Assembly (NCBI GenBank): GCA_964386355.1
Contig: CAYLQQ010000002.1
Coordinates: 45,374 to 109,373 of the forward strand
Length of the DNA: 64,000 nucleotides
DNA from: an uncultured Pseudomonadales bacterium
Lineage (GTDB): Bacteria > Patescibacteriota > Microgenomatia > UBA1400 > UBA1449
Reading direction: 5' to 3'
The notes under the pieces are model-generated. The model worked only from the letters and a program-made list of their open reading frames with translations. It made no database searches and was not told where the DNA came from. Position 1 is the stretch's first letter. Every line of letters begins with the position of its first letter. Positions 1 to 64,000 of the stretch are shown here, piece by piece. The position numbers were made by a program, and so were the translations under genes.

Positions 1-465
1 TGCCCAAATAATGCCAACAATATCAAAACTCGTTGTTATGAAAGTGATCGCTTCAGTATGGACGGGATGGACTGCAAATATAAGCCCAGTAAATAGTGCT
101 AGAACCTTGTCATTTGTAAGCTGCAATGCAAGTTTATATACAAGCCATGTACAGATAAAATGGATAAAAATGGCAAATACATGGTAATAAATAACGTTTT
201 GGCCAAATATATACTGAGTGCCTGCATAATATACGCTTCTTAGGGGCCTATAGGTTCCAACATGAGCTTTAGGTACCTGTCCAAGCATGAGTGATTTGAT
301 ATCTGCAGGCGGTTTGATTTCCTTCCAGTCAATTATAAAATCAGGATCATCTCCCACAAAGCCATTTAAAAACGTATTGCTATACGGTATACATACTGCA
401 ACTAAAAGAACCAAGAATGCGTTACCCACAAACTTGCGGAAACGTGTGTAAAATGCAGTTTTCAT
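1..465 (-). CDS. GT-C fold membrane glycosyltransferase (PMT_2/ArnT-like), N-terminal 155 aa only; the gene continues past the window start
   Basis: Reverse-strand ATG at 465-463 (ATGA overlap with the stop of the upstream CAP-domain gene). Translation MKTAFYTRFRKFVGNAFLVLLVAVCIPYSNTF...DDPDFIIDW...YRPLRSVLYAGTQYIFGQNVIYYHVFAIFIHFICTWLVYKLA has a TM helix, an Asp-rich first loop, then an xRPL...HxxN block as I recall for family-39/83 GT-C enzymes. Confidence 0.5.
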   Translation of the reverse strand, partial: MKTAFYTRFRKFVGNAFLVLLVAVCIPYSNTFLNGFVGDDPDFIIDWKEIKPPADIKSLMLGQVPKAHVGTYRPLRSVYYAGTQYIFGQNVIYYHVFAIFIHFICTWLVYKLALQLTNDKVLALFTGLIFAVHPVHTEAITFITTSFDIVGIIWA

Positions 466-1250
466 ACGATTGGAAACGAGTTTGTGGTTATGGCGTACAG
501 GGTGCAGCTACTTATCAATAATATCATATTTAGCCAGTACCTCTTTACAAACAAAGAAAAACGCATTTTGTAGATCTGTTTTTTTATATCAAATACAAGC
601 ATGATGATAACTAAGCCGATAATTACCCCAAGTACTAACTTAGTAGAGTTGAAATAATTACTTGAAACATTTGATACAGGGGGATATGTTTGAGATGTTT
701 GATTTACAATGACTGCTTGTTGTGAATTGATCCAAGCTAGTTCTTCATCAGAAAATGGCGTAGCATAAAGCATGACTACAAGTATGCTACTTTTTCCATT
801 GATATTTCCCTGTATTGTCGCAATACCAGCTTGGGTAAACTTATCGTTTAAAATATTTGCTCTATGTCCAGGAGATTGCATCCAGGCTGTGACAAGGTCT
901 TCTTCCTTATAATAGTCTTTTCCCAGATTTTCACCCGCGTATTTATATACGTATCCTGCTTTTGTGATAAACTGCCAGGGTGTCTGACTGTTGGGAGATA
1001 AGTGGTCCCAATAATTGTTCTGTATCATGTCATTGGCTTTTAGTAGAGCAGCCTGATTAAGCTTGTTGTCGATTTGGAAATTTTGAAGATTGTACTGAGT
1101 ACGCTGTTGGTTCACAAGTTCGACTATTTGTGATGACTCAAGATTGAGAGCAATACCTAATACCGGCGAGTATGAACCAACTGATCTTGAGTATAAAAAA
1201 ATCTGCACGGTAATAATGAATAATAGGCATATATTACAGAGCTTTGGCAT
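462..1250 (-). CDS. CAP/SCP (YkwD-like) domain protein, membrane anchored
   Basis: YWDHLSPNSQTPWQFITKAGYVYKYAGENLGKDYYKEEDLVTAWMQSPGHRANILNDKFTQAGIA is a CAP/SCP core. The tracked ORF begins at a TTG (1349) that sits 3 nt from the divergent start at 1353. The internal ATG at 1250 gives a clean signal-anchor (MPKLCNICLLFIITVQIFL); the ATG at 1310 is an alternative. There is a C-terminal TM as well. Confidence 0.6.
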   Translation of the reverse strand: MPKLCNICLLFIITVQIFLYSRSVGSYSPVLGIALNLESSQIVELVNQQRTQYNLQNFQIDNKLNQAALLKANDMIQNNYWDHLSPNSQTPWQFITKAGYVYKYAGENLGKDYYKEEDLVTAWMQSPGHRANILNDKFTQAGIATIQGNINGKSSILVVMLYATPFSDEELAWINSQQAVIVNQTSQTYPPVSNVSSNYFNSTKLVLGVIIGLVIIMLVFDIKKQIYKMRFSLFVKRYWLNMILLISSCTLYAITTNSFPIV

Positions 1251-1352
1251 GCTATGGTATTTATTGAAGCTATCTATTAGCTTTGGTATAGTAAACTTAA
1301 ATTTGTTCATAGCAACTACTATTAAACTGCAGCAAAGTAAAATTAGCAAATT

Positions 1353-1886
1353 ATGGAATCTGACTTTTTGGACAAGCTACTTATTGTGCTCCTGATAACT
1401 ATACTACCTGTTAGCTTTTTTATTGCCTCCAATGCTCAAAAAAAATATGAATTAGAGCAAAAAGCACAAATCGAAAAAGAACAAGTGGCAAAAGTAACAC
1501 AAACAGTTGAACAGCTACGGGCGCGTGATGCTATTTCAATGCCTGAGATAGAAATAGATCAGGTATATTATGCTACTGAATCGAGTAAATTGGTCGTTAC
1601 GGGAAGAGCACCAAAGAAAAATACAGTGGTTATGGTATCAACTGTTTTTTTACAAGGATTAAAGGATGATAAGGAGGCAAGTGCATCGGTAAAAACAAAA
1701 TCAACACCGAATGTTCTGGGACAAGCAGTTGATGTTGTGGCTATTGAAACGGATGCAAATGGTGACTTTACGTTTGTAAAAAAAGTTGACGAAGAACAAG
1801 CGGGACTAGTTGATGTGCGTTTTGATCAAGATAAAAGTAGTGCTTCAGTCCAGTATGATATAAATACACAAAAGCAGGTATTTTAA
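1353..1886 (+). CDS. hypothetical membrane-anchored protein
   Basis: ATG start, one N-terminal TM (LLIVLLITILPVSFFIA), then Lys/Glu-rich helix and a beta-rich C-terminal part. No recognisable motif. Confidence 0.4.
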   Translation: MESDFLDKLLIVLLITILPVSFFIASNAQKKYELEQKAQIEKEQVAKVTQTVEQLRARDAISMPEIEIDQVYYATESSKLVVTGRAPKKNTVVMVSTVFLQGLKDDKEASASVKTKSTPNVLGQAVDVVAIETDANGDFTFVKKVDEEQAGLVDVRFDQDKSSASVQYDINTQKQVF

Positions 1887-1894
1887 AAGGAGTA

Positions 1895-4150
1895 TCAATA
1901 CTCCGGAAGGATATTATAAACAATTGTTCCCTCGTATAGATCAGATGGCTGAAGATAATTTACCTCTATTGCATAGCTTACATAAACCGTTTTTTCTTCA
2001 GCTTCTTGTGAGGACATGACGCTGTGTGAGATGGTGCTTAAAGGACCAAATTTTGCTGATGCATTTGACCACCCCTCCACTCTTGTATCAGATGTATTTA
2101 CGCCCACCCAGCCCGTATTAACGTTCCGTACTATGCCATTTGGTGCTGACCATATTTGTGGGGTTTGCCATGTGACAGAAGTTGCGGCAAATTCATCAAT
2201 ATTATTATCGGGGTAGTTCCCCTGCATTTGATTATACAGTTTGACGCTAACATCATAGCCATAGTCTGTATTGCTGTTTACCGTCAGCTTGTGAGATCCG
2301 AACTTCGGTACGCCAACACTGAGATTACCGAATGGAAGGGTAGTGTGGGTTGTGTTTATATTTGTTGTAATTCCGTTGTTTGAAGTTCCTGTAGGTACAC
2401 CTTCGATAGCAAAAGATAAGCTAGGAGTAGCTCGATGGTATATATCAAATGTTTGTCCATCACTTTGTACTGCTGAAAATGATTGTAGAAGCAAGAGATC
2501 TGAATATATGGTTTGCTCAATGGGGTATGTTGTATAGTCGCCTGCGGTTTTATTGATTCGGATGTAGTACAGAGGATGTCCACCATTTACGGTTGATTTA
2601 GTCCATTCATTCGGAACAGTATAGTACACATTTCCAGCACTTGTAAATGTGCTAGCTCCTGAGTTGCTATTAGATATTGCAAGGGTAGACCAGGTATCAC
2701 AAGGAGTATTGATATCCAAGTTTGAGCCGCAGTAAGACCAAACGGTTATAATACCAGAACCTGCACCTTTGGTTTGTAGTTGGGTATTTACACCGCTAAA
2801 CTGCGTGTGATTACCCAGGTAAAGGTAATCATTAGAATTGTCAAAAATCTGGTAGCTGCCCTGATCAAAACTGGCATTATCTTGACTATCAGCCAAGTAC
2901 TCATTTGTATCAGATGCCAAGCCACCTCTTGCCAGCTGTTTCCAGGTGTTTGAGCTGTCATAAAACCAAGCTTGTGAAAATGGTATTAAATTGGCATTAT
3001 AATCTGTATTGATCGTACGGTTTGTGCCTTCGATAGAGAAATTGGTTGGTACATTGCTTGTGCGCCAGTTTCTAAATTTGAATATAGGGGCATATCTTGA
3101 GTACGTTTCCCCATCCAAATTAAAAGAAATTATATTGTTTGAAGTTATTAGCGGGTAACTGTTTTGGGTTTGGTTAAAGTAGTCGCTTTCTCCTGTATTG
3201 GTAAACTCACTAGCAGAACTCCAGGCTGAACCTACAGATATTTTGCCAAATAAGCTGTCTGGTTGCCATAAATCTACAGCATAGCTTTTTGCTTCATTAC
3301 CGCTTAAGCTATTATCGTCAGTAATCTGAAAAACATAAGTATACGTATATGACTGTCCTCCAGAAAGACTATCATCAGTAATCAAACCGGCTGTAATTAC
3401 ATTTTCATCATTCTGGTATAAAAATTCATTATTTGGGAAAAAGCTGGGTACTTCTAGGGCATGTATCATGTAATCATTATCAGTACCGGTAGCTGGGTCA
3501 GAACCGGTGAGTGTTAGGCTAATCCCAGGAGCTGTGTATGTAATGTCAGCCACGCTCTGAATAGCTGCGCTTGGTGTGACGGTACCAGGAGCTGTATCAT
3601 GATCAGAAATAAAAGCATTTTCATCAAATAAGCTTGGTGCAAACGAAATGTAAGGTCCAGTCATTCCAGTACCAGCTGTGGATGAGCTAAAGGCACCATG
3701 CACCACAATCCTATCGGGATATATGGTATAGATTTGGGTATATTCTCCATCATTACTAGAACCGCAAGCTCCGTCTGTAAAATCATAGAGATCCCCGCTT
3801 ACTGAGATGACAATTCTTGTTTGAGTAGATTCCAAAAGGTGTATTGAAGCATTACTTTCACAAAACATGCTGTTTGTATCTCGTGTGACTAAACCCATTC
3901 CATATAACCGATTTGAAGTGCTACTAGTATCGATAATATTAGTGCTGCTTGAGCTGGGAATAACTAAGCTCGATAGTACTCCCCCGAGATCGCTCCTAAA
4001 CGTTGCTTTCCAGCTCGGGGTGGAATTACTGTTAACAACAATTGTGGTTGCAGTTATAGAGTCTACGCTCACTGATGCGGCATATACTTGTTGAGTGCAG
4101 GTCAGAAAGGTGAACGATATGAGAAATAGAAAGATACATGTTAATCGCAT
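1895..4150 (-). CDS. large secreted Ser/Thr/Asn-rich surface protein (751 aa) with a C-terminal domain shared with the downstream paralog
   Basis: Signal peptide MRLTCIFLFLISFTFLTCTQQVYA; very high S/T/N/G content. C-terminal ~140 aa (LPFGNLSVGVPKFGSHKLTVNSN...NTGWVGVNTSD...VYVSYAIEVNYLQPSDLYEGTIVYNILPEY) aligns with the C-terminus of the 369-aa protein at 4229-5338. Confidence 0.6.
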   Translation of the reverse strand: MRLTCIFLFLISFTFLTCTQQVYAASVSVDSITATTIVVNSNSTPSWKATFRSDLGGVLSSLVIPSSSSTNIIDTSSTSNRLYGMGLVTRDTNSMFCESNASIHLLESTQTRIVISVSGDLYDFTDGACGSSNDGEYTQIYTIYPDRIVVHGAFSSSTAGTGMTGPYISFAPSLFDENAFISDHDTAPGTVTPSAAIQSVADITYTAPGISLTLTGSDPATGTDNDYMIHALEVPSFFPNNEFLYQNDENVITAGLITDDSLSGGQSYTYTYVFQITDDNSLSGNEAKSYAVDLWQPDSLFGKISVGSAWSSASEFTNTGESDYFNQTQNSYPLITSNNIISFNLDGETYSRYAPIFKFRNWRTSNVPTNFSIEGTNRTINTDYNANLIPFSQAWFYDSSNTWKQLARGGLASDTNEYLADSQDNASFDQGSYQIFDNSNDYLYLGNHTQFSGVNTQLQTKGAGSGIITVWSYCGSNLDINTPCDTWSTLAISNSNSGASTFTSAGNVYYTVPNEWTKSTVNGGHPLYYIRINKTAGDYTTYPIEQTIYSDLLLLQSFSAVQSDGQTFDIYHRATPSLSFAIEGVPTGTSNNGITTNINTTHTTLPFGNLSVGVPKFGSHKLTVNSNTDYGYDVSVKLYNQMQGNYPDNNIDEFAATSVTWQTPQIWSAPNGIVRNVNTGWVGVNTSDTRVEGWSNASAKFGPLSTISHSVMSSQEAEEKTVYVSYAIEVNYLQPSDLYEGTIVYNILPEY

Positions 4151-4228
4151 ACAATGATGATAACAAAGCTAATCTAAAAAAACACCCTCTCGTTGAGAGG
4201 GTGTTTATCTAATCCGTTCTAGAAATGT

Positions 4229-5338
4229 TTAGTAGGTAGGCAAGGCGTTGTAGTACAGTATTCCTGTGTAGGTATCAGCTGGCTGATACACATTTACCTC
4301 TAATGCATAACTGACATAATCAGAAGCACCTCCGTTATCTGAGACTAAACTCTTCATAACAGTTGATTCAGTAAGATCCGAAACTCCTGCAAATTGTGCA
4401 GTATCGTCTCCAGTCCAGTTTTCTACTTCATTATCTGATGTGTTGTATCCTACCCATCCAGTGTTTGTGTTAGCAGCATTACCAGTAGGTTCAGCCCAAA
4501 CTGAGTGGCTTCCAACGTGTGGGAACGGGTCAATATTGTTGGCACTATATACTCCGGTCATGGGAGTAACCATCTTAATAGATACTGTATAACCAGCCTG
4601 TGTGTTTGTGGTCACGGTCAGTTTATGAGCAGCATATTTGGGTGTGCCTGCAGTCAAAGCTCCAAATGGCAGAGTATTATAAGAGGATGACACTGACGTT
4701 GTAACGCCATTATGTGCCTCATTATTTGTCACACCATCCACAACAAATGTGAAGGTAGCATCGACACGGGCAGTCACGCTAACTTGCTCAACAAAAGTGA
4801 TTGATGCAACAGCAGAATCTATAAGATTATTGGCATCAGTGCTTGCATCACTATATGTACCTACTTTTACGTAACATGTGCCGGTTGATGAGTTACCAAC
4901 TGCATTACATCCTGAAATAGCAGGATTGGTAATGTTATTGATTGTAAAAGAAAATAATTGGCCACCTACTCCGAATGTTTGACCAGTAGAGTTAAGTTGA
5001 AAATAGTTTGACCCAGCAGAGCCACCTAAAGACCAAGTACCATCTATTCCGACGGGACTTACTAAAGCGTTAGTTGAAACTCCTGCTAAACCTAGACCGG
5101 TTGGTATAGTACAAGCTCCTCCCCACGTAGGTTCCTTACAGTAGGTAACTGTTATATTTTTGTAAGTTCCTGCAGTACTTGTAGTAAATTCAAATACATG
5201 ACTAGTCGAAACAGCAGGGCGTGGATCTGATAGTTTTGCTTTAAAACTTCGTAAAATACTTGCAGCACCCACCGGACGGACTAATAAAAGTCCTAAAACG
5301 AGTGCCCCAAAAAATGATAATAAGCGGGCAGTTTTCAT
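4229..5338 (-). CDS. secreted protein (369 aa), paralog of the C-terminal domain of the upstream 751-aa protein
   Basis: Signal peptide MKTARLLSFFGALVLGLLLVRPVGA; C-terminal LPFGALTAGTPKYAAHKLTVTTN...NTGWVGYNTSD...YVSYALEVNVYQPADTYTGILYYNALPTY matches the neighbour block for block. Confidence 0.6.
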   Translation of the reverse strand: MKTARLLSFFGALVLGLLLVRPVGAASILRSFKAKLSDPRPAVSTSHVFEFTTSTAGTYKNITVTYCKEPTWGGACTIPTGLGLAGVSTNALVSPVGIDGTWSLGGSAGSNYFQLNSTGQTFGVGGQLFSFTINNITNPAISGCNAVGNSSTGTCYVKVGTYSDASTDANNLIDSAVASITFVEQVSVTARVDATFTFVVDGVTNNEAHNGVTTSVSSSYNTLPFGALTAGTPKYAAHKLTVTTNTQAGYTVSIKMVTPMTGVYSANNIDPFPHVGSHSVWAEPTGNAANTNTGWVGYNTSDNEVENWTGDDTAQFAGVSDLTESTVMKSLVSDNGGASDYVSYALEVNVYQPADTYTGILYYNALPTY

Positions 5339-5482
5339 ATGTTCACCTCCCCTCTCAAACGGTCTATAAAAGTATACCGTTTAAGCAAATTAATAGTATG
5401 TATCCATGTTAGTAAGTTTGATGAGCTGTTGTCAAGAGGGTAATTGAGGAGTTATCTATAGTCGCTGATAAGACCGAGCTAA

Positions 5483-7180
5483 ATGATAGAAGATATTAAA
5501 ATTGTATCAGGATCAAGTATCATTTATACTCAGAGCATGGTACTTTCTGACGATGCATTACTAGAACAGTCACTCCAGGATATTGGGATTAAATCTTACA
5601 AGGATCCCTTTGGTATGCCTGACACGTTTATATATGATCCCATAAAACCCATACAAGAAAAAGAAGGCAGCAAACGGCAAGTCCGCTTTACCCAACTGCT
5701 GAACTATTCGTTTCCAGAAGAGATAGAAGGTGGAGTAGCCGAGGTAGGGGAGGTGATATATATCGGCGATGGGGTGTGCCGGGTGGTCGGCTTATCGAAA
5801 GCTGAAATCGAAGATGTAATCAATGTTAAAACAGGTAAGGGTTGGGAAAAGGCACTCATCTTAGGTATAGAAGATACCCATATTGAGTCAGTTGTTCTTG
5901 GAGATTATTCAAATATCAAACAGGGCGACCAGGTAATCGCAACTAACTCAAGGTTAAAAGTGCCTGTTGGTAAAACTCTGTATGGCCGGGTAATTAGTCC
6001 TCTCGGAGTGCCTATAGATGGTAAGGGCAAGATTGAACCCGAAACGTACCGGGATGTGGAATTTCCAGCCCCATCAGTTATGGAGCGTGAGCCCATTTTT
6101 GAACCCCTAAAAACAGGTGAGATGGTTATAGATGCTACGATCCCTATCGGTTTAGGCCAGAGAGAATTGGTGATAGGAGACCGAAAAAGCGGGAAGAGCA
6201 GGTTTGCTATCGACATCATTTCAAACCAAAAAGGCAGAAACATGATCTGTGTATATGTTGGAGTTGGAATGCAGGCTGCTAAGGCAAAGGCTACGCTTGA
6301 GCTTTTGGAATCTAGAGAGGCCATGGATTACACCATCATGGTTGTATCTACTTCTGATGATCCTCCGTCACTACAGTACATCTCTCCATATGTAGGTACT
6401 GCCATAGCGGAGCATTTTATGTATGCAGGCAAAAATGTCTTGATTATTTATGATGATCTATCAAAACAAGCAAAAGCTTATCGGCAGGTTTCATTGCTGT
6501 TGAAACGCTCGCCAGGTCGAGATGCATATCCTGGTGATATCTTCTTTTTACATTCCAGGCTACTTGAACGCTCATCAAAAATGCATCGCAAGCTGGGAGG
6601 AGGTGCCATTACTGCCCTACCCATTGCCGAAACCCAGTCCGGTGATATATCTGATTACATCATCACCAATCTCATGTCTATTACAGATGGGCACATTTAT
6701 CTGGATGCAAATATGATGCATGAGGGAATTTTACCGGCAGTAAACTCACAAGCCTCAGTTTCCCGTATCGGGAGTAAGGTCCAGTCAAGTTTGCTAAAAA
6801 AGGTAGGAGAGCTTGCTTCGAGAGCTCTAGCCCGGTATGCAGAGTTAAAATCATTTGAAACGATTAACACCGAAGTTGCAGAGGAAACACTTCGGGATAT
6901 ACGGAGAGGCAAAAAAGTAAAGGAAATGTTAGCTCAAGTATCATCAGTAAATTATTCTACAGATGAGATAGTAGTTTTGCTCCATTTAGTAACTTCAGAT
7001 AAGCTGGAGATGATCGATCTTACAGACCTGTCTAAGTTTAAGCTGGAATTCCTGGAATACTATAGAAAAATTGTGACTCCTGAATTTAGAGGTAAATGTG
7101 AATCGTCAAAAGACCTCAAAGATATCGATGGGGAAGTGTCTGTTATGCTGGATAGGTTTTTAAAGCAACGTACAAGTTAG
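5483..7180 (+). CDS. atpA: F-type ATPase alpha subunit, with about 45-65 aa N-terminal extension
   Basis: P-loop GDRKSGKS, then DDLSKQAKAYRQVSLLLKRSPGRDAYPGDIFFLHSRLLERS, typical of alpha. The N-terminal beta-barrel core starts at EVGEVIYIGDGVCRVVGL, after extra N-terminal residues. Confidence 0.9.
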   Translation: MIEDIKIVSGSSIIYTQSMVLSDDALLEQSLQDIGIKSYKDPFGMPDTFIYDPIKPIQEKEGSKRQVRFTQLLNYSFPEEIEGGVAEVGEVIYIGDGVCRVVGLSKAEIEDVINVKTGKGWEKALILGIEDTHIESVVLGDYSNIKQGDQVIATNSRLKVPVGKTLYGRVISPLGVPIDGKGKIEPETYRDVEFPAPSVMEREPIFEPLKTGEMVIDATIPIGLGQRELVIGDRKSGKSRFAIDIISNQKGRNMICVYVGVGMQAAKAKATLELLESREAMDYTIMVVSTSDDPPSLQYISPYVGTAIAEHFMYAGKNVLIIYDDLSKQAKAYRQVSLLLKRSPGRDAYPGDIFFLHSRLLERSSKMHRKLGGGAITALPIAETQSGDISDYIITNLMSITDGHIYLDANMMHEGILPAVNSQASVSRIGSKVQSSLLKKVGELASRALARYAELKSFETINTEVAEETLRDIRRGKKVKEMLAQVSSVNYSTDEIVVLLHLVTSDKLEMIDLTDLSKFKLEFLEYYRKIVTPEFRGKCESSKDLKDIDGEVSVMLDRFLKQRTS

Positions 7181-7273
7181 TTCAAAGTACAAAATACATC
7201 AATATCTTCAATTATTAGTGGAAATTATTATTTTTATCGCAAACTTATAAAGCATTATTGACAAAAATAACGT

Positions 7274-8158
7274 ATGGCCAAAATAAATGAAATAAAGGAG
7301 CAGCAAATTGTGGTATCTGCAGTAGGAGAATTTTCAAATTCTTTGCAGCAGATAGCGACCATGCGGATGGTATCGTTGCGGAAAGTGGTTTTAGCAAGCC
7401 GGCGTTTTGTGGATGAAGCTACAGTTATCTTACGCGATTTAAAACGCGAACGGCAAGCACAGCTTATTGGAAAGCTAAAGAAAATAGATAAACGCTTTGC
7501 CAAACGGAGAACTCAGCGGGAAGCGATTATTGTTTTATCTTCCTACCAAGGGTTGTGTGGTTCTTATAATGTAGAAATATTTAACCGAATTGATAAGGTA
7601 CTTCCTGTACATCTAGAAGCTGATTATTTTGTTATTGGTTCAAAAGGTCAGGATTATTTTCGCAGGTTACTGCGTAAACATCCGAAACTCAATTTTTACC
7701 CCTATGATATTCCAGAGAGTGTTGGGATAGAGCACTTGCGCCGGCTTATAAATATGTTTCCTTACTATGATCATATTCACCTTATTTATTCCAAGTATGT
7801 GAATACAACTACCAGAGATGTTGTTTTTCTTGAATTAGTTGAACCTGCCTTTGAGGAGGATGAAAAGAAAGAAGAGCCAGAAAAAGAAGATAATAAAGGC
7901 GCATATATTTTTGAACCAGACCTTGAAGAACTTATTGAAAATGTAGCTAACAAATTACGGTATGCCCTTTTTCGGCAGCAAATATTGGATTCAAAACTAT
8001 CACTGTACAGTTCTCAAATGGTTGCTATGCAAAATGCGACGGATAATGCAAAGACACTTCTCAAAGACCTACAAATGGAATATAACAAAGCCCGTCGTAA
8101 GAATATTGATAAAAAAATACAAGAAGTCCAAGCAGGCCGAGCCCTGTGGGCAAATTAG
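7274..8158 (+). CDS. atpG: F-type ATPase gamma subunit
   Basis: N-terminal helix pattern IATMRMVSLRKVVLASRRF and C-terminal LQMEYNKARRKNIDKKIQEVQAG match the gamma termini; 294 aa. Confidence 0.75.
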   Translation: MAKINEIKEQQIVVSAVGEFSNSLQQIATMRMVSLRKVVLASRRFVDEATVILRDLKRERQAQLIGKLKKIDKRFAKRRTQREAIIVLSSYQGLCGSYNVEIFNRIDKVLPVHLEADYFVIGSKGQDYFRRLLRKHPKLNFYPYDIPESVGIEHLRRLINMFPYYDHIHLIYSKYVNTTTRDVVFLELVEPAFEEDEKKEEPEKEDNKGAYIFEPDLEELIENVANKLRYALFRQQILDSKLSLYSSQMVAMQNATDNAKTLLKDLQMEYNKARRKNIDKKIQEVQAGRALWAN

Positions 8159-8164
8159 CTATCC

Positions 8165-11973
<3,809 letters not shown>

Positions 11974-12062
11974 GTGCCAAAATGCAGTTTACCAATGAAA
12001 ACAGCAAGGCCGCATTAATTTAATTATATTACTGCTCTGCACAATCTTTTTCATTCTTATTT

Positions 12063-12323
12063 ATGGCAGAAAACAAACCACAAGTTCACGTGATTATTGT
12101 TGATCCTGATAAGGTAGTATATGAAGGTGATGCGTTACGAATATTTGTCCCAGGAAAGATCGCAGAGCTTGCTTTGTTACCTGAACATACTCCTTTGTAT
12201 AGCGAGCTTACCGCAGGTCCAGTTATTGTAGAGGAAGTATCAGGAGCAAAGCAGGAAATTAAAATAGACGGGGGAGTGGCAAAAATGCAAAATAATGAAC
12301 TGCATATATTAATTGGATACTAA
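12063..12323 (+). CDS. atpC: F-type ATPase epsilon subunit, short form (86 aa, N-terminal beta-sandwich only)
   Basis: VHVIIVDPDKVVYEGDALRIFVPGKIAELALLPEHTPLYSELTAGPVIVEE matches the epsilon N-domain. The ORF stops after about 86 residues, so the C-terminal helical hairpin is absent. Confidence 0.75.
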   Translation: MAENKPQVHVIIVDPDKVVYEGDALRIFVPGKIAELALLPEHTPLYSELTAGPVIVEEVSGAKQEIKIDGGVAKMQNNELHILIGY

Positions 12324-12376
12324 TATTGGTTCATTTTAATTAATGACAATATTCAATTACTGACTATAATTTTGAT

Positions 12377-13018
12377 ATGAAAAAAATTACCTTACTTATA
12401 TTTGCTTCGGCAGTTCTTGTTTCTTGCACGTCATCAACAGATATAGCATCTATAGATAAAAAACTCGAGTCTTCTTCAAAATCACTTGGCAATGTCAATA
12501 TGGTAAACGATATTACTAATCAAAATCAGGTTAAAGGGGAGCAAACAGTTGCCGATGATTCGCAGGATATTGAACTTTCCAGAGATGACCAACGAGCTAT
12601 AGCCGAAAATGAAAAAAAAGGATCAGGGCAAGCAAAAACAGTAAAGCCAAGCAGCAAACCACAGACAAGCATGGACCCAATAGATAAAGATACAACTACA
12701 TTACAAGTTCAGGAAAAACAACCTGGAACAGGAGTTGAAGCAGTTGAGGGAAAAATGGTTTTGGTTCATTATGTAGGAAAACTTACAAACGGTTCAGAAT
12801 TTGACAATTCATACAAGCGCGGTCAACCGATCAGTTTTACATTAGGAGCTGGTCAAGTGATCCAAGGTTGGGATATTGGGATAGCTGGCATGAAAGTTGG
12901 CGGAAAACGACACTTGGTTATACCACCTCAACTTGCATATGGTAATAACTCACCAACTCCGGATATCCCCAATGGCGCAACACTTATATTTGACGTAGAG
13001 CTGGTTGATGTAAAATAA
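12377..13018 (+). CDS. FKBP-type peptidyl-prolyl isomerase, lipoprotein
   Basis: Lipobox LVSC after MKKITLLIFASAV; C-terminal FKBP fold GKMVLVHYVGKLTNGSEFDNSYKRGQPISFTLGAGQVIQGWDIGIAGMKVGGKRHLVIPPQLAYG. Confidence 0.85.
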   Translation: MKKITLLIFASAVLVSCTSSTDIASIDKKLESSSKSLGNVNMVNDITNQNQVKGEQTVADDSQDIELSRDDQRAIAENEKKGSGQAKTVKPSSKPQTSMDPIDKDTTTLQVQEKQPGTGVEAVEGKMVLVHYVGKLTNGSEFDNSYKRGQPISFTLGAGQVIQGWDIGIAGMKVGGKRHLVIPPQLAYGNNSPTPDIPNGATLIFDVELVDVK

Positions 13019-13075
13019 TACTCTTGCATTTTTTTTCACTTTGTTTTATATAGAAATTGTTTTAGGAGGGTATGT

Positions 13076-13993
13076 ATGATTGTTCTAAAAAACGTTTCTA
13101 AAAAATTCGATCAAACCCAGGTAATATCAGATCTGAATCTTACCATCAAAGAGGGGGAAATTGTTGGCTTGCTGGGACCAAACGGGGCTGGAAAAACCAC
13201 AACAGTACGGATGATTGCTGGTGTATTACCACCGAGCAAAGGAAGTGTTCATATCAACGATAAAAATCTCTTTGATGATGAGACACAAAACGGTATTCAT
13301 ATAGGGTATTTACCGGAGAATAATCCCGTCTATGATGATATGACTGTTGAGGAGTTTTTAAACTTCTGGTCAAATATTAAGGGAATGGATAAACAAGATG
13401 CATTCCAAAGAATTACTGATGTTATAAAGCAAGTTGGTCTTGGTGATGTGTATTATCGACCGATTGCGGAGTTATCAAAAGGGTATAGGCAGCGGGTAGG
13501 TATTGCACAAGCAATTCTTGATAAACCAGACATCTTGCTGCTGGATGAGCCGACTGAAGGACTTGATCCTAACCAGCGTCGTGATATCCATGACCTTTTA
13601 ACTTCACTTGGAAAGAAACGGACAGTAATTATCTGTTCTCATGTACTCTCAGAAATCACCAGAATGTGTAACCGTATCATTATTATTAACAAAGGCACTG
13701 TAGTGGCTGATAGTCCCGTTGAGCAAGTAGGGAATTTATCTGGTGGAGTTGTGTATGAGATGATGGCAAAGGGAAAAGATGTTGAGAAAGGTTTACGAAC
13801 CATTGAGGGGGTAATTAAGGTTGATGTGATGGATGCAACTAAGCCTGCAAAAACCTATCTTATCACAAGTAATTCAAAACAAGATTTAAGGCTGTCGCTT
13901 TTTGAGATGGCTAAAGATAAAAACTGGCAGTTATATGAACTTCTAAAGAAACAGGAAGATTTGGAGCAAATCTTTGCTCAAGTTACAAAATAG
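13076..13993 (+). CDS. ABC transporter ATP-binding protein (GldA-type)
   Basis: SD AGGAGGG 5 nt upstream; Walker A GLLGPNGAGKTTT, signature LSKGYRQRVGIAQA, Walker B LLLDEPT. Confidence 0.9.
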   Translation: MIVLKNVSKKFDQTQVISDLNLTIKEGEIVGLLGPNGAGKTTTVRMIAGVLPPSKGSVHINDKNLFDDETQNGIHIGYLPENNPVYDDMTVEEFLNFWSNIKGMDKQDAFQRITDVIKQVGLGDVYYRPIAELSKGYRQRVGIAQAILDKPDILLLDEPTEGLDPNQRRDIHDLLTSLGKKRTVIICSHVLSEITRMCNRIIIINKGTVVADSPVEQVGNLSGGVVYEMMAKGKDVEKGLRTIEGVIKVDVMDATKPAKTYLITSNSKQDLRLSLFEMAKDKNWQLYELLKKQEDLEQIFAQVTK

Positions 13994-14025
13994 ACTAATT
14001 AGAATACATAGCAACAATAAATCAT

Positions 14026-16236
14026 ATGAATATTCGAAACATACTTACAATAACTAAAAAGGAATTTTTAGGCTTTATTAATTCTACAACGGCCTACCTG
14101 CTTATCGTCCCTTTTATCCTAATAAGTTTCTTTTTATACTTCAGGCAAGCATTTATCTCAAATCAGGCAAATTTACGAGCCTTCTTTGACTTTTTACCAT
14201 TTATACTCTTATTTCTTGCTCCGGCAATATCGATGCGAACGTTTGCTCAGGAACAACGTAATAAGACTCTGGAAGTGCTGTTCGCACATCCGGTTACGGA
14301 GCTAGATATTACCCTTGGGAAATTTTTAGGATCACTTGCTTTTTATGGCACTATGTTACTTGCTACGATCAGTTTGCCTATTACTATTTTGCTTTTTGCA
14401 AAACCTGATATGGGAGTGATTATCAGCCAGTACTTAGGTGCTTTATTTATTGGTGGAGCATTTTTATCAATTGGTATAGCCACATCGACGCTTGTCGCTT
14501 CTCAAGTATCGAGTTTTTTATTAGCGGCAGCAGTAAACTTTTTACTCATACTGGTCGGTTTTGACATTGTGCTTTTAAGTCTTCCATCTGCACTAGGAGC
14601 TTTTGTGTCACAGCTGGCAATACTTCCCCACGCATCCAACATTAGCAGGGGTGCACTGGATATGCGTGACTTACTCTATTTTGTGACTATCGTCGGAATT
14701 GCCCTTACAATTGCAACCATAAAACTATCTGCACGTAAGATTGCAGAAAGTCAGATTGCCCGCCAAAAACTGTACATGGCCTTAGGTTTGGTGGTTGCCT
14801 TTGGAGTGATTACTAACATTTTTATGTACAGCTATCCAATCCGTATTGATTTGACAACCAACAAACTCTTTACCTTATCAAAAGGGACCAGAACAACCAT
14901 TGGAAATTTGCCAGATTTAGTCACTATTACACTCTACTCATCAAATAATTTGCCTGGTACGGTTGAATCAACTGTCCGGCAAACCAAAGATGTGCTTCGC
15001 GATTATCACAGGTTAGCAAAAGGAAAAATAAAGCTTGTCGAGAAACATCCCGATATAAATCCTGAGGATAAAACAGCAGCTGTTAATGATGGTATACAGG
15101 AGGTGCAGTTTAATACACTAAGTAATAATGCCTTTGCAGTCCAAGCCGGGTATGTAGGTCTTTCTCTTCAGTATCTTGATAAGAAAGAGACCATTCCGTT
15201 TATTCAAAACGCATCAGAGCTGGAATATCAGTTAACACGTTTGGTTCGCAAAATGACTACAGACAGCTTGCCAATCTTAGCTCTATATACACAACCAACA
15301 ATTACCTACACAGGACAACAGGCAGCAATAAATACGCTTAGGTCGGTACTCAGGGATCAGTATGATATTCGAGATTTGGATCTATCCCAACCCGAAGCTT
15401 CTATATCAGGAAAAGCTGTTATGGTGTATGGCTTAAACTCCGCTATGGGAGCAACAGCATCAGCCAAGCTTAAAACGTTTATAGCAGAAGGTGGTAATGC
15501 TTTATTACTGCTCGACAATCACACAGTAAATCCTCAGCTTGGGACTGCCCCTTCTTATACGGTAGGTATTGAGGATATGTTGGCCAATGATTTCGGAATT
15601 ACTGTCAATCAGGATCTAGTATATGATCTACGCTTAAACGAAATTATTACTCTGCAATCGGGTAATCAGCAATACTTACTTCCATATCCGTTCTGGCTGA
15701 AATCTTTGCCTGGTGAATCTAAAAAAATACCATTAGGAACTATTGGGAGCGTGACTTTGGCATGGCCAAGCTCTTTTACTCTAACTCAAAAAGAAAATGT
15801 GGTGCAGGAGCAACTGCTTATTACCAGCAAAAATGCCGGTTCACAACAGGGAACATTTCAAATTGCTCCTGAAAAACTACAAGCTAGCGATTTTAAAGTA
15901 GACGGTCAAGAGAAACCACTAGGAGTATTTGCGTCAAATACGAAGAGCACACTAATCGTAATTGGAGATAGTGATTTTATTACTGATCAGTTTGTGCAAA
16001 ATGCTCCAGTCAATTTGCAATTTGCTAACTTGCTTATCGATACAGTTGCAGCAGATGAGATTATGGCAACCGTTACTCAAAAATCAGGAGATAATCCTAT
16101 ATTTATATTTGATAGCGCCTCGCAAGCACAACTGGTTCAATATGTAAATTTATTGGGAGTACCTATCGTAATTGGGGTATTTGGTGGCTGGTGGCTACTC
16201 AGGCGTAAAAAGATGTACCAGCGAACTTATAATTAA
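14026..16236 (+). CDS. ABC-2 permease fused to a GldG-like extracytoplasmic domain (GldF-GldG-type fusion)
   Basis: N-terminal ~240 aa with 6 TM (ABC-2 permease-like), ~450-aa soluble domain, C-terminal TM anchor LLGVPIVIGVFGGWWLLRRKK; gene order ABC-ATPase / permease / DUF4340-like. Confidence 0.6.
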   Translation: MNIRNILTITKKEFLGFINSTTAYLLIVPFILISFFLYFRQAFISNQANLRAFFDFLPFILLFLAPAISMRTFAQEQRNKTLEVLFAHPVTELDITLGKFLGSLAFYGTMLLATISLPITILLFAKPDMGVIISQYLGALFIGGAFLSIGIATSTLVASQVSSFLLAAAVNFLLILVGFDIVLLSLPSALGAFVSQLAILPHASNISRGALDMRDLLYFVTIVGIALTIATIKLSARKIAESQIARQKLYMALGLVVAFGVITNIFMYSYPIRIDLTTNKLFTLSKGTRTTIGNLPDLVTITLYSSNNLPGTVESTVRQTKDVLRDYHRLAKGKIKLVEKHPDINPEDKTAAVNDGIQEVQFNTLSNNAFAVQAGYVGLSLQYLDKKETIPFIQNASELEYQLTRLVRKMTTDSLPILALYTQPTITYTGQQAAINTLRSVLRDQYDIRDLDLSQPEASISGKAVMVYGLNSAMGATASAKLKTFIAEGGNALLLLDNHTVNPQLGTAPSYTVGIEDMLANDFGITVNQDLVYDLRLNEIITLQSGNQQYLLPYPFWLKSLPGESKKIPLGTIGSVTLAWPSSFTLTQKENVVQEQLLITSKNAGSQQGTFQIAPEKLQASDFKVDGQEKPLGVFASNTKSTLIVIGDSDFITDQFVQNAPVNLQFANLLIDTVAADEIMATVTQKSGDNPIFIFDSASQAQLVQYVNLLGVPIVIGVFGGWWLLRRKKMYQRTYN

Positions 16237-16253
16237 TCCTAGATGTGTAACAT

Positions 16254-17150
16254 ATGACAAATAAGGTTTTATCCCAGCTTACATTTCTGGTTGCATTTGT
16301 TCTGCTGATATTATTTGGCAGAAATCTTATAACCAGATACCAGCAACAACAGCCAAATGAGTATCAAAATGCGATAAAAAGCATTAAATCAGATGACATT
16401 GTTCGTATTGAGTTGACCAAAGCAAGTCAAGAGCTGGTTTTAACACGACAGGACGGTATATGGAGGATTGCATCAAAATCAGCAGATATCGCAAAAGTAA
16501 ACGAACTTATTGGAGCTTTACTACCTAAACAATCACCACAGCTAATATCGGAGAATACAGATAAATTTTCAGATCTTGAAGCTACTCAAGAAACAGGAGT
16601 TACTGTAAAGCTGATAACCCAGCAGGATGAAAAAGTATTTATAGTAGGTAAGGCAATAGATACAGTGCGGGCAGTCAAATACGAACCTTTAGAAAAAGTA
16701 TATGGCATTTCTTCGGTGCCAGAACTATCAATCCAGGCAAGCGATTGGCTTAATACAACCGTTGTCGATATTGATAGTTCAAACATAAAAAAGATTTCAG
16801 TGAGTGGTAAAGAGATATACTCACTCATCCAAACCGGAGATAGGCAATGGTCTTTTGAGGGTTCTGATGAAAAGGTTAATAGCGATGGAGTTACTACATA
16901 TGCATATAAATTTAACCCTTTAAAGGCCGATGGTATTGCCAGTGAAGATCAAAAGCAGTCATTTGATCTTAGTAGTGCGGGGTTTCGGGTTTCAATAACA
17001 GATACCAGTGATGTGAATACTGATCTTCAATTTAAACTTATAGACGATCAGTACATTATCAAGCGCTCAACTGACAATGAATATTTTATACTAGATAAAC
17101 CAACGGGTGAAAGTTTTGAAAAACAAAAATCCGGATTTGTATCCTCATAA
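16254..17150 (+). CDS. membrane-anchored periplasmic protein, DUF4340-like (GldG-associated)
   Basis: N-terminal TM, beta-rich remainder. It sits where DUF4340 proteins sit, downstream of GldG homologs; the assignment rests on position more than on a motif. Confidence 0.4.
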   Translation: MTNKVLSQLTFLVAFVLLILFGRNLITRYQQQQPNEYQNAIKSIKSDDIVRIELTKASQELVLTRQDGIWRIASKSADIAKVNELIGALLPKQSPQLISENTDKFSDLEATQETGVTVKLITQQDEKVFIVGKAIDTVRAVKYEPLEKVYGISSVPELSIQASDWLNTTVVDIDSSNIKKISVSGKEIYSLIQTGDRQWSFEGSDEKVNSDGVTTYAYKFNPLKADGIASEDQKQSFDLSSAGFRVSITDTSDVNTDLQFKLIDDQYIIKRSTDNEYFILDKPTGESFEKQKSGFVSS

Positions 17151-17221
17151 ATCTTAAGTTCCTCTTGCAATCTGTTTCCAATCTCTATCATAATGGATGG
17201 GTTACTAATTTCTATTTACGT

Positions 17222-18166
17222 ATGCCTGCCAAAAAAACTGTAAAAAAGACTGCCTCAAAAAAAGTAGCAGTCAAGAAAACTCTCAAAACTAACCCTTTAT
17301 CGATCGCTGATAATAAGTACTTAGTGATGGTGCTTATGGTATGCGCACTTATTCCTCTTGCCATGATCATGCAAGTATTTTTCAGCAACTTCAGGACAAT
17401 ACAGAGAAACATGCCTGAGGTATTTGTGGGGGAAGAATCAGGAGTTAATCGAGTCTTTGTTACAAGCACAAGGTATGATGGCAATTTAGGTGGGCTTGCT
17501 GGTGCAGATACTAAATGCCAAGACATTGCTAACGCAAAAGGTATGGGTGGTACATGGAAAGCGTGGTTAAGTGATAGTAAAACTTCAGCTAGTTCAAGAC
17601 TTATTCATTCGAATAACCCATATGTATTACTGGATGGATCTATTGTTGCAAATAACTGGACAGATCTAACTGACGGTACACTACAAACACCAATAAATAT
17701 GGATGAAAACGGTTATCAGACAATAAACGAAATGGCTGTATGGACAAGTACTAAAGTTGATGGGAGTACATATTCTCCATATGCTAATAATACATTATGT
17801 AATGATTATACGGTCGCTGATGAAAATTATTCTATGTGTGGTATGGGTTATGTGAACAATAATGAGTGGACTGATTGGTCTTCGGATTGGTGTAAGGGCA
17901 CAAATAGGTTATATTGTTTTGAACAGATCGGCAATCCTCCAACACCCACACCTAGTCCAACTCCAGTAGTATGTTCTAAGGGCATGGCTTATCCTCACTA
18001 TAAAAACGTCAAAGGAGTGTGTACGAGAATTGATGAATGCGGCAGAACAACATGTGATCCTTTAAGGACACCAAAACCGACAAAATCCGCAGTAGTGAGA
18101 CCAACAAAATTACCAGTTGCTACGGTTAATCCAATCATACCTTTACCAACTCAAAACCCATACTAA
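17222..18166 (+). CDS. secreted cysteine-rich protein with a Pro/Thr-rich tail
   Basis: The tracked ORF starts at TTG 17165; ATG at 17222 (MPAKKTVKK...) followed by a TM. Block VFVTSTRYDGNLGGLAGADTKCQDIANAKGMGGTWKAWLSDS...LYCFEQ with 8 Cys; then a PTPTPSPTP linker and a second Cys cluster. It resembles what I recall as a DUF1554-type secreted domain, weakly held. Confidence 0.45.
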   Translation: MPAKKTVKKTASKKVAVKKTLKTNPLSIADNKYLVMVLMVCALIPLAMIMQVFFSNFRTIQRNMPEVFVGEESGVNRVFVTSTRYDGNLGGLAGADTKCQDIANAKGMGGTWKAWLSDSKTSASSRLIHSNNPYVLLDGSIVANNWTDLTDGTLQTPINMDENGYQTINEMAVWTSTKVDGSTYSPYANNTLCNDYTVADENYSMCGMGYVNNNEWTDWSSDWCKGTNRLYCFEQIGNPPTPTPSPTPVVCSKGMAYPHYKNVKGVCTRIDECGRTTCDPLRTPKPTKSAVVRPTKLPVATVNPIIPLPTQNPY

Positions 18167-18184
18167 ATTGAATAAAAAGATATT

Positions 18185-18213
18185 AAAAAGCCCTGGTGAA
18201 ACAGGGCTTTTTT
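18185..18213. terminator. bidirectional rho-independent terminator between convergent genes (GCCCTG-GTGAAA-CAGGGC)
   Basis: A-run upstream and T-run downstream of a 6-7-bp GC stem. Confidence 0.55.
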
Positions 18214-19252
18214 AGTCATAGAGGCCAGAAGTATCGATCATCTGCCATTGGTGATTAGTAAACGCCCAGTCAACTAGCTTTACTGTCTCTCCGAAGCGGT
18301 CGTAACTACCCAATACTGCTGTTACGATCCGGTGCCCGTCTCGCTCTACATAGGATACGAAGCATTCTCCAGCTGATTCAGTCCATCCTGTTTTAATTCC
18401 TTTTATGCCCGGCACTTTATCCAATAATTGATTAATAGCTATAAGGTCGTGGGGGATTGCATTTGTGACATCGTATACAGTTTCACTTTTAGTTGAGACC
18501 ATTTTTACCAGAGTATCATTCTCCATCAAATGAGAGCCGATGATTGCCAGGTCATGAACTGTAGAGAGGTGTCTGCCATTAGAAAGACCGGCAGGTTCTA
18601 AAAAATAGCTATCTTTAATACCAAAGGCCTCCAGTTTGCGGTTCATCTTTGCCACAAAGCCATCCATGCCATTTGGATCAAGATCAGCAAGGACGTAAGC
18701 TGCATCATTAGCTGAGTGAATGAGCAAGCCTTTAAGTAAATTCTCAACCGTAATATTCTCATCCTGCTGCAAAAACATAACTTGCCCGACACGAAGCGGA
18801 CTGGAAACGCTGGCAACTGTATCGAGCTTGTACTGATCAATAGCGACTAAAGCAGTAAGCATTTTTGTAGTTGATGCCGGGTGAAGTTTCAGATCAGGGT
18901 TTTTCATATACATGACCGCTTTGGAATCGACATCTACCACAATAGCTGACTGGGCGGAAATGTAGGGTGCTTGCGTACCTGTCGCATTAATGGGGTATGG
19001 ATTGGGTGTTGGAATGCTAGCTTTAATTTGTCTATATATCGGCTTGTCTTCAGGGATTTCGAATATGGGATAGGGGATCGTATTGGGAATGGTGAGGAAA
19101 AAGAGTGTAAGAGTAATGGTGAAAATAGAACGTTGTCTGGTTTTGGTCAGGCGCTTGAGATAGTTTCGCAGCTCTTCTTTGAGAGATTGAGGTTTTACAA
19201 GTATTGGTTTTATAACTTTGGGTTTGATAACTTTCTTTTTTGCCATGGTCAT
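18212..19252 (-). CDS. D-alanyl-D-alanine carboxypeptidase (S11, PBP5/6-like)
   Basis: SxxK ASTTKM, SxN HSANDAA, KTG IKTGWTE; N-terminal TM. Confidence 0.85.
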   Translation of the reverse strand: MTMAKKKVIKPKVIKPILVKPQSLKEELRNYLKRLTKTRQRSIFTITLTLFFLTIPNTIPYPIFEIPEDKPIYRQIKASIPTPNPYPINATGTQAPYISAQSAIVVDVDSKAVMYMKNPDLKLHPASTTKMLTALVAIDQYKLDTVASVSSPLRVGQVMFLQQDENITVENLLKGLLIHSANDAAYVLADLDPNGMDGFVAKMNRKLEAFGIKDSYFLEPAGLSNGRHLSTVHDLAIIGSHLMENDTLVKMVSTKSETVYDVTNAIPHDLIAINQLLDKVPGIKGIKTGWTESAGECFVSYVERDGHRIVTAVLGSYDRFGETVKLVDWAFTNHQWQMIDTSGLYD

Positions 19253-19293
19253 ATCATAGCAAATACACGAAATGTATGAGCGTCGGTATATGA

Positions 19294-19926
19294 TTAGGTT
19301 TTTCTAGTAAAAACAAAAATATGAGGCTCTTTATCTTCACCAATATATATTGTTTCACATTTAATTAGTTCTAAGCCTACAATTTTAGTCCACTTCCTAA
19401 TCTCTTTTTCTGAAAAATAGTGAAAAAATGTAGATGTACTACCTGACTCATCATAATATTCAGGTTCAATTTCTTCTTTATCACCTCCCAAGACACATGC
19501 GCATATGATTCCGCCACTTTTAAGCACTCTTTTAAACTCATCAAATGTAGACTCTAATTCGTTTGAAGGTATATGGATTAAGGTTCGAGCAGTCCAAATA
19601 CCATCAAATGTATTATCTGCAAAGCTCATTTTTCTTACATCCATGACTTTAAAGTCAACATCTTTTACTTTCTCTTGTGCTAATTCGATCATTGAAGGAG
19701 TTATGTCTATTCCTATGACTTTATAACCAAGTTTTCTTATTTTTTGACTCTCTCCGCCAGGTCCACAACCAGCATCAAGAATATACTTACCTGTAGAAAT
19801 AAGCTCAAGAAACTGTTTAATTTCTGGATCAAACTCAACTTGATCAAAATGTTTTTGATAATAGGAGTCGGTAATTACCGTATATGGTTTGATAATATTA
19901 TCTTTAATTATTGAATCTAATCTCAT
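19294..19926 (-). CDS. class I SAM-dependent methyltransferase
   Basis: Motif I ILDAGCGPGGES, then acidic-loop VIGIDITPSMI. Confidence 0.75.
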   Translation of the reverse strand: MRLDSIIKDNIIKPYTVITDSYYQKHFDQVEFDPEIKQFLELISTGKYILDAGCGPGGESQKIRKLGYKVIGIDITPSMIELAQEKVKDVDFKVMDVRKMSFADNTFDGIWTARTLIHIPSNELESTFDEFKRVLKSGGIICACVLGGDKEEIEPEYYDESGSTSTFFHYFSEKEIRKWTKIVGLELIKCETIYIGEDKEPHIFVFTRKT

Positions 19927-19929
19927 AAA

Positions 19930-21810
19930 TTAATTATTTTTTACAAATAATCCAAGTATAGGCTTTTCTGTACTTTTAAAATCCTCGCTTTTCATCTGCA
20001 CTGACTGCGTGTTTGATCCGGCATTGAAGTTGATCCAGGCTTGCTCAAGTAAGCCTTCATCAACATAGGTCGGAATATTAAATAAACTTCCAAATGGCGG
20101 GACGGAACCGGGTCGTAAGCCCGTGACCTTTAGTAACGTATCCTTATCTACTAGAGCAACATCTTTAAATCCAGTTGCTTGCTTAAATGCTTTTAGGTCA
20201 AGTTTAGATGCAGCTGAGACAACAACCATGATGGGTTTGCCATCAGCCATACAAACCAAGGCTTTAGCACCGGATTCTATGGAAGTTCCTCTAGCTTGTG
20301 CGGCCTCTTCGCTGGTAAACACAGGTTTATGCTCGAATTTCTTGTACTCAACTTTTTCATTATCTAAGTAATTGCAGATCTGCTCAAAGATCGATTTAGA
20401 AGTAGTCTGTTTCATAGAGCGGATCTGAATACCCAGCTCTTTCATCTGTTCTTCTGAGATGGGGCTGGGGGCATCCATCACTGCCGTTCTACCTGTTGAG
20501 GTCATCGGGAAGGCAATTGCCTCTTTAAGAGAGCTTTGGTTACTTAATAGCATGACAAACCTGTCTAAACCCAATGCTAGACCACCATGTGGCGGAGTTC
20601 CAAGACGAAACGCTTCAAGCATATGACCAACTGATGCTTCAATTTCTTCTTTAGAATATCCCATTATCTCAAACGTTTTATAAAGAGCGTTTGGGTTATG
20701 TGCCCGGATAGATCCTCCACCCATTTCGTATCCATTACAAACAAGGTCATATTGTGTTGTGAGAATATTCTCAATATTTTTCCCTTCCAGATGATCGGCA
20801 ATAAACTCATCTTTAGGCTGAGAAAACGGGTTGTGAGTGAATGTCCAGCCGCTTTTACCGTCACGCACCTCGGCCACGTCTTCTTTATTTACTTTCTTGA
20901 AAAATGGAAAGTCTACTACCCAAGCAAAAGCTAATACTCCATCCTTCTTTTCCTGTTCCGTTCGGATATCAAACCTGTCTGCACCATAGGTTTTAATAGC
21001 TTCATCATAAGTAATTATGGGAAATTTCCCTTCTCTTAGTTTACCTCCTACAGCCAAGATTGCTGCTTTGGTAGCCTGTTCAACCATTTCCATTACGTCC
21101 TCTCGTTTGACAAAGGACATCTCCAAATCAAGCTGGGTAAACTCAAATCCCCGGTCAGCCCGCAGATCCTCATCGCGGATGCAACGGGCAATCTGGAAAT
21201 AGCGTTCAAAGCCGGCTGTCATCAAAAGCTGTTTGTACTGCTGGGGTGATTGGGGCAAGGCATAGAACTTGCCTGGTTGGAAACGGGAAGGAACCACAAA
21301 ATCTCGGGCGCCTTCTTTGGTTGATTTGGTCAGCATGGGTGTCTCGATCTCGACAAAATCATTGGCAAATAAAGACTTGCGGAACTCTTCGATGAGCTTA
21401 CTTCGAAGCCTGATTGCTTTTTGCAGACGCTCACGTCGAAGGTCCAGGTATCTGTATTTTAACTTGAGCTCTTCATCAAGTTGAGTGCCATCAGTATCTA
21501 TGGGGAAGGGTAGTTCTTTGCATTCATTTAACAGGCTAAATGATGATGCTTGAATTTCGATTGCGCCGGTAGGAAGGTCTTTATTTACCATTTGCTCGGG
21601 ACGGTTATTAACTATACCGACTACTTCAACCACATCTTCCTGACTGAGTTTTCCCATTTTTGAGTCGCCCACTACCTGCACCTTGCCCGATCTATCGCGA
21701 AGCTCGATGAAAACTAATTTGCCGTGATCGCGGACCGTATCAACCCAACCTTGTAGCAAGATCTCCTCACCAATCTTTTTAAATGTTTCAAGTGCGAGTG
21801 TGCGTTTCAT
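19930..21810 (-). CDS. aspS: aspartyl-tRNA synthetase (no GAD insertion) with a C-terminal YbaK/ProX-type deacylase domain
   Basis: Class II motif 2 FQIARCIRDEDLRADRGFEFTQLDLEMSF, motif 3 GGLALGLDRFVMLL. The C-terminal ~155 aa (KALVCMADGKPIMVVVSAASKLDLKAFKQATGFKDVALVDKDTLLKVTGLRPGSVPPFG) aligns along its length with E. coli YbaK, including the conserved Lys and the GxxxPxG loop. Good SD AAAGGAGATAT before the ATG. Confidence 0.85.
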   Translation of the reverse strand: MKRTLALETFKKIGEEILLQGWVDTVRDHGKLVFIELRDRSGKVQVVGDSKMGKLSQEDVVEVVGIVNNRPEQMVNKDLPTGAIEIQASSFSLLNECKELPFPIDTDGTQLDEELKLKYRYLDLRRERLQKAIRLRSKLIEEFRKSLFANDFVEIETPMLTKSTKEGARDFVVPSRFQPGKFYALPQSPQQYKQLLMTAGFERYFQIARCIRDEDLRADRGFEFTQLDLEMSFVKREDVMEMVEQATKAAILAVGGKLREGKFPIITYDEAIKTYGADRFDIRTEQEKKDGVLAFAWVVDFPFFKKVNKEDVAEVRDGKSGWTFTHNPFSQPKDEFIADHLEGKNIENILTTQYDLVCNGYEMGGGSIRAHNPNALYKTFEIMGYSKEEIEASVGHMLEAFRLGTPPHGGLALGLDRFVMLLSNQSSLKEAIAFPMTSTGRTAVMDAPSPISEEQMKELGIQIRSMKQTTSKSIFEQICNYLDNEKVEYKKFEHKPVFTSEEAAQARGTSIESGAKALVCMADGKPIMVVVSAASKLDLKAFKQATGFKDVALVDKDTLLKVTGLRPGSVPPFGSLFNIPTYVDEGLLEQAWINFNAGSNTQSVQMKSEDFKSTEKPILGLFVKNN

Positions 21811-22005
21811 ATATCTCCTTTAATCATTAATAATTTGAACAATAGGTACAAAAAAACCGCCATAGTTCCCCATCAAAAAGGGCCAATCTGGCGGTACCAC
21901 CTAATTCTTTACTTATCCTGCTATTACGGGCTTACCCGTTCCGGTTATTACTCCGGACAGCTCGTCCTTTGTCAGAGGACTCAGACGCTTGTATGATTTA
22001 TTAGT
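21811..22005 (-). promoter_or_regulatory. T-box-like riboswitch leader of aspS (Asp specifier GAC)
   Basis: On the minus-strand RNA, a T-box sequence AAUUAGGUGGUACCGCC (plus strand 21890-21906) overlaps a terminator, CCGCCAGA...CUAUGGCGG followed by UUUUUUU (21851-21894). Upstream, the hairpin GUCCU-CUGACAA-AGGAC (21964-21980) carries GAC in its loop. A CGGGUAAGCCCG hairpin and an AGCAGG block are shared with the serS leader. Confidence 0.6.
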
Positions 22006-22064
22006 AATAATTATAAAATATGAGGGAAAAAAATACAAACTGAAATCAAAACCTAATTTAATTA

Positions 22065-22093
22065 TTGACGAGAGCGAAGTTTACTATAGAATA
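22065..22093 (+). promoter_or_regulatory. putative sigma70-like promoter (TTGACG-N16-TAGAAT)
   Basis: Consensus-like hexamers read from the sequence; drives the short structured transcript at 22100-22250. Confidence 0.3.
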
Positions 22094-22223
22094 ATTAGGC
22101 TATGAATTGCAGATCCAATTACCAACACCTTACCAAATGCCAAGTCCGCTTTATGTGGATTATTTTGGGTGGTATTAAGGAGGTTCTTGGGTAAGTTTGT
22201 ATAAAAAGATAGAAAACCAAAAC

Positions 22224-22249
22224 CTCCTTAAACCAAGGAGGTTTTTTTA
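22224..22249 (+). terminator. rho-independent terminator (CCTCCTT-AAACC-AAGGAGG, then T7) that also sequesters the SD of the next ORF
   Basis: Perfect 7-bp stem followed by TTTTTTT and ATG at 22249. An upstream copy of AAGGAGGTT (about 22166) can pair with the same CCTCCTT instead. Confidence 0.5.
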
Positions 22250-22494
22250 TGCCCTATGATGAAACCGCAACTTCTTTCTCAATCAACCGATTCAAACCTG
22301 TATGTAAGCAGAGGCACTGAACTGCCTTGGCAGTATGTATATCGGCAACTACGCCTACATAAGCTTTCAGATGTAACCAGCTATCAAGTTAACGGTAATT
22401 TGTACATCGTTGTTTCGGTGGGAAAGGAGAAAAATAATGCATAATTTTAAAATATCAATGTTCAAAATAGTTAATAATTTTATTGGAGGTAAAT

Positions 22495-22689
22495 ATGCCT
22501 AGAGAAATGGATAGTCCTATAGTGGGGGCATCTTACATGCCGGATCCTGAAAATGCTAGGAGAGAGTTAGTGCATGCTGTAGCAGAAGCACAGAAATTAC
22601 TGGAACTACATGGAATAGATTCCTCTGCATTAAGCATGAGCCCACTGGAAACATTATCAGTAGCAGCGCAAATACAAACGTATTCATAA
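22495..22689 (+). CDS. small hypothetical protein (64 aa)
   Basis: Strong SD GGAGG 5 nt before ATG 22495; followed by a terminator at 22757-22778. Confidence 0.45.
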   Translation: MPREMDSPIVGASYMPDPENARRELVHAVAEAQKLLELHGIDSSALSMSPLETLSVAAQIQTYS

Positions 22690-22756
22690 GATTTATAGGT
22701 CATACATAGAAAGTATGTATACATAAAGACCGCAATCTCTTATACAATAGCAAAAG

Positions 22757-22778
22757 AAACGCGAAAGCGTTTTTTTTG
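22757..22778 (+). terminator. rho-independent terminator (AAACGC-GAAA-GCGTTT, then T-run)
   Basis: Read directly; palindromic context, so it may act in both directions. Confidence 0.5.
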
Positions 22779-22804
22779 CGGTTAATCATAAATTTAAAGT
22801 TATT

Positions 22805-23095
22805 ATGTCACAGCTTTGTGAGAGAGAACGAGTCCGTATGGTCGAAGATTTGGGATTACCCTCAAGTTGTGACTTTTATAGAATATTAACTGTCAAAGAG
22901 GGTGAGGAACTAGTTAAAAAGTTTAATGTATTAGCCCAAAAATTTTCTACTGATGGAGCCGAGTGTTTTGATTTAAAGGAAGCGTATTTGCATATGTTAC
23001 GTACTACGCAGTTTAATAAGGATAATTTGCCGCAACATGTTTCTATACCATCACTTTTTGTATTTAATAAACTGTATGATCAATATGGAAAATGA
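22805..23095 (+). CDS. hypothetical protein (96 aa)
   Basis: ATG ORF with no motif recognised. Confidence 0.35.
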   Translation: MSQLCERERVRMVEDLGLPSSCDFYRILTVKEGEELVKKFNVLAQKFSTDGAECFDLKEAYLHMLRTTQFNKDNLPQHVSIPSLFVFNKLYDQYGK

Positions 23096-23097
23096 GA

Positions 23098-24843
23098 TTA
23101 TTGTAGGTCTTTTACTATTAATTGTATCTTTTGTTTACTATTCCACTCATTCAAATCTATCTGGTATGCAAGATCGATTTTGTCACCCAGTTTATGTGTT
23201 TTGATGGAGTCGGGAGCGTTGAAGTAAAGGGTATCGTAAGTAGTTGTTGGTTGTAGGTTGTTGGTTGTAGGTGAAACCATAAGTTTATAATGCTGGCCGG
23301 ATTTGCCCATAGGATACAGCCCTTTTAATTCGATTCCCTTGGTTACAAATACAGGTTTTTGGTTTCCCATCCCAAAAGGTGCGAACTTTTCAATTTCTGC
23401 ATACAGGTCCATAGTAATATCTTCAGTCTTAAGTTCTGTTTCTGCTTCTAATGAAGGGACAAGCAATTTTTCATCAATATGTTCCTGAGCGTATGTTTGT
23501 AGCTTTTGAGTCAGATTCTTTATGTTATCTGTAGCGACACTAAAGCCCGCAGCCATGGGATGTCCACCAAGCTCCAGGAACTCCGTTTCAAATACGCGTA
23601 AAATTTCTATGATATTGACACCGGGAACCGAGCGGACTGAGCCTTTGGCAAAGCCGTCCATGATGGCTATAGCAATGCTTGGTCGGGCGAACGTTTCTGT
23701 GATTTTGCCGGCAATCAGTCCGATCACGCCGGCATTATACTGCTTGGATGAGATAATGATGATTTTGGGAATTGGTGTCTTGTGCTGAATGCTTTCAATA
23801 ATTGGCTGTAGATTATCATTGGTCAGTTCCTGACGCTGCTTGTTGGTTTGGCCAAGATGAAAAGCCAGCTCAATTGCCCGCTCCTGTTTACGTGTACAAA
23901 GTAAGCGTAAAGAATCAATTGAGTGTTCAAGCCTCCCGCTGGCGTTGATACGGGGAGCAATGACAAAACCGATATGGTATGTGGTCAGGGGTTTTTGGGG
24001 ATCAATACCAGCATCAGCCATAAGAGCTTTAAGACCGGGTCTGGTAGTTTTTGGGAGCAGTTGCAGGCCGCGCTTGACTATCTGGCGGCTGGGACCAAGT
24101 AGGGGAACAAGGTCGGCGATGATACCAATTGCTGCCAGCTCTACCAATGAATTTAATATCTCTTCTTTCTTGGATTGCTCGGTTTTAAAAAATGATAATA
24201 TTTCCTTTGCGAATATGTAAGCAACGCCTGCACCTGCAGTTTGAGTAGTATGGACAATGGCAAGACATTTAGGGAATTTGGTCTGTGATGTATTTTCAGG
24301 GAACCTGTTTGAACCCGGGATTGGCTCATGGTGGTCGCAGATAATGAGGTCTATTCCCTGCTGCTTACAAAACCCTGCCCCTTCAAAGGCCACAATGCCG
24401 TTATCAACTGTGATGATTAGTTTGGGCTTACCATGCTCAGAAATTGCATCTTCAAGTGATCTTGGTTTTATGCCATAGCCATGTTTTTCACGGTGAGGCA
24501 AAAACGGCAGAACCTCAAAACCTAAAAAATGTAAGGTTTCCCACATGATAGCAGTAGAGGTAACCCCATCTGTATCGTAATCTCCGTAAATCAGGATCTT
24601 TTCATCATTGATCTTAGCCTTTTTTAGCCGTTCCAAAGCCAGTTTGAGCTGCTGAAGGTCAATACCCAAGTCTTTTGGTGTTATATCATGAGGGTTAGTA
24701 TCATTAAAAAATTGATCGCGTTTCTTTTGTGTTTCAAGACTTCTATTTTTTAATAATATATCAATGATAGCCTGTTGCCGGTTGAAAGCATTTTGGGGTA
24801 TCTGGTGTTTAGTGATCCATTTTTTTTGCATATTCTTATACAT
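23098..24843 (-). CDS. recJ: single-stranded-DNA-specific exonuclease RecJ (DHH/DHHA1)
   Basis: DHH motifs YGDYDTDGVTS, DLIICDHHEP, and DHHA1 GGHPMAAG. Confidence 0.85.
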   Translation of the reverse strand: MYKNMQKKWITKHQIPQNAFNRQQAIIDILLKNRSLETQKKRDQFFNDTNPHDITPKDLGIDLQQLKLALERLKKAKINDEKILIYGDYDTDGVTSTAIMWETLHFLGFEVLPFLPHREKHGYGIKPRSLEDAISEHGKPKLIITVDNGIVAFEGAGFCKQQGIDLIICDHHEPIPGSNRFPENTSQTKFPKCLAIVHTTQTAGAGVAYIFAKEILSFFKTEQSKKEEILNSLVELAAIGIIADLVPLLGPSRQIVKRGLQLLPKTTRPGLKALMADAGIDPQKPLTTYHIGFVIAPRINASGRLEHSIDSLRLLCTRKQERAIELAFHLGQTNKQRQELTNDNLQPIIESIQHKTPIPKIIIISSKQYNAGVIGLIAGKITETFARPSIAIAIMDGFAKGSVRSVPGVNIIEILRVFETEFLELGGHPMAAGFSVATDNIKNLTQKLQTYAQEHIDEKLLVPSLEAETELKTEDITMDLYAEIEKFAPFGMGNQKPVFVTKGIELKGLYPMGKSGQHYKLMVSPTTNNLQPTTTYDTLYFNAPDSIKTHKLGDKIDLAYQIDLNEWNSKQKIQLIVKDLQ

Positions 24844-25192
24844 GAGAATATTCTAAAAATAGTCGTTCCCGCTCCTGTTCTAGGAATTTAAGATTAGCTT
24901 CAATGTTTCGCAATGCAGTCTGAAGGTGTGGTTTTTTACTAAAGTCCAATACGTTGTTAATATCTGCCCACTGTTTTATCAGTTGTCTATTTCGATTATC
25001 CAGCGCTTGTTTGATGAGCTCAAATTGGCCATGCGTGGTCAGTTTGTGCCACTCTGGGAAATTTGCTAAATATAATGGATCATACTCACCAAATTCAATA
25101 GCTTTTGTTAGGGTGATTAGATCAGTTGTTGGCTGAGGGGATCCTGATTTTAAGGTTTCTCCAAATTCACCCGATTCATTGTAGTTAGCCAT
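24836..25192 (-). CDS. hypothetical protein (118 aa), overlapping recJ by 8 nt
   Basis: ATG start with an 8-nt overlap with recJ; no motif recognised. Confidence 0.4.
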   Translation of the reverse strand: MANYNESGEFGETLKSGSPQPTTDLITLTKAIEFGEYDPLYLANFPEWHKLTTHGQFELIKQALDNRNRQLIKQWADINNVLDFSKKPHLQTALRNIEANLKFLEQERERLFLEYSHV

Positions 25193-25237
25193 AGATTGGA
25201 ATTAGATTTATTAATCAAGCTTGATTATAATACAAGC

Positions 25238-26638
25238 ATGAATGTTAGCCTACCTAGATTAGTTTCACTAGTTTTACAAACTTTAGAAAAACAGAATTAT
25301 GCTGCCTACGTTGTGGGTGGATCGGTGCGGGATGTTTTATCAAACAACGGTCATGGAGTCAAAGACTGGGATTTTACTACAAATGCGACACCCGAGCAGA
25401 TCACAGAGCTTTTCCCGGAGTCTTTTTATGATAACCAGTTCGGTACGGTTGGGGTGACAGTAGAAGAACTCTTAAAGCAATTTGGTTTAGAGAATTATGA
25501 TCTGGAAAAAGATCATCTTAAGAACGAAGATGTATTTGAAATAACTACGTTTAGGAGCGAGGGATCATATAGTGATTTCAGGCGTCCGGATTTTGTAACA
25601 TGGGGAAAAACGATCGAAGAAGACCTTAAACGGCGTGATTTTACCATGAATGCCATGGCGCTTCGGTTAATTAAAGACGATGACTTTGAGCTGATCGATC
25701 TGTTTGGCGGAAAGCAGGACTTAGATAATAGATTAATCAAAGCAGTAGGAGACCCAAATGAACGCTTTGGTGAAGATGCTCTGCGGATGATGCGGGCAGT
25801 GCGTATGGCTGCTCAGCTTGGATTTATGATCGAGCCAAAAACGCTTGAGGCGATCAATCGCAATTCTCATTTGATTGCCAAAATTGCCTGGGAGCGTATC
25901 CGTGATGAGCTGCTCAAGCTTGTCTCTACGGACTTTGCTGTCGATGGCATGAAGCTGCTGCTTTCTACCGGCCTCTTGCATTTTATTTTACCCGAGATGG
26001 AGCGGACAGTCGGAGTGGTGCAAGCAGGGCACCACACAAAAGATGTCTGGCATCACAGTATTGATGCAATGGGAGCATGTCCTACAAAAGATCCGATCGT
26101 GAGGTTGGCTACTCTTATCCATGACTCTGGCAAGCCGATTGCTTTTAGACAAGAGGGCGGCAAGATCACGTTCTACGGACATGAGGTAATTAGTGGCAAG
26201 ATTGCCAAGCGGATCGGGCAAAGGCTTCACTTATCTAATCTTGATCAGGAGCGACTGTATATTCTGACCCGCTACCACATGTTTGCCTATGACTCAAATA
26301 TGACAGATGCCGCAATACGTAGGTTTATCCGTAAAGTTGGTTTGGAAAATATCAAAGATATGATGCGGTTAAGAATTGGAGACAGGGTCGGTGGAGGGTC
26401 GCCTGAAACATCGTGGAGGTTGCGAGAACTTAATGATCGTATTGAGGCAGTTCTTTACACTCCCATGCAGATCAAAGACCTTAAAGTCAGCGGCAATGAC
26501 ATTATGGAGATCTTAGGGATTAAACCTGGACCTAAGATTGGTGAGATATTACAGAAACTGTTTGACGAGGTGATGGAGGATAGCAGTAAAAATGAAAGAG
26601 AATATTTGATAGGCAGAATTAAGGAGCTAAGTAGTTAA
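25238..26638 (+). CDS. cca: CCA-adding enzyme (tRNA nucleotidyltransferase with HD domain)
   Basis: GGSVRD, RDFTMNA, and HD block GHHTKDVWHHS...LIHDSGK. The tracked ORF starts at TTG 25196. The ATG at 25238 sits 7 nt after a TATAAT, so the mRNA may be leaderless. Confidence 0.8.
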   Translation: MNVSLPRLVSLVLQTLEKQNYAAYVVGGSVRDVLSNNGHGVKDWDFTTNATPEQITELFPESFYDNQFGTVGVTVEELLKQFGLENYDLEKDHLKNEDVFEITTFRSEGSYSDFRRPDFVTWGKTIEEDLKRRDFTMNAMALRLIKDDDFELIDLFGGKQDLDNRLIKAVGDPNERFGEDALRMMRAVRMAAQLGFMIEPKTLEAINRNSHLIAKIAWERIRDELLKLVSTDFAVDGMKLLLSTGLLHFILPEMERTVGVVQAGHHTKDVWHHSIDAMGACPTKDPIVRLATLIHDSGKPIAFRQEGGKITFYGHEVISGKIAKRIGQRLHLSNLDQERLYILTRYHMFAYDSNMTDAAIRRFIRKVGLENIKDMMRLRIGDRVGGGSPETSWRLRELNDRIEAVLYTPMQIKDLKVSGNDIMEILGIKPGPKIGEILQKLFDEVMEDSSKNEREYLIGRIKELSS

Positions 26639-26643
26639 TCGCC

Positions 26644-27096
26644 CTACATTTCTGTATGGTATCGTGCACTCATACTAACGAGGTGTTTTCTCGTTATATT
26701 AAGCAACTTGTTAGGATTTGTTGTTGCCTTGAGTAAGTAATCGGCTGCTCCCATATTTATCCCTTTTTGGATTGAGTTCATATCTCCCAGTTTGGTAAGA
26801 AATACAACTGGTATATCATGAGTTACGGGATGTTGTTTTAGATTCTGGCAAAGCCGGAATCCGTCCTGATTCGGAATAAGTAGATCAAGATAAATTAAAT
26901 CAGGTTTTAAAATAACTGCCTTTTCTAATACATCTTCAAACCTGAAGAAAATATTCACTAAAAAGCCACTGGCTTCCAGGAAGGATTTATACTGGTTAGC
27001 TTTATCTAAGTCATCATCAACAATAAACACTCTTCTGGGAATAAGTGTTTCTCTAACATCAAGCATACTCTCATTATACTCTAAAATTTTATCCAT
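26644..27096 (-). CDS. stand-alone response-regulator receiver domain protein (CheY-like)
   Basis: DD at VFIVDDDLD, phospho-acceptor region LIYLDLLIPNQDG, and the T/K region VVFLTKLGD. Confidence 0.75.
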   Translation of the reverse strand: MDKILEYNESMLDVRETLIPRRVFIVDDDLDKANQYKSFLEASGFLVNIFFRFEDVLEKAVILKPDLIYLDLLIPNQDGFRLCQNLKQHPVTHDIPVVFLTKLGDMNSIQKGINMGAADYLLKATTNPNKLLNITRKHLVSMSARYHTEM

Positions 27097-27125
27097 ATCA
27101 TTTATATGTAGGTTATAATATAGGT

Positions 27126-28184
27126 ATGAATTTTCACAACCTTACGCAGGTGCTTAGCAAATACAATGAACCCAGCTATCGCTATACTCAAATAAGCTCA
27201 GATGTTGTGTCGGGGAGAGTCTTGTCTTTTAACGATATTTTTACTATCCCTATTTCACTAAGAACTACTCTATCGCAAGAATTGCTGGTATCTTCACTGA
27301 CTTCCCAGTCATTATTTGTTTCACAAGACAGAAAGGCTTATAAAGCACTTTTAAAATTACAAGATGGTCAGCTCATAGAAACCGTATTACTCAATCCAGC
27401 TCCAAGCCTCTGGTCTGTCTGTCTTTCGTGCCAAGTTGGGTGTCCTATGGGATGCACATTTTGTGCAACTGGTAAACAGGGTTTTACCCGCAATTTAACG
27501 AGTGAAGAAATTTGTGACCAGATACTCTTCTGGCGACAATATGTGGTGTCACAAAAACTTAAAATCCGTATTAGTAATATAGTTTATATGGGTATGGGTG
27601 AACCTTTTGCAAACCTTGATCCGGTACTGGAAAGCATTCAGTGGTTTATTGATCCAAAGCTATATGGGTTTGGGCAAAGACACATTTCCGTTTCAACCTG
27701 TGGTATTCCGGCAGGCATTGATAAGCTTGCACAAGTATTCCCTCAAGTTAATCTGGCACTTTCGTTACACGCCCCCAATGATGATTTACGAAAGGAGATT
27801 ATGCCAGTTGCTCGACAATTCTCGCTTGAAGAGGTTATGAATTCACTTAAAGAGTATGTTCAAAACACAAACAGGCAGGTATTTATAGAGTATGTAATGT
27901 TGGCACACAAAAACGACACAGACAAACATGCGCTTGAACTGGGTAATCTGTTAACTTCATTTTTTAAAGATAAATTTCATTTGATTCATGTAAATTTAAT
28001 TCCCTACAACTCAACAGGCAACACATTTATTGGATCCTCGATTGAAAGGATGGGGAAGTTTGAATCTATTCTGACTCACTTCCATATTAGTACGACCATC
28101 AGGAAAAGTTTGGGACAGGATATATCAGGTGCTTGTGGGCAGCTAAAGGGAAAGCTATCGGAAAACGATTTACAGCAGCTTTAG
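27126..28184 (+). CDS. rlmN: 23S rRNA m2A2503 / tRNA methyltransferase RlmN (radical SAM)
   Basis: CQVGCPMGCTFCATG, MGMGEPFANL, SLHAPNDDLRKEIMP, and C-terminal GACGQL align along the length with E. coli RlmN. Confidence 0.85.
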   Translation: MNFHNLTQVLSKYNEPSYRYTQISSDVVSGRVLSFNDIFTIPISLRTTLSQELLVSSLTSQSLFVSQDRKAYKALLKLQDGQLIETVLLNPAPSLWSVCLSCQVGCPMGCTFCATGKQGFTRNLTSEEICDQILFWRQYVVSQKLKIRISNIVYMGMGEPFANLDPVLESIQWFIDPKLYGFGQRHISVSTCGIPAGIDKLAQVFPQVNLALSLHAPNDDLRKEIMPVARQFSLEEVMNSLKEYVQNTNRQVFIEYVMLAHKNDTDKHALELGNLLTSFFKDKFHLIHVNLIPYNSTGNTFIGSSIERMGKFESILTHFHISTTIRKSLGQDISGACGQLKGKLSENDLQQL

Positions 28185-28760
28185 TTTTACTCTTGAATCA
28201 TACATTTTTTGAGCTATTTCATATATTCGGTCTTCGATGCTTTTTTCACCAAAGTATATAAATGCAGGATGTTGTAAGACATCCGAAGGTAAAAATGAAA
28301 TACAGAATTCAAGTTGAGTTATGGATTGTGTATATACATATAAGCACGCCAATAACTGATCGTTTCGTATCTTCATCGCTAAAAAATAATCCTTCATTTT
28401 GTCACCTGAACTGATTTCTGCGGCTTTTAACTGAATAAACAGTTCAAATGCCTGAGGAGAATCGACATTTTCTTTGATACGGTGAGTTATATGACCTGGA
28501 AGGGAATGAATTTGGTTGATCGCTGAGATAGCAATGTCTTGCTTAGATATATAGGCCAAGTCACGTACCTGATTCCAAAATTGTTGCTTATCTCCCAATT
28601 GAATCAATAGTTCGAATTTGTGATGAATTATTGTGAAATGTTCCAGAATAAAGTTGCGAAGCGTTTCTTTATCTAGTTGATTTCCTTTAAAAAAATTTTT
28701 CAAAAGCGTAGAAACATCGCTATCATTATTCAAGTCTGGTAATAGTATTTGATCGGACAT
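28170..28760 (-). CDS. hypothetical cytoplasmic protein (196 aa)
   Basis: ATG ORF; 15-nt overlap with the rlmN 3' end; no motif. Confidence 0.4.
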   Translation of the reverse strand: MSDQILLPDLNNDSDVSTLLKNFFKGNQLDKETLRNFILEHFTIIHHKFELLIQLGDKQQFWNQVRDLAYISKQDIAISAINQIHSLPGHITHRIKENVDSPQAFELFIQLKAAEISSGDKMKDYFLAMKIRNDQLLACLYVYTQSITQLEFCISFLPSDVLQHPAFIYFGEKSIEDRIYEIAQKMYDSRVKLKLL

Positions 28761-28778
28761 ACTCTGGGATATACTTAG

Positions 28779-30809
<2,031 letters not shown>

Positions 30810-30885
30810 GAGGGTGATAGATTATAGGGTTTGAATACTGATCGATAAAACTAGTATACTTAAACTAATACATTTTACTGCCCAT

Positions 30886-31404
30886 ATGTTTGATACTTTA
30901 TTTATATACACCCTAACAGTAATTATTTACATTGGCATTCTTTTCTTTTTCTTTTGGAGGCGTAATAGAAAACAAGAAGAACAGCTTAATGCTTTTTTGA
31001 AAGAAGCTAAAGAAAAACTTGAATTGCATAGAAAAGAGGCAAAAGTTCAAGCCTCAGGTAAAGTTGCCAAAGCATTTGAGCTGATCAAACGTTTACAAGG
31101 TGTTGCTGAGGATTTGGAGGGTCAAGTACAGACAGAGTATGAAAAAGTACTGGAAGAAGCCCAGCAGCAGAAAAAAGATATCATCGCTGAAGCACGCAGA
31201 CAATCTAAAGAAATACTTGAAGGAGCTGATGGAGAGCTCGCTCAGTATAAAGAAGAACGTAAGCGGGAAATTGAGAAAAACCTAGTGAAATTAGTAATGA
31301 GTGTCACTGAAAAGGTAGTCGGTAGGGGATTAACGCGTGAAGACCAAGTTGATCTGATCAGGGAAGCTGTTGAGGAAGTCAGGAAAGAAAAGGGACATTT
31401 ATAA
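30886..31404 (+). CDS. atpF: F-type ATPase subunit b
   Basis: One N-terminal TM (IYTLTVIIYIGILFFFFW), then a ~140-aa charged coiled coil; sits between the c-like gene and atpH. Confidence 0.7.
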   Translation: MFDTLFIYTLTVIIYIGILFFFFWRRNRKQEEQLNAFLKEAKEKLELHRKEAKVQASGKVAKAFELIKRLQGVAEDLEGQVQTEYEKVLEEAQQQKKDIIAEARRQSKEILEGADGELAQYKEERKREIEKNLVKLVMSVTEKVVGRGLTREDQVDLIREAVEEVRKEKGHL

Positions 31405-31431
31405 ATTGCTTACGTTTACTCTAAAGCATAT

Positions 31432-32010
31432 ATGGAAAAAGGTGTTGATAAATTAGCAAAACAACTGCTCTCTCAAATCTATACCACATCAGAACTTAAA
31501 AAAACTTCTCTGGCGTTAGAAGAACTATCACACTCTTCAACTTTTAAGGCAGAAACGCGCGCTATAGTAGCTAATCCTAAATTAGCTGATGAAGCTAAAG
31601 CAACACAATTACTAAAACTGTTTGATGAAATAGATATTCCTATAATCCAATCGTTTTTTTCAGGGGTTTTTAGTGAAGGAGAGTTCTGGATGTTTTCCTC
31701 CAAACAATTCGATTACTTCGACGAATTTGTAAGAGCTTTTCAGCTGGCTACTGAGAATGTACTAGTGGTATCGATGGTTACTGCTATTGAGCTTTATCCG
31801 CGTGAGCAGATGGTTTTTGCGCAAGAACTAGGGAAAAGCCTCGAAAGACAAGTTGTTTTGGACTTTAAACTTAATTCTGGAATTATCGGCGGAGCTCAGA
31901 TTCGAATCGGAAACCTAGTATTTGACTATACGTTGCGCTCTAAGTTTAATCAGTTTGAAAGGCAATGGATAAGTCGCATGGCAAAAACAGCTGCTTTTGT
32001 GGGGGAGTAA
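31432..32010 (+). CDS. atpH: F-type ATPase delta subunit (OSCP)
   Basis: C-terminal IIGGAQIRIGNLVFDYTLRSKFNQF fits the delta signature (GG...D.S..); length 192 aa. Confidence 0.65.
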   Translation: MEKGVDKLAKQLLSQIYTTSELKKTSLALEELSHSSTFKAETRAIVANPKLADEAKATQLLKLFDEIDIPIIQSFFSGVFSEGEFWMFSSKQFDYFDEFVRAFQLATENVLVVSMVTAIELYPREQMVFAQELGKSLERQVVLDFKLNSGIIGGAQIRIGNLVFDYTLRSKFNQFERQWISRMAKTAAFVGE

Positions 32011-32012
32011 AG

Positions 32013-32085
32013 TGATCCCACGGGGAATCGAACCCCGGTTTACGGGATGAGAACCCGCTGTCCTAGGCCACTAGACGATGGGACC
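32013..32085 (-). tRNA. tRNA-Glu (anticodon CUC), CCA not encoded
   Basis: Reverse complement GGTCCCATCGTCTAGTGGCCTAGGACAGCGGGTTCTCATCCCGTAAACCGGGGTTCGATTCCCCGTGGGATCA folds as a cloverleaf: 7-bp acceptor stem, anticodon loop UUCUCAU, TTCGATT T-loop. The genome continues CT after the discriminator A. Confidence 0.85.
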
Positions 32086-32270
32086 AAAATAGTTTCAAAA
32101 TTGAGAATAAAATTAAATTCTAATTTTGAATAATGTATTATATCGTACAACTCAAGGCTTCGCACTCTCTTTTTGCAGAATTCTTACAAAATACCGACTG
32201 GATTCTTACAGATTAAATTCACTATTAAAAGGCCAAATTGGACAGTTGCTGGATATATAAAAAATACATA

Positions 32271-32299
32271 TTGACGATTACTGGTAAAAACCGTATATT
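32271..32299 (+). promoter_or_regulatory. putative sigma70-like promoter (TTGACG-N17-TATATT) upstream of greA
   Basis: Hexamers read from the sequence, about 125 nt before the greA ATG. Confidence 0.35.
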
Positions 32300-32424
32300 C
32301 TAGACAAGTTAAAAATGGTCATCCCGAGAGGGGTGTTTTTTTTCTAGCAAAATCAGTAATTATTAACATTTTAATCCTGTTATTTTAGCAAAATATTGCT
32401 GACCTGACTGGATAAATACTCTAT

Positions 32425-32904
32425 ATGGCAGATTTGAGCGCAAACAGCGTCTACCTGACCAAGGACGGTTTAACAAACCTTGAAAAAGAACTTGAAGAGC
32501 TAAAAAAGGTTAAATTACCAAAACTAGTTAAACGCGTTGCGATAGCACGTGATAATGGTGATTTATCAGAAAATGCTGAGTATAGTTCTGCCCGTGAAGA
32601 ATTGTCATTTGTTGAAGGCAGAGTAGATGAACTTGAAGATATTCTAGCTCATGCGAAAGTGATAAAACAATCAAATGGGAGTGGTAAAAAGCAAGTCTCC
32701 TTGGGCAGCCAGATAACTGTTAAAGTTAATAATGGTGAGCATGTTTTTACTATTGTGGGTGAGTGGGAAGCGGATCCTATGGAAAAGAAAATCAGCCATG
32801 ATTCACCACTTGGAAAAGCGCTTTTAGGTAAAAAAGAAGGCGAAGAAGTTGAGGTAGAAGCTCCGGCGGGCAGGGTTGTATATAAAATCGTAAAAATTCA
32901 TTAA
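32425..32904 (+). CDS. greA: transcription elongation factor GreA
   Basis: N-terminal coiled coil YLTKDGLTNLEKELEELK...ARDNGDLSENAEYSSAREEL; C-terminal FKBP-like domain. Confidence 0.85.
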   Translation: MADLSANSVYLTKDGLTNLEKELEELKKVKLPKLVKRVAIARDNGDLSENAEYSSAREELSFVEGRVDELEDILAHAKVIKQSNGSGKKQVSLGSQITVKVNNGEHVFTIVGEWEADPMEKKISHDSPLGKALLGKKEGEEVEVEAPAGRVVYKIVKIH

Positions 32905-32930
32905 TCATGCTGTTTTTATTAAACAGCAAA

Positions 32931-32962
32931 AAATCCTCCCGACGAACCGGGGGGATTTTTGG
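32931..32962 (+). terminator. rho-independent terminator after greA (10-bp stem AATCCTCCCG / CGGGGGGATT, then T-run)
   Basis: Read directly; a smaller hairpin GCTGTTT...AAACAGC precedes it. Confidence 0.55.
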
Positions 32963-32995
32963 TAAAATAGCTACGTTTAGTAAATCAAAAAATAT

Positions 32996-35290
32996 ATGTA
33001 TTGGGCAGATAAAATCGCAGATCAGATTGTAAAAAGTGGACAGCATAAACCATACTGGGTTGATGATATGAAAACCCCCTCTGGAAGGATTCATGTTGGG
33101 TCTTTACGGGGTGTGTTGATACATGATTTTGTCCACAAAGCTCTTATGCATCAAGGAAAATCCTCGACTTTTACGTATGTGTACAACGACATGGATCCAA
33201 TGGATGCATTACCGGGGTACTTAGATAAAGATGTTTATACTCAACATATGGGTAAGCCTCTGTATAAAATACCTGCACCTGAAGGTAACAAAAGTTTTGC
33301 TCAGTATTATGCCGATGAGTTTACTGGGGTTTTTAATCGCCTTGGGGCAACTCCCAAGATAGTGTTGTCGCATGAGCTGTATGAATCCGGCCAGATGAAT
33401 CCTCTTATACAGATAGCTTTAGATAATGTTGAAGAGTTAAAACACATTTATCGCGACATTGCTCATTACGAATTAGAAAAGAACTGGTATCCATTTCAGG
33501 TATTCTGTGAGCACTGCGGAAAAGAGGGTTCTACTACAACCTATCATTGGGATGGTGAGTATGTATATTACCGATGTGAAAAAAGTAAAGTAGAATGGGC
33601 TGTTGGCTGTGGTCATGAGGGCAAGGTTTCACCCTTTAACGGTACCGGTAAATTTCTTTGGAAAGTTGACTGGCCAGCTCACTGGAAGTTGATTGGTATT
33701 ACTATTGAAGGTGCTGGAAAGGATCATACTTCAGCCGGAGGTTCCCGTGATATGGCTCGGGAAATTGTGAAGCGTGTTTTCAAATACCCTGAGCCGTATG
33801 ACATCCCTTATGAGTGGTTGCTTATCCGTGGTGCCAAAATGTCTTCATCTAAAGGTATTGGAGCCTCTGCTAAAGAGTTTGCTGATCTTTTACCTCCGGA
33901 AGTGGGTAGGTTCTTGTTTGCCCGTACCCATTGCAATACAGTAATCGATTTTGATTTAGTTGGTAATACCATCCCTGATCTATTTGATGAATATGACAAA
34001 TGTGCACAGGCATATTTTAGTGGTAAACAAGATATGTATGCCCGGATTTATGAAGCTTCACAAGTGACTGATAAAAAATCAGATCCCGTATTTTTACCAA
34101 GATTTAGAGATGTAGCAATGTATAGCCAAATGCCCAGCGTTGATCTGATTGCAAAATTTGAACAGGTAAAAGGTTCTATCTTATCACCTGCAGAAAGGCA
34201 TATCCTGGAAGAGAGGGTAAATTACGCAAAGAAGTGGATTAAAAACTATGCTCCGTCTAATTTGAACTTTCAACTCTCAGATAACTCAACTCAATCTGTA
34301 ACACTTAATCAAAAACAGAAAGATTATTTAGGCTCTGTAATAGCGTTATTACAGAAAACATGGAATAAACCGGAAGATTTTCAATTTGAGCTGTTTGAAG
34401 AAACAAAACGACTTGGAATTTCAGCCAAGGAAGCTTTTGCTGCCATTTATCAGATACTGTTAGGTAAGAATTTTGGTCCTAAAGCAGCATGGTTTCTGTT
34501 GGAACAGGATAAAGAAGAGTTAATTAAGCGATTTAGCGAGGTGATAGGAGAAACTAATAAAAGTGATGTATCCATTTCCCAAACTTTTCCAACAATTACT
34601 GACTCAAAGATGATACAAATCAGTACAGCCATTGCACATCAATACCCTTCAGTGCATATCGGGTTTGCCATTATCAGAGGCATACAAGTGGTCAAAACCA
34701 ATGAACAGCTAGAACAAGAAAAAGAAACCCTATATGCAAAACTAAAAAGCATGACGACAGAAGAGATTGGCACTATGCCAGAGATCTTAAGTTATAGAAA
34801 AATGTACAAACAAATGGGGGTAGATTGGCATTCCAGAAGGCCTAGTCCAGAAGCTTTACTACGCCGTATCGTACAAGGCAAGGATTTGTATGCTGTAAAT
34901 ACTTGCGTTGATGCGTACAACCTGATTGTGATGAAATATAGAGTAAGTGTCGGGACATTTGACCTAAAAAATTTGGATTTTCCGGTAGAACTGTGTGTTG
35001 CGAAGGGTGGAGAAAAGATATTGCTTTTGGGCAATGATGAAGAAACCGAAATAAAAGCAGGTGAAGTGTATTATCAAGATCAAACTGGACCATACAATCT
35101 AGATTATAACTACAGAGACTCTCAGCGGGTGAGTGTGAATGAAGACACTGAAGACATTATGATCAACGTTGATGGCGTGTATGATGTTGGTAGACCACAT
35201 GTAGAAAGAGCACTGAAAGAGACTTTAGAGATTATCAAAAAGTACTGCGGTGGAGTGATAGAAGTCGCTGGTATTATTGAAGCGAAATAA
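32996..35290 (+). CDS. class I lysyl-tRNA synthetase with a C-terminal B3/4 (COG3382-like) domain
   Basis: HIGH-region TPSGRIHVGSLRG and KMSSSKG are the LysRS-I signature. Residues about 540-764 (PSPEALLRRIVQGKDLYAVNTCVDAYNLIVMKYRVSVGTFDL...GEVYYQD) fit the B3/4 tRNA-binding/editing-domain pattern known from PheRS beta. Confidence 0.75.
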   Translation: MYWADKIADQIVKSGQHKPYWVDDMKTPSGRIHVGSLRGVLIHDFVHKALMHQGKSSTFTYVYNDMDPMDALPGYLDKDVYTQHMGKPLYKIPAPEGNKSFAQYYADEFTGVFNRLGATPKIVLSHELYESGQMNPLIQIALDNVEELKHIYRDIAHYELEKNWYPFQVFCEHCGKEGSTTTYHWDGEYVYYRCEKSKVEWAVGCGHEGKVSPFNGTGKFLWKVDWPAHWKLIGITIEGAGKDHTSAGGSRDMAREIVKRVFKYPEPYDIPYEWLLIRGAKMSSSKGIGASAKEFADLLPPEVGRFLFARTHCNTVIDFDLVGNTIPDLFDEYDKCAQAYFSGKQDMYARIYEASQVTDKKSDPVFLPRFRDVAMYSQMPSVDLIAKFEQVKGSILSPAERHILEERVNYAKKWIKNYAPSNLNFQLSDNSTQSVTLNQKQKDYLGSVIALLQKTWNKPEDFQFELFEETKRLGISAKEAFAAIYQILLGKNFGPKAAWFLLEQDKEELIKRFSEVIGETNKSDVSISQTFPTITDSKMIQISTAIAHQYPSVHIGFAIIRGIQVVKTNEQLEQEKETLYAKLKSMTTEEIGTMPEILSYRKMYKQMGVDWHSRRPSPEALLRRIVQGKDLYAVNTCVDAYNLIVMKYRVSVGTFDLKNLDFPVELCVAKGGEKILLLGNDEETEIKAGEVYYQDQTGPYNLDYNYRDSQRVSVNEDTEDIMINVDGVYDVGRPHVERALKETLEIIKKYCGGVIEVAGIIEAK

Positions 35291-36169
35291 TTACTTCTTT
35301 TTAGCCATCCTATCCCACAGCACCAAGAGCGGGGCGGCGGTGAAGGTTGAGGAATACGTCCCGGAAACAGTTCCTACCAGCAAGGCAAAGACAAACCACT
35401 TGGTCGTTTCTCCTCCCAATAGGTATAAGGCCAAAAGCATAAAAATAATTGTCATGGAATTATTGATAGACCTGGTTAGTGTTTCATTGACGGCTTTATT
35501 GATCAGCATATCAGAAGGAATGCCTGACATCTTGCGTTTTGACTCACGGATGCGGTCATAGACGACGATAGTATCATGGACTGAGAAGCTTAAAATAGTT
35601 AGTAAGGCTGTCATAAACAGGGTGTCCACTTCCACATCCATAAAATATCCCAGCAGAGAAAAGACACCTAAAACCACAAGTGTATCGTGTAGCATAGCGA
35701 GGACTGCACAAATGCCATACTTTTTATCTTTAAATTGCTTCCAGATAAACAGAAGGATGACCCCTGCAGCTATCAATAGGGCTGTAAGAGCTCGCCTAAG
35801 CGTTTCTGCACCAAATGTTGGTCCCAGTGTTTCGAACCGTTTCTCCGTAATGGTAGTGCCGGCTGCTGAAGCTACTTTTTGTTGCAACAGGGAATTTGTT
35901 GCCTGGTCAAATGTTTTGGAACGGATGGTAAAAGTAGAATCTTCCTGTCTGACAGAACTGGCTTCAATTCCCTCCTGCACCAATAATTGTGATAGCTCTT
36001 CCTGGTTATATTGGTTGGGATTTTCGTTGAGTTGGAACTCAAGCAAGGTACCACCAGTAAAATCAATGGAGAGTTTGAGGCCATGAACAATGAGAGAATA
36101 TAGTCCTGGAATGATCACCAGACCGGAGATAACAAAGTAGAGCCAGTAGTATTTCATGAATTTGATCAT
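35291..36169 (-). CDS. secF: protein translocase subunit SecF
   Basis: SIDFTGGT motif and 6 TM; its stop abuts the lysS stop (35290/35291). Confidence 0.85.
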   Translation of the reverse strand: MIKFMKYYWLYFVISGLVIIPGLYSLIVHGLKLSIDFTGGTLLEFQLNENPNQYNQEELSQLLVQEGIEASSVRQEDSTFTIRSKTFDQATNSLLQQKVASAAGTTITEKRFETLGPTFGAETLRRALTALLIAAGVILLFIWKQFKDKKYGICAVLAMLHDTLVVLGVFSLLGYFMDVEVDTLFMTALLTILSFSVHDTIVVYDRIRESKRKMSGIPSDMLINKAVNETLTRSINNSMTIIFMLLALYLLGGETTKWFVFALLVGTVSGTYSSTFTAAPLLVLWDRMAKKK

Positions 36170-36170
36170 A

Positions 36171-37529
36171 TTATTCTTTTCCTCGGTATAAAACTCTTAT
36201 TAGAGTGCGTGAAACAACAATTCCTGTAAACATGCTTACAGCTACCCCTACAAGTAATGTCAAAGCAAAACCTCTGACCATGCCGGAGGTTACCAGCCAG
36301 TTGAAATTTAGAGGGTTTAGCAGAATAATTGCAGTTAAGATTGTGGCTAAGTTGGCATCTTTGATGCTATCCCAGGCGCGACCAAATCCGAGTTCCATAG
36401 CCCGTTTCCATGGCTGACCGGTTCTCATTTCTTCTTTCATGCGTTCGAAAATAAGAATATTAGCATCCACGGCCATTCCTACAGAAAGTATAAAACCGGC
36501 TATTCCAGGCAAAGATAAAGTAATTGGTACTAGTTTATAAATTGATAATGTGATTAAGCTATAAATAATAAGTGCAATATTTGCAATAATTCCCAGTCGA
36601 CCATACAAACCTATCATAAACAGCATGACAATCGCCAGGCCAATTAGTCCGGCAATCACGCTTTTTTGGACTGAATCGGCACCGAGGCTAGGACCGACAG
36701 TACGCTGTTCAATGATTTGTATAGGGACGGGGAGAGCACCTGCATTGAGCTGAATGGCTAGTTCTTTTGCTGAATCGGTAGTAAAACTACCTGAAATGAT
36801 TGCTTCACCAGATGTAATTTCGTCTTGGACAGTGGGTGCAGTGACCGGCATTTCATCCAGAAAGATGGCTACCTGTCTTTGTAGGTTTCGTTTAGTAATT
36901 TCGGCAAACTTGGTTGCCCCTTCGCTTGTAAACTGGATGGCAACTACCGGCTCACCGGAAATACTATTACTACCAAATTGTACAGAAGCGCGTTTGAGGT
37001 CTTTTCCTGTCAAGCCTGTGCTGACAAAGTTTAAAATGGATAAGGCAGAAGGTGAGGCATCTTGGAGTTCGGCAGGCAGCTCACGGAAATCGAGCTGGGC
37101 AGTTTTCCCGATGAGTGAAATGGCATCTTCAACGTTTTGAATACCAGGCATTTCTACGATAATCCGGTACTGGTCATTCATTCTAGAAGTAATAATATTA
37201 GGTTCGGTGACACCATACAAGTCAACGCGCCTACTGATCACTTCCCTGGTCGATTCAAGGGCTGTTGTTCGGTCTTCATTGGGAATAATACTCATATCCG
37301 CTTGCAGAACAAGCTGTACACCCCCCTGCAAATCAAGACCTTGCTGAATATTAAGGTCTCGACTGAACGTTTTATTGCCGATATTAATATTAATTATTGG
37401 GGAACCAATCTTTGTATCTATTTGTTTACCAAAAATAGTAAATTTTACTGGGATGTTTTTTGGGAGAGATATTACCAGTGTAATAAGGGTAAGGAAAATA
37501 ATGAAAATGAATAGCCGAATCGGTTTCAT
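36171..37529 (-). CDS. secD: protein translocase subunit SecD
   Basis: LGLDLQGGVQLVL motif and a large periplasmic domain; 1-nt spacing to secF. Confidence 0.85.
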   Translation of the reverse strand: MKPIRLFIFIIFLTLITLVISLPKNIPVKFTIFGKQIDTKIGSPIININIGNKTFSRDLNIQQGLDLQGGVQLVLQADMSIIPNEDRTTALESTREVISRRVDLYGVTEPNIITSRMNDQYRIIVEMPGIQNVEDAISLIGKTAQLDFRELPAELQDASPSALSILNFVSTGLTGKDLKRASVQFGSNSISGEPVVAIQFTSEGATKFAEITKRNLQRQVAIFLDEMPVTAPTVQDEITSGEAIISGSFTTDSAKELAIQLNAGALPVPIQIIEQRTVGPSLGADSVQKSVIAGLIGLAIVMLFMIGLYGRLGIIANIALIIYSLITLSIYKLVPITLSLPGIAGFILSVGMAVDANILIFERMKEEMRTGQPWKRAMELGFGRAWDSIKDANLATILTAIILLNPLNFNWLVTSGMVRGFALTLLVGVAVSMFTGIVVSRTLIRVLYRGKE

Positions 37530-37581
37530 ACGGATACTATTCTAAAGGATTTAAGCATGCAAGCAAGAGGTTAATCAGAAT

Positions 37582-38163
37582 TTAATTGATCAGTTCTTCC
37601 TCATCCCCGAGCAGCATTAATTTTGGACTTCCCAGAATCTTAATAATAAAGGGATCGTTACGATTTTTTCTAAACTCAAACTCATCTTTGGTCATCACTG
37701 AGTAATTGATCTCTCGATCCATTCGTTTTTCATAATCAGAAATTATTTGAGCTATTTGAGCTAATACAACATCACCTACAATTAAAACATCTACATCATT
37801 TTCCTGGTGGGGACGGTGGCGGATAAAACGGCCCGACAAAAAAGCAAACCGTATCTTACCGATCCGGTTTTTCTGCTTGACAATTTCTGCACCTAGACCT
37901 GTTGATTTGGCGACTAAATTTAACAATTCCAGATAGTAGAGGTAATCTTTACGGAAACCATAATAAAGCCTATTTCCACGCTGCTCCTTTTTTACCATTC
38001 CGTTTTTCTCCATGTGTTCTAGCTCGCGCCGTACTGCATTAATCTCCTCATCACTCAGACGTACGAGTTCCCGTACGAAGTATATTTTTGCTGGATCTTC
38101 AAGAAATATCTTCATTAACTTAACCCGAACTTTGGAGATCATGAAGTTTTCTAAATCTGCCAT
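37582..38163 (-). CDS. winged-helix DNA-binding domain plus minimal nucleotidyltransferase-like domain protein
   Basis: N-terminal wHTH-like region; block FLSGRFIRHRPHQENDVDVLIVGD resembles the GS...D.D nucleotidyltransferase fold. Low certainty. Confidence 0.35.
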   Translation of the reverse strand: MADLENFMISKVRVKLMKIFLEDPAKIYFVRELVRLSDEEINAVRRELEHMEKNGMVKKEQRGNRLYYGFRKDYLYYLELLNLVAKSTGLGAEIVKQKNRIGKIRFAFLSGRFIRHRPHQENDVDVLIVGDVVLAQIAQIISDYEKRMDREINYSVMTKDEFEFRKNRNDPFIIKILGSPKLMLLGDEEELIN

Positions 38164-38279
38164 AAAAAAGAATTAAGAATATAGAAATAAGAATCAGGGT
38201 ACACTCTATACTCTAAATTATCATAAATCAAGTTATTTAAACCGATTATAACACACTACAAAAAAATTATAGACCAGAT

Positions 38280-38310
38280 AAAAAACCCTTCAGATACTTC
38301 TGAAGGGTTT
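38280..38310 (-). terminator. rho-independent terminator (CCCTTCAGA-TACT-TCTGAAGGG) downstream of the DUF3048 gene; could act in both directions
   Basis: 9-bp perfect stem flanked by an A-run on one side and a T-run on the other. Confidence 0.55.
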
Positions 38311-38371
38311 ATCTAATTGCTAATATGTTGTTATCAAATTATATAAGTGCAGCTATACTGAACTATTACTG

Positions 38372-39610
38372 CTAATACTCAAGAGTCTTATTTCCCACAG
38401 GTATATTACTGATCCAAATAGATCCAGGCAGGAATTCTATTTCCTTCCCATCTTCACCAAAATACTTAGTCCTTGAAGTTCTGGTTTTCTTTTCCCATGT
38501 AATTTCTTCTGCATTTCCGTTCTGGAACAGCACGGCTTTGCCTTTTCCAATCAAACCATATATAAGGTGGGCATTGTTAGGATAACCATCGTTGGCATTA
38601 CTTTCGACTGAGTACATAACTATCAGATTTTTTACCGTCAGCTGTTCGTTTGTATTTAAATCAGTATGGGGTTGTCCAGACTGTACCCGCTTATACGATT
38701 TAGTAGCTGGGTCAAAGTCCCAGGCTACTGAGTAGTCACCGGCAGGTGAGTTTGCCCAAAAATTGTAACTGACTTTGACAGTTTGGCCTTGTTCGACCTT
38801 TGACTCATCAGCAAATTTCCAGGGGACATAGTCTTCATCCCATGCAACACCCTCTGCATCTTCATAGTTCCACTCGCGTTTGGCTGCGACTGCCCAGAGT
38901 CTTTCACTAGTTGAATACATCGTATGTTCTGTAGCAACGGTATGTCCAAGACGTTCGTAATCGCGCCAAAATGTAGGATAACCAATAGAGTATTGCGATA
39001 AATCGTTGCCCATAGCACCTCCCCAGCCGTATCTATCAATCTGACCAAGGGCATCAGCTTTTGAAGTTCCTCCAGGACAACCATGATTACAATTTGCTCC
39101 CCCAACATGCGTATACAAGGGATTAGCTCCGTATTCGGATGCCCAGTCAAGATAGTAGGTGCGAGCACTTCGTATAGGTCCCATCATAACTTCATATGCT
39201 TGTGCGTTACAGTAAAATACACCCATAAACCGGGTTATTCCGCCTTCAGCAACAGTCTCGTAGATGATATCAGCGTTTAAAAGACCAGATTGAGGACGGG
39301 CTTCTTCATGATTTTCGATCATTACGAGCAGGGGCCTACGTTTGCTCCAGGCATCTTTTTCGGCTTTTGAAAACAGTGCTCCATTTAACGGGCATACTTC
39401 TGTCTTGGGACCTGAATTATCAATGAGTAGTTTAAACTTTGACTCAGTCTTTGTATCTGACGATAAATTATCCTTGTTTTGGTCGTTTCCAGGGTTAATT
39501 ATATTGAGGCTTGAAGGTAAAACAAAAGTGAATACAGCAAACGAAGTGCCGGCACTAAAGAGATACAAACCAAATAAAGCGATTACACTATATAGTAATT
39601 TTTGTTTCAT
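38372..39610 (-). CDS. secreted DUF3048-family (YerB-like) protein
   Basis: Blocks LLVMIENHEEARPQSGLLNADIIYETVAEGGITRFMGVF match what I recall as the DUF3048 N-domain. The tracked ORF begins at TTG 39634; ATG at 39610 gives signal peptide MKQKLLYSVIALFGLYLFSAGTSFA. Confidence 0.55.
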   Translation of the reverse strand: MKQKLLYSVIALFGLYLFSAGTSFAVFTFVLPSSLNIINPGNDQNKDNLSSDTKTESKFKLLIDNSGPKTEVCPLNGALFSKAEKDAWSKRRPLLVMIENHEEARPQSGLLNADIIYETVAEGGITRFMGVFYCNAQAYEVMMGPIRSARTYYLDWASEYGANPLYTHVGGANCNHGCPGGTSKADALGQIDRYGWGGAMGNDLSQYSIGYPTFWRDYERLGHTVATEHTMYSTSERLWAVAAKREWNYEDAEGVAWDEDYVPWKFADESKVEQGQTVKVSYNFWANSPAGDYSVAWDFDPATKSYKRVQSGQPHTDLNTNEQLTVKNLIVMYSVESNANDGYPNNAHLIYGLIGKGKAVLFQNGNAEEITWEKKTRTSRTKYFGEDGKEIEFLPGSIWISNIPVGNKTLEY

Positions 39611-39704
39611 GAGCCTTTGTAGTAAAAAATACAAAATCCAAAACAGTAGGGATTGTTTTGGATGATCTACTAATTACTCTCCGATGCATATATCATAAAC
39701 TATA

Positions 39705-40163
39705 TTAGCTAGCTGAGGCAATGACATATTCTTCCTCTTTTGATAAGGGAAACTGTTCAGATTTGGCTTTTTTTATCCGTTTTGCATATACCCTTGTCGT
39801 ATCACGGCTGTGTAAAAATGTTAAAACCATACCACTTTTTGTGTCATCAAGTAAAGCTAGGGCAAAGCTTTGATCTCCGCCAGTTTCATCAAAAGGATTA
39901 AATCTTACAAATCCAACCTTTTGAATATGAAGAGATGTTTTTTGCTTTAACTGCTCAAACAAGTGTTTAATTTGTGCATTTTCCTGAGTTAAACGTTTTT
40001 CATTTTTGATAATGTTTTCAAGTAGTTGCACAAGATCATGTTCTTTGCTTTTACCAACTAATTGCTTATAGTGTTTGTACATTTGGGTGAAAAGAATGCT
40101 CAGTAGAATTAGCCAGATAAACAATAACGAACTTACAATAAATAGTAGCGTATATTCATGCAT
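39705..40163 (-). CDS. membrane-anchored DUF4446-like protein
   Basis: N-terminal TM, coiled segment, then GFVRFNPFDETGGDQSFALALLDDTKSGMVLTFLHSRDTTRVYAKRI, which resembles DUF4446. Confidence 0.45.
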   Translation of the reverse strand: MHEYTLLFIVSSLLFIWLILLSILFTQMYKHYKQLVGKSKEHDLVQLLENIIKNEKRLTQENAQIKHLFEQLKQKTSLHIQKVGFVRFNPFDETGGDQSFALALLDDTKSGMVLTFLHSRDTTRVYAKRIKKAKSEQFPLSKEEEYVIASAS

Positions 40164-40263
40164 AGTATGGATAAACTGTATTAAATTGGGTAATTACAAA
40201 GTTTAACTTGTCAAACCCTCAGTCTTTGCTATTATGATGGTATCAAAAATTATATTTTAAATT

Positions 40264-40536
40264 ATGTCAAAACACAAAACACGTGCAGAAAAAAAACAAT
40301 CCTCAAAAAGAAGTGAGGTTAACAAACACAATACTGCATTTACATACTCGACAACAGGAGCAATACCTAAAACCCGAATTCAAGTAAATGAGAATGAGCT
40401 GCTTGTTACTGATCCGAAGTATATATATAAAGATCTCTTGAGAACGTTAGTGCTTGCCATTATTTTTTTTGCTGTGCTTATCTGGCTTTATACCGCCATG
40501 GAATCAGGAAAATTACAGCTTACACTTCCTTTGTAG
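40264..40536 (+). CDS. small basic membrane protein (90 aa)
   Basis: Lys/Arg-rich N-terminus and one C-terminal TM. Confidence 0.35.
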   Translation: MSKHKTRAEKKQSSKRSEVNKHNTAFTYSTTGAIPKTRIQVNENELLVTDPKYIYKDLLRTLVLAIIFFAVLIWLYTAMESGKLQLTLPL

Positions 40537-40591
40537 TACAAAAAAAACACCCCGTAGATGCGAGGCGTTTTTTATTAATTCCCTTTTTTCT

Positions 40592-40894
40592 TTATTTTGG
40601 TAGGAATTGCTTAAGGTCAATCACAGGCTTCTCATAATTATCCTTGAGTTCACCCAGGTCTTGGCCTGCGTTACGTACGCCTCGAATATTATCTTCAAAG
40701 CGATTAAGCATATTTGATTGAACAGGTTCTCCTACATACGTTTCTGCAGTTTCAGCTTGAGTTACATTTTTTGCCGTTATACTAGTCATAAGCAGTACGG
40801 TAACAACGCTGCTGACAACTGCAACTACAACTGATAGCAGTAGCATGGTTAGTATATTTTGTCTTGGTTGAGTTGGTATATTTGTTTCATTCAT
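40592..40894 (-). CDS. small single-pass membrane protein
   Basis: The tracked ORF starts at TTG 40906; ATG at 40894 has SD GGAGG 5 nt upstream. TM LLLSVVVAVVSSVVTVLLM. Confidence 0.4.
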   Translation of the reverse strand: MNETNIPTQPRQNILTMLLLSVVVAVVSSVVTVLLMTSITAKNVTQAETAETYVGEPVQSNMLNRFEDNIRGVRNAGQDLGELKDNYEKPVIDLKQFLPK

Positions 40895-40910
40895 ATAATC
40901 CTCCAATAAT

Positions 40911-41291
40911 TTATTGTCTTGGTCTTGAAGGTATTGACATACCTGTAGGAAATGTAGGTGTGGGTCTTATTGACGATCCCGGTAAGCCACCCCTACTATC
41001 GCGAGTACTTCCCAATCTTTCCCTGCTTGGTTTGGTACAAGCGCTAGATGGCCACCAATCAGGAGCGTCACTTGCATCGCAAACATCATCAGGATCTTCC
41101 TGATGACAGCCTGCCATTTGCATCCATTGACATGGCATATCAGGTAGGCCTTGAGCCATAAATTGAGCAATTACGTTTTCTGAAGGCTTCCAATTCACCG
41201 GTCCTGTTGGCTCTATTGCATATTTGTACCAATCATATGCCCACCAAAAGGTATGAAACATATCTTGAAGTATGTATTTTGCCTCTTCCAT
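40911..41291 (-). CDS. Trp/Cys-rich hypothetical protein (126 aa)
   Basis: 8 Trp and 5 Cys (DMPCQWMQMAGCHQEDPDDVCDASDAPDWWPSSAC), with a Pro/Ser/Arg-rich tail. Confidence 0.35.
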   Translation of the reverse strand: MEEAKYILQDMFHTFWWAYDWYKYAIEPTGPVNWKPSENVIAQFMAQGLPDMPCQWMQMAGCHQEDPDDVCDASDAPDWWPSSACTKPSRERLGSTRDSRGGLPGSSIRPTPTFPTGMSIPSRPRQ

Positions 41292-41430
41292 TACTTCCTT
41301 AGCTGGGATTACACATGAATTTGTACCATCACAATCTTCAAGTATGCGCGTCGCATCATCGTATAGTTTTGATGCCTCTGCCCAGTCTTTATTAAATCGT
41401 GAATCTGAATTTGTAATGTATTGTCTATAT

Positions 41431-42267
41431 TTATTTATTTATATAGTCTGCTTTTTTATAATTCACCTGATGATTTGGATACGCTTTTGATAAACCAGCA
41501 CTCATTTTTGCTGCATGTTCCTCTGTAAAACTGGCTTCCATCTGAGTGATCACAGCGCTGACTATGTCATTGCCGTAGGTAACCAAAGTTTGGACACAAT
41601 ACTTGAAACGTTGAATACGGCTTGCCATGACATTACTGGTTACTGATTTCCATGCAGTTTCGTTCGCATCGATCTTTTGTTGAGTATTGGAAATTATTGT
41701 TTTTAACTGATCAATACTCGTAGCAGCATTTACTTGACCTTTCAGTGTTGTCGGATCGTTTGGATTGTTGGGGTTCTCGATTAATGGAAGTACGACTGTG
41801 CGAATATAATCAATTGCTTCAGTTTCACCAACTGTAGGAATGTTATACTCTGCCATCGATGCGGCTTCAGTTTCAAGCTTTGTTATCTTCTCATTCAGTT
41901 TGCATTTTAAGTTTTCAACAACTAAAAGCGCATACTGTTTGACTTGGGGAAATGCCTGTTCCCACATGGCATTTGTCTGTTGTTGATCTAAAGCCTGAAG
42001 AGCTTCCCATCTTACTGTTTGCATAGTATTTTGGAAGTCTGCACCGTGCAGGTTCATGATCTCAGCACGAATATCATCAACAGTCTGACCATTCATATAA
42101 TAACGAACAGTATCACCCGGATTGGGGAATTCCTGCCATCCTGGTTCAGGGTAGGGGTGTGGGGGTAAATAAGGTTCGGGAGCGTCATAAGCCCGAATTG
42201 CTGTAAATGTCAAAAAAACTGATGCTAAGCCAACAGCCACTGGTAATAAAAACCTTGCATTTTTCAT
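41431..42267 (-). CDS. secreted hypothetical protein (278 aa)
   Basis: Signal peptide MKNARFLLPVAVGLASVFLTFTAIRA; helical, Gln/Asn-rich. Confidence 0.4.
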   Translation of the reverse strand: MKNARFLLPVAVGLASVFLTFTAIRAYDAPEPYLPPHPYPEPGWQEFPNPGDTVRYYMNGQTVDDIRAEIMNLHGADFQNTMQTVRWEALQALDQQQTNAMWEQAFPQVKQYALLVVENLKCKLNEKITKLETEAASMAEYNIPTVGETEAIDYIRTVVLPLIENPNNPNDPTTLKGQVNAATSIDQLKTIISNTQQKIDANETAWKSVTSNVMASRIQRFKYCVQTLVTYGNDIVSAVITQMEASFTEEHAAKMSAGLSKAYPNHQVNYKKADYINK

Positions 42268-42357
42268 AAGCAGAAAGGTATTTTATAACTAATACCAGTC
42301 TGACAATACAAAATAGCTATGTCAAGAAGTAAATAACAGAGAAACTTGTTTTGATAA

Positions 42358-43578
42358 TCAAACTTTAAACTGGCCTTGGTCGTATATTACTTGCATAGAA
42401 CCATTGCTGGTGAATGCCTCTACTTTACGAGGAGCTGTGGATACTATATCTGTATGTACTGCTGAATCATTAAATCCCAGTTTATCCCAATCTTTTTTGG
42501 TCATCTTATTCATTTGACCCGTAAAACAGTCGTTGTATGCTCTACCTAGGGCAATGTGTGTATTGCCCTGAGGTCCACCCATATTTTCATCATATAATGT
42601 TTCTGCCATAAAGTGGGTTATATGGGAAAACCGCCCATCAGTAAGCGAAAATTCACCTACTTTATCTGCGTTTTTAGTAGCTATCATAGTTTTTAAAATT
42701 GCATAATTATGAGAAGCATGAGACTTGGTTACTATACCGTTTTTAAACTCGAGTTCTACATCTTTGATAAGGTTGCCATAGACATATAGGGGTTGGTTGA
42801 ATTTAATCCAGCCGTTAGTGCCTCTCCAGTTTGGTGAGGTGAAAATCTCAAAGCTAGGAATATTGCGGCCACCACCCCCTTTCCACATACGTTCATTTCC
42901 TATTGCTATCCACAAATCGACATCTGGACCGATCATATGGATCTTCTCAATCTTCATTCCCGTAAGCGTGTTACGAATCAGTTCATTGGCAGCCGATACT
43001 TCTTTCCACTTTGCGATCGGATCTTTTTCCTGCAAAAAACAACCATCAATAATTTGTTGCCAATATTGTTCGAGCGTTAATCCAGCTTCTTTAGCCATCT
43101 CGGCCGTACCGTATAAACCCAATGTCCAGGTGAATTTATTTATATTTTCCTTATCAAACAACCAATCTGAATAAGGCTTCATTGCCTTCGTTGTAGCCAG
43201 TATTTTTTGAGGATCAATGCCTTGCAGAACATGTTTGTTGCGTGTTGAGATAATGGATATTGTGTGGTCAAGCTGATCGGATAGACCTTTTAGATATTTC
43301 TTGGGGAAAAAAGACAATTGATCGTCAGAAGCTAATTCATAAAAATCCCGCGTAGGCATGTTTTTGGCATCATCTTCAGCAATATAGTGACTGATGACAT
43401 GAGCCCCAGCTCTTAAAGCTGTACGTCTCAATTCCAAGAATAAGGGTTTGGCTGATTCCGAGGCTGAGATTCGAACCACTTCGCCTTTTTTAATTCCTTC
43501 TCCGCTATTTAGGGCAAAATTAACCAGAACACGTGCGTACTTTTGTAGGATTTCTTGAGATGGTGTGTAGTGAGTCAT
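42358..43578 (-). CDS. aminopeptidase, M29 (AmpS/PepS) family
   Basis: N-terminal KYARVLVNFALNSGEGIKKGEVVRISA matches the aminopeptidase T/S family start pattern; length 406 aa. Confidence 0.55.
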   Translation of the reverse strand: MTHYTPSQEILQKYARVLVNFALNSGEGIKKGEVVRISASESAKPLFLELRRTALRAGAHVISHYIAEDDAKNMPTRDFYELASDDQLSFFPKKYLKGLSDQLDHTISIISTRNKHVLQGIDPQKILATTKAMKPYSDWLFDKENINKFTWTLGLYGTAEMAKEAGLTLEQYWQQIIDGCFLQEKDPIAKWKEVSAANELIRNTLTGMKIEKIHMIGPDVDLWIAIGNERMWKGGGGRNIPSFEIFTSPNWRGTNGWIKFNQPLYVYGNLIKDVELEFKNGIVTKSHASHNYAILKTMIATKNADKVGEFSLTDGRFSHITHFMAETLYDENMGGPQGNTHIALGRAYNDCFTGQMNKMTKKDWDKLGFNDSAVHTDIVSTAPRKVEAFTSNGSMQVIYDQGQFKV

Positions 43579-43623
43579 ATAGTACTAAGTGACAAGTAAC
43601 GGAATGGATTGTACCATTTGCTT

Positions 43624-44691
43624 ATGTTTATTGGAAAAAGTGAATTATTAGGTCGCTATAATAACATCAGGAACATACTAGCACTAGGAAAATTGGATGC
43701 GGTATTAATTTCCAGTTCTCAAAACATTTTCTATCTGAGCAATTTCAAGTCGTTGAGTCATGATGAACGGGAAGCATTTGTATTGGTTGAACCCGACAGT
43801 ATGACTATGATTAGCTCGGCTTTGTTTACAAGTCAGCTTGAACACGTGCATGCTGGTTTAAAAATTATTACAGACTCCAAAGGCATGTATGCTAGTTTAC
43901 GAGAGCTTTGTAAGAATAAGCGGATTGGTTTTGAAGAACATGACTTGAGAATGAACGAGTATGAGTTTTTGTTAAAATCTGCCGTTTCACTCAAAGGTAT
44001 TAGCAAACAACTGCTTAACTTTAGATCAATAAAAAGCAGCTATGAAATAGAAGCAATGAAAGAAGTTGAGAAAATCACTCAAACATGCCTGGATGGGATT
44101 ATAAAATCAATACGTACCGGTCAAACAGAAAGAGAAATTGCATGGTTGATAGAGCAGAACTTTAGAGAGTTGGGAGCTGAAGGTTCTGCATTTCCTCCTA
44201 TAGTAGCCAGTGGACCTAATTCAGGATCACCTCACCATACTTGTAGTGACCGAGTCATACAAAATGGAGATATAGTATTGTTAGATATCGGGGCTCGAAA
44301 AGATGAGTATTGTGGTGATATTACCAGGACTTGTATGGTGGGTGGTGAAACAGACCAATACACGCAAACATATAACCTAGTGAAAAAGGCTCATGATACA
44401 GGACTATCATTAATTAAACCTGGAGTGAAGTTTGCTGATGTGGACTTGGGAGTGAGAAAGGTATTTGAAGATGCTGGTGAGCTTGAACAGTATGTACATA
44501 CCAGTGGTCATGGGCTGGGTGTTGGGATTCATGAATACCCAAGCATTTCGTATAAAGCTGAGGGAACTTTGGAAGAGGGCATGGTAATTACTATGGAACC
44601 TGGTCTTTATTACGACTGGGGTGGGGTAAGGATCGAAGATGTGGTTGTGGTTACAAAAGATGGTTTTGATACAATATCAAGACTTGATTAA
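43624..44691 (+). CDS. Xaa-Pro aminopeptidase / M24B family peptidase
   Basis: HGLGVGIHEYP, ITMEPGLYY, and DIGARKDEYCGDITRT metal-ligand blocks. The tracked ORF starts at TTG 43609; first ATG is 43624. Confidence 0.8.
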   Translation: MFIGKSELLGRYNNIRNILALGKLDAVLISSSQNIFYLSNFKSLSHDEREAFVLVEPDSMTMISSALFTSQLEHVHAGLKIITDSKGMYASLRELCKNKRIGFEEHDLRMNEYEFLLKSAVSLKGISKQLLNFRSIKSSYEIEAMKEVEKITQTCLDGIIKSIRTGQTEREIAWLIEQNFRELGAEGSAFPPIVASGPNSGSPHHTCSDRVIQNGDIVLLDIGARKDEYCGDITRTCMVGGETDQYTQTYNLVKKAHDTGLSLIKPGVKFADVDLGVRKVFEDAGELEQYVHTSGHGLGVGIHEYPSISYKAEGTLEEGMVITMEPGLYYDWGGVRIEDVVVVTKDGFDTISRLD

Positions 44692-45171
44692 CTACAGGCT
44701 TATATCTGTTGATGAACCAACAGTTACACCATTTTTTTGACTCCATCCGGCAGGGACTTCAAGCACGTAATCGATAGGCAGAACAGAAGAATAGTGTTTG
44801 AGTTGATTTTGGGGTATGTTTGGTTCTGGTTTGACATGTTCATAAAGAGTTACCACTTTACTATCCATAATAAATATCATATCGATCGGAATCAGCATAT
44901 CCTTCATCCAGAATGTGACTTCTTGAGGCGGAGCATAGGGGAAAAGCATCCCGGCACCTTCTTTTAGCTCGCCCCTACCAGACAGACCCTGCATTTGCTT
45001 TTCCGGAGTATTGGCAATTTCGACTTCAAGAGAAATCCCATTAACTTCTATTGCGGGTGATTTTTCTGACATCTTTGCCTGGGGGACAAGTATGCTTTTA
45101 TTTTGTCTAATAAAAAGCATAGCCGCTAATAACAAGATAATAAAAATACTTACAAAGAATAGCTTGGGCAT
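44692..45171 (-). CDS. DUF192-domain protein (COG1430-like), secreted/anchored
   Basis: GMLFPYAPPQEVTFWMKDMLIPIDMIFI is the DUF192 core. The tracked ORF starts at TTG 45201; ATG at 45171 precedes a TM. Confidence 0.5.
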   Translation of the reverse strand: MPKLFFVSIFIILLLAAMLFIRQNKSILVPQAKMSEKSPAIEVNGISLEVEIANTPEKQMQGLSGRGELKEGAGMLFPYAPPQEVTFWMKDMLIPIDMIFIMDSKVVTLYEHVKPEPNIPQNQLKHYSSVLPIDYVLEVPAGWSQKNGVTVGSSTDISL

Positions 45172-45244
45172 AAAATTAAAGTATAACCAAATTACTCTCA
45201 AATTTAAATCTGTACTTTTATATGCCTGACTCTACATTAAATGC

Positions 45245-46345
45245 ATGCCTCTATTGGAACAGAAAACAAGATTGCCCGCGTATGGTGAAACCATGATTAG
45301 TTTTCAGGGGAGAGCTGAAGAGCTTCTTAGATTAAATGGCTGTCCTGATCGGATGATCTCAGCTGGTTGGCAAACATGGATTGATAATGCTAGAGCATTA
45401 AACAATTTGGAAAGAGATTTGAGGGGTGAGAATTACGAACAGTTTGGGTTATTTGTAACACATACAGACTCACTAACACATCAAATCCAAGCTGCATGGT
45501 GGCCGATACCCGGATTAAACACATTTTCAGCAAAAGGCCGGAGAGATAGGGAAGCATTGTTTGATGACCATAATGGAGGATTCGCGCTTCACTGGTTTGA
45601 CAGACAAAACAGTTCAACAAGAGCATGTATAAGACGCGGCTATCATGCCGCAGTCTGTTTAGTAACTTCAGACGGGGTTGTAATAGCCCAAACCAAGCAG
45701 TATCCGGGAAAACCCATAACTGCAGATATTATTGGAGGCGGACCTGACATGGATATGCCTCTTGCGCACGGACTGGTAGCACAACTTGAAGCTATTCAAG
45801 AATTGTGTTTGGTTGGAAATGACGGATATATTCATATACCGAAAATTTCGGAAACCATATCAGATATAGATCTAATGAGAATGTTTGCTGCCAGAATGGC
45901 ATCCTTGGATCGAGCAGGAGCCTTGCGTGATAGTCCAGTTCCATGGCATTTACCAGTAAAGATTATAGAAGCCCATGAAAAATTCAGAGGAATGGATAGA
46001 ATTGTCATGCATGATGAAGTTGGACAAGTTGTCGATTGTGGTGATGATGCTATGCTTTGCATAAATGGGGTTGGATATGATGCTGTACATATCAGGCAAT
46101 TACCTCAGCCTGCCTCAGCTTATTCCCAATTTATTGATGTAGAATATTTGGATGGAGATGAGCACCCAAGTTACAGACAGGGAGATGTACTTTGCGTTCC
46201 ATTTAACGAGTTAGTTAGATCAGGTGATTTATGCATGTATCATTATGTATCTTCAGATGGTCAGAAAAGAACTGCTGAACTACCCGCAAATAAATGTTTA
46301 GGCAGTTTTATTAAACGGGCTAGATTATTAGGTTTGCAGCTGTGA
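45245..46345 (+). CDS. hypothetical protein (366 aa), compositionally somewhat GC-richer than neighbours
   Basis: ATG start; Cys/His-containing (CINGVGYDAVH, CLVGNDGYIH); no family recognised. Confidence 0.4.
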   Translation: MPLLEQKTRLPAYGETMISFQGRAEELLRLNGCPDRMISAGWQTWIDNARALNNLERDLRGENYEQFGLFVTHTDSLTHQIQAAWWPIPGLNTFSAKGRRDREALFDDHNGGFALHWFDRQNSSTRACIRRGYHAAVCLVTSDGVVIAQTKQYPGKPITADIIGGGPDMDMPLAHGLVAQLEAIQELCLVGNDGYIHIPKISETISDIDLMRMFAARMASLDRAGALRDSPVPWHLPVKIIEAHEKFRGMDRIVMHDEVGQVVDCGDDAMLCINGVGYDAVHIRQLPQPASAYSQFIDVEYLDGDEHPSYRQGDVLCVPFNELVRSGDLCMYHYVSSDGQKRTAELPANKCLGSFIKRARLLGLQL

Positions 46346-47008
46346 TTATTTGCATAGAACAAACATATTTGATAGGTTTCTGATCAGCTTTATATCAGAA
46401 AAATGTTTTTCAAGCTGTTTGATCAGCTTGGGAACCTTTTGTTTGTATTGGTCAAAGAAGAGATGATTAACCAGTAATTGACCTTGGGGATTAATAGTGT
46501 GTCTTATTTTATCTAGAAATTGTGTTTGATATAATTGCTTAGGTATCTCATGACCCTGGTACAGATCTACCAAGACTAGATCGTATTTCTGATTACAGTT
46601 TTGTATCCAGTGAAAACAGTTAGATTGAATTAGTTGTAAGGAAACAGAATTATTATTACGTACAGTTCTAAAATATTTTTCATAGATTACAATCATGACC
46701 GGATCTATTTCAATGCCTGTGATTTGGGCATTGGGGAATTTTTTAAATAGGAGTTGGGCAGCGGTACCACCGCCAAAGCCGAGGATCAATATTTGTAAGG
46801 GTACATCATGATGCACCCCTACTGATTTCAATGGTTTCTGCCATAGGTCTTTGATAATACTTCCGGATTGCAGCAGGCCTCCAGCATAAATTTTCCGCTG
46901 CCCAAATTGTTCGACAACCATAACCTCCCCGTTATACTGAGAATTGTATGTTTCTATTGTGTTTGGGAATAAAAATTTAGATGCTTTACTTAGAACCATA
47001 GTACTCAT
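46346..47008 (-). CDS. spermidine-synthase-like SAM-dependent methyltransferase-fold protein
   Basis: ILILGFGGGTAAQLL, then ITGIEIDPVMI and VLVDLYQGHEIP, resembles the PABS family. Confidence 0.45.
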   Translation of the reverse strand: MSTMVLSKASKFLFPNTIETYNSQYNGEVMVVEQFGQRKIYAGGLLQSGSIIKDLWQKPLKSVGVHHDVPLQILILGFGGGTAAQLLFKKFPNAQITGIEIDPVMIVIYEKYFRTVRNNNSVSLQLIQSNCFHWIQNCNQKYDLVLVDLYQGHEIPKQLYQTQFLDKIRHTINPQGQLLVNHLFFDQYKQKVPKLIKQLEKHFSDIKLIRNLSNMFVLCK

Positions 47009-47022
47009 GATACAATAAATTT

Positions 47023-47412
47023 ATGAAAAGTGTTGTTGTCTGTGCTTCAAAAAAATACAAAGATGAAGTAGCCCAGTTTTGCGACAAGCTGAGAAAGCTG
47101 GGTGTTCTGGTATTTGAACCGAGTATAAGCAAGCCAATATTTGAAAATCAGCAATTTGATACTGAACACCTGACAAAAGTAATATTTAAAGGATTAACTC
47201 TCGAACATTTTGACTGGATTAGAAAAGCAGATGTGTGTTACATATTCAATAAAAATGGGTATGTAGGAACAAGTGTCAGTTTAGAAATGGGTTATGCAAC
47301 AGCCTTGGGTAAACCAATATTTGCTCTAGAACCCAAAACAGGAGATCCATGCAGGGATTCATTGATTGATAAAGTTATACCTTCTGCTCAGGAACTTGTT
47401 AAAATTCTTTGA
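47023..47412 (+). CDS. nucleoside 2-deoxyribosyltransferase-like protein
   Basis: ADVCYIFNKNGYVGTSVSLEMGYATALGKPIF carries the family's catalytic-Glu motif E(L/M)GYA. Confidence 0.4.
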   Translation: MKSVVVCASKKYKDEVAQFCDKLRKLGVLVFEPSISKPIFENQQFDTEHLTKVIFKGLTLEHFDWIRKADVCYIFNKNGYVGTSVSLEMGYATALGKPIFALEPKTGDPCRDSLIDKVIPSAQELVKIL

Positions 47413-47433
47413 TCTAGAGACTTTAGTTATCTG

Positions 47434-47745
47434 TCATGCTGAACTGGTTTCAGCATCCCCATAAAGATTCATTAGATTATTAAAATTTGGATTGACTGAT
47501 TTAATTAGGTTTATTTTCCATTGCCTATGCCACTTTTTTAGCTGCTTTTCTCTGGCAATAGCTTGAGTAATATTTTCAAATACTTCAAAATAGAACAGTT
47601 TATCCACGTTATATTTGCTTGTGAAAGAATGAGTAATTTTATGCTCGTGTTGCCATTCTCTTTTTATTAAATTACTGGTTACACCAATATAGAAAACGGT
47701 GTTGTGCTTATTGGTAAGAATATATATGTAACCACTCATAGACAT
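47434..47745 (-). CDS. small GIY-YIG nuclease-family protein (COG2827-like)
   Basis: GYIYILTNKHNTVFYIGVTSNLIKREWQH is a GIY-YIG core. The long ORF to 47871 would overlap serS by 90 nt; the internal ATG at 47745 is preferred. Confidence 0.65.
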   Translation of the reverse strand: MSMSGYIYILTNKHNTVFYIGVTSNLIKREWQHEHKITHSFTSKYNVDKLFYFEVFENITQAIAREKQLKKWHRQWKINLIKSVNPNFNNLMNLYGDAETSSA

Positions 47746-47779
47746 AAGGGGATCCTGAAACAAGTTCAGGATGACACAT

Positions 47780-49048
47780 TTATCTAATGTTCTCTTTACC
47801 CATGTACGATTGTAGTACTTTTGGTACATATACCGATCCATCTGCTTGTTGGAAATTTTCCAAAACTGCAATTAGAATCCTCGGGCTGGCAATAGCAGTA
47901 TTATTGAGCATGTGGACAAATTTTATTTGGCCATCCTTGGCTTGGTACTTAACATTTGCTCGTCTTGATTGGTACTCACCCATCATTGAGCAAGACATGG
48001 TTTCACCATACTCCTGCCTTCCGGGCATCCAAGTTTCGATATCATACTTTTTGACTTGAGGCTCACCCATATCGCCAGTACACATAAGTAACACGTGATA
48101 TGGGAGACCTAATTCCTGAAGAATTTCTTCTGAATATGATCTTAGATTCTCATGCCATTTCTTTGATTCTTCCCAGTCATTTTTACATATAATAACCTGT
48201 TCAACCTTAGCAAATTCATGAATGCGGTAAATTCCTTTTGTATCTTTGCCGTAACTACCGATCTCCCGCCTGAAGCACTGGCTATATCCTGCATACAACT
48301 TTGGCAGTTCTTTTTCTGGTAAAGTTTCATCCATGTGGTATGACACAAGCGGAACTTCGGCTGTACCTGCCAGGTAGCGGGCATCCTGATTGTCTTTATC
48401 ATCATATGTTTTGTAGACATCTTCTTTACCCCAAGGGAAATGGGCAGTGTTGTAAAACGGACGTTCGAGTAAAACAGTGGGAGGAATTACCGGAGTGAAG
48501 CCTTTTTCTATTAATTTTTTTAGTGCAAATTGCAGAATTGCCAAGTGAAGTAGGGCACCATCTCCCTTTAGGTAATAACCTCGAAATCCTGCAACCTTTA
48601 CACCCCTGTCCATGTCAAGTATTCCTAGGTCTAAACCCAGTTGGATATGGTCTTTAGGCTGGAAATCGAACTTGGTAGGCTCCCCCCACTTTGAGATCTC
48701 AATGTTACCGCTGCTGTCTTTACCAATGGGGACTTCTGGAGCAGGGACGTTTGGAATAGTGAACATCAATCTATCATATTCCTGTTCAACCTCTCTCAGT
48801 TGCGGTTCAAGGGCTGCTAATTGGTCTTTGAGTGCTTTGCCCTGGTCAATTATCTCCTGACTTGGTTTGCCAAACACCCCTTTCATCAGGTCATTGCGCT
48901 GCTTGCGAATTTCTTCAGTTTGCTTAATTAAGCTGCGTCGTTTCTCATCAGCTGCTAATAGTTCGTCTATGGTATCTTTGACACCTTTACTTGCAGCAGC
49001 CTGCTTGACCAAGTCTTTGTTGTCACGGATGAATTGGATATCTAGCAT
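47780..49048 (-). CDS. serS: seryl-tRNA synthetase
   Basis: N-terminal coiled coil; motif 2 FRREIGSYGKDTKGIYRIHEF; motif 3 region; 422 aa. Confidence 0.9.
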   Translation of the reverse strand: MLDIQFIRDNKDLVKQAAASKGVKDTIDELLAADEKRRSLIKQTEEIRKQRNDLMKGVFGKPSQEIIDQGKALKDQLAALEPQLREVEQEYDRLMFTIPNVPAPEVPIGKDSSGNIEISKWGEPTKFDFQPKDHIQLGLDLGILDMDRGVKVAGFRGYYLKGDGALLHLAILQFALKKLIEKGFTPVIPPTVLLERPFYNTAHFPWGKEDVYKTYDDKDNQDARYLAGTAEVPLVSYHMDETLPEKELPKLYAGYSQCFRREIGSYGKDTKGIYRIHEFAKVEQVIICKNDWEESKKWHENLRSYSEEILQELGLPYHVLLMCTGDMGEPQVKKYDIETWMPGRQEYGETMSCSMMGEYQSRRANVKYQAKDGQIKFVHMLNNTAIASPRILIAVLENFQQADGSVYVPKVLQSYMGKENIR

Positions 49049-49300
49049 ATTTGATATTTAGAATTAAGAACAATGAATTTAGCAAATAAATTCAATTATG
49101 TTCTATTTTTCATTTTATGTGCTCTTAATTACCAAAAACCGCCACTAACCCTATACGTAAAAGGGCCAATATGGCGGTACCACCTTTATTTTGTCGCTAA
49201 AAGCATCGCTTTTAACTTCCTCAACCTGCTGTAACGGGCTTACCCGGGCTTGCATTTCCTCAAGCCAACTCGACAGTTGGAAGCTGTCTCAAATGTTGTT
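49049..49300 (-). promoter_or_regulatory. T-box-like riboswitch leader of serS (Ser specifier UCC)
   Basis: On the minus-strand RNA, a T-box sequence AAUAAAGGUGGUACCGCC (plus strand 49171-49190) overlaps a terminator, CCGCCAU...GUGGCGG followed by UUUUU (49134-49179). The specifier-like hairpin GACAG-CUUCCAA-CUGUC (49272-49288) and the CGGGUAAGCCCG and AGCAGG blocks are shared with the aspS leader. Confidence 0.6.
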
Positions 49301-49316
49301 ATATATAGATACTATA

Positions 49317-49619
49317 TCACCTATACCATCTTAATTCCAACGCTGTGATATCAACAGCTGGACATCCACAGGTAGCGTATTTTTCCTGATCGCCAAACGG
49401 ATCGATTGTAATGATACCCATCGTTGGGGTGTTTTTTGAATTTTCTCTAAGCTCTTGTTGTGCAAGATATGCTTTAAAATCCTCAGGTAAGCAAGTAGTG
49501 TCCATTCTGGTTAATTGTGAAGCTTTTTGATGATATTCTTGTTGCTCAAACAATGCCCATAAACAAATATTGCCATTTGTGACTGCTAATCTACGAGAAC
49601 ATTTTTGTTCAACTGACAT
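49317..49619 (-). CDS. small Cys-containing hypothetical protein (100 aa)
   Basis: ATG ORF; a CGCP motif near the C-terminus. Confidence 0.35.
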   Translation of the reverse strand: MSVEQKCSRRLAVTNGNICLWALFEQQEYHQKASQLTRMDTTCLPEDFKAYLAQQELRENSKNTPTMGIITIDPFGDQEKYATCGCPAVDITALELRWYR

Positions 49620-49659
49620 ATAGAAAAGAATTTATATAATATTGTTTGCTGGGATTGTA

Positions 49660-50121
49660 TCACCTCAAGATTTGTAGTGCCTGGGAAATGATATGCTGAG
49701 TATTTGGAAGACAATCGAGATGAGCAATTTCTGTTTCCGTAAACCATCGCATCTCACCTGTTTCATGGTCCGGATCACTATTTATTGGGTGTTGATCTCC
49801 AATTTCTACAATAAACGCAAGCAGTAATAGATGTACGTTTGAAGAGAACGTATCGCCGTCTTTTCTCCACGTATTTGTAACTACTATTGGGTGAGGATAT
49901 CTAATATCTGGGGTTACAGATAATTCTTCTTGAAACTCTCTAATAATCGTTTGTTGCGGAGTTTCTCCAAACTCCATTTCCCCTCCGGATAATTGCCATT
50001 TAAGGTGGATGCTAAGTCTATTGGGAGCTACTCTTTGGGTTAGAAAAAATTCGTACTCTTGCCCCTTTTTACGTATCGGCAATCCAAGGACTCCAACGAT
50101 AATCTTTTCAGAATTTTTCAT
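49660..50121 (-). CDS. NUDIX hydrolase
   Basis: Nudix box GGEMEFGETPQQTIIREFQEELSV. Confidence 0.8.
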   Translation of the reverse strand: MKNSEKIIVGVLGLPIRKKGQEYEFFLTQRVAPNRLSIHLKWQLSGGEMEFGETPQQTIIREFQEELSVTPDIRYPHPIVVTNTWRKDGDTFSSNVHLLLLAFIVEIGDQHPINSDPDHETGEMRWFTETEIAHLDCLPNTQHIISQALQILR

Positions 50122-50123
50122 AA

Positions 50124-50687
50124 TTATAAACCTAATTCATCAGATATTCCCTGCATGGCTTTCAGACATATCCCAACAAAATCGGGGAATTTGATGCCAA
50201 GTTCCGGTTCGCATCGCTCTACATTTTCCCTTATTACACCTTTGGCAAAATCTCTTTTCGGCCATTTTTTGAGCACATTCTCTACTGTAGTATCTGCCAA
50301 TTTTTTAGAAGGCCTCATAAGAGTTACGGCGATGATAAAACCAGTCAGCTCATCGCAGCAGTAAAGTGACCAGTCCATTTTTGATTCCGGTTTGGGAAGA
50401 TCTTCTTTCCAGCCCCAGCCATGGGCTTTGACAGCTTGGATTATTTTAGGATCATATCCATCTTTTTCAAGCCATTCAAACACAAGAGAAGGATGTTTTT
50501 CTGGCTCGTTTTTTAGTATTTCGTAATCTGCATCATGCACGAGGCCGGCAATTTCCCACATCTGCTTATCTTCACCAAAATGCTTAGCCAACACTTTCAT
50601 ACAAGCTGCAACTGCCAGCATGTGTTTAATAAGGTTGGGGTTTTTGGCATTTTGATTAACGAGTGATAGAGCGTTTGTTTTATTCAT
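50124..50687 (-). CDS. HD-domain phosphohydrolase
   Basis: H...HD: KHMLAVAACM and LVHDADYE. Confidence 0.6.
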   Translation of the reverse strand: MNKTNALSLVNQNAKNPNLIKHMLAVAACMKVLAKHFGEDKQMWEIAGLVHDADYEILKNEPEKHPSLVFEWLEKDGYDPKIIQAVKAHGWGWKEDLPKPESKMDWSLYCCDELTGFIIAVTLMRPSKKLADTTVENVLKKWPKRDFAKGVIRENVERCEPELGIKFPDFVGICLKAMQGISDELGL

Positions 50688-50763
50688 GAGGGAAATTATA
50701 CCAAATTCGGCTTGTACGTGTTAAAATAAAAAATTACAGGAATTTCCCAATGTATAACCATTA

Positions 50764-51693
50764 TTGGCAAATTTTCATGTTCATATGAATATTCTTAATG
50801 TGGTGTGTCTATCCAAACACTACAAAAACTATAAAGCAGTCGATGATATAAGTTTCTCGCTCAAAGAAGGAGAGATACTGGGTTTTTTGGGTCCCAATGG
50901 AGCAGGTAAGACTACAACAATTCAGATGCTTTTGGGAGTTCTCACTCCAACATCTGGCAAAGTAAACTACTTTGGTAAAGATTTATTTACAAATCGAGAG
51001 GAAGTTTTAGAAAAAGTGAATTTTTCTTCAACCTATACTCACCTTCCTTGGCGTCTAACTGTTTGGGAAAATTTATTGTATACCAGCTACCTATACAATA
51101 TTCGGGACAGGAAAAAGCGTTTGGATAAGATAATTGACATTTTTAAACTTAAGAAACTGAGTAATCAGACAATGAGTGAGCTCTCTGCGGGACAGTTGAC
51201 AAGAGTAAATCTTGCTAAGTCATTTGTAAATTTTCCAAAAGTCTTGCTTTTGGATGAACCAACAGCCTCACTAGATCCTGATGTAGCTGCGTATATTCAT
51301 GATTTTCTGCTTAATCAGCGATCCCAGTTTCAAGTTTCTATAATTTTCACCTCACATAATATGGGTGAGGTTGAAAAACTTTGTGGAAGGATCATTTTTA
51401 TTAACAAAGGGAAAATCATTGCTGATGATACACCGAGTAACTTATCAAAAACGATTGAAATAAGCCACGTAACATTATTTATTCAAAAAGGAGAGCAGGA
51501 GGTTATGGATTACTGTAACAAGTACAAACTTTCATTGGCATTGGATGGTGCATATATGACTATTGATTGTAGAGAAAAGGAAATACCTAAAATCCTTCGT
51601 GATCTGATGGAACTAGGTGTTGGGTATAGTGAGATAAGCATTGATAAACCTAATTTGCAGGATTATTTTCTGGCAAAAGCCGGAGGCAAGTGA
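50764..51693 (+). CDS. ABC transporter ATP-binding protein
   Basis: GFLGPNGAGKTTT, LSAGQLTRVNLAKS, LLLDEPTASLD. Confidence 0.85.
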   Translation: MANFHVHMNILNVVCLSKHYKNYKAVDDISFSLKEGEILGFLGPNGAGKTTTIQMLLGVLTPTSGKVNYFGKDLFTNREEVLEKVNFSSTYTHLPWRLTVWENLLYTSYLYNIRDRKKRLDKIIDIFKLKKLSNQTMSELSAGQLTRVNLAKSFVNFPKVLLLDEPTASLDPDVAAYIHDFLLNQRSQFQVSIIFTSHNMGEVEKLCGRIIFINKGKIIADDTPSNLSKTIEISHVTLFIQKGEQEVMDYCNKYKLSLALDGAYMTIDCREKEIPKILRDLMELGVGYSEISIDKPNLQDYFLAKAGGK

Positions 51694-51695
51694 TA

Positions 51696-52480
51696 TGAAA
51701 TTTCATAGAATATTCGCCATAATTTTACGATTCATGATGCTGTTTAGGCGCAGTTATGACCGGATTTCGGATGTGTTTTATTGGCCGACAATTGATCTGT
51801 TGCTCTGGGGTTTGACCAGTCAGTTTTTTAGGAGCTTTAATCCTGAGGCTGATAAAGTCCTGATTATGATCATCACGGGAATTCTGTTTTGGATTATTGC
51901 CTGGAGAGCTCAGTATGAAATATCAGTTAATTTGCTGGAAGATTTATGGAATGAAAACTTTATCAATATTTTCGTTTCGCCGATCAAATTTTCCGAATGG
52001 GTTAGTGCCTTTCTGATAATCGGTGTATTAAAAGGTTTGATAAGTTTAGTATTTGCTGCCTTTATGGCATTCTTGCTTTACAAGGTCCAGATATTTGGCT
52101 ACGGATTCTATCTATTACCCTTTCTGTTCTCTCTATTACTGACTGGCTGGTGGGTGGGACTTTTTGTGGGTGGATTGATATTGCGATTTGGGACTAAGGT
52201 GCAAACGTTTGCCTGGACGCTGGTGATGGTATTATCTCCATTTGCAGCCATTTATTACCCTGTATCTATACTGCCGCACTGGGCGCAGATTGTAGCTAAA
52301 TTTGTACCGGCAAGTTATATTTTTGAAGGCGGGAGGAGTATTTTATACGAAGGTAGATTTGATAGCATAAACTTGCTATACAGCTTTGTTCTGAATTTTA
52401 TCTATTTGATTTTAGGGTATGTATTTATGAAAAAAAGTTTTAGCAAAATAATGAATAAGGGGATGGTGCACTTGAATTAA
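51696..52480 (+). CDS. ABC-2 family permease
   Basis: ATG 3 nt after the ATPase stop, with GGAGG upstream; 6 TM. Confidence 0.7.
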
Positions 52481-52515
52481 TATAATAATTATTTTGTAAC
52501 ACAAAATTAGTCAAT

Positions 52516-52749
52516 TTATAATTTAAGCACAATTATTTTTTTATTACGATAACCAAGATACATGCTAGATAACAAGACTGCAATAAGCACAAACAGAGAA
52601 TAAACCTCTTGAAGTCTTTGAGCCCATATCGGCCATGGGTCATCACCAAAAATAAATATCCAAAATATGCCCATGATGAGTATGTATGTTAGAGCTGCCA
52701 GAAAGAGAGCAGTGATAAAGCCAATAATGGTAAAGATAAAAAAATACAT
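52516..52749 (-). CDS. small membrane protein (77 aa, 2-3 TM)
   Basis: Hydrophobic ORF downstream of the Nif3-like gene. Confidence 0.35.
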   Translation of the reverse strand: MYFFIFTIIGFITALFLAALTYILIMGIFWIFIFGDDPWPIWAQRLQEVYSLFVLIAVLLSSMYLGYRNKKIIVLKL

Positions 52750-52777
52750 GTGTTTTTTTCATTGAATGGGTTAGTGC

Positions 52778-53563
52778 TTACAGCTCATTCCAAACTTCGA
52801 TAAACTGAACTTCTAATTCAGGGAATTTCTGTTTGATTTCCTCACCCAACGCCTGTATTCCAAATACTTCTGTAGCATAGTGGCCGCAGGCAAAGTAAGA
52901 TATTCCCAGTTCACGCGCGCTACCAGGAGAACTTTCTTTTATTTCTCCCGTGATATGAAGATCAATATGTTTGTCCAGCATTTCCCAATACTGTTCACCA
53001 ACAGGTACAGCTCCTCCAGAACAAACGCCAATACGTTTGACTGTTTCTTTTGAACCTTTGACAATGAACACATCGTGTTTGAACAGTTTCGAGCTCTCAT
53101 GTGCTAGTTCAGTAAGTGGCTTTTCTTCTTCAAACTCTCCAATCCACCCCCAACCGTAAAAGTATTCTTCAAAGGTCTCTATTGCTCCCAGTTTTTTTAT
53201 GATCTGTACATTATTTCCAATACTTGGATGCACATCGAGGACATAATGATAACCAGCAATGGTAAGGTCATGCTTGAAAATATACTCCAATTCCTGCTGA
53301 GTCGAGGGTAATAGCCTTGAGTTGAAGATATATCTATCATTCAACCCTAAGCCATGATGAAATATACAAACATCAGCACCCCAGGATACAGCTTTTTGTA
53401 GAAATTCAAGATTACAAGAGACGCCTAGAGCAACTTTTTTGACATCGTGTTTTCCTGATATCTGAATTCCATTGGCATTGCGGTCGATAGTTCTTGATTT
53501 TTCTATTAAATCTTTTCCAAAAATTTCATTGTGAACAGAGTTGAACAGGTTAAATGTATTCAT
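52778..53563 (-). CDS. Nif3-family dinuclear metal-centre protein
   Basis: ADVCIFHHGL and C-terminal ACGHYATE metal-ligand blocks; 261 aa. Confidence 0.55.
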   Translation of the reverse strand: MNTFNLFNSVHNEIFGKDLIEKSRTIDRNANGIQISGKHDVKKVALGVSCNLEFLQKAVSWGADVCIFHHGLGLNDRYIFNSRLLPSTQQELEYIFKHDLTIAGYHYVLDVHPSIGNNVQIIKKLGAIETFEEYFYGWGWIGEFEEEKPLTELAHESSKLFKHDVFIVKGSKETVKRIGVCSGGAVPVGEQYWEMLDKHIDLHITGEIKESSPGSARELGISYFACGHYATEVFGIQALGEEIKQKFPELEVQFIEVWNEL

Positions 53564-53647
53564 AATTTAGCTATTGGTAATTGATAGGTATATATACTCT
53601 GTACTAGTAATTCAAATAATCATCTCTTAAAAAAGTAAATATATTTC

Positions 53648-54697
53648 CTATTTGATAATAATTTGTTCATCCAAGGCTGGTACATAAGCGATAAAATCAC
53701 CATCGCCTTTAAATACATAAACCGGTTGAAAGAATTCCTGTTGGATGGGTGGGTCAAAATAGGCGAGTTCAATTCTTCGAATAGTGATTTGATCTGAGTT
53801 GTTTGTATTGCTGGCAATATATCCATTACCAGCTTTTAACTGTTCCCAAGCTAAAGCGATGGGAGTGAGCGGATAAGTTTCCGGTTGCTCGTAGTTTACC
53901 TGGTAATAATCATACCTTGCTGTGATAATTTGTTTATCGTACTGTGACGATTTTGAGACTAGAAGACTGATGATACCATCCTGAGGCTTGTATGTTAAAA
54001 CAGGGATGTTATCGATATCATTTCGGAAATAATCCACTTTTATGAAATCTGCCTCAGAAAGACTAATTGATGGAACAAGTGATCCACCAGCTACTTTGTA
54101 GTAGGATAGTTTTCCTTTTAAAAAGTCAATATCAGTAAGTTTTTGGGATTCCTTTTTTAGAAATGCTAATGCGATTTGGTAAATCTGATCTTCTGTGAGT
54201 GGCCGCTTATCACTGAGTAATGAGGTATCTGCTTCCCACTGGTACTCATATGAAAAAGCACCAGTAATGATATCAATTTTCATGGTCAAAGGTTGGGGGA
54301 TCCGTCTTTGCCATTGGTATACTGTTTGGTTGATTTTGTCACCAGAACCACTAAATTGGTACGATGCCGCCAATGAATCAGCTTGTTGTTTTGCAAATAA
54401 TGATGCCTTTTTGGGTGGAATGTAATACACATTAGCCCTATCAGAAAACTGTGGAAATGTCCCTGTTGGAGTCTGGAGTATAAAATTGTACTGGTATTGG
54501 CCGTTTTGGGGGAATTTTAATCTTGGTAACGGTCCAAATCCCATAGTTGGTGGCGGTGGGGGTGGAGGATTTAGTCTGCGGTATAGGTCTATTCCATACA
54601 GCACTGCGGCTTGTAAAAATATGTACACAACTATGCCTATTCCTCCATATTTGATTGCCTTTCGGGATATGTATGAAACCTCAGTGAGCGTAGCCAT
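53648..54697 (-). CDS. membrane-anchored Pro-rich hypothetical protein
   Basis: TM (GIGIVVYIFLQAAVLYGI), PPPPPPPP run, then a beta-rich domain. Confidence 0.4.
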   Translation of the reverse strand: MATLTEVSYISRKAIKYGGIGIVVYIFLQAAVLYGIDLYRRLNPPPPPPPTMGFGPLPRLKFPQNGQYQYNFILQTPTGTFPQFSDRANVYYIPPKKASLFAKQQADSLAASYQFSGSGDKINQTVYQWQRRIPQPLTMKIDIITGAFSYEYQWEADTSLLSDKRPLTEDQIYQIALAFLKKESQKLTDIDFLKGKLSYYKVAGGSLVPSISLSEADFIKVDYFRNDIDNIPVLTYKPQDGIISLLVSKSSQYDKQIITARYDYYQVNYEQPETYPLTPIALAWEQLKAGNGYIASNTNNSDQITIRRIELAYFDPPIQQEFFQPVYVFKGDGDFIAYVPALDEQIIIK

Positions 54698-54751
54698 AAG
54701 AGATAGTATAATGTATTCAGTATTAAGTATAAAGATACATCATTTTGGATT

Positions 54752-54780
54752 TTGTACTTTATATGTATCGTGCTTATAAT
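54752..54780 (+). promoter_or_regulatory. putative promoter TTGTAC-N17-TATAAT, 7 nt before ATG 54788 (leaderless candidate)
   Basis: Hexamers and spacing read from the sequence. Confidence 0.4.
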
Positions 54781-54787
54781 CGACAAT

Positions 54788-56002
54788 ATGTCAGATACTC
54801 TTCTTTGTCCCCACTGCGGTAAGTCTATTGCAATAAGTGATGCTATTTCTCATCAGATGCAGGCTCAGTTAGAAAAAAAATATGCAGTAGAAAAAAGGAA
54901 GTTAGAAGAATCATTTCAGAAAGAATTGGAAAGCACTCAACGGAATCTAAAAAAAGAATTATGGGAGAAGGCACAAGTTGCAGCTGCAAAACTACAGGAA
55001 GAGAAAGCGAAACAGCAGTCTATTGAACTTATTGATCTCAAATCACAGTTGGATGAGCAAAAGAAGCGTAATGAGGAAATGGTTAAACAGGAATTAGAGC
55101 TGAGAAAACAAAAACGTGAACTTGAAGAAATGAAGAAAGGTTTTGAGTTACAAAAACAGCGTGAGTTAGATGAAGAAAGGCAAAAGATACACAAACAAGC
55201 CGAAGAAGAACATAGGTTAAAAGAGCTTGAAAAAGATAAAACAATAAATGACCTAAAGAAATTATTGGAAGAAGCAAGACGAAAATCACTACAGGGTTCA
55301 CAGCAGACTCAGGGTGAGGTGTTAGAACTGGATCTGGAACAGAACCTGCGCAGTGCGTTTACTCAAGACAAAATAGATCCTGTTGCCAAAGGAGTTCATG
55401 GGGCTGATATCGTACAGGTTGTTTGCAACCCCAGTGGTTCAAGTTGTGGTGTGATTCTCTGGGAGATAAAACAAACTAAGAACTGGGTGGATGGTTGGGT
55501 AAGCAAATTGAAAGATGATCTGCGGGCACAAAAAGCTAACATTCCCGTGATCGTAACGATGAGTCTGCCAAAAGAAATTGAAAGTTTTGGTAAATACAAG
55601 GGGGTTTGGGTGGTCAGTCCAGATTTAGCTATTCAACTGGCTACTGTATTGCGGACTGTTCTGGTTAATGCTGCATTTGAAAGAAGTGCGGCATTACATA
55701 AAGGCGATAAAGCTGACCTTTTGTTTACATACGTATCTTCACATGAATTTCGACAAAGAGTTGAGGCTTTGGTTGAGGCATACACAGAAATGCAATCTGG
55801 GATTATGAAAGAACGGATGGGGTATGAGAAGCTATGGAAACAACGGGAAGCACAGTTACAGAGATTATTTTTAAATACTGCAGGAATGTATGGTGAGATG
55901 CAGGGATTAGTCGGTTCGACTATGCCGGAGATCAAAGGATTAGAAATTGGTTCTGCAGTACAGTTGGGAGATGGGGTTAGCGGTGAGGGAACATTATTTT
56001 AG
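54788..56002 (+). CDS. DUF2130-like protein: N-terminal CxxC, long coiled coil, C-terminal globular domain
   Basis: MSDTLLCPHCGKSI, then ~200 aa of Lys/Glu heptads and a C-terminal domain. The tracked ORF start (54752) lies inside the promoter. Confidence 0.45.
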   Translation: MSDTLLCPHCGKSIAISDAISHQMQAQLEKKYAVEKRKLEESFQKELESTQRNLKKELWEKAQVAAAKLQEEKAKQQSIELIDLKSQLDEQKKRNEEMVKQELELRKQKRELEEMKKGFELQKQRELDEERQKIHKQAEEEHRLKELEKDKTINDLKKLLEEARRKSLQGSQQTQGEVLELDLEQNLRSAFTQDKIDPVAKGVHGADIVQVVCNPSGSSCGVILWEIKQTKNWVDGWVSKLKDDLRAQKANIPVIVTMSLPKEIESFGKYKGVWVVSPDLAIQLATVLRTVLVNAAFERSAALHKGDKADLLFTYVSSHEFRQRVEALVEAYTEMQSGIMKERMGYEKLWKQREAQLQRLFLNTAGMYGEMQGLVGSTMPEIKGLEIGSAVQLGDGVSGEGTLF

Positions 56003-56218
56003 TTACACATTGACACCAGAGTCTAAATCGCTCAGACCATCATTGGGATCGAATTTTCTTGGCTTCATTAATAAACCAGTTAATAAATCCCAAAATCTTT
56101 CAGCTGCAACATGGCGTAACTTTGCAGATTCTTCAAATAACCCATCCAATGCTTTATTCCATGCATCTCTCGCTACTATTTGTTCTGGTGATCTAGGCCT
56201 AAATTCAATGGACATCAT
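56003..56218 (-). CDS. small hypothetical protein (trimmed to the internal ATG to avoid overlap with miaB)
   Basis: The longest ORF (to 56353) overlaps miaB by 87 nt; internal start MMSIEF. Confidence 0.25.
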   Translation of the reverse strand: MMSIEFRPRSPEQIVARDAWNKALDGLFEESAKLRHVAAERFWDLLTGLLMKPRKFDPNDGLSDLDSGVNV

Positions 56219-56266
56219 TTTTAATAAATATTTGAACAATATTTCGAATATAATACTCGATACATT

Positions 56267-57385
56267 ATGAAAAGCAAGACATACTATATCTATACATGGG
56301 GATGTGCTATGAACGCAGCCGATAGTCAGCGGATTGCGGGTTGGTATGAACAAAATGGCTATGTACTGGCTAAAACAGTTGATGAGGCTGACGAGATTAT
56401 TCTGACAACCTGTTCGGTACGTAAATCGGCGGAGGATAGGGTACTGGGACTGGTTGTCAATTTAAGTAAAGAATTTAAGTTAAAAAAAAGAAAGCCTAAG
56501 ATCATTCTTACGGGTTGCATGCTTCACTATGGTGAAGAAAAACTGAGGGGAATTCTACCGGATGTGGGTGAGTTTAAGCACATTACTGAGATTGGATTCC
56601 AAAATCCATCTGTAAGGCCTGACCCAAGGCATGCCCTTATTCCGATTTCAACTGGCTGCAATTCTTTTTGCACCTACTGCGTCGTGCCTCTGGCTAGAGG
56701 AAGAGAAAAATCAAGGCCAATGGATGAAATTATTAAAGAGATACAGGAATTGGTGGAAAAGGAATACATAGAATTTACACTTCTTGGTCAAAACGTAAAC
56801 AGTTACGGACTGGAAAAAGTGGGCATGTCTATGCGAAAGCGTTTAGATACTGATAAATCACTCCCCTCAAACCAAAGCCAGTACAAGGTGTTCCGGGGTG
56901 ACCCGCCATTTGTTAAGCTTCTTGATAAAATCTGTGCGATTGATGGAGTTAAAAAAGTCAATTTTATGTCTTCTAACCCCTGGGATTTCCATGATGAGCT
57001 AATCGAATGTATTACCCGAAATCCTAAGATCAACCGCGAACTACATATTGCCTTACAATCTGGAGATGATGAGATTCTGGTAAAAATGAATAGGGGATAC
57101 ACAGCTAGGCAGTATCTTAATCTGATTAAAAAACTACGTGAGAAAGTGTCTGGGGTCAGTTTTACAACCGACCTGATTGTCGGGTTTCCTGGCGAAACGG
57201 AAGAGCAATTTCAACATACTGCTAATCTATGCAAACAGATCGGGTTCAACATTGCATATGTCAATCGTTACTCTCCCCGCCCAGGAACGATATCTGCTAA
57301 GTTATATACTGATGATATTCATGATCTAGAGAAGAAGAAAAGGTGGAAGGTGCTTGATACGCTAATTAATAAAAATGATAATTAA
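56267..57385 (+). CDS. miaB: MiaB-like radical-SAM methylthiotransferase, short (no TRAM domain)
   Basis: UPF0004 N-domain YIYTWGCAMNAADSQRIAG; radical-SAM STGCNSFCTYCVVPLARGRE; 372 aa; adjacent to miaA. Confidence 0.65.
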   Translation: MKSKTYYIYTWGCAMNAADSQRIAGWYEQNGYVLAKTVDEADEIILTTCSVRKSAEDRVLGLVVNLSKEFKLKKRKPKIILTGCMLHYGEEKLRGILPDVGEFKHITEIGFQNPSVRPDPRHALIPISTGCNSFCTYCVVPLARGREKSRPMDEIIKEIQELVEKEYIEFTLLGQNVNSYGLEKVGMSMRKRLDTDKSLPSNQSQYKVFRGDPPFVKLLDKICAIDGVKKVNFMSSNPWDFHDELIECITRNPKINRELHIALQSGDDEILVKMNRGYTARQYLNLIKKLREKVSGVSFTTDLIVGFPGETEEQFQHTANLCKQIGFNIAYVNRYSPRPGTISAKLYTDDIHDLEKKKRWKVLDTLINKNDN

Positions 57386-57388
57386 CTT

Positions 57389-57994
57389 ATGCGTGTATTT
57401 ATTGTCCGGCATGGTGAAACCGATTGGAATGTAGAGCACAAGTTCCAAGGTGAAGTTGACGTGCCTCTTAATCAAAATGGATTAGATCAGGCTCAACGGA
57501 TTGCCAGTAGATTGCGTTTGGAGCATTTTGATGTTATCTATTCTTCTCCTCTATCAAGAGCTTTAGAAACTGGCAAGTCTATTGCGAAGTACCATCCCCG
57601 GGCTCCTTTTCTTATTGAACATGAGCTACGTGAGGTATCATTTGGAAGTTGGGAGGGAAAAACATGGGCTGATATAGAGCAAGAATTAGGCGGTATGCGA
57701 CATCTTAGTCCTCATGAGGAATTTATCGATAGAATCCATGGAGGCAATTCACTCGAACAGCGCGTAGAGAAGTTGATACCAGTAGTTGAACAATGGCTGA
57801 AGACTTATAAAAACAAAACAATTCTACTTTCTACTCATGGATACATTAAAAAGGGTATATTGATAGCATTTAAAGTCGCCACCTATGACAGTGAGTTTCA
57901 AAGTCAAAGGTTTGAAAATACGGCATTGACTATTATCCGGCCGTTTGATGAGGAAAAAATTGAACTGCTGGCTGATACTTCTCATTTACTATGA
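57389..57994 (+). CDS. histidine phosphatase family protein (phosphoglycerate-mutase-like)
   Basis: Catalytic RHGETDWN at the N-terminus. Confidence 0.75.
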   Translation: MRVFIVRHGETDWNVEHKFQGEVDVPLNQNGLDQAQRIASRLRLEHFDVIYSSPLSRALETGKSIAKYHPRAPFLIEHELREVSFGSWEGKTWADIEQELGGMRHLSPHEEFIDRIHGGNSLEQRVEKLIPVVEQWLKTYKNKTILLSTHGYIKKGILIAFKVATYDSEFQSQRFENTALTIIRPFDEEKIELLADTSHLL

Positions 57995-59013
57995 ACAACC
58001 TAATCATGCTTTCGGGTCCGACTGCTTCAGGAAAAACGCAACTGGCACTGAACCTCGCTAAACAGTTTAATGGCGAACTGATATCAGCTGATTCTAGGCA
58101 AGTATATACAGGGATGGATATAGTAACTGGCAAAGACTTGCCAGTAAATTCAAAATTCAAAACACTAAGTTTAGAAGTAAAAAGACAATTATGTTTTGGC
58201 TACTATGTTGTAGAGGAAATTAAAGTATGGGGATTGGATATTGTCGATCCTGATCAGGAGTTTGATGTGTCTTCTTTTATTCAATATACATCTCTTGTAT
58301 TAGCCGACATAGTGCAAAGAGAGAAAGTGCCTATAATTATTGGAGGGACTGGATTTTGGATACGGTCGTTACTTAAGCAGCCAGAAACAGTGGGTGTTCC
58401 AATTAATAAAGATTTGAGGCTGGAGCTTGCAAACTTCACAATTGAAAAACTACAGGTAAAGTTGAAAGAGGTACATATGCAGAAGTGGGAACAGATGAAT
58501 AATTCTGATAGAAATAACCCACGTAGGCTAATCAGGGCGATTGAAATAGAAGAATATAGAATTGAGAACATGAAACATAGTAAAGATGAAAGAGCAGAAT
58601 GTAATTCTGAATTTGATTTGGAACCTCATTGGGGTCTACGTAACAAAAAGGGAATGATGGATATTGTTTGGATAGGATTAAAAATTGAAAAAGAAATTCT
58701 TGAAAAAAAGATTAGGGCTCGGGTTTTAGATAGATTACATAACGGAGCAGTCGAAGAAACAAAAAGATTGGTTGAGCGCTATGGGTGGGATAAGCCTTCC
58801 ATGACCGGGATTGGATATAGGGATCTAAAGCCTTATATCGAAGGTGAAGTTTCACTCGCGCAAGCTACTGAAAACTGGATAATGCATGAGATGCAGTATG
58901 CTAAAAGACAAATGACATGGTTTGCTAAAGAAGAACGTATCGAATGGTTTGACGTGCACACCGATGGGATATTTGATAGAATTAACTGTAGAGTAGAAAC
59001 ATTTTTAAACTGA
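57991..59013 (+). CDS. miaA: tRNA dimethylallyltransferase MiaA
   Basis: P-loop GPTASGKT, SADSRQVY, and DIVTGK blocks; ATGA overlap with the upstream gene. Confidence 0.85.
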   Translation: MNNLIMLSGPTASGKTQLALNLAKQFNGELISADSRQVYTGMDIVTGKDLPVNSKFKTLSLEVKRQLCFGYYVVEEIKVWGLDIVDPDQEFDVSSFIQYTSLVLADIVQREKVPIIIGGTGFWIRSLLKQPETVGVPINKDLRLELANFTIEKLQVKLKEVHMQKWEQMNNSDRNNPRRLIRAIEIEEYRIENMKHSKDERAECNSEFDLEPHWGLRNKKGMMDIVWIGLKIEKEILEKKIRARVLDRLHNGAVEETKRLVERYGWDKPSMTGIGYRDLKPYIEGEVSLAQATENWIMHEMQYAKRQMTWFAKEERIEWFDVHTDGIFDRINCRVETFLN

Positions 59014-59020
59014 AAACTAT

Positions 59021-59989
59021 ATGAATAAAATAGAAATTTCACCTAAAACAGTATTTTATACAATACTTATTCTGATCGGATTTTGGTTGGTGTATCAGAT
59101 ACGGTCTGTGCTGCTGATTGTCTTTGTATCTTTTATCTTAGCAACCGCGCTTAATCCGCTTGTTAACGGGTTGCAGAAAATTAAATTACCCAGGGTACTG
59201 GCAATTTTTATCAGCTTTATCATTGTTATTGGAATAGTAAGCCTGGTATTTGCTGGCATTATCCCAACTCTGATTGAGCAAACGGCGATTTTGGCCACCA
59301 GTTTGATTCAGATACTTAATGAAAATCACCTTTTGGATTTTGACCAGAACGCAATTGCATCACAAATACAAACAATTTCATCCAGCCTAATTAATGTATT
59401 GAAGATAATCATGGGGGCTGCCTCTAATGTGATTGCACTTTTTTCACTTTTGGTAATGACCTTTTATCTTCTTATCGAAAGACCATATCTAGAAAAATAT
59501 TTACGAATATTGTTTCACGACGGGGAAAAAGAAAAAAAATGGCTACAGGTTATTGAGGCAGTTGAGCAACGGCTTGGAGGTTGGGTGAGGGGCGAGATAT
59601 TACTTATGGTGATAGTTGGGACACTTACGTATATTGGTTTGTCTGCTATACGTATTCCCTTTGCTTTACCATTGGCATTGTTAGCAGGTTTGTTGGAGTT
59701 AGTTCCCAATTTAGGACCTACTATTGCAGCTATTCCAGCGGCAATTATTGGCTTTACCATATCGACACCGGTAGCAATTGGAACAATCATTGTTTCCATT
59801 GCTGTCCAGCAACTCGAAAATAATATTATTGTTCCCTTGGTCATGCGATCATCAGCAGGTATTAGGCCGATCGTTACATTACTTTGCCTTATGATTGGAG
59901 TTACGATTGGAGGAGTTGGTGGAGCAATTCTTGCTGTACCAACATATATTACGATTGAAACCGTAGTGAAACAACTGATTAGAAAATAA
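59021..59989 (+). CDS. AI-2E family transporter (PerM/YhhT-like)
   Basis: 8 TM; LIVFVSFILATALNPLVNGL block typical of the family. Confidence 0.55.
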   Translation: MNKIEISPKTVFYTILILIGFWLVYQIRSVLLIVFVSFILATALNPLVNGLQKIKLPRVLAIFISFIIVIGIVSLVFAGIIPTLIEQTAILATSLIQILNENHLLDFDQNAIASQIQTISSSLINVLKIIMGAASNVIALFSLLVMTFYLLIERPYLEKYLRILFHDGEKEKKWLQVIEAVEQRLGGWVRGEILLMVIVGTLTYIGLSAIRIPFALPLALLAGLLELVPNLGPTIAAIPAAIIGFTISTPVAIGTIIVSIAVQQLENNIIVPLVMRSSAGIRPIVTLLCLMIGVTIGGVGGAILAVPTYITIETVVKQLIRK

Positions 59990-60049
59990 TCTATTTTGAA
60001 GGCAATACCTCCCAGATATTTTCGAGTATGCCTGTATATGTTAGTTGTT

Positions 60050-62491
60050 TTAGATTACAGCTACTTTGAGCACATCCCCAATCTGGTCTGCATAACGGAT
60101 AGAAAGTTCCTGCTTGACCCTCTCAGGCACTTCTTCCATATCTTTTTCATTTGATTTGGGAATGACCACAGTTTTAAGACCTGCACGATGGGCTGCGATT
60201 AATTTCTCTTTCAAGCCTCCAATTTCTAGTACTCGGCCACGTAAGGTAATTTCCCCTGTCATACCTACATCTTTATGGACTTTCTTTTTGGATAGTGCTG
60301 AATAGAGAGCAGTAGTGATAGCCACACCCGCGGAAGGTCCATCTTTTGGTACTGCACCTTCCGGTACATGTATATGGAAGTCGTATTTAGAATATGCATC
60401 CTTATCGATTCCCAGTTCTTCCCAGTGACTACGAATGTATGAGAGGGCAGCTTTACATGACTCTTGCATGACCTCACCCAGCTTGCCGGTAATGATTATT
60501 CTACCTTTACCTGGCATTAGAGCGACTTCGATGAAAAGTATATCACCACCTACTTGTGTCCATGCCAACCCAGTTGAGATACCAATATCATCCTTTGCCT
60601 CAGCAACCGCATCGCTATATTTGCGAGGTCCCAGATACTCATGCAAGTTATCTTCAGTTACTTTAGCTTTTTCTATCTCGCTAGAATTAATCTTTTTAGC
60701 GATTTTGCGCATGATTTTATTTAAATTACGTTCCAATTCGCGTACACCTGCTTCTCTCGTATAACCACGAATAATCTTTTTATACGCAGCTGAGGTGATA
60801 GTAACCTGTTCTTTGAGTAGGCCGGATCCGTTTAAAGTTTTATCATAAAGGTACTTTTTTGCAATTTCGTACTTTTCATCATCGGTATATCCTGAAAAGC
60901 GAATGATCTCCAAACGATCTCTCAAGGCTGGCGGAATGGTATCCAAAACGTTAGCTGTGGTAATAAATAATACCTGTGATAAATCGAAAGGAACCTCCAG
61001 GTAATGGTCTGAAAACCCAGTATTCTGTTCTGGATCTAGAGCTTCAAGTAAAGCAGATGATGGATCTCCTCGGAAATCATTACCAATTTTATCGATTTCA
61101 TCGAGCATAAAAACCGGATTCATGGTGCCAGAATCCTTAAGACCCTGGATAATACGTCCAGGCATAGCACCCACATAGGTACGCCTATGGCCGCGAATTT
61201 CAGCCTCGTCCCGAATACCACCTATTGAGACTTTAATAAATTTTCGACCCAGGGCTTTTGCAATAGATTTGCCAATGGAGGTTTTACCGACCCCGGGAGG
61301 GCCAGAGAAGCACAAGATAGTTGTGTTTTTTGCATCCTTAGCTTTATCTGGTAACTTATCAGCCTGTTTTTTGCGAAGCGCCATAACTGATAAGTATTCC
61401 AATATGCGTTCTTTAACCTCTTTTAATCCATAATGATCGTGTTCTAATACTTTTTCTGCTTTAGTAGCTCCATTATCACTTTTTGTGTATTTACCCCATG
61501 GCATCTCAAAAATGGTCTCAAGATAGGTCCGAATATATCCTGACTCGGGATTATAGGAGTGCATTTTGGCTAACCTGCCAATTTCTTTTTGGATCTTTTC
61601 TTTTATATCTTGGGGTATTTTAAGTGTTTTCAGTTTTTTTCGAAATTCCCCAACCTCCGGATCATCCATATCCTCTTCACCAATATTCTCTCCCAGTTCT
61701 TTTTGAATTGTTTTCATCCGTTCGCGCAGGACTGCTTCACGCATTGATTTGTCAAACTTCTTTTGGGTTTTGCTTGCGATGTTGTGTTCGATTTCGAGTA
61801 CTGCAATCTCCTTTGCTAATAGGTCATTGACAGTTTTGAGTCTGACATTGACATCAGTTATATCTAAAAGGGCTTGTTTTTGAGAAATAGGAATATCAAG
61901 AATTGAACCGATTTGATCGGCAAGTTCAGGTTTAGGCACACCGGACATAAGTTTCATAAAAACCAAAAAGTCAATGGGTTTGCCCATGTTTACGGCACGC
62001 TTAAGATTATTAGTTAATACTTTTACTAGAGATTCAGCTTCAGGTGTGATGTCGTTAACTTCCTCAACCATGTCCAGTTTGGCGATACCAAAATCACCTA
62101 CTAGATTGCAGGAAACAATTTTTGCCCGTCTGACACCATGCACTAACGCATTGATTTCATCGCCTGTTTTTAAGAGCCGTTCAATTCGGCAGATAGTTCC
62201 CGTTTTATAGAGGTCATCCATGCTGGGATTTGCTACTGCTGCATTTTTTTGTGTTGTTAAGAAGATAAACTTACTTGTTTTGAAGGCATGCTCGACAGCT
62301 TTGATAGATTGCGTGCGCCCGAAAGCCAGAACAATTTCAAGGTGTGGAAACATAACCACATCACGAAGAGGCACCATGGGTAAAATCATATTTTTATCCT
62401 GGACTTCTGGATTTTTAACCTCTGGAATAATTTGTTCCGGTTGCTGGTCAGCAGGAGTTGGTTGATTTGGTTTTGTCAATGAATCTGTCAT
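60050..62491 (-). CDS. lon: ATP-dependent Lon protease
   Basis: N-domain; AAA+ GPPGVGKTS; protease PKDGPSAGV with the catalytic Ser. Confidence 0.92.
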   Translation of the reverse strand: MTDSLTKPNQPTPADQQPEQIIPEVKNPEVQDKNMILPMVPLRDVVMFPHLEIVLAFGRTQSIKAVEHAFKTSKFIFLTTQKNAAVANPSMDDLYKTGTICRIERLLKTGDEINALVHGVRRAKIVSCNLVGDFGIAKLDMVEEVNDITPEAESLVKVLTNNLKRAVNMGKPIDFLVFMKLMSGVPKPELADQIGSILDIPISQKQALLDITDVNVRLKTVNDLLAKEIAVLEIEHNIASKTQKKFDKSMREAVLRERMKTIQKELGENIGEEDMDDPEVGEFRKKLKTLKIPQDIKEKIQKEIGRLAKMHSYNPESGYIRTYLETIFEMPWGKYTKSDNGATKAEKVLEHDHYGLKEVKERILEYLSVMALRKKQADKLPDKAKDAKNTTILCFSGPPGVGKTSIGKSIAKALGRKFIKVSIGGIRDEAEIRGHRRTYVGAMPGRIIQGLKDSGTMNPVFMLDEIDKIGNDFRGDPSSALLEALDPEQNTGFSDHYLEVPFDLSQVLFITTANVLDTIPPALRDRLEIIRFSGYTDDEKYEIAKKYLYDKTLNGSGLLKEQVTITSAAYKKIIRGYTREAGVRELERNLNKIMRKIAKKINSSEIEKAKVTEDNLHEYLGPRKYSDAVAEAKDDIGISTGLAWTQVGGDILFIEVALMPGKGRIIITGKLGEVMQESCKAALSYIRSHWEELGIDKDAYSKYDFHIHVPEGAVPKDGPSAGVAITTALYSALSKKKVHKDVGMTGEITLRGRVLEIGGLKEKLIAAHRAGLKTVVIPKSNEKDMEEVPERVKQELSIRYADQIGDVLKVAVI

Positions 62492-62611
62492 GTATGTAAA
62501 TAGTAATAAATAAAGTGTATTTATTTTACTCTTGCGATTACTACTATATTTTCCAGGTGATCGATAATGTTATATAGACTTATGTATGTGAACACTGTTG
62601 GACTTATACGG

Positions 62612-62638
62612 TTAGCAATATACCAAAAAGAGTGCTAG
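62612..62638 (-). promoter_or_regulatory. CIRCE-like inverted repeat upstream of lon (TTAGCAATA-N9-GAGTGCTAG)
   Basis: Matches the HrcA operator consensus TTAGCACTC-N9-GAGTGCTAA at 15 of 18 positions; about 125 nt upstream of the lon ATG. Confidence 0.35.
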
Positions 62639-62714
62639 AAGTCAAAAGGAAAGATAGAGGTATTGTTAGGGAGTTAACAGCTTATTGTTTGGTAATTTTT
62701 AACCAGTAAGTCTA

Positions 62715-63866
62715 TTAGCCAAGTATAATCTCTTTCAGCAACTCTTCCGTTTCTATCCCCTTATCCTCATGGTCCGGGTGCAGGTATATTTTAATCCGCC
62801 AACACAGTTTTTGGATCGGTTCATGTTCAGTTTGTACCGTAGGTCCTATGAAGGGAAGATGAATCTTTTTAAAGCCTTTATCTTTGCCTGCGTATACGGT
62901 CACGCATTCTCGGGGGATTGATAAGCTATCAGATAGTATATCTGCGATTTTTTGTCGCTCTGTCCAGCTGGTGCATAACGTTTGGACTATTTCACTGACT
63001 TTGTCAACCTCACTAACCTCACCAGCAGGTTTGTAAAAACGCCATGCTCTCATGTCATGAATCAGATTTTGAGTTTGAGGATTACATCTGTGTTCAAGTG
63101 TATACAGAGCTTGAGAGTCGGTAAGGTCAAAAAAATGCTCATCTAGCTCTTTATTTTCAAATGCAAACTGCATAGCTCTAAAAAGCATCGTTTCGGGTGT
63201 TAAATTAAGATCAGAATACACAACATCATACACAAGCCGCCTGCACAATTCCCATTTCTGTATCTGACCGATAAAATCTCCCTTTAGAGCTAATTTACCA
63301 TCCGACATCATATATGCATGTAAAAGCTGTTTTGGATCGTAAAAGTTGACAGGGATGATACCAATGGCTGAACCCCAACGAAGTGAGTTATCGATGTTAT
63401 CCAAATCAATTGAACCATTTATTAAATCAGACCATGGAGCGTACTCTCCGGTAATCAATCTGTATACAGTTTGTGGATCGGCACCAAACTTCTTGATAGC
63501 ATCGCTGTTATCCTTGGAAAAAATTGCATTTTGAGCAAACTCTTCATGATCTTTGCCTGTTATGTCTGACATAATCCGTTCTGTAATGTGTGAAAAAGGG
63601 GGACTGCCAGTATCATGGAATAGTGAAGCGACTAATAAATCTTTTTTAAGATGTTCGAACTCAGGTCTTAAAGTAAGAAGTTGGGAAAGGTAGGCGACCC
63701 CTACTGAGTGTTCAAACCTAGATCCAATCATACCAGATGGAGTGGCTAAAGGCGGGACTGCTGAAAGTGATATATCCCGGATTCGTGTCAAAGCAGGAGT
63801 CTGAAAAAGCTTGAAAAGGTCATTATCAAACTCGAGTTGGCCATAGAGGGGGTCAAGGTAGTACAT
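62715..63866 (-). CDS. HD-domain dNTP-triphosphohydrolase-like protein
   Basis: RFEHSVGVAYLSQ and LFHDTGSPPFSH match the dGTPase/SAMHD1-type HD motif. Confidence 0.55.
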   Translation of the reverse strand: MYYLDPLYGQLEFDNDLFKLFQTPALTRIRDISLSAVPPLATPSGMIGSRFEHSVGVAYLSQLLTLRPEFEHLKKDLLVASLFHDTGSPPFSHITERIMSDITGKDHEEFAQNAIFSKDNSDAIKKFGADPQTVYRLITGEYAPWSDLINGSIDLDNIDNSLRWGSAIGIIPVNFYDPKQLLHAYMMSDGKLALKGDFIGQIQKWELCRRLVYDVVYSDLNLTPETMLFRAMQFAFENKELDEHFFDLTDSQALYTLEHRCNPQTQNLIHDMRAWRFYKPAGEVSEVDKVSEIVQTLCTSWTERQKIADILSDSLSIPRECVTVYAGKDKGFKKIHLPFIGPTVQTEHEPIQKLCWRIKIYLHPDHEDKGIETEELLKEIILG

Positions 63867-64000
63867 AATAAGGTATTATACTTTAATTAAGCGACTTATT
63901 CAGTTTGGATTGCTCACTACTTCTACTTATTAATGACATCATATGATTTACTATTGTTAATATATGTGGTTCAAGATGAGAGCCTGTGCTGGTATGACAT

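Follow-up and report, generated by a model that had tools for sequence, protein, structure and literature searches.

The window analysed here, a stretch of DNA of 64 kb, carries on its minus strand a gene for seryl-tRNA synthetase (serS, 47780..49048; 422 aa; Pfam Seryl_tRNA_N and tRNA-synt_2b), the closest named homologues of which are found in Candidatus Beckwithbacteria (Patescibacteria, CPR). Upstream on the same strand lies a leader whose RNA runs from 49302 to 49134 and ends in a tract of five U residues, about 85 nt ahead of the serS ATG at 49048. An earlier note had placed the leader at 49049-49300; this interval also takes in the spacer of about 85 nt between the terminator and the ATG. 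In this spacer there is an imperfect inverted repeat, which was rejected as no better than those in shuffled sequences (z -1.4). A promoter-like site, consisting of TTGGAA, an 18-nt spacer and a TG-extended TATAGT, was picked out at 49311..49340 purely by consensus scan; if this site is used, the transcript would start near 49304, a few bases ahead of the K-turn. In 5' to 3' order the leader comprises the 5' half of a K-turn, Stem I, the 3' half of the K-turn, Stem II, the 12-mer CGGGUAAGCCCG, UUAC, AGCAGG, a candidate 9-bp hairpin, AAUAAAGGUGGUACCGCC and a terminator. The same layout is found in a paralogous leader upstream of aspS (21850..21993). That the two leaders are built alike had been proposed in the earlier note, and all the motifs that it listed were located, on the minus strand, to which the coordinates of both leaders refer in the following.

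At the sequence level, Stem I rests on a K-turn (GA motif): it is flanked by UGA and GA, a paired C-stem is present, and the motif is kept in 20 leaders. Its 5' half (C-stem CAAC, bulge AUUU and GA; 49289..49298) was aligned to the K-turn positions of the Rfam T-box model, and its 3' half (GA and GUUG; 49266..49271) was assigned from the Rfam alignment and pair counts. Between the two halves lies an ultrashort Stem I of 5 bp (49288..49272), with GACAG (49288..49284) and CUGUC (49276..49272) closing the 7-nt loop CUUCCAA (49283..49277), as the note had described. This hairpin alone is weak, with a folding energy of -5.3 kcal/mol. The specifier codon UCC (Ser) occupies 49281..49279 and is followed by A49278; it is the sole triplet kept across the serS leaders of the UCC type. 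Stem II is reduced to 5 bp (GCUUG/CAAGC; 49248..49265) with an 8-nt purine-rich loop, AGGAAAUG, and is supported by compensatory changes; it contains neither a long helix nor the canonical two-strand S-turn. The region corresponding to Stem IIA/B (49225..49246) was assigned from the alignment to the Rfam T-box model and is composed of the Stem IIA hairpin CGGG-UAAG-CCCG, an F-box-like CCGUUA and AGCAGG, with exact matches to CGGGUAAGCCCG at 49246..49235 and to AGCAGG at 49230..49225. A IIA/B pseudoknot is putative in the serS leader: both the IIA hairpin and CCGUUA have counterparts in the Rfam model, and the pairing region is one that was fixed by the pattern used in our family search. A candidate for Stem III, GUUAAAAGC-GAU-GCUUUUAGC with 9 bp (49196..49216), appeared in the minimum-free-energy fold; judging by a survey of linker lengths, neither the aspS leader nor most of the relatives have one.

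The T-box sequence AAUAAAGGUGGUACCGCC is found at 49190..49173, with an exact core. The T-box/antiterminator element (49160..49187), assigned from the Rfam alignment, consists of helix A1 (AAAGG/CCUUU), the 7-nt bulge UGGUACC (49182..49176) and helix A2 (GCCA/UGGC). An intrinsic terminator was identified by folding at 49134..49178, with the hairpin at 49178..49138 running into U5 at 49138..49134. The overlap between the T-box sequence and a terminator ending in U5, noted earlier, is thus real: the hairpin absorbs the 3' part of the T-box, namely the bulge residues ACC and helix A2. The terminator has a folding energy of -21.5 kcal/mol, equalled by 3 of 200 shuffled sequences (z -2.8), while the antiterminator alone reaches -5.8 kcal/mol; nucleotides 49178..49160 are common to both, making the two folds mutually exclusive. 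An antiterminator much weaker than the terminator is expected if tRNA is needed to hold it. The minimum-free-energy fold of the whole leader contains Stem I, Stem II, IIA, the Stem III candidate and the terminator.

In the aspS leader, Stem I is GUCCU-CUGACAA-AGGAC (21980..21964), with the specifier GAC at 21973..21971 followed by A. The folded Stem I segment, from which the 5'-most G of the stem was missing, has an energy of -2.0 kcal/mol. Stem II is UCCGG-AGUAAUAA-CCGGA. The 12-mer hairpin CGGGUAAGCCCG of the serS leader recurs identically at 21938..21927, and AGCAGG and the T-box sequence are shared as well, which bears out the statement that the hairpin and AGCAGG are the same in both leaders. 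The T-box bulge lies at 21899..21893 and the terminator ends in U7 at 21856..21850. Stem III appears to be absent, AGCAGG being separated by only 14 nt from the A1 strand AGG before the bulge and by 17 nt from the bulge UGG. The start codon of aspS follows about 39 nt past U7, and its ribosome-binding site AAGGAG lies outside the hairpin. The gene itself (19930..21810, minus strand; 626 aa) encodes, according to domain matches, an AspRS core with a C-terminal YbaK-like editing domain. The 64-kb window contains a third synthetase gene, for a class I LysRS (32996..35290), at which no leader was found with a covariance model described below (R1), and it contains no gene for tRNA-Ser(GGA) or tRNA-Asp. 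A third exact copy of GGTGGTACCGC (46771..46761) lies inside a methyltransferase open reading frame, where it encodes G-G-G-T-A, and was set aside as a chance match.

At the gathering threshold, an Rfam search of the whole window reported tRNA-Glu only and no T-box. A permissive search of 601 nt around the leader gave the T-box family RF00230 at 49302..49158 on the minus strand, with 50.2 bits and an E value of 4.7e-10, below the gathering score of 93 bits. The alignment covers the K-turn, Stem II, Stem IIA/F-box and antiterminator, and the low score is explained by 76 Stem I positions of the model being deleted. The other permissive matches (sau-5949, MIR530 and snoRNAs; E 0.17-9) were dismissed. 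The aspS leader gave no Rfam match even at E 0.01, and the Rfam threshold was not reached by any related CPR leader (0 of 17 leaders; 0 of 18 related loci). The covariance model R1, built on 20 related leaders including the two in the window, found just the aspS leader (115.9 bits) and the serS leader (98.1 bits) in the 64 kb, the next site scoring 14 bits. With respect to its core features, i.e. specifier, bulge, terminator/antiterminator switch and K-turn, the serS leader is a T-box, in agreement with the identity first suggested for it; the long Stem I with an internal-loop specifier and distal platform is missing, and the score lies under the Rfam threshold. It is very probable that the leader is a T-box riboswitch which controls serS by transcription attenuation, and that it represents a compact subclass with a wide distribution among the Patescibacteria (CPR).

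The structure is supported by covariation. Among 20 compact leaders, both window leaders included, 93.8% of cells were paired, as compared to 79.3 ± 1.1 in shuffled alignments and 20-42% when the partners were slid. The pairs counted were those of the K-turn C-stem, Stem I, the small Stem II and Stem IIA; the antiterminator region, in which the MAFFT alignment was out of register, was left out. Two-sided changes were seen in ten pairs, including 4 of the 5 pairs of Stem I and all 5 of Stem II. The K-turn C-stem was paired at 93% across the 20 leaders, with a compensatory change in one pair, and Stem IIA is invariant in the alignment because the search pattern fixed that region. The serS orthologue in L002 (71% protein identity) has Stem I GGCAG-CUUCCAA-CUGCC and Stem II GAAGAG-AGGAAAUG-CUCUUC, and that in L004 (69% protein identity) has Stem I GGGAG-AAUCCAA-CUCCU; in both, compensatory changes have altered the stems, but UCC-A and the loop AGGAAAUG of Stem II are constant. 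The Stem I hairpin is therefore kept in relatives with compensatory changes, a point on which the specifier reading had been made to depend. In L006, which carries a related serS (67% identical protein), the leader is absent.

Relatives were collected with the 18-base Stem IIA/F-box core GGGTAAGCCCGTNNNAGCAGG, using one genome per GTDB species, which yielded 114 stretches; the same core GGGTAAGCCCGTNNNAGCAGG returned at least 120 further stretches from JGI metagenomes. In all, at least about 230 leaders carry the core, mainly in Patescibacteria (CPR) genomes and in metagenomes, this sample being biased by the use of one fixed search core. The named lineages among the matches include Beckwith-, Pace-, Woese-, Gottesman-, Moran-, Magasanik- and Buchananbacteria, WWE3 and Saccharibacteria. 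Many of the matches in metagenome-assembled genomes bear doubtful labels, such as 'uncultured Pseudomonadales', and their synthetases cluster with named CPR sequences. A few core matches occur by chance in genomes that are not related. Three others belong to T-boxes of the classical type with a long Stem I, of which two are from Firmicutes and one is from a further genome. In the genome set the downstream open reading frames encode AspRS (33), IleRS (27), SerRS (25) and ValRS (9). The distance from AGCAGG to UGG is at most 22 nt in 96 of the 167 leaders listed, a spacing that leaves no room for Stem III.

Whether the loop codon follows the downstream gene was addressed with placements of Stem I that are blind to the codon. 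With a K-turn-anchored rule, 52 of 92 loops were cognate, as compared to 21.1 ± 3.6 after shuffling of the labels (maximum 38 in 20,000; kinship ignored). Placement by R1 gave 50 of 61 cognate loops versus 21.1 ± 3.2 (maximum 35 in 20,000; kinship ignored). The independent metagenome set gave 37 of 69 among the matches listed, versus 14.9 ± 2.9 (maximum 28), likewise with kinship ignored. The first hairpin-picking rules were noisy, misplacing Stem I in about one third of the leaders; they were retained as a codon-blind test and the misses were inspected by eye. R1 misplaces Stem I where insertions separate Stems I and II. The misses proved to be mostly misplaced hairpins, and the true Stem I bears the cognate codon in nearly all of them. 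For instance, L063 was rejected as an exception, as its real Stem I lies further upstream (GAUGGC-AUAACAA-GCCGUU) and carries the Asn codon AAC. Mismatched triplets were thus looked for in about 160 leaders with a classified synthetase, and the reading of the triplet as a specifier was not refuted. The specifier logic suggested from the two window leaders alone, UCC before serS and GAC before aspS, accordingly extends to the family, where the codon tracks the gene.

The loops of the Asp class contain GAC followed by A or G, with AAC (Asn) in a minority of the aspS leaders; AAC before aspS would make sense for a non-discriminating AspRS. Those of the Ser class contain UCC-A or AGC-A/C, the serS loops with UCC being CUUCCAA, AAUCCAA, CCUCCAA, CAUUCCA and CUUUCCA. 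AUC is found in the Ile class, and GUC-A or GUG-A in the Val class. Among the matches listed from the metagenome set, TrpRS genes occur with UGG and ProRS genes with CCC-A, an archaeal-type PEP carboxylase gene with GAC-A, and genes for PspA-like and SerB-like (phosphoserine-phosphatase-like) phosphatases with UCC or UCA. An A directly follows the codon in 45 of 52 loops, and in 25 of 52, more than for any other frame, the codon has two bases on either side. The frame CU-NNN-AA pointed out in the earlier note thus holds for both window leaders, and it is the most frequent one in the family without being universal; what stays constant in the loop is a purine after the codon and not CU...AA.

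The bulge was also found to vary with the amino acid. Among the leaders listed, the ratio of UGGC to UGGU is 59:31 for Ser and Asp leaders and 9:52 for Ile and Val leaders (Fisher p 3e-10, phylogeny being ignored). Matching of the bulge base N to the discriminator base of the tRNA is a known T-box rule. In related loci, five tRNA-Ser genes have G73 (end GCCA) and a single tRNA-Val gene has A73, in agreement with these ratios. The variation of N in UGGN with the amino-acid class indicates that the 3' end of the tRNA is still read. Both window leaders have UGGU, and a G-U wobble would be needed with the expected G73.

These observations bear on two readings that deny the leader its function as a tRNA sensor of the usual kind. 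The leader could be a decayed, non-functional T-box remnant or the plain terminator of an upstream gene, with a codon match in the loop by chance, as might be suspected from the sub-threshold Rfam score, the loss of several canonical domains, the thermodynamically weak Stem I hairpins and the one orthologous locus without a leader. We regard this as very unlikely, given the covariation in Stems I and II, a codon that tracks the gene over six amino-acid classes in two independent collections, the dependence of N in UGGN on the amino-acid class, and a core kept across distant CPR lineages. Alternatively, a leader derived from a T-box could sense something else, either a protein bound at the K-turn or the Stem II loop, or tRNA recognised by its anticodon without reading of the 3' end. 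The absence of the elbow platform, of the canonical S-turn and often of Stem III agrees with such a role, these parts having been described as needed for affinity and for rejection of charged tRNA (PMC7583486), and with these parts missing the published mechanism is not simply transferable. Set against this are the intact T-box bulge, A1 and A2 and the covariation of N with the amino-acid class, and we find this alternative hardly credible.

A further question is at which level control is exerted. The leader could be a translational T-box of the kind seen before ileS in Actinobacteria, with the 3' hairpin as a sequestrator of the ribosome-binding site, ultrashort Stem I having been described for translational T-boxes only (PMC7583486; bioRxiv 10.1101/2023.02.28.530422). 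Two valS leaders, L012 and L029, have AGGAGG as the 3' strand of the hairpin and a U tract directly adjoining the ATG, which makes translational or dual control plausible in these relatives. In the window, however, the hairpins end in U5 (serS) and U7 (aspS), about 85 and 39 nt ahead of the respective start codons, and AAGGAG of aspS is free of the hairpin; this argues for transcriptional and not translational control. A hairpin of the terminator type with a U tract, absorbing the T-box, was moreover found by a strict automatic test in at least 72 of the 167 leaders listed. A translational mechanism is thus improbable for the window leaders, and transcription attenuation is the reading followed below.

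Ultrashort Stem I ileS T-box riboswitches of Actinobacteria were reportedly described by Sherwood, Grundy and Henkin in 2015. This ultrashort (US) Stem I class is defined by a short hairpin that carries the specifier in its terminal loop (PMC7583486, section 6.2; bioRxiv 10.1101/2023.02.28.530422). The position of the codon in a terminal loop, which had been singled out as unusual, is accordingly real in our leaders, but it was already known from this class. Structures are available from M. tuberculosis, N. farcinica and M. smegmatis (bioRxiv 10.1101/2023.02.28.530422; PMC7583486; PMC10651847). The US ileS T-boxes and the window leaders have in common the lack of a distal elbow platform, a Stem II followed by a IIA/B element, and a bulge for the tRNA 3' end (bioRxiv 10.1101/2023.02.28.530422; PMC7583486; PMC10651847). 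The US T-boxes are translational, with a sequestrator, are described as confined to ileS and tRNA-Ile, and possess Stem III along with a long Stem II that includes the canonical S-turn. The window leaders, in contrast, have intrinsic terminators, precede serS and aspS, and have a Stem II of 5 bp with an 8-nt loop and, in the aspS leader, no Stem III; their relatives also precede ileS, valS, trpS, proS and metabolic genes. The window leaders thus fall within the US definition of Stem I and differ in two of the three defining US features, translational control and restriction to ileS.

With canonical transcriptional T-boxes (RF00230, e.g. tyrS of B. subtilis) the CPR leaders share the terminator/antiterminator, the UGGN bulge, the K-turn, a purine after the codon, the IIA hairpin, the F-box-like sequence and the synthetase genes downstream, whereas the long Stem I, the internal-loop specifier and the distal double T-loop platform of the canonical type are lacking. 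Transcriptional T-boxes have been said to need the long Stem I platform for fast capture of tRNA, and Stem III has been called indispensable (PMC7583486). In current reviews, short Stem I is linked to slower, translational control in Actinobacteria. The glyQS leaders are likewise naturally reduced transcriptional T-boxes; they keep the long Stem I and elbow platform and drop Stem II and IIA/B (PMC7583486), which is the reverse of the CPR leaders. The genes behind the CPR leaders represent at least six amino-acid classes and also include metabolic ones, and Stem II of these leaders often has 5 bp. In Clostridium acetobutylicum, an Asn-specific T-box controls aspS and tRNA-dependent amidation. 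Some CPR aspS leaders resemble that system in carrying AAC, while the window aspS leader carries GAC. What is unusual here is the combination of an ultrashort Stem I with a transcription terminator, in front of several genes and in Patescibacteria, with Stem II reduced and Stem III often missing. In the literature searched, which excludes most subscription journals, no paper was found that links T-boxes with CPR/Patescibacteria or describes a terminator-coupled variant. The T-box database TBDB searched its short-Stem I model in Actinobacteria and among Rfam-detected matches only (PMC7778990).

The following mechanism is proposed for the serS leader. Transcription would begin near 49304, and the nascent RNA would form the K-turn, the 5-bp Stem I presenting UCC in its 7-nt end loop, the small Stem II and the Stem IIA/F-box. 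The anticodon GGA of tRNA-Ser would then pair with UCC. If the tRNA-Ser is uncharged, its 3' end (G)CCA could pair with UGGU of the bulge, stabilising the weak antiterminator and allowing read-through into serS. With charged tRNA-Ser, the much stronger terminator with U5 would form and transcription would stop about 85 nt ahead of the start codon. The same scheme would apply to the aspS leader with GAC and tRNA-Asp. Stem I, with 5 bp and the loop CU-UCC-AA, shares stem length and loop frame with the anticodon arm of a tRNA, and judged by its sequence its geometry appears alike. Pairs of complementary anticodon loops are unusually stable, as known from classical work on tRNA-tRNA dimers. The purine-rich loops of Stem II (AGGAAAUG, RGUANNAA) may be a stand-in for the purine string of the S-turn. 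As the long Stem I platform and often Stem III, both held to be necessary in published work, are missing, the mechanism may differ from that of published T-boxes. We give an even chance to the more far-reaching proposal that the Patescibacteria contain a radiation-wide class of undescribed miniature transcriptional T-boxes of about 115-170 nt, with no elbow platform or canonical S-turn and often no Stem III, in which the tRNA is recognised mainly via an anticodon-loop contact with an anticodon-arm-like Stem I (5 bp with CU-NNN-AA).

T-boxes are the textbook case of RNA reading RNA. If the proposal of a miniature class is true, the accepted rule that co-transcriptional T-boxes depend on a long Stem I to capture tRNA quickly would not hold throughout, and these leaders would be the smallest natural RNAs known to read both the identity and the charging of a tRNA. 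A large natural family combining the shortest Stem I with a terminator, a shrunken Stem II and often no Stem III would offer a direct test of T-box rules, and also a scaffold of very small size on which tRNA sensors could be engineered. Standard annotation, relying on the Rfam threshold or on TBDB (class II in Actinobacteria and Stem I-truncated class I matches), would miss such leaders. The specifier also hints, at no extra cost, at the function of neighbouring genes, as for the PspA-like/SerB-like phosphatases with Ser codons and the PEP carboxylase with an Asp codon. It is tempting to conclude from these sequences that CPR bacteria, although thought to be poor in regulation, would couple the expression of their synthetases to tRNA charging.

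The T-box/terminator halves of the two miniature leaders in the window (49134..49187 before serS and 21850..21902 before aspS, both on the minus strand) are identical at 45 of 50 positions, and are thus more alike than the corresponding half of the window serS leader and those of serS leaders from related genomes (38/48 and 40/47). In the 5′ decoding halves, each leader is nearer to its orthologues than to the other. This pattern, with the 3′ halves matching within the genome and the 5′ halves matching orthologues, suggests that a duplication or homogenisation event took place recently inside this genome.

The spacer that follows the terminator and precedes the serS start codon holds an imperfect inverted repeat, AAUUAAGAGC...GUUCUUAAUU (49066..49129, minus strand), which was rejected as a structured element since its fold is at shuffle level (z −1.4). 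At its 3′ end, serS overlaps by about 90 nt with an ORF encoding a GIY-YIG nuclease domain (47434..47871, minus strand); the orthologous loci L002 and L004 have no such ORF there. In L002, a 36-aa ORF (3961-4071) that the source's gene calls place over the serS leader is almost certainly a miscall on the riboswitch.

The window AspRS (19930..21810, minus strand) consists of an anticodon-binding domain and a class II core that seems to lack the bacterial GAD insertion, and carries a YbaK/ProX-type tRNA editing domain at its C-terminus (residues ~494-612), an unusual build apparently common to several relatives of 611-639 aa. The class I lysyl-tRNA synthetase (tRNA-synt_1f; 32996..35290, plus strand), for whose gene no T-box leader was found, carries a B3/4 domain fused at its C-terminus, with the fold found in the editing domain of the PheRS beta subunit.

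Among the related loci, the valS leaders of L012 and L029 have AGGAGG as the terminator 3′ strand and a U tract directly abutting the ATG, so that the hairpin could block both transcription and ribosome binding. The valS leader of a Clostridia MAG (Firmicutes; L033) is a long-Stem I T-box, scoring below the Rfam gathering score at that locus, with exactly the Stem IIA/F-box core of the CPR leaders. An IleRS of 1343 aa (L031:2621-6649, minus strand) contains an inserted histidine-phosphatase (phosphoglycerate-mutase-like) domain at residues ~513-680.

Leaders of the family type also precede non-synthetase genes in related loci. The specifier is GAC-A before an archaeal-type PEP carboxylase (L162:2014-2103), UCC or UCA before PspA-like histidine phosphatases (L124, L227, L230, L048) and SerB-like HAD phosphatases (L157, L119), and UCC before a NUDIX hydrolase (L128); no specifier codon was recognised in the leaders of CsaA-like tRNA-binding protein genes (L129, L167, L070).

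Reading of the Stem I loops revealed that AAC (Asn) replaces GAC in a minority of the family's aspS leaders (L057/L210, L063/L165/L201, L066, L073, L089/L146, L150 and L180). This replacement suggests that, where AspRS is non-discriminating, aspS may be tuned to the charging of tRNA-Asn.
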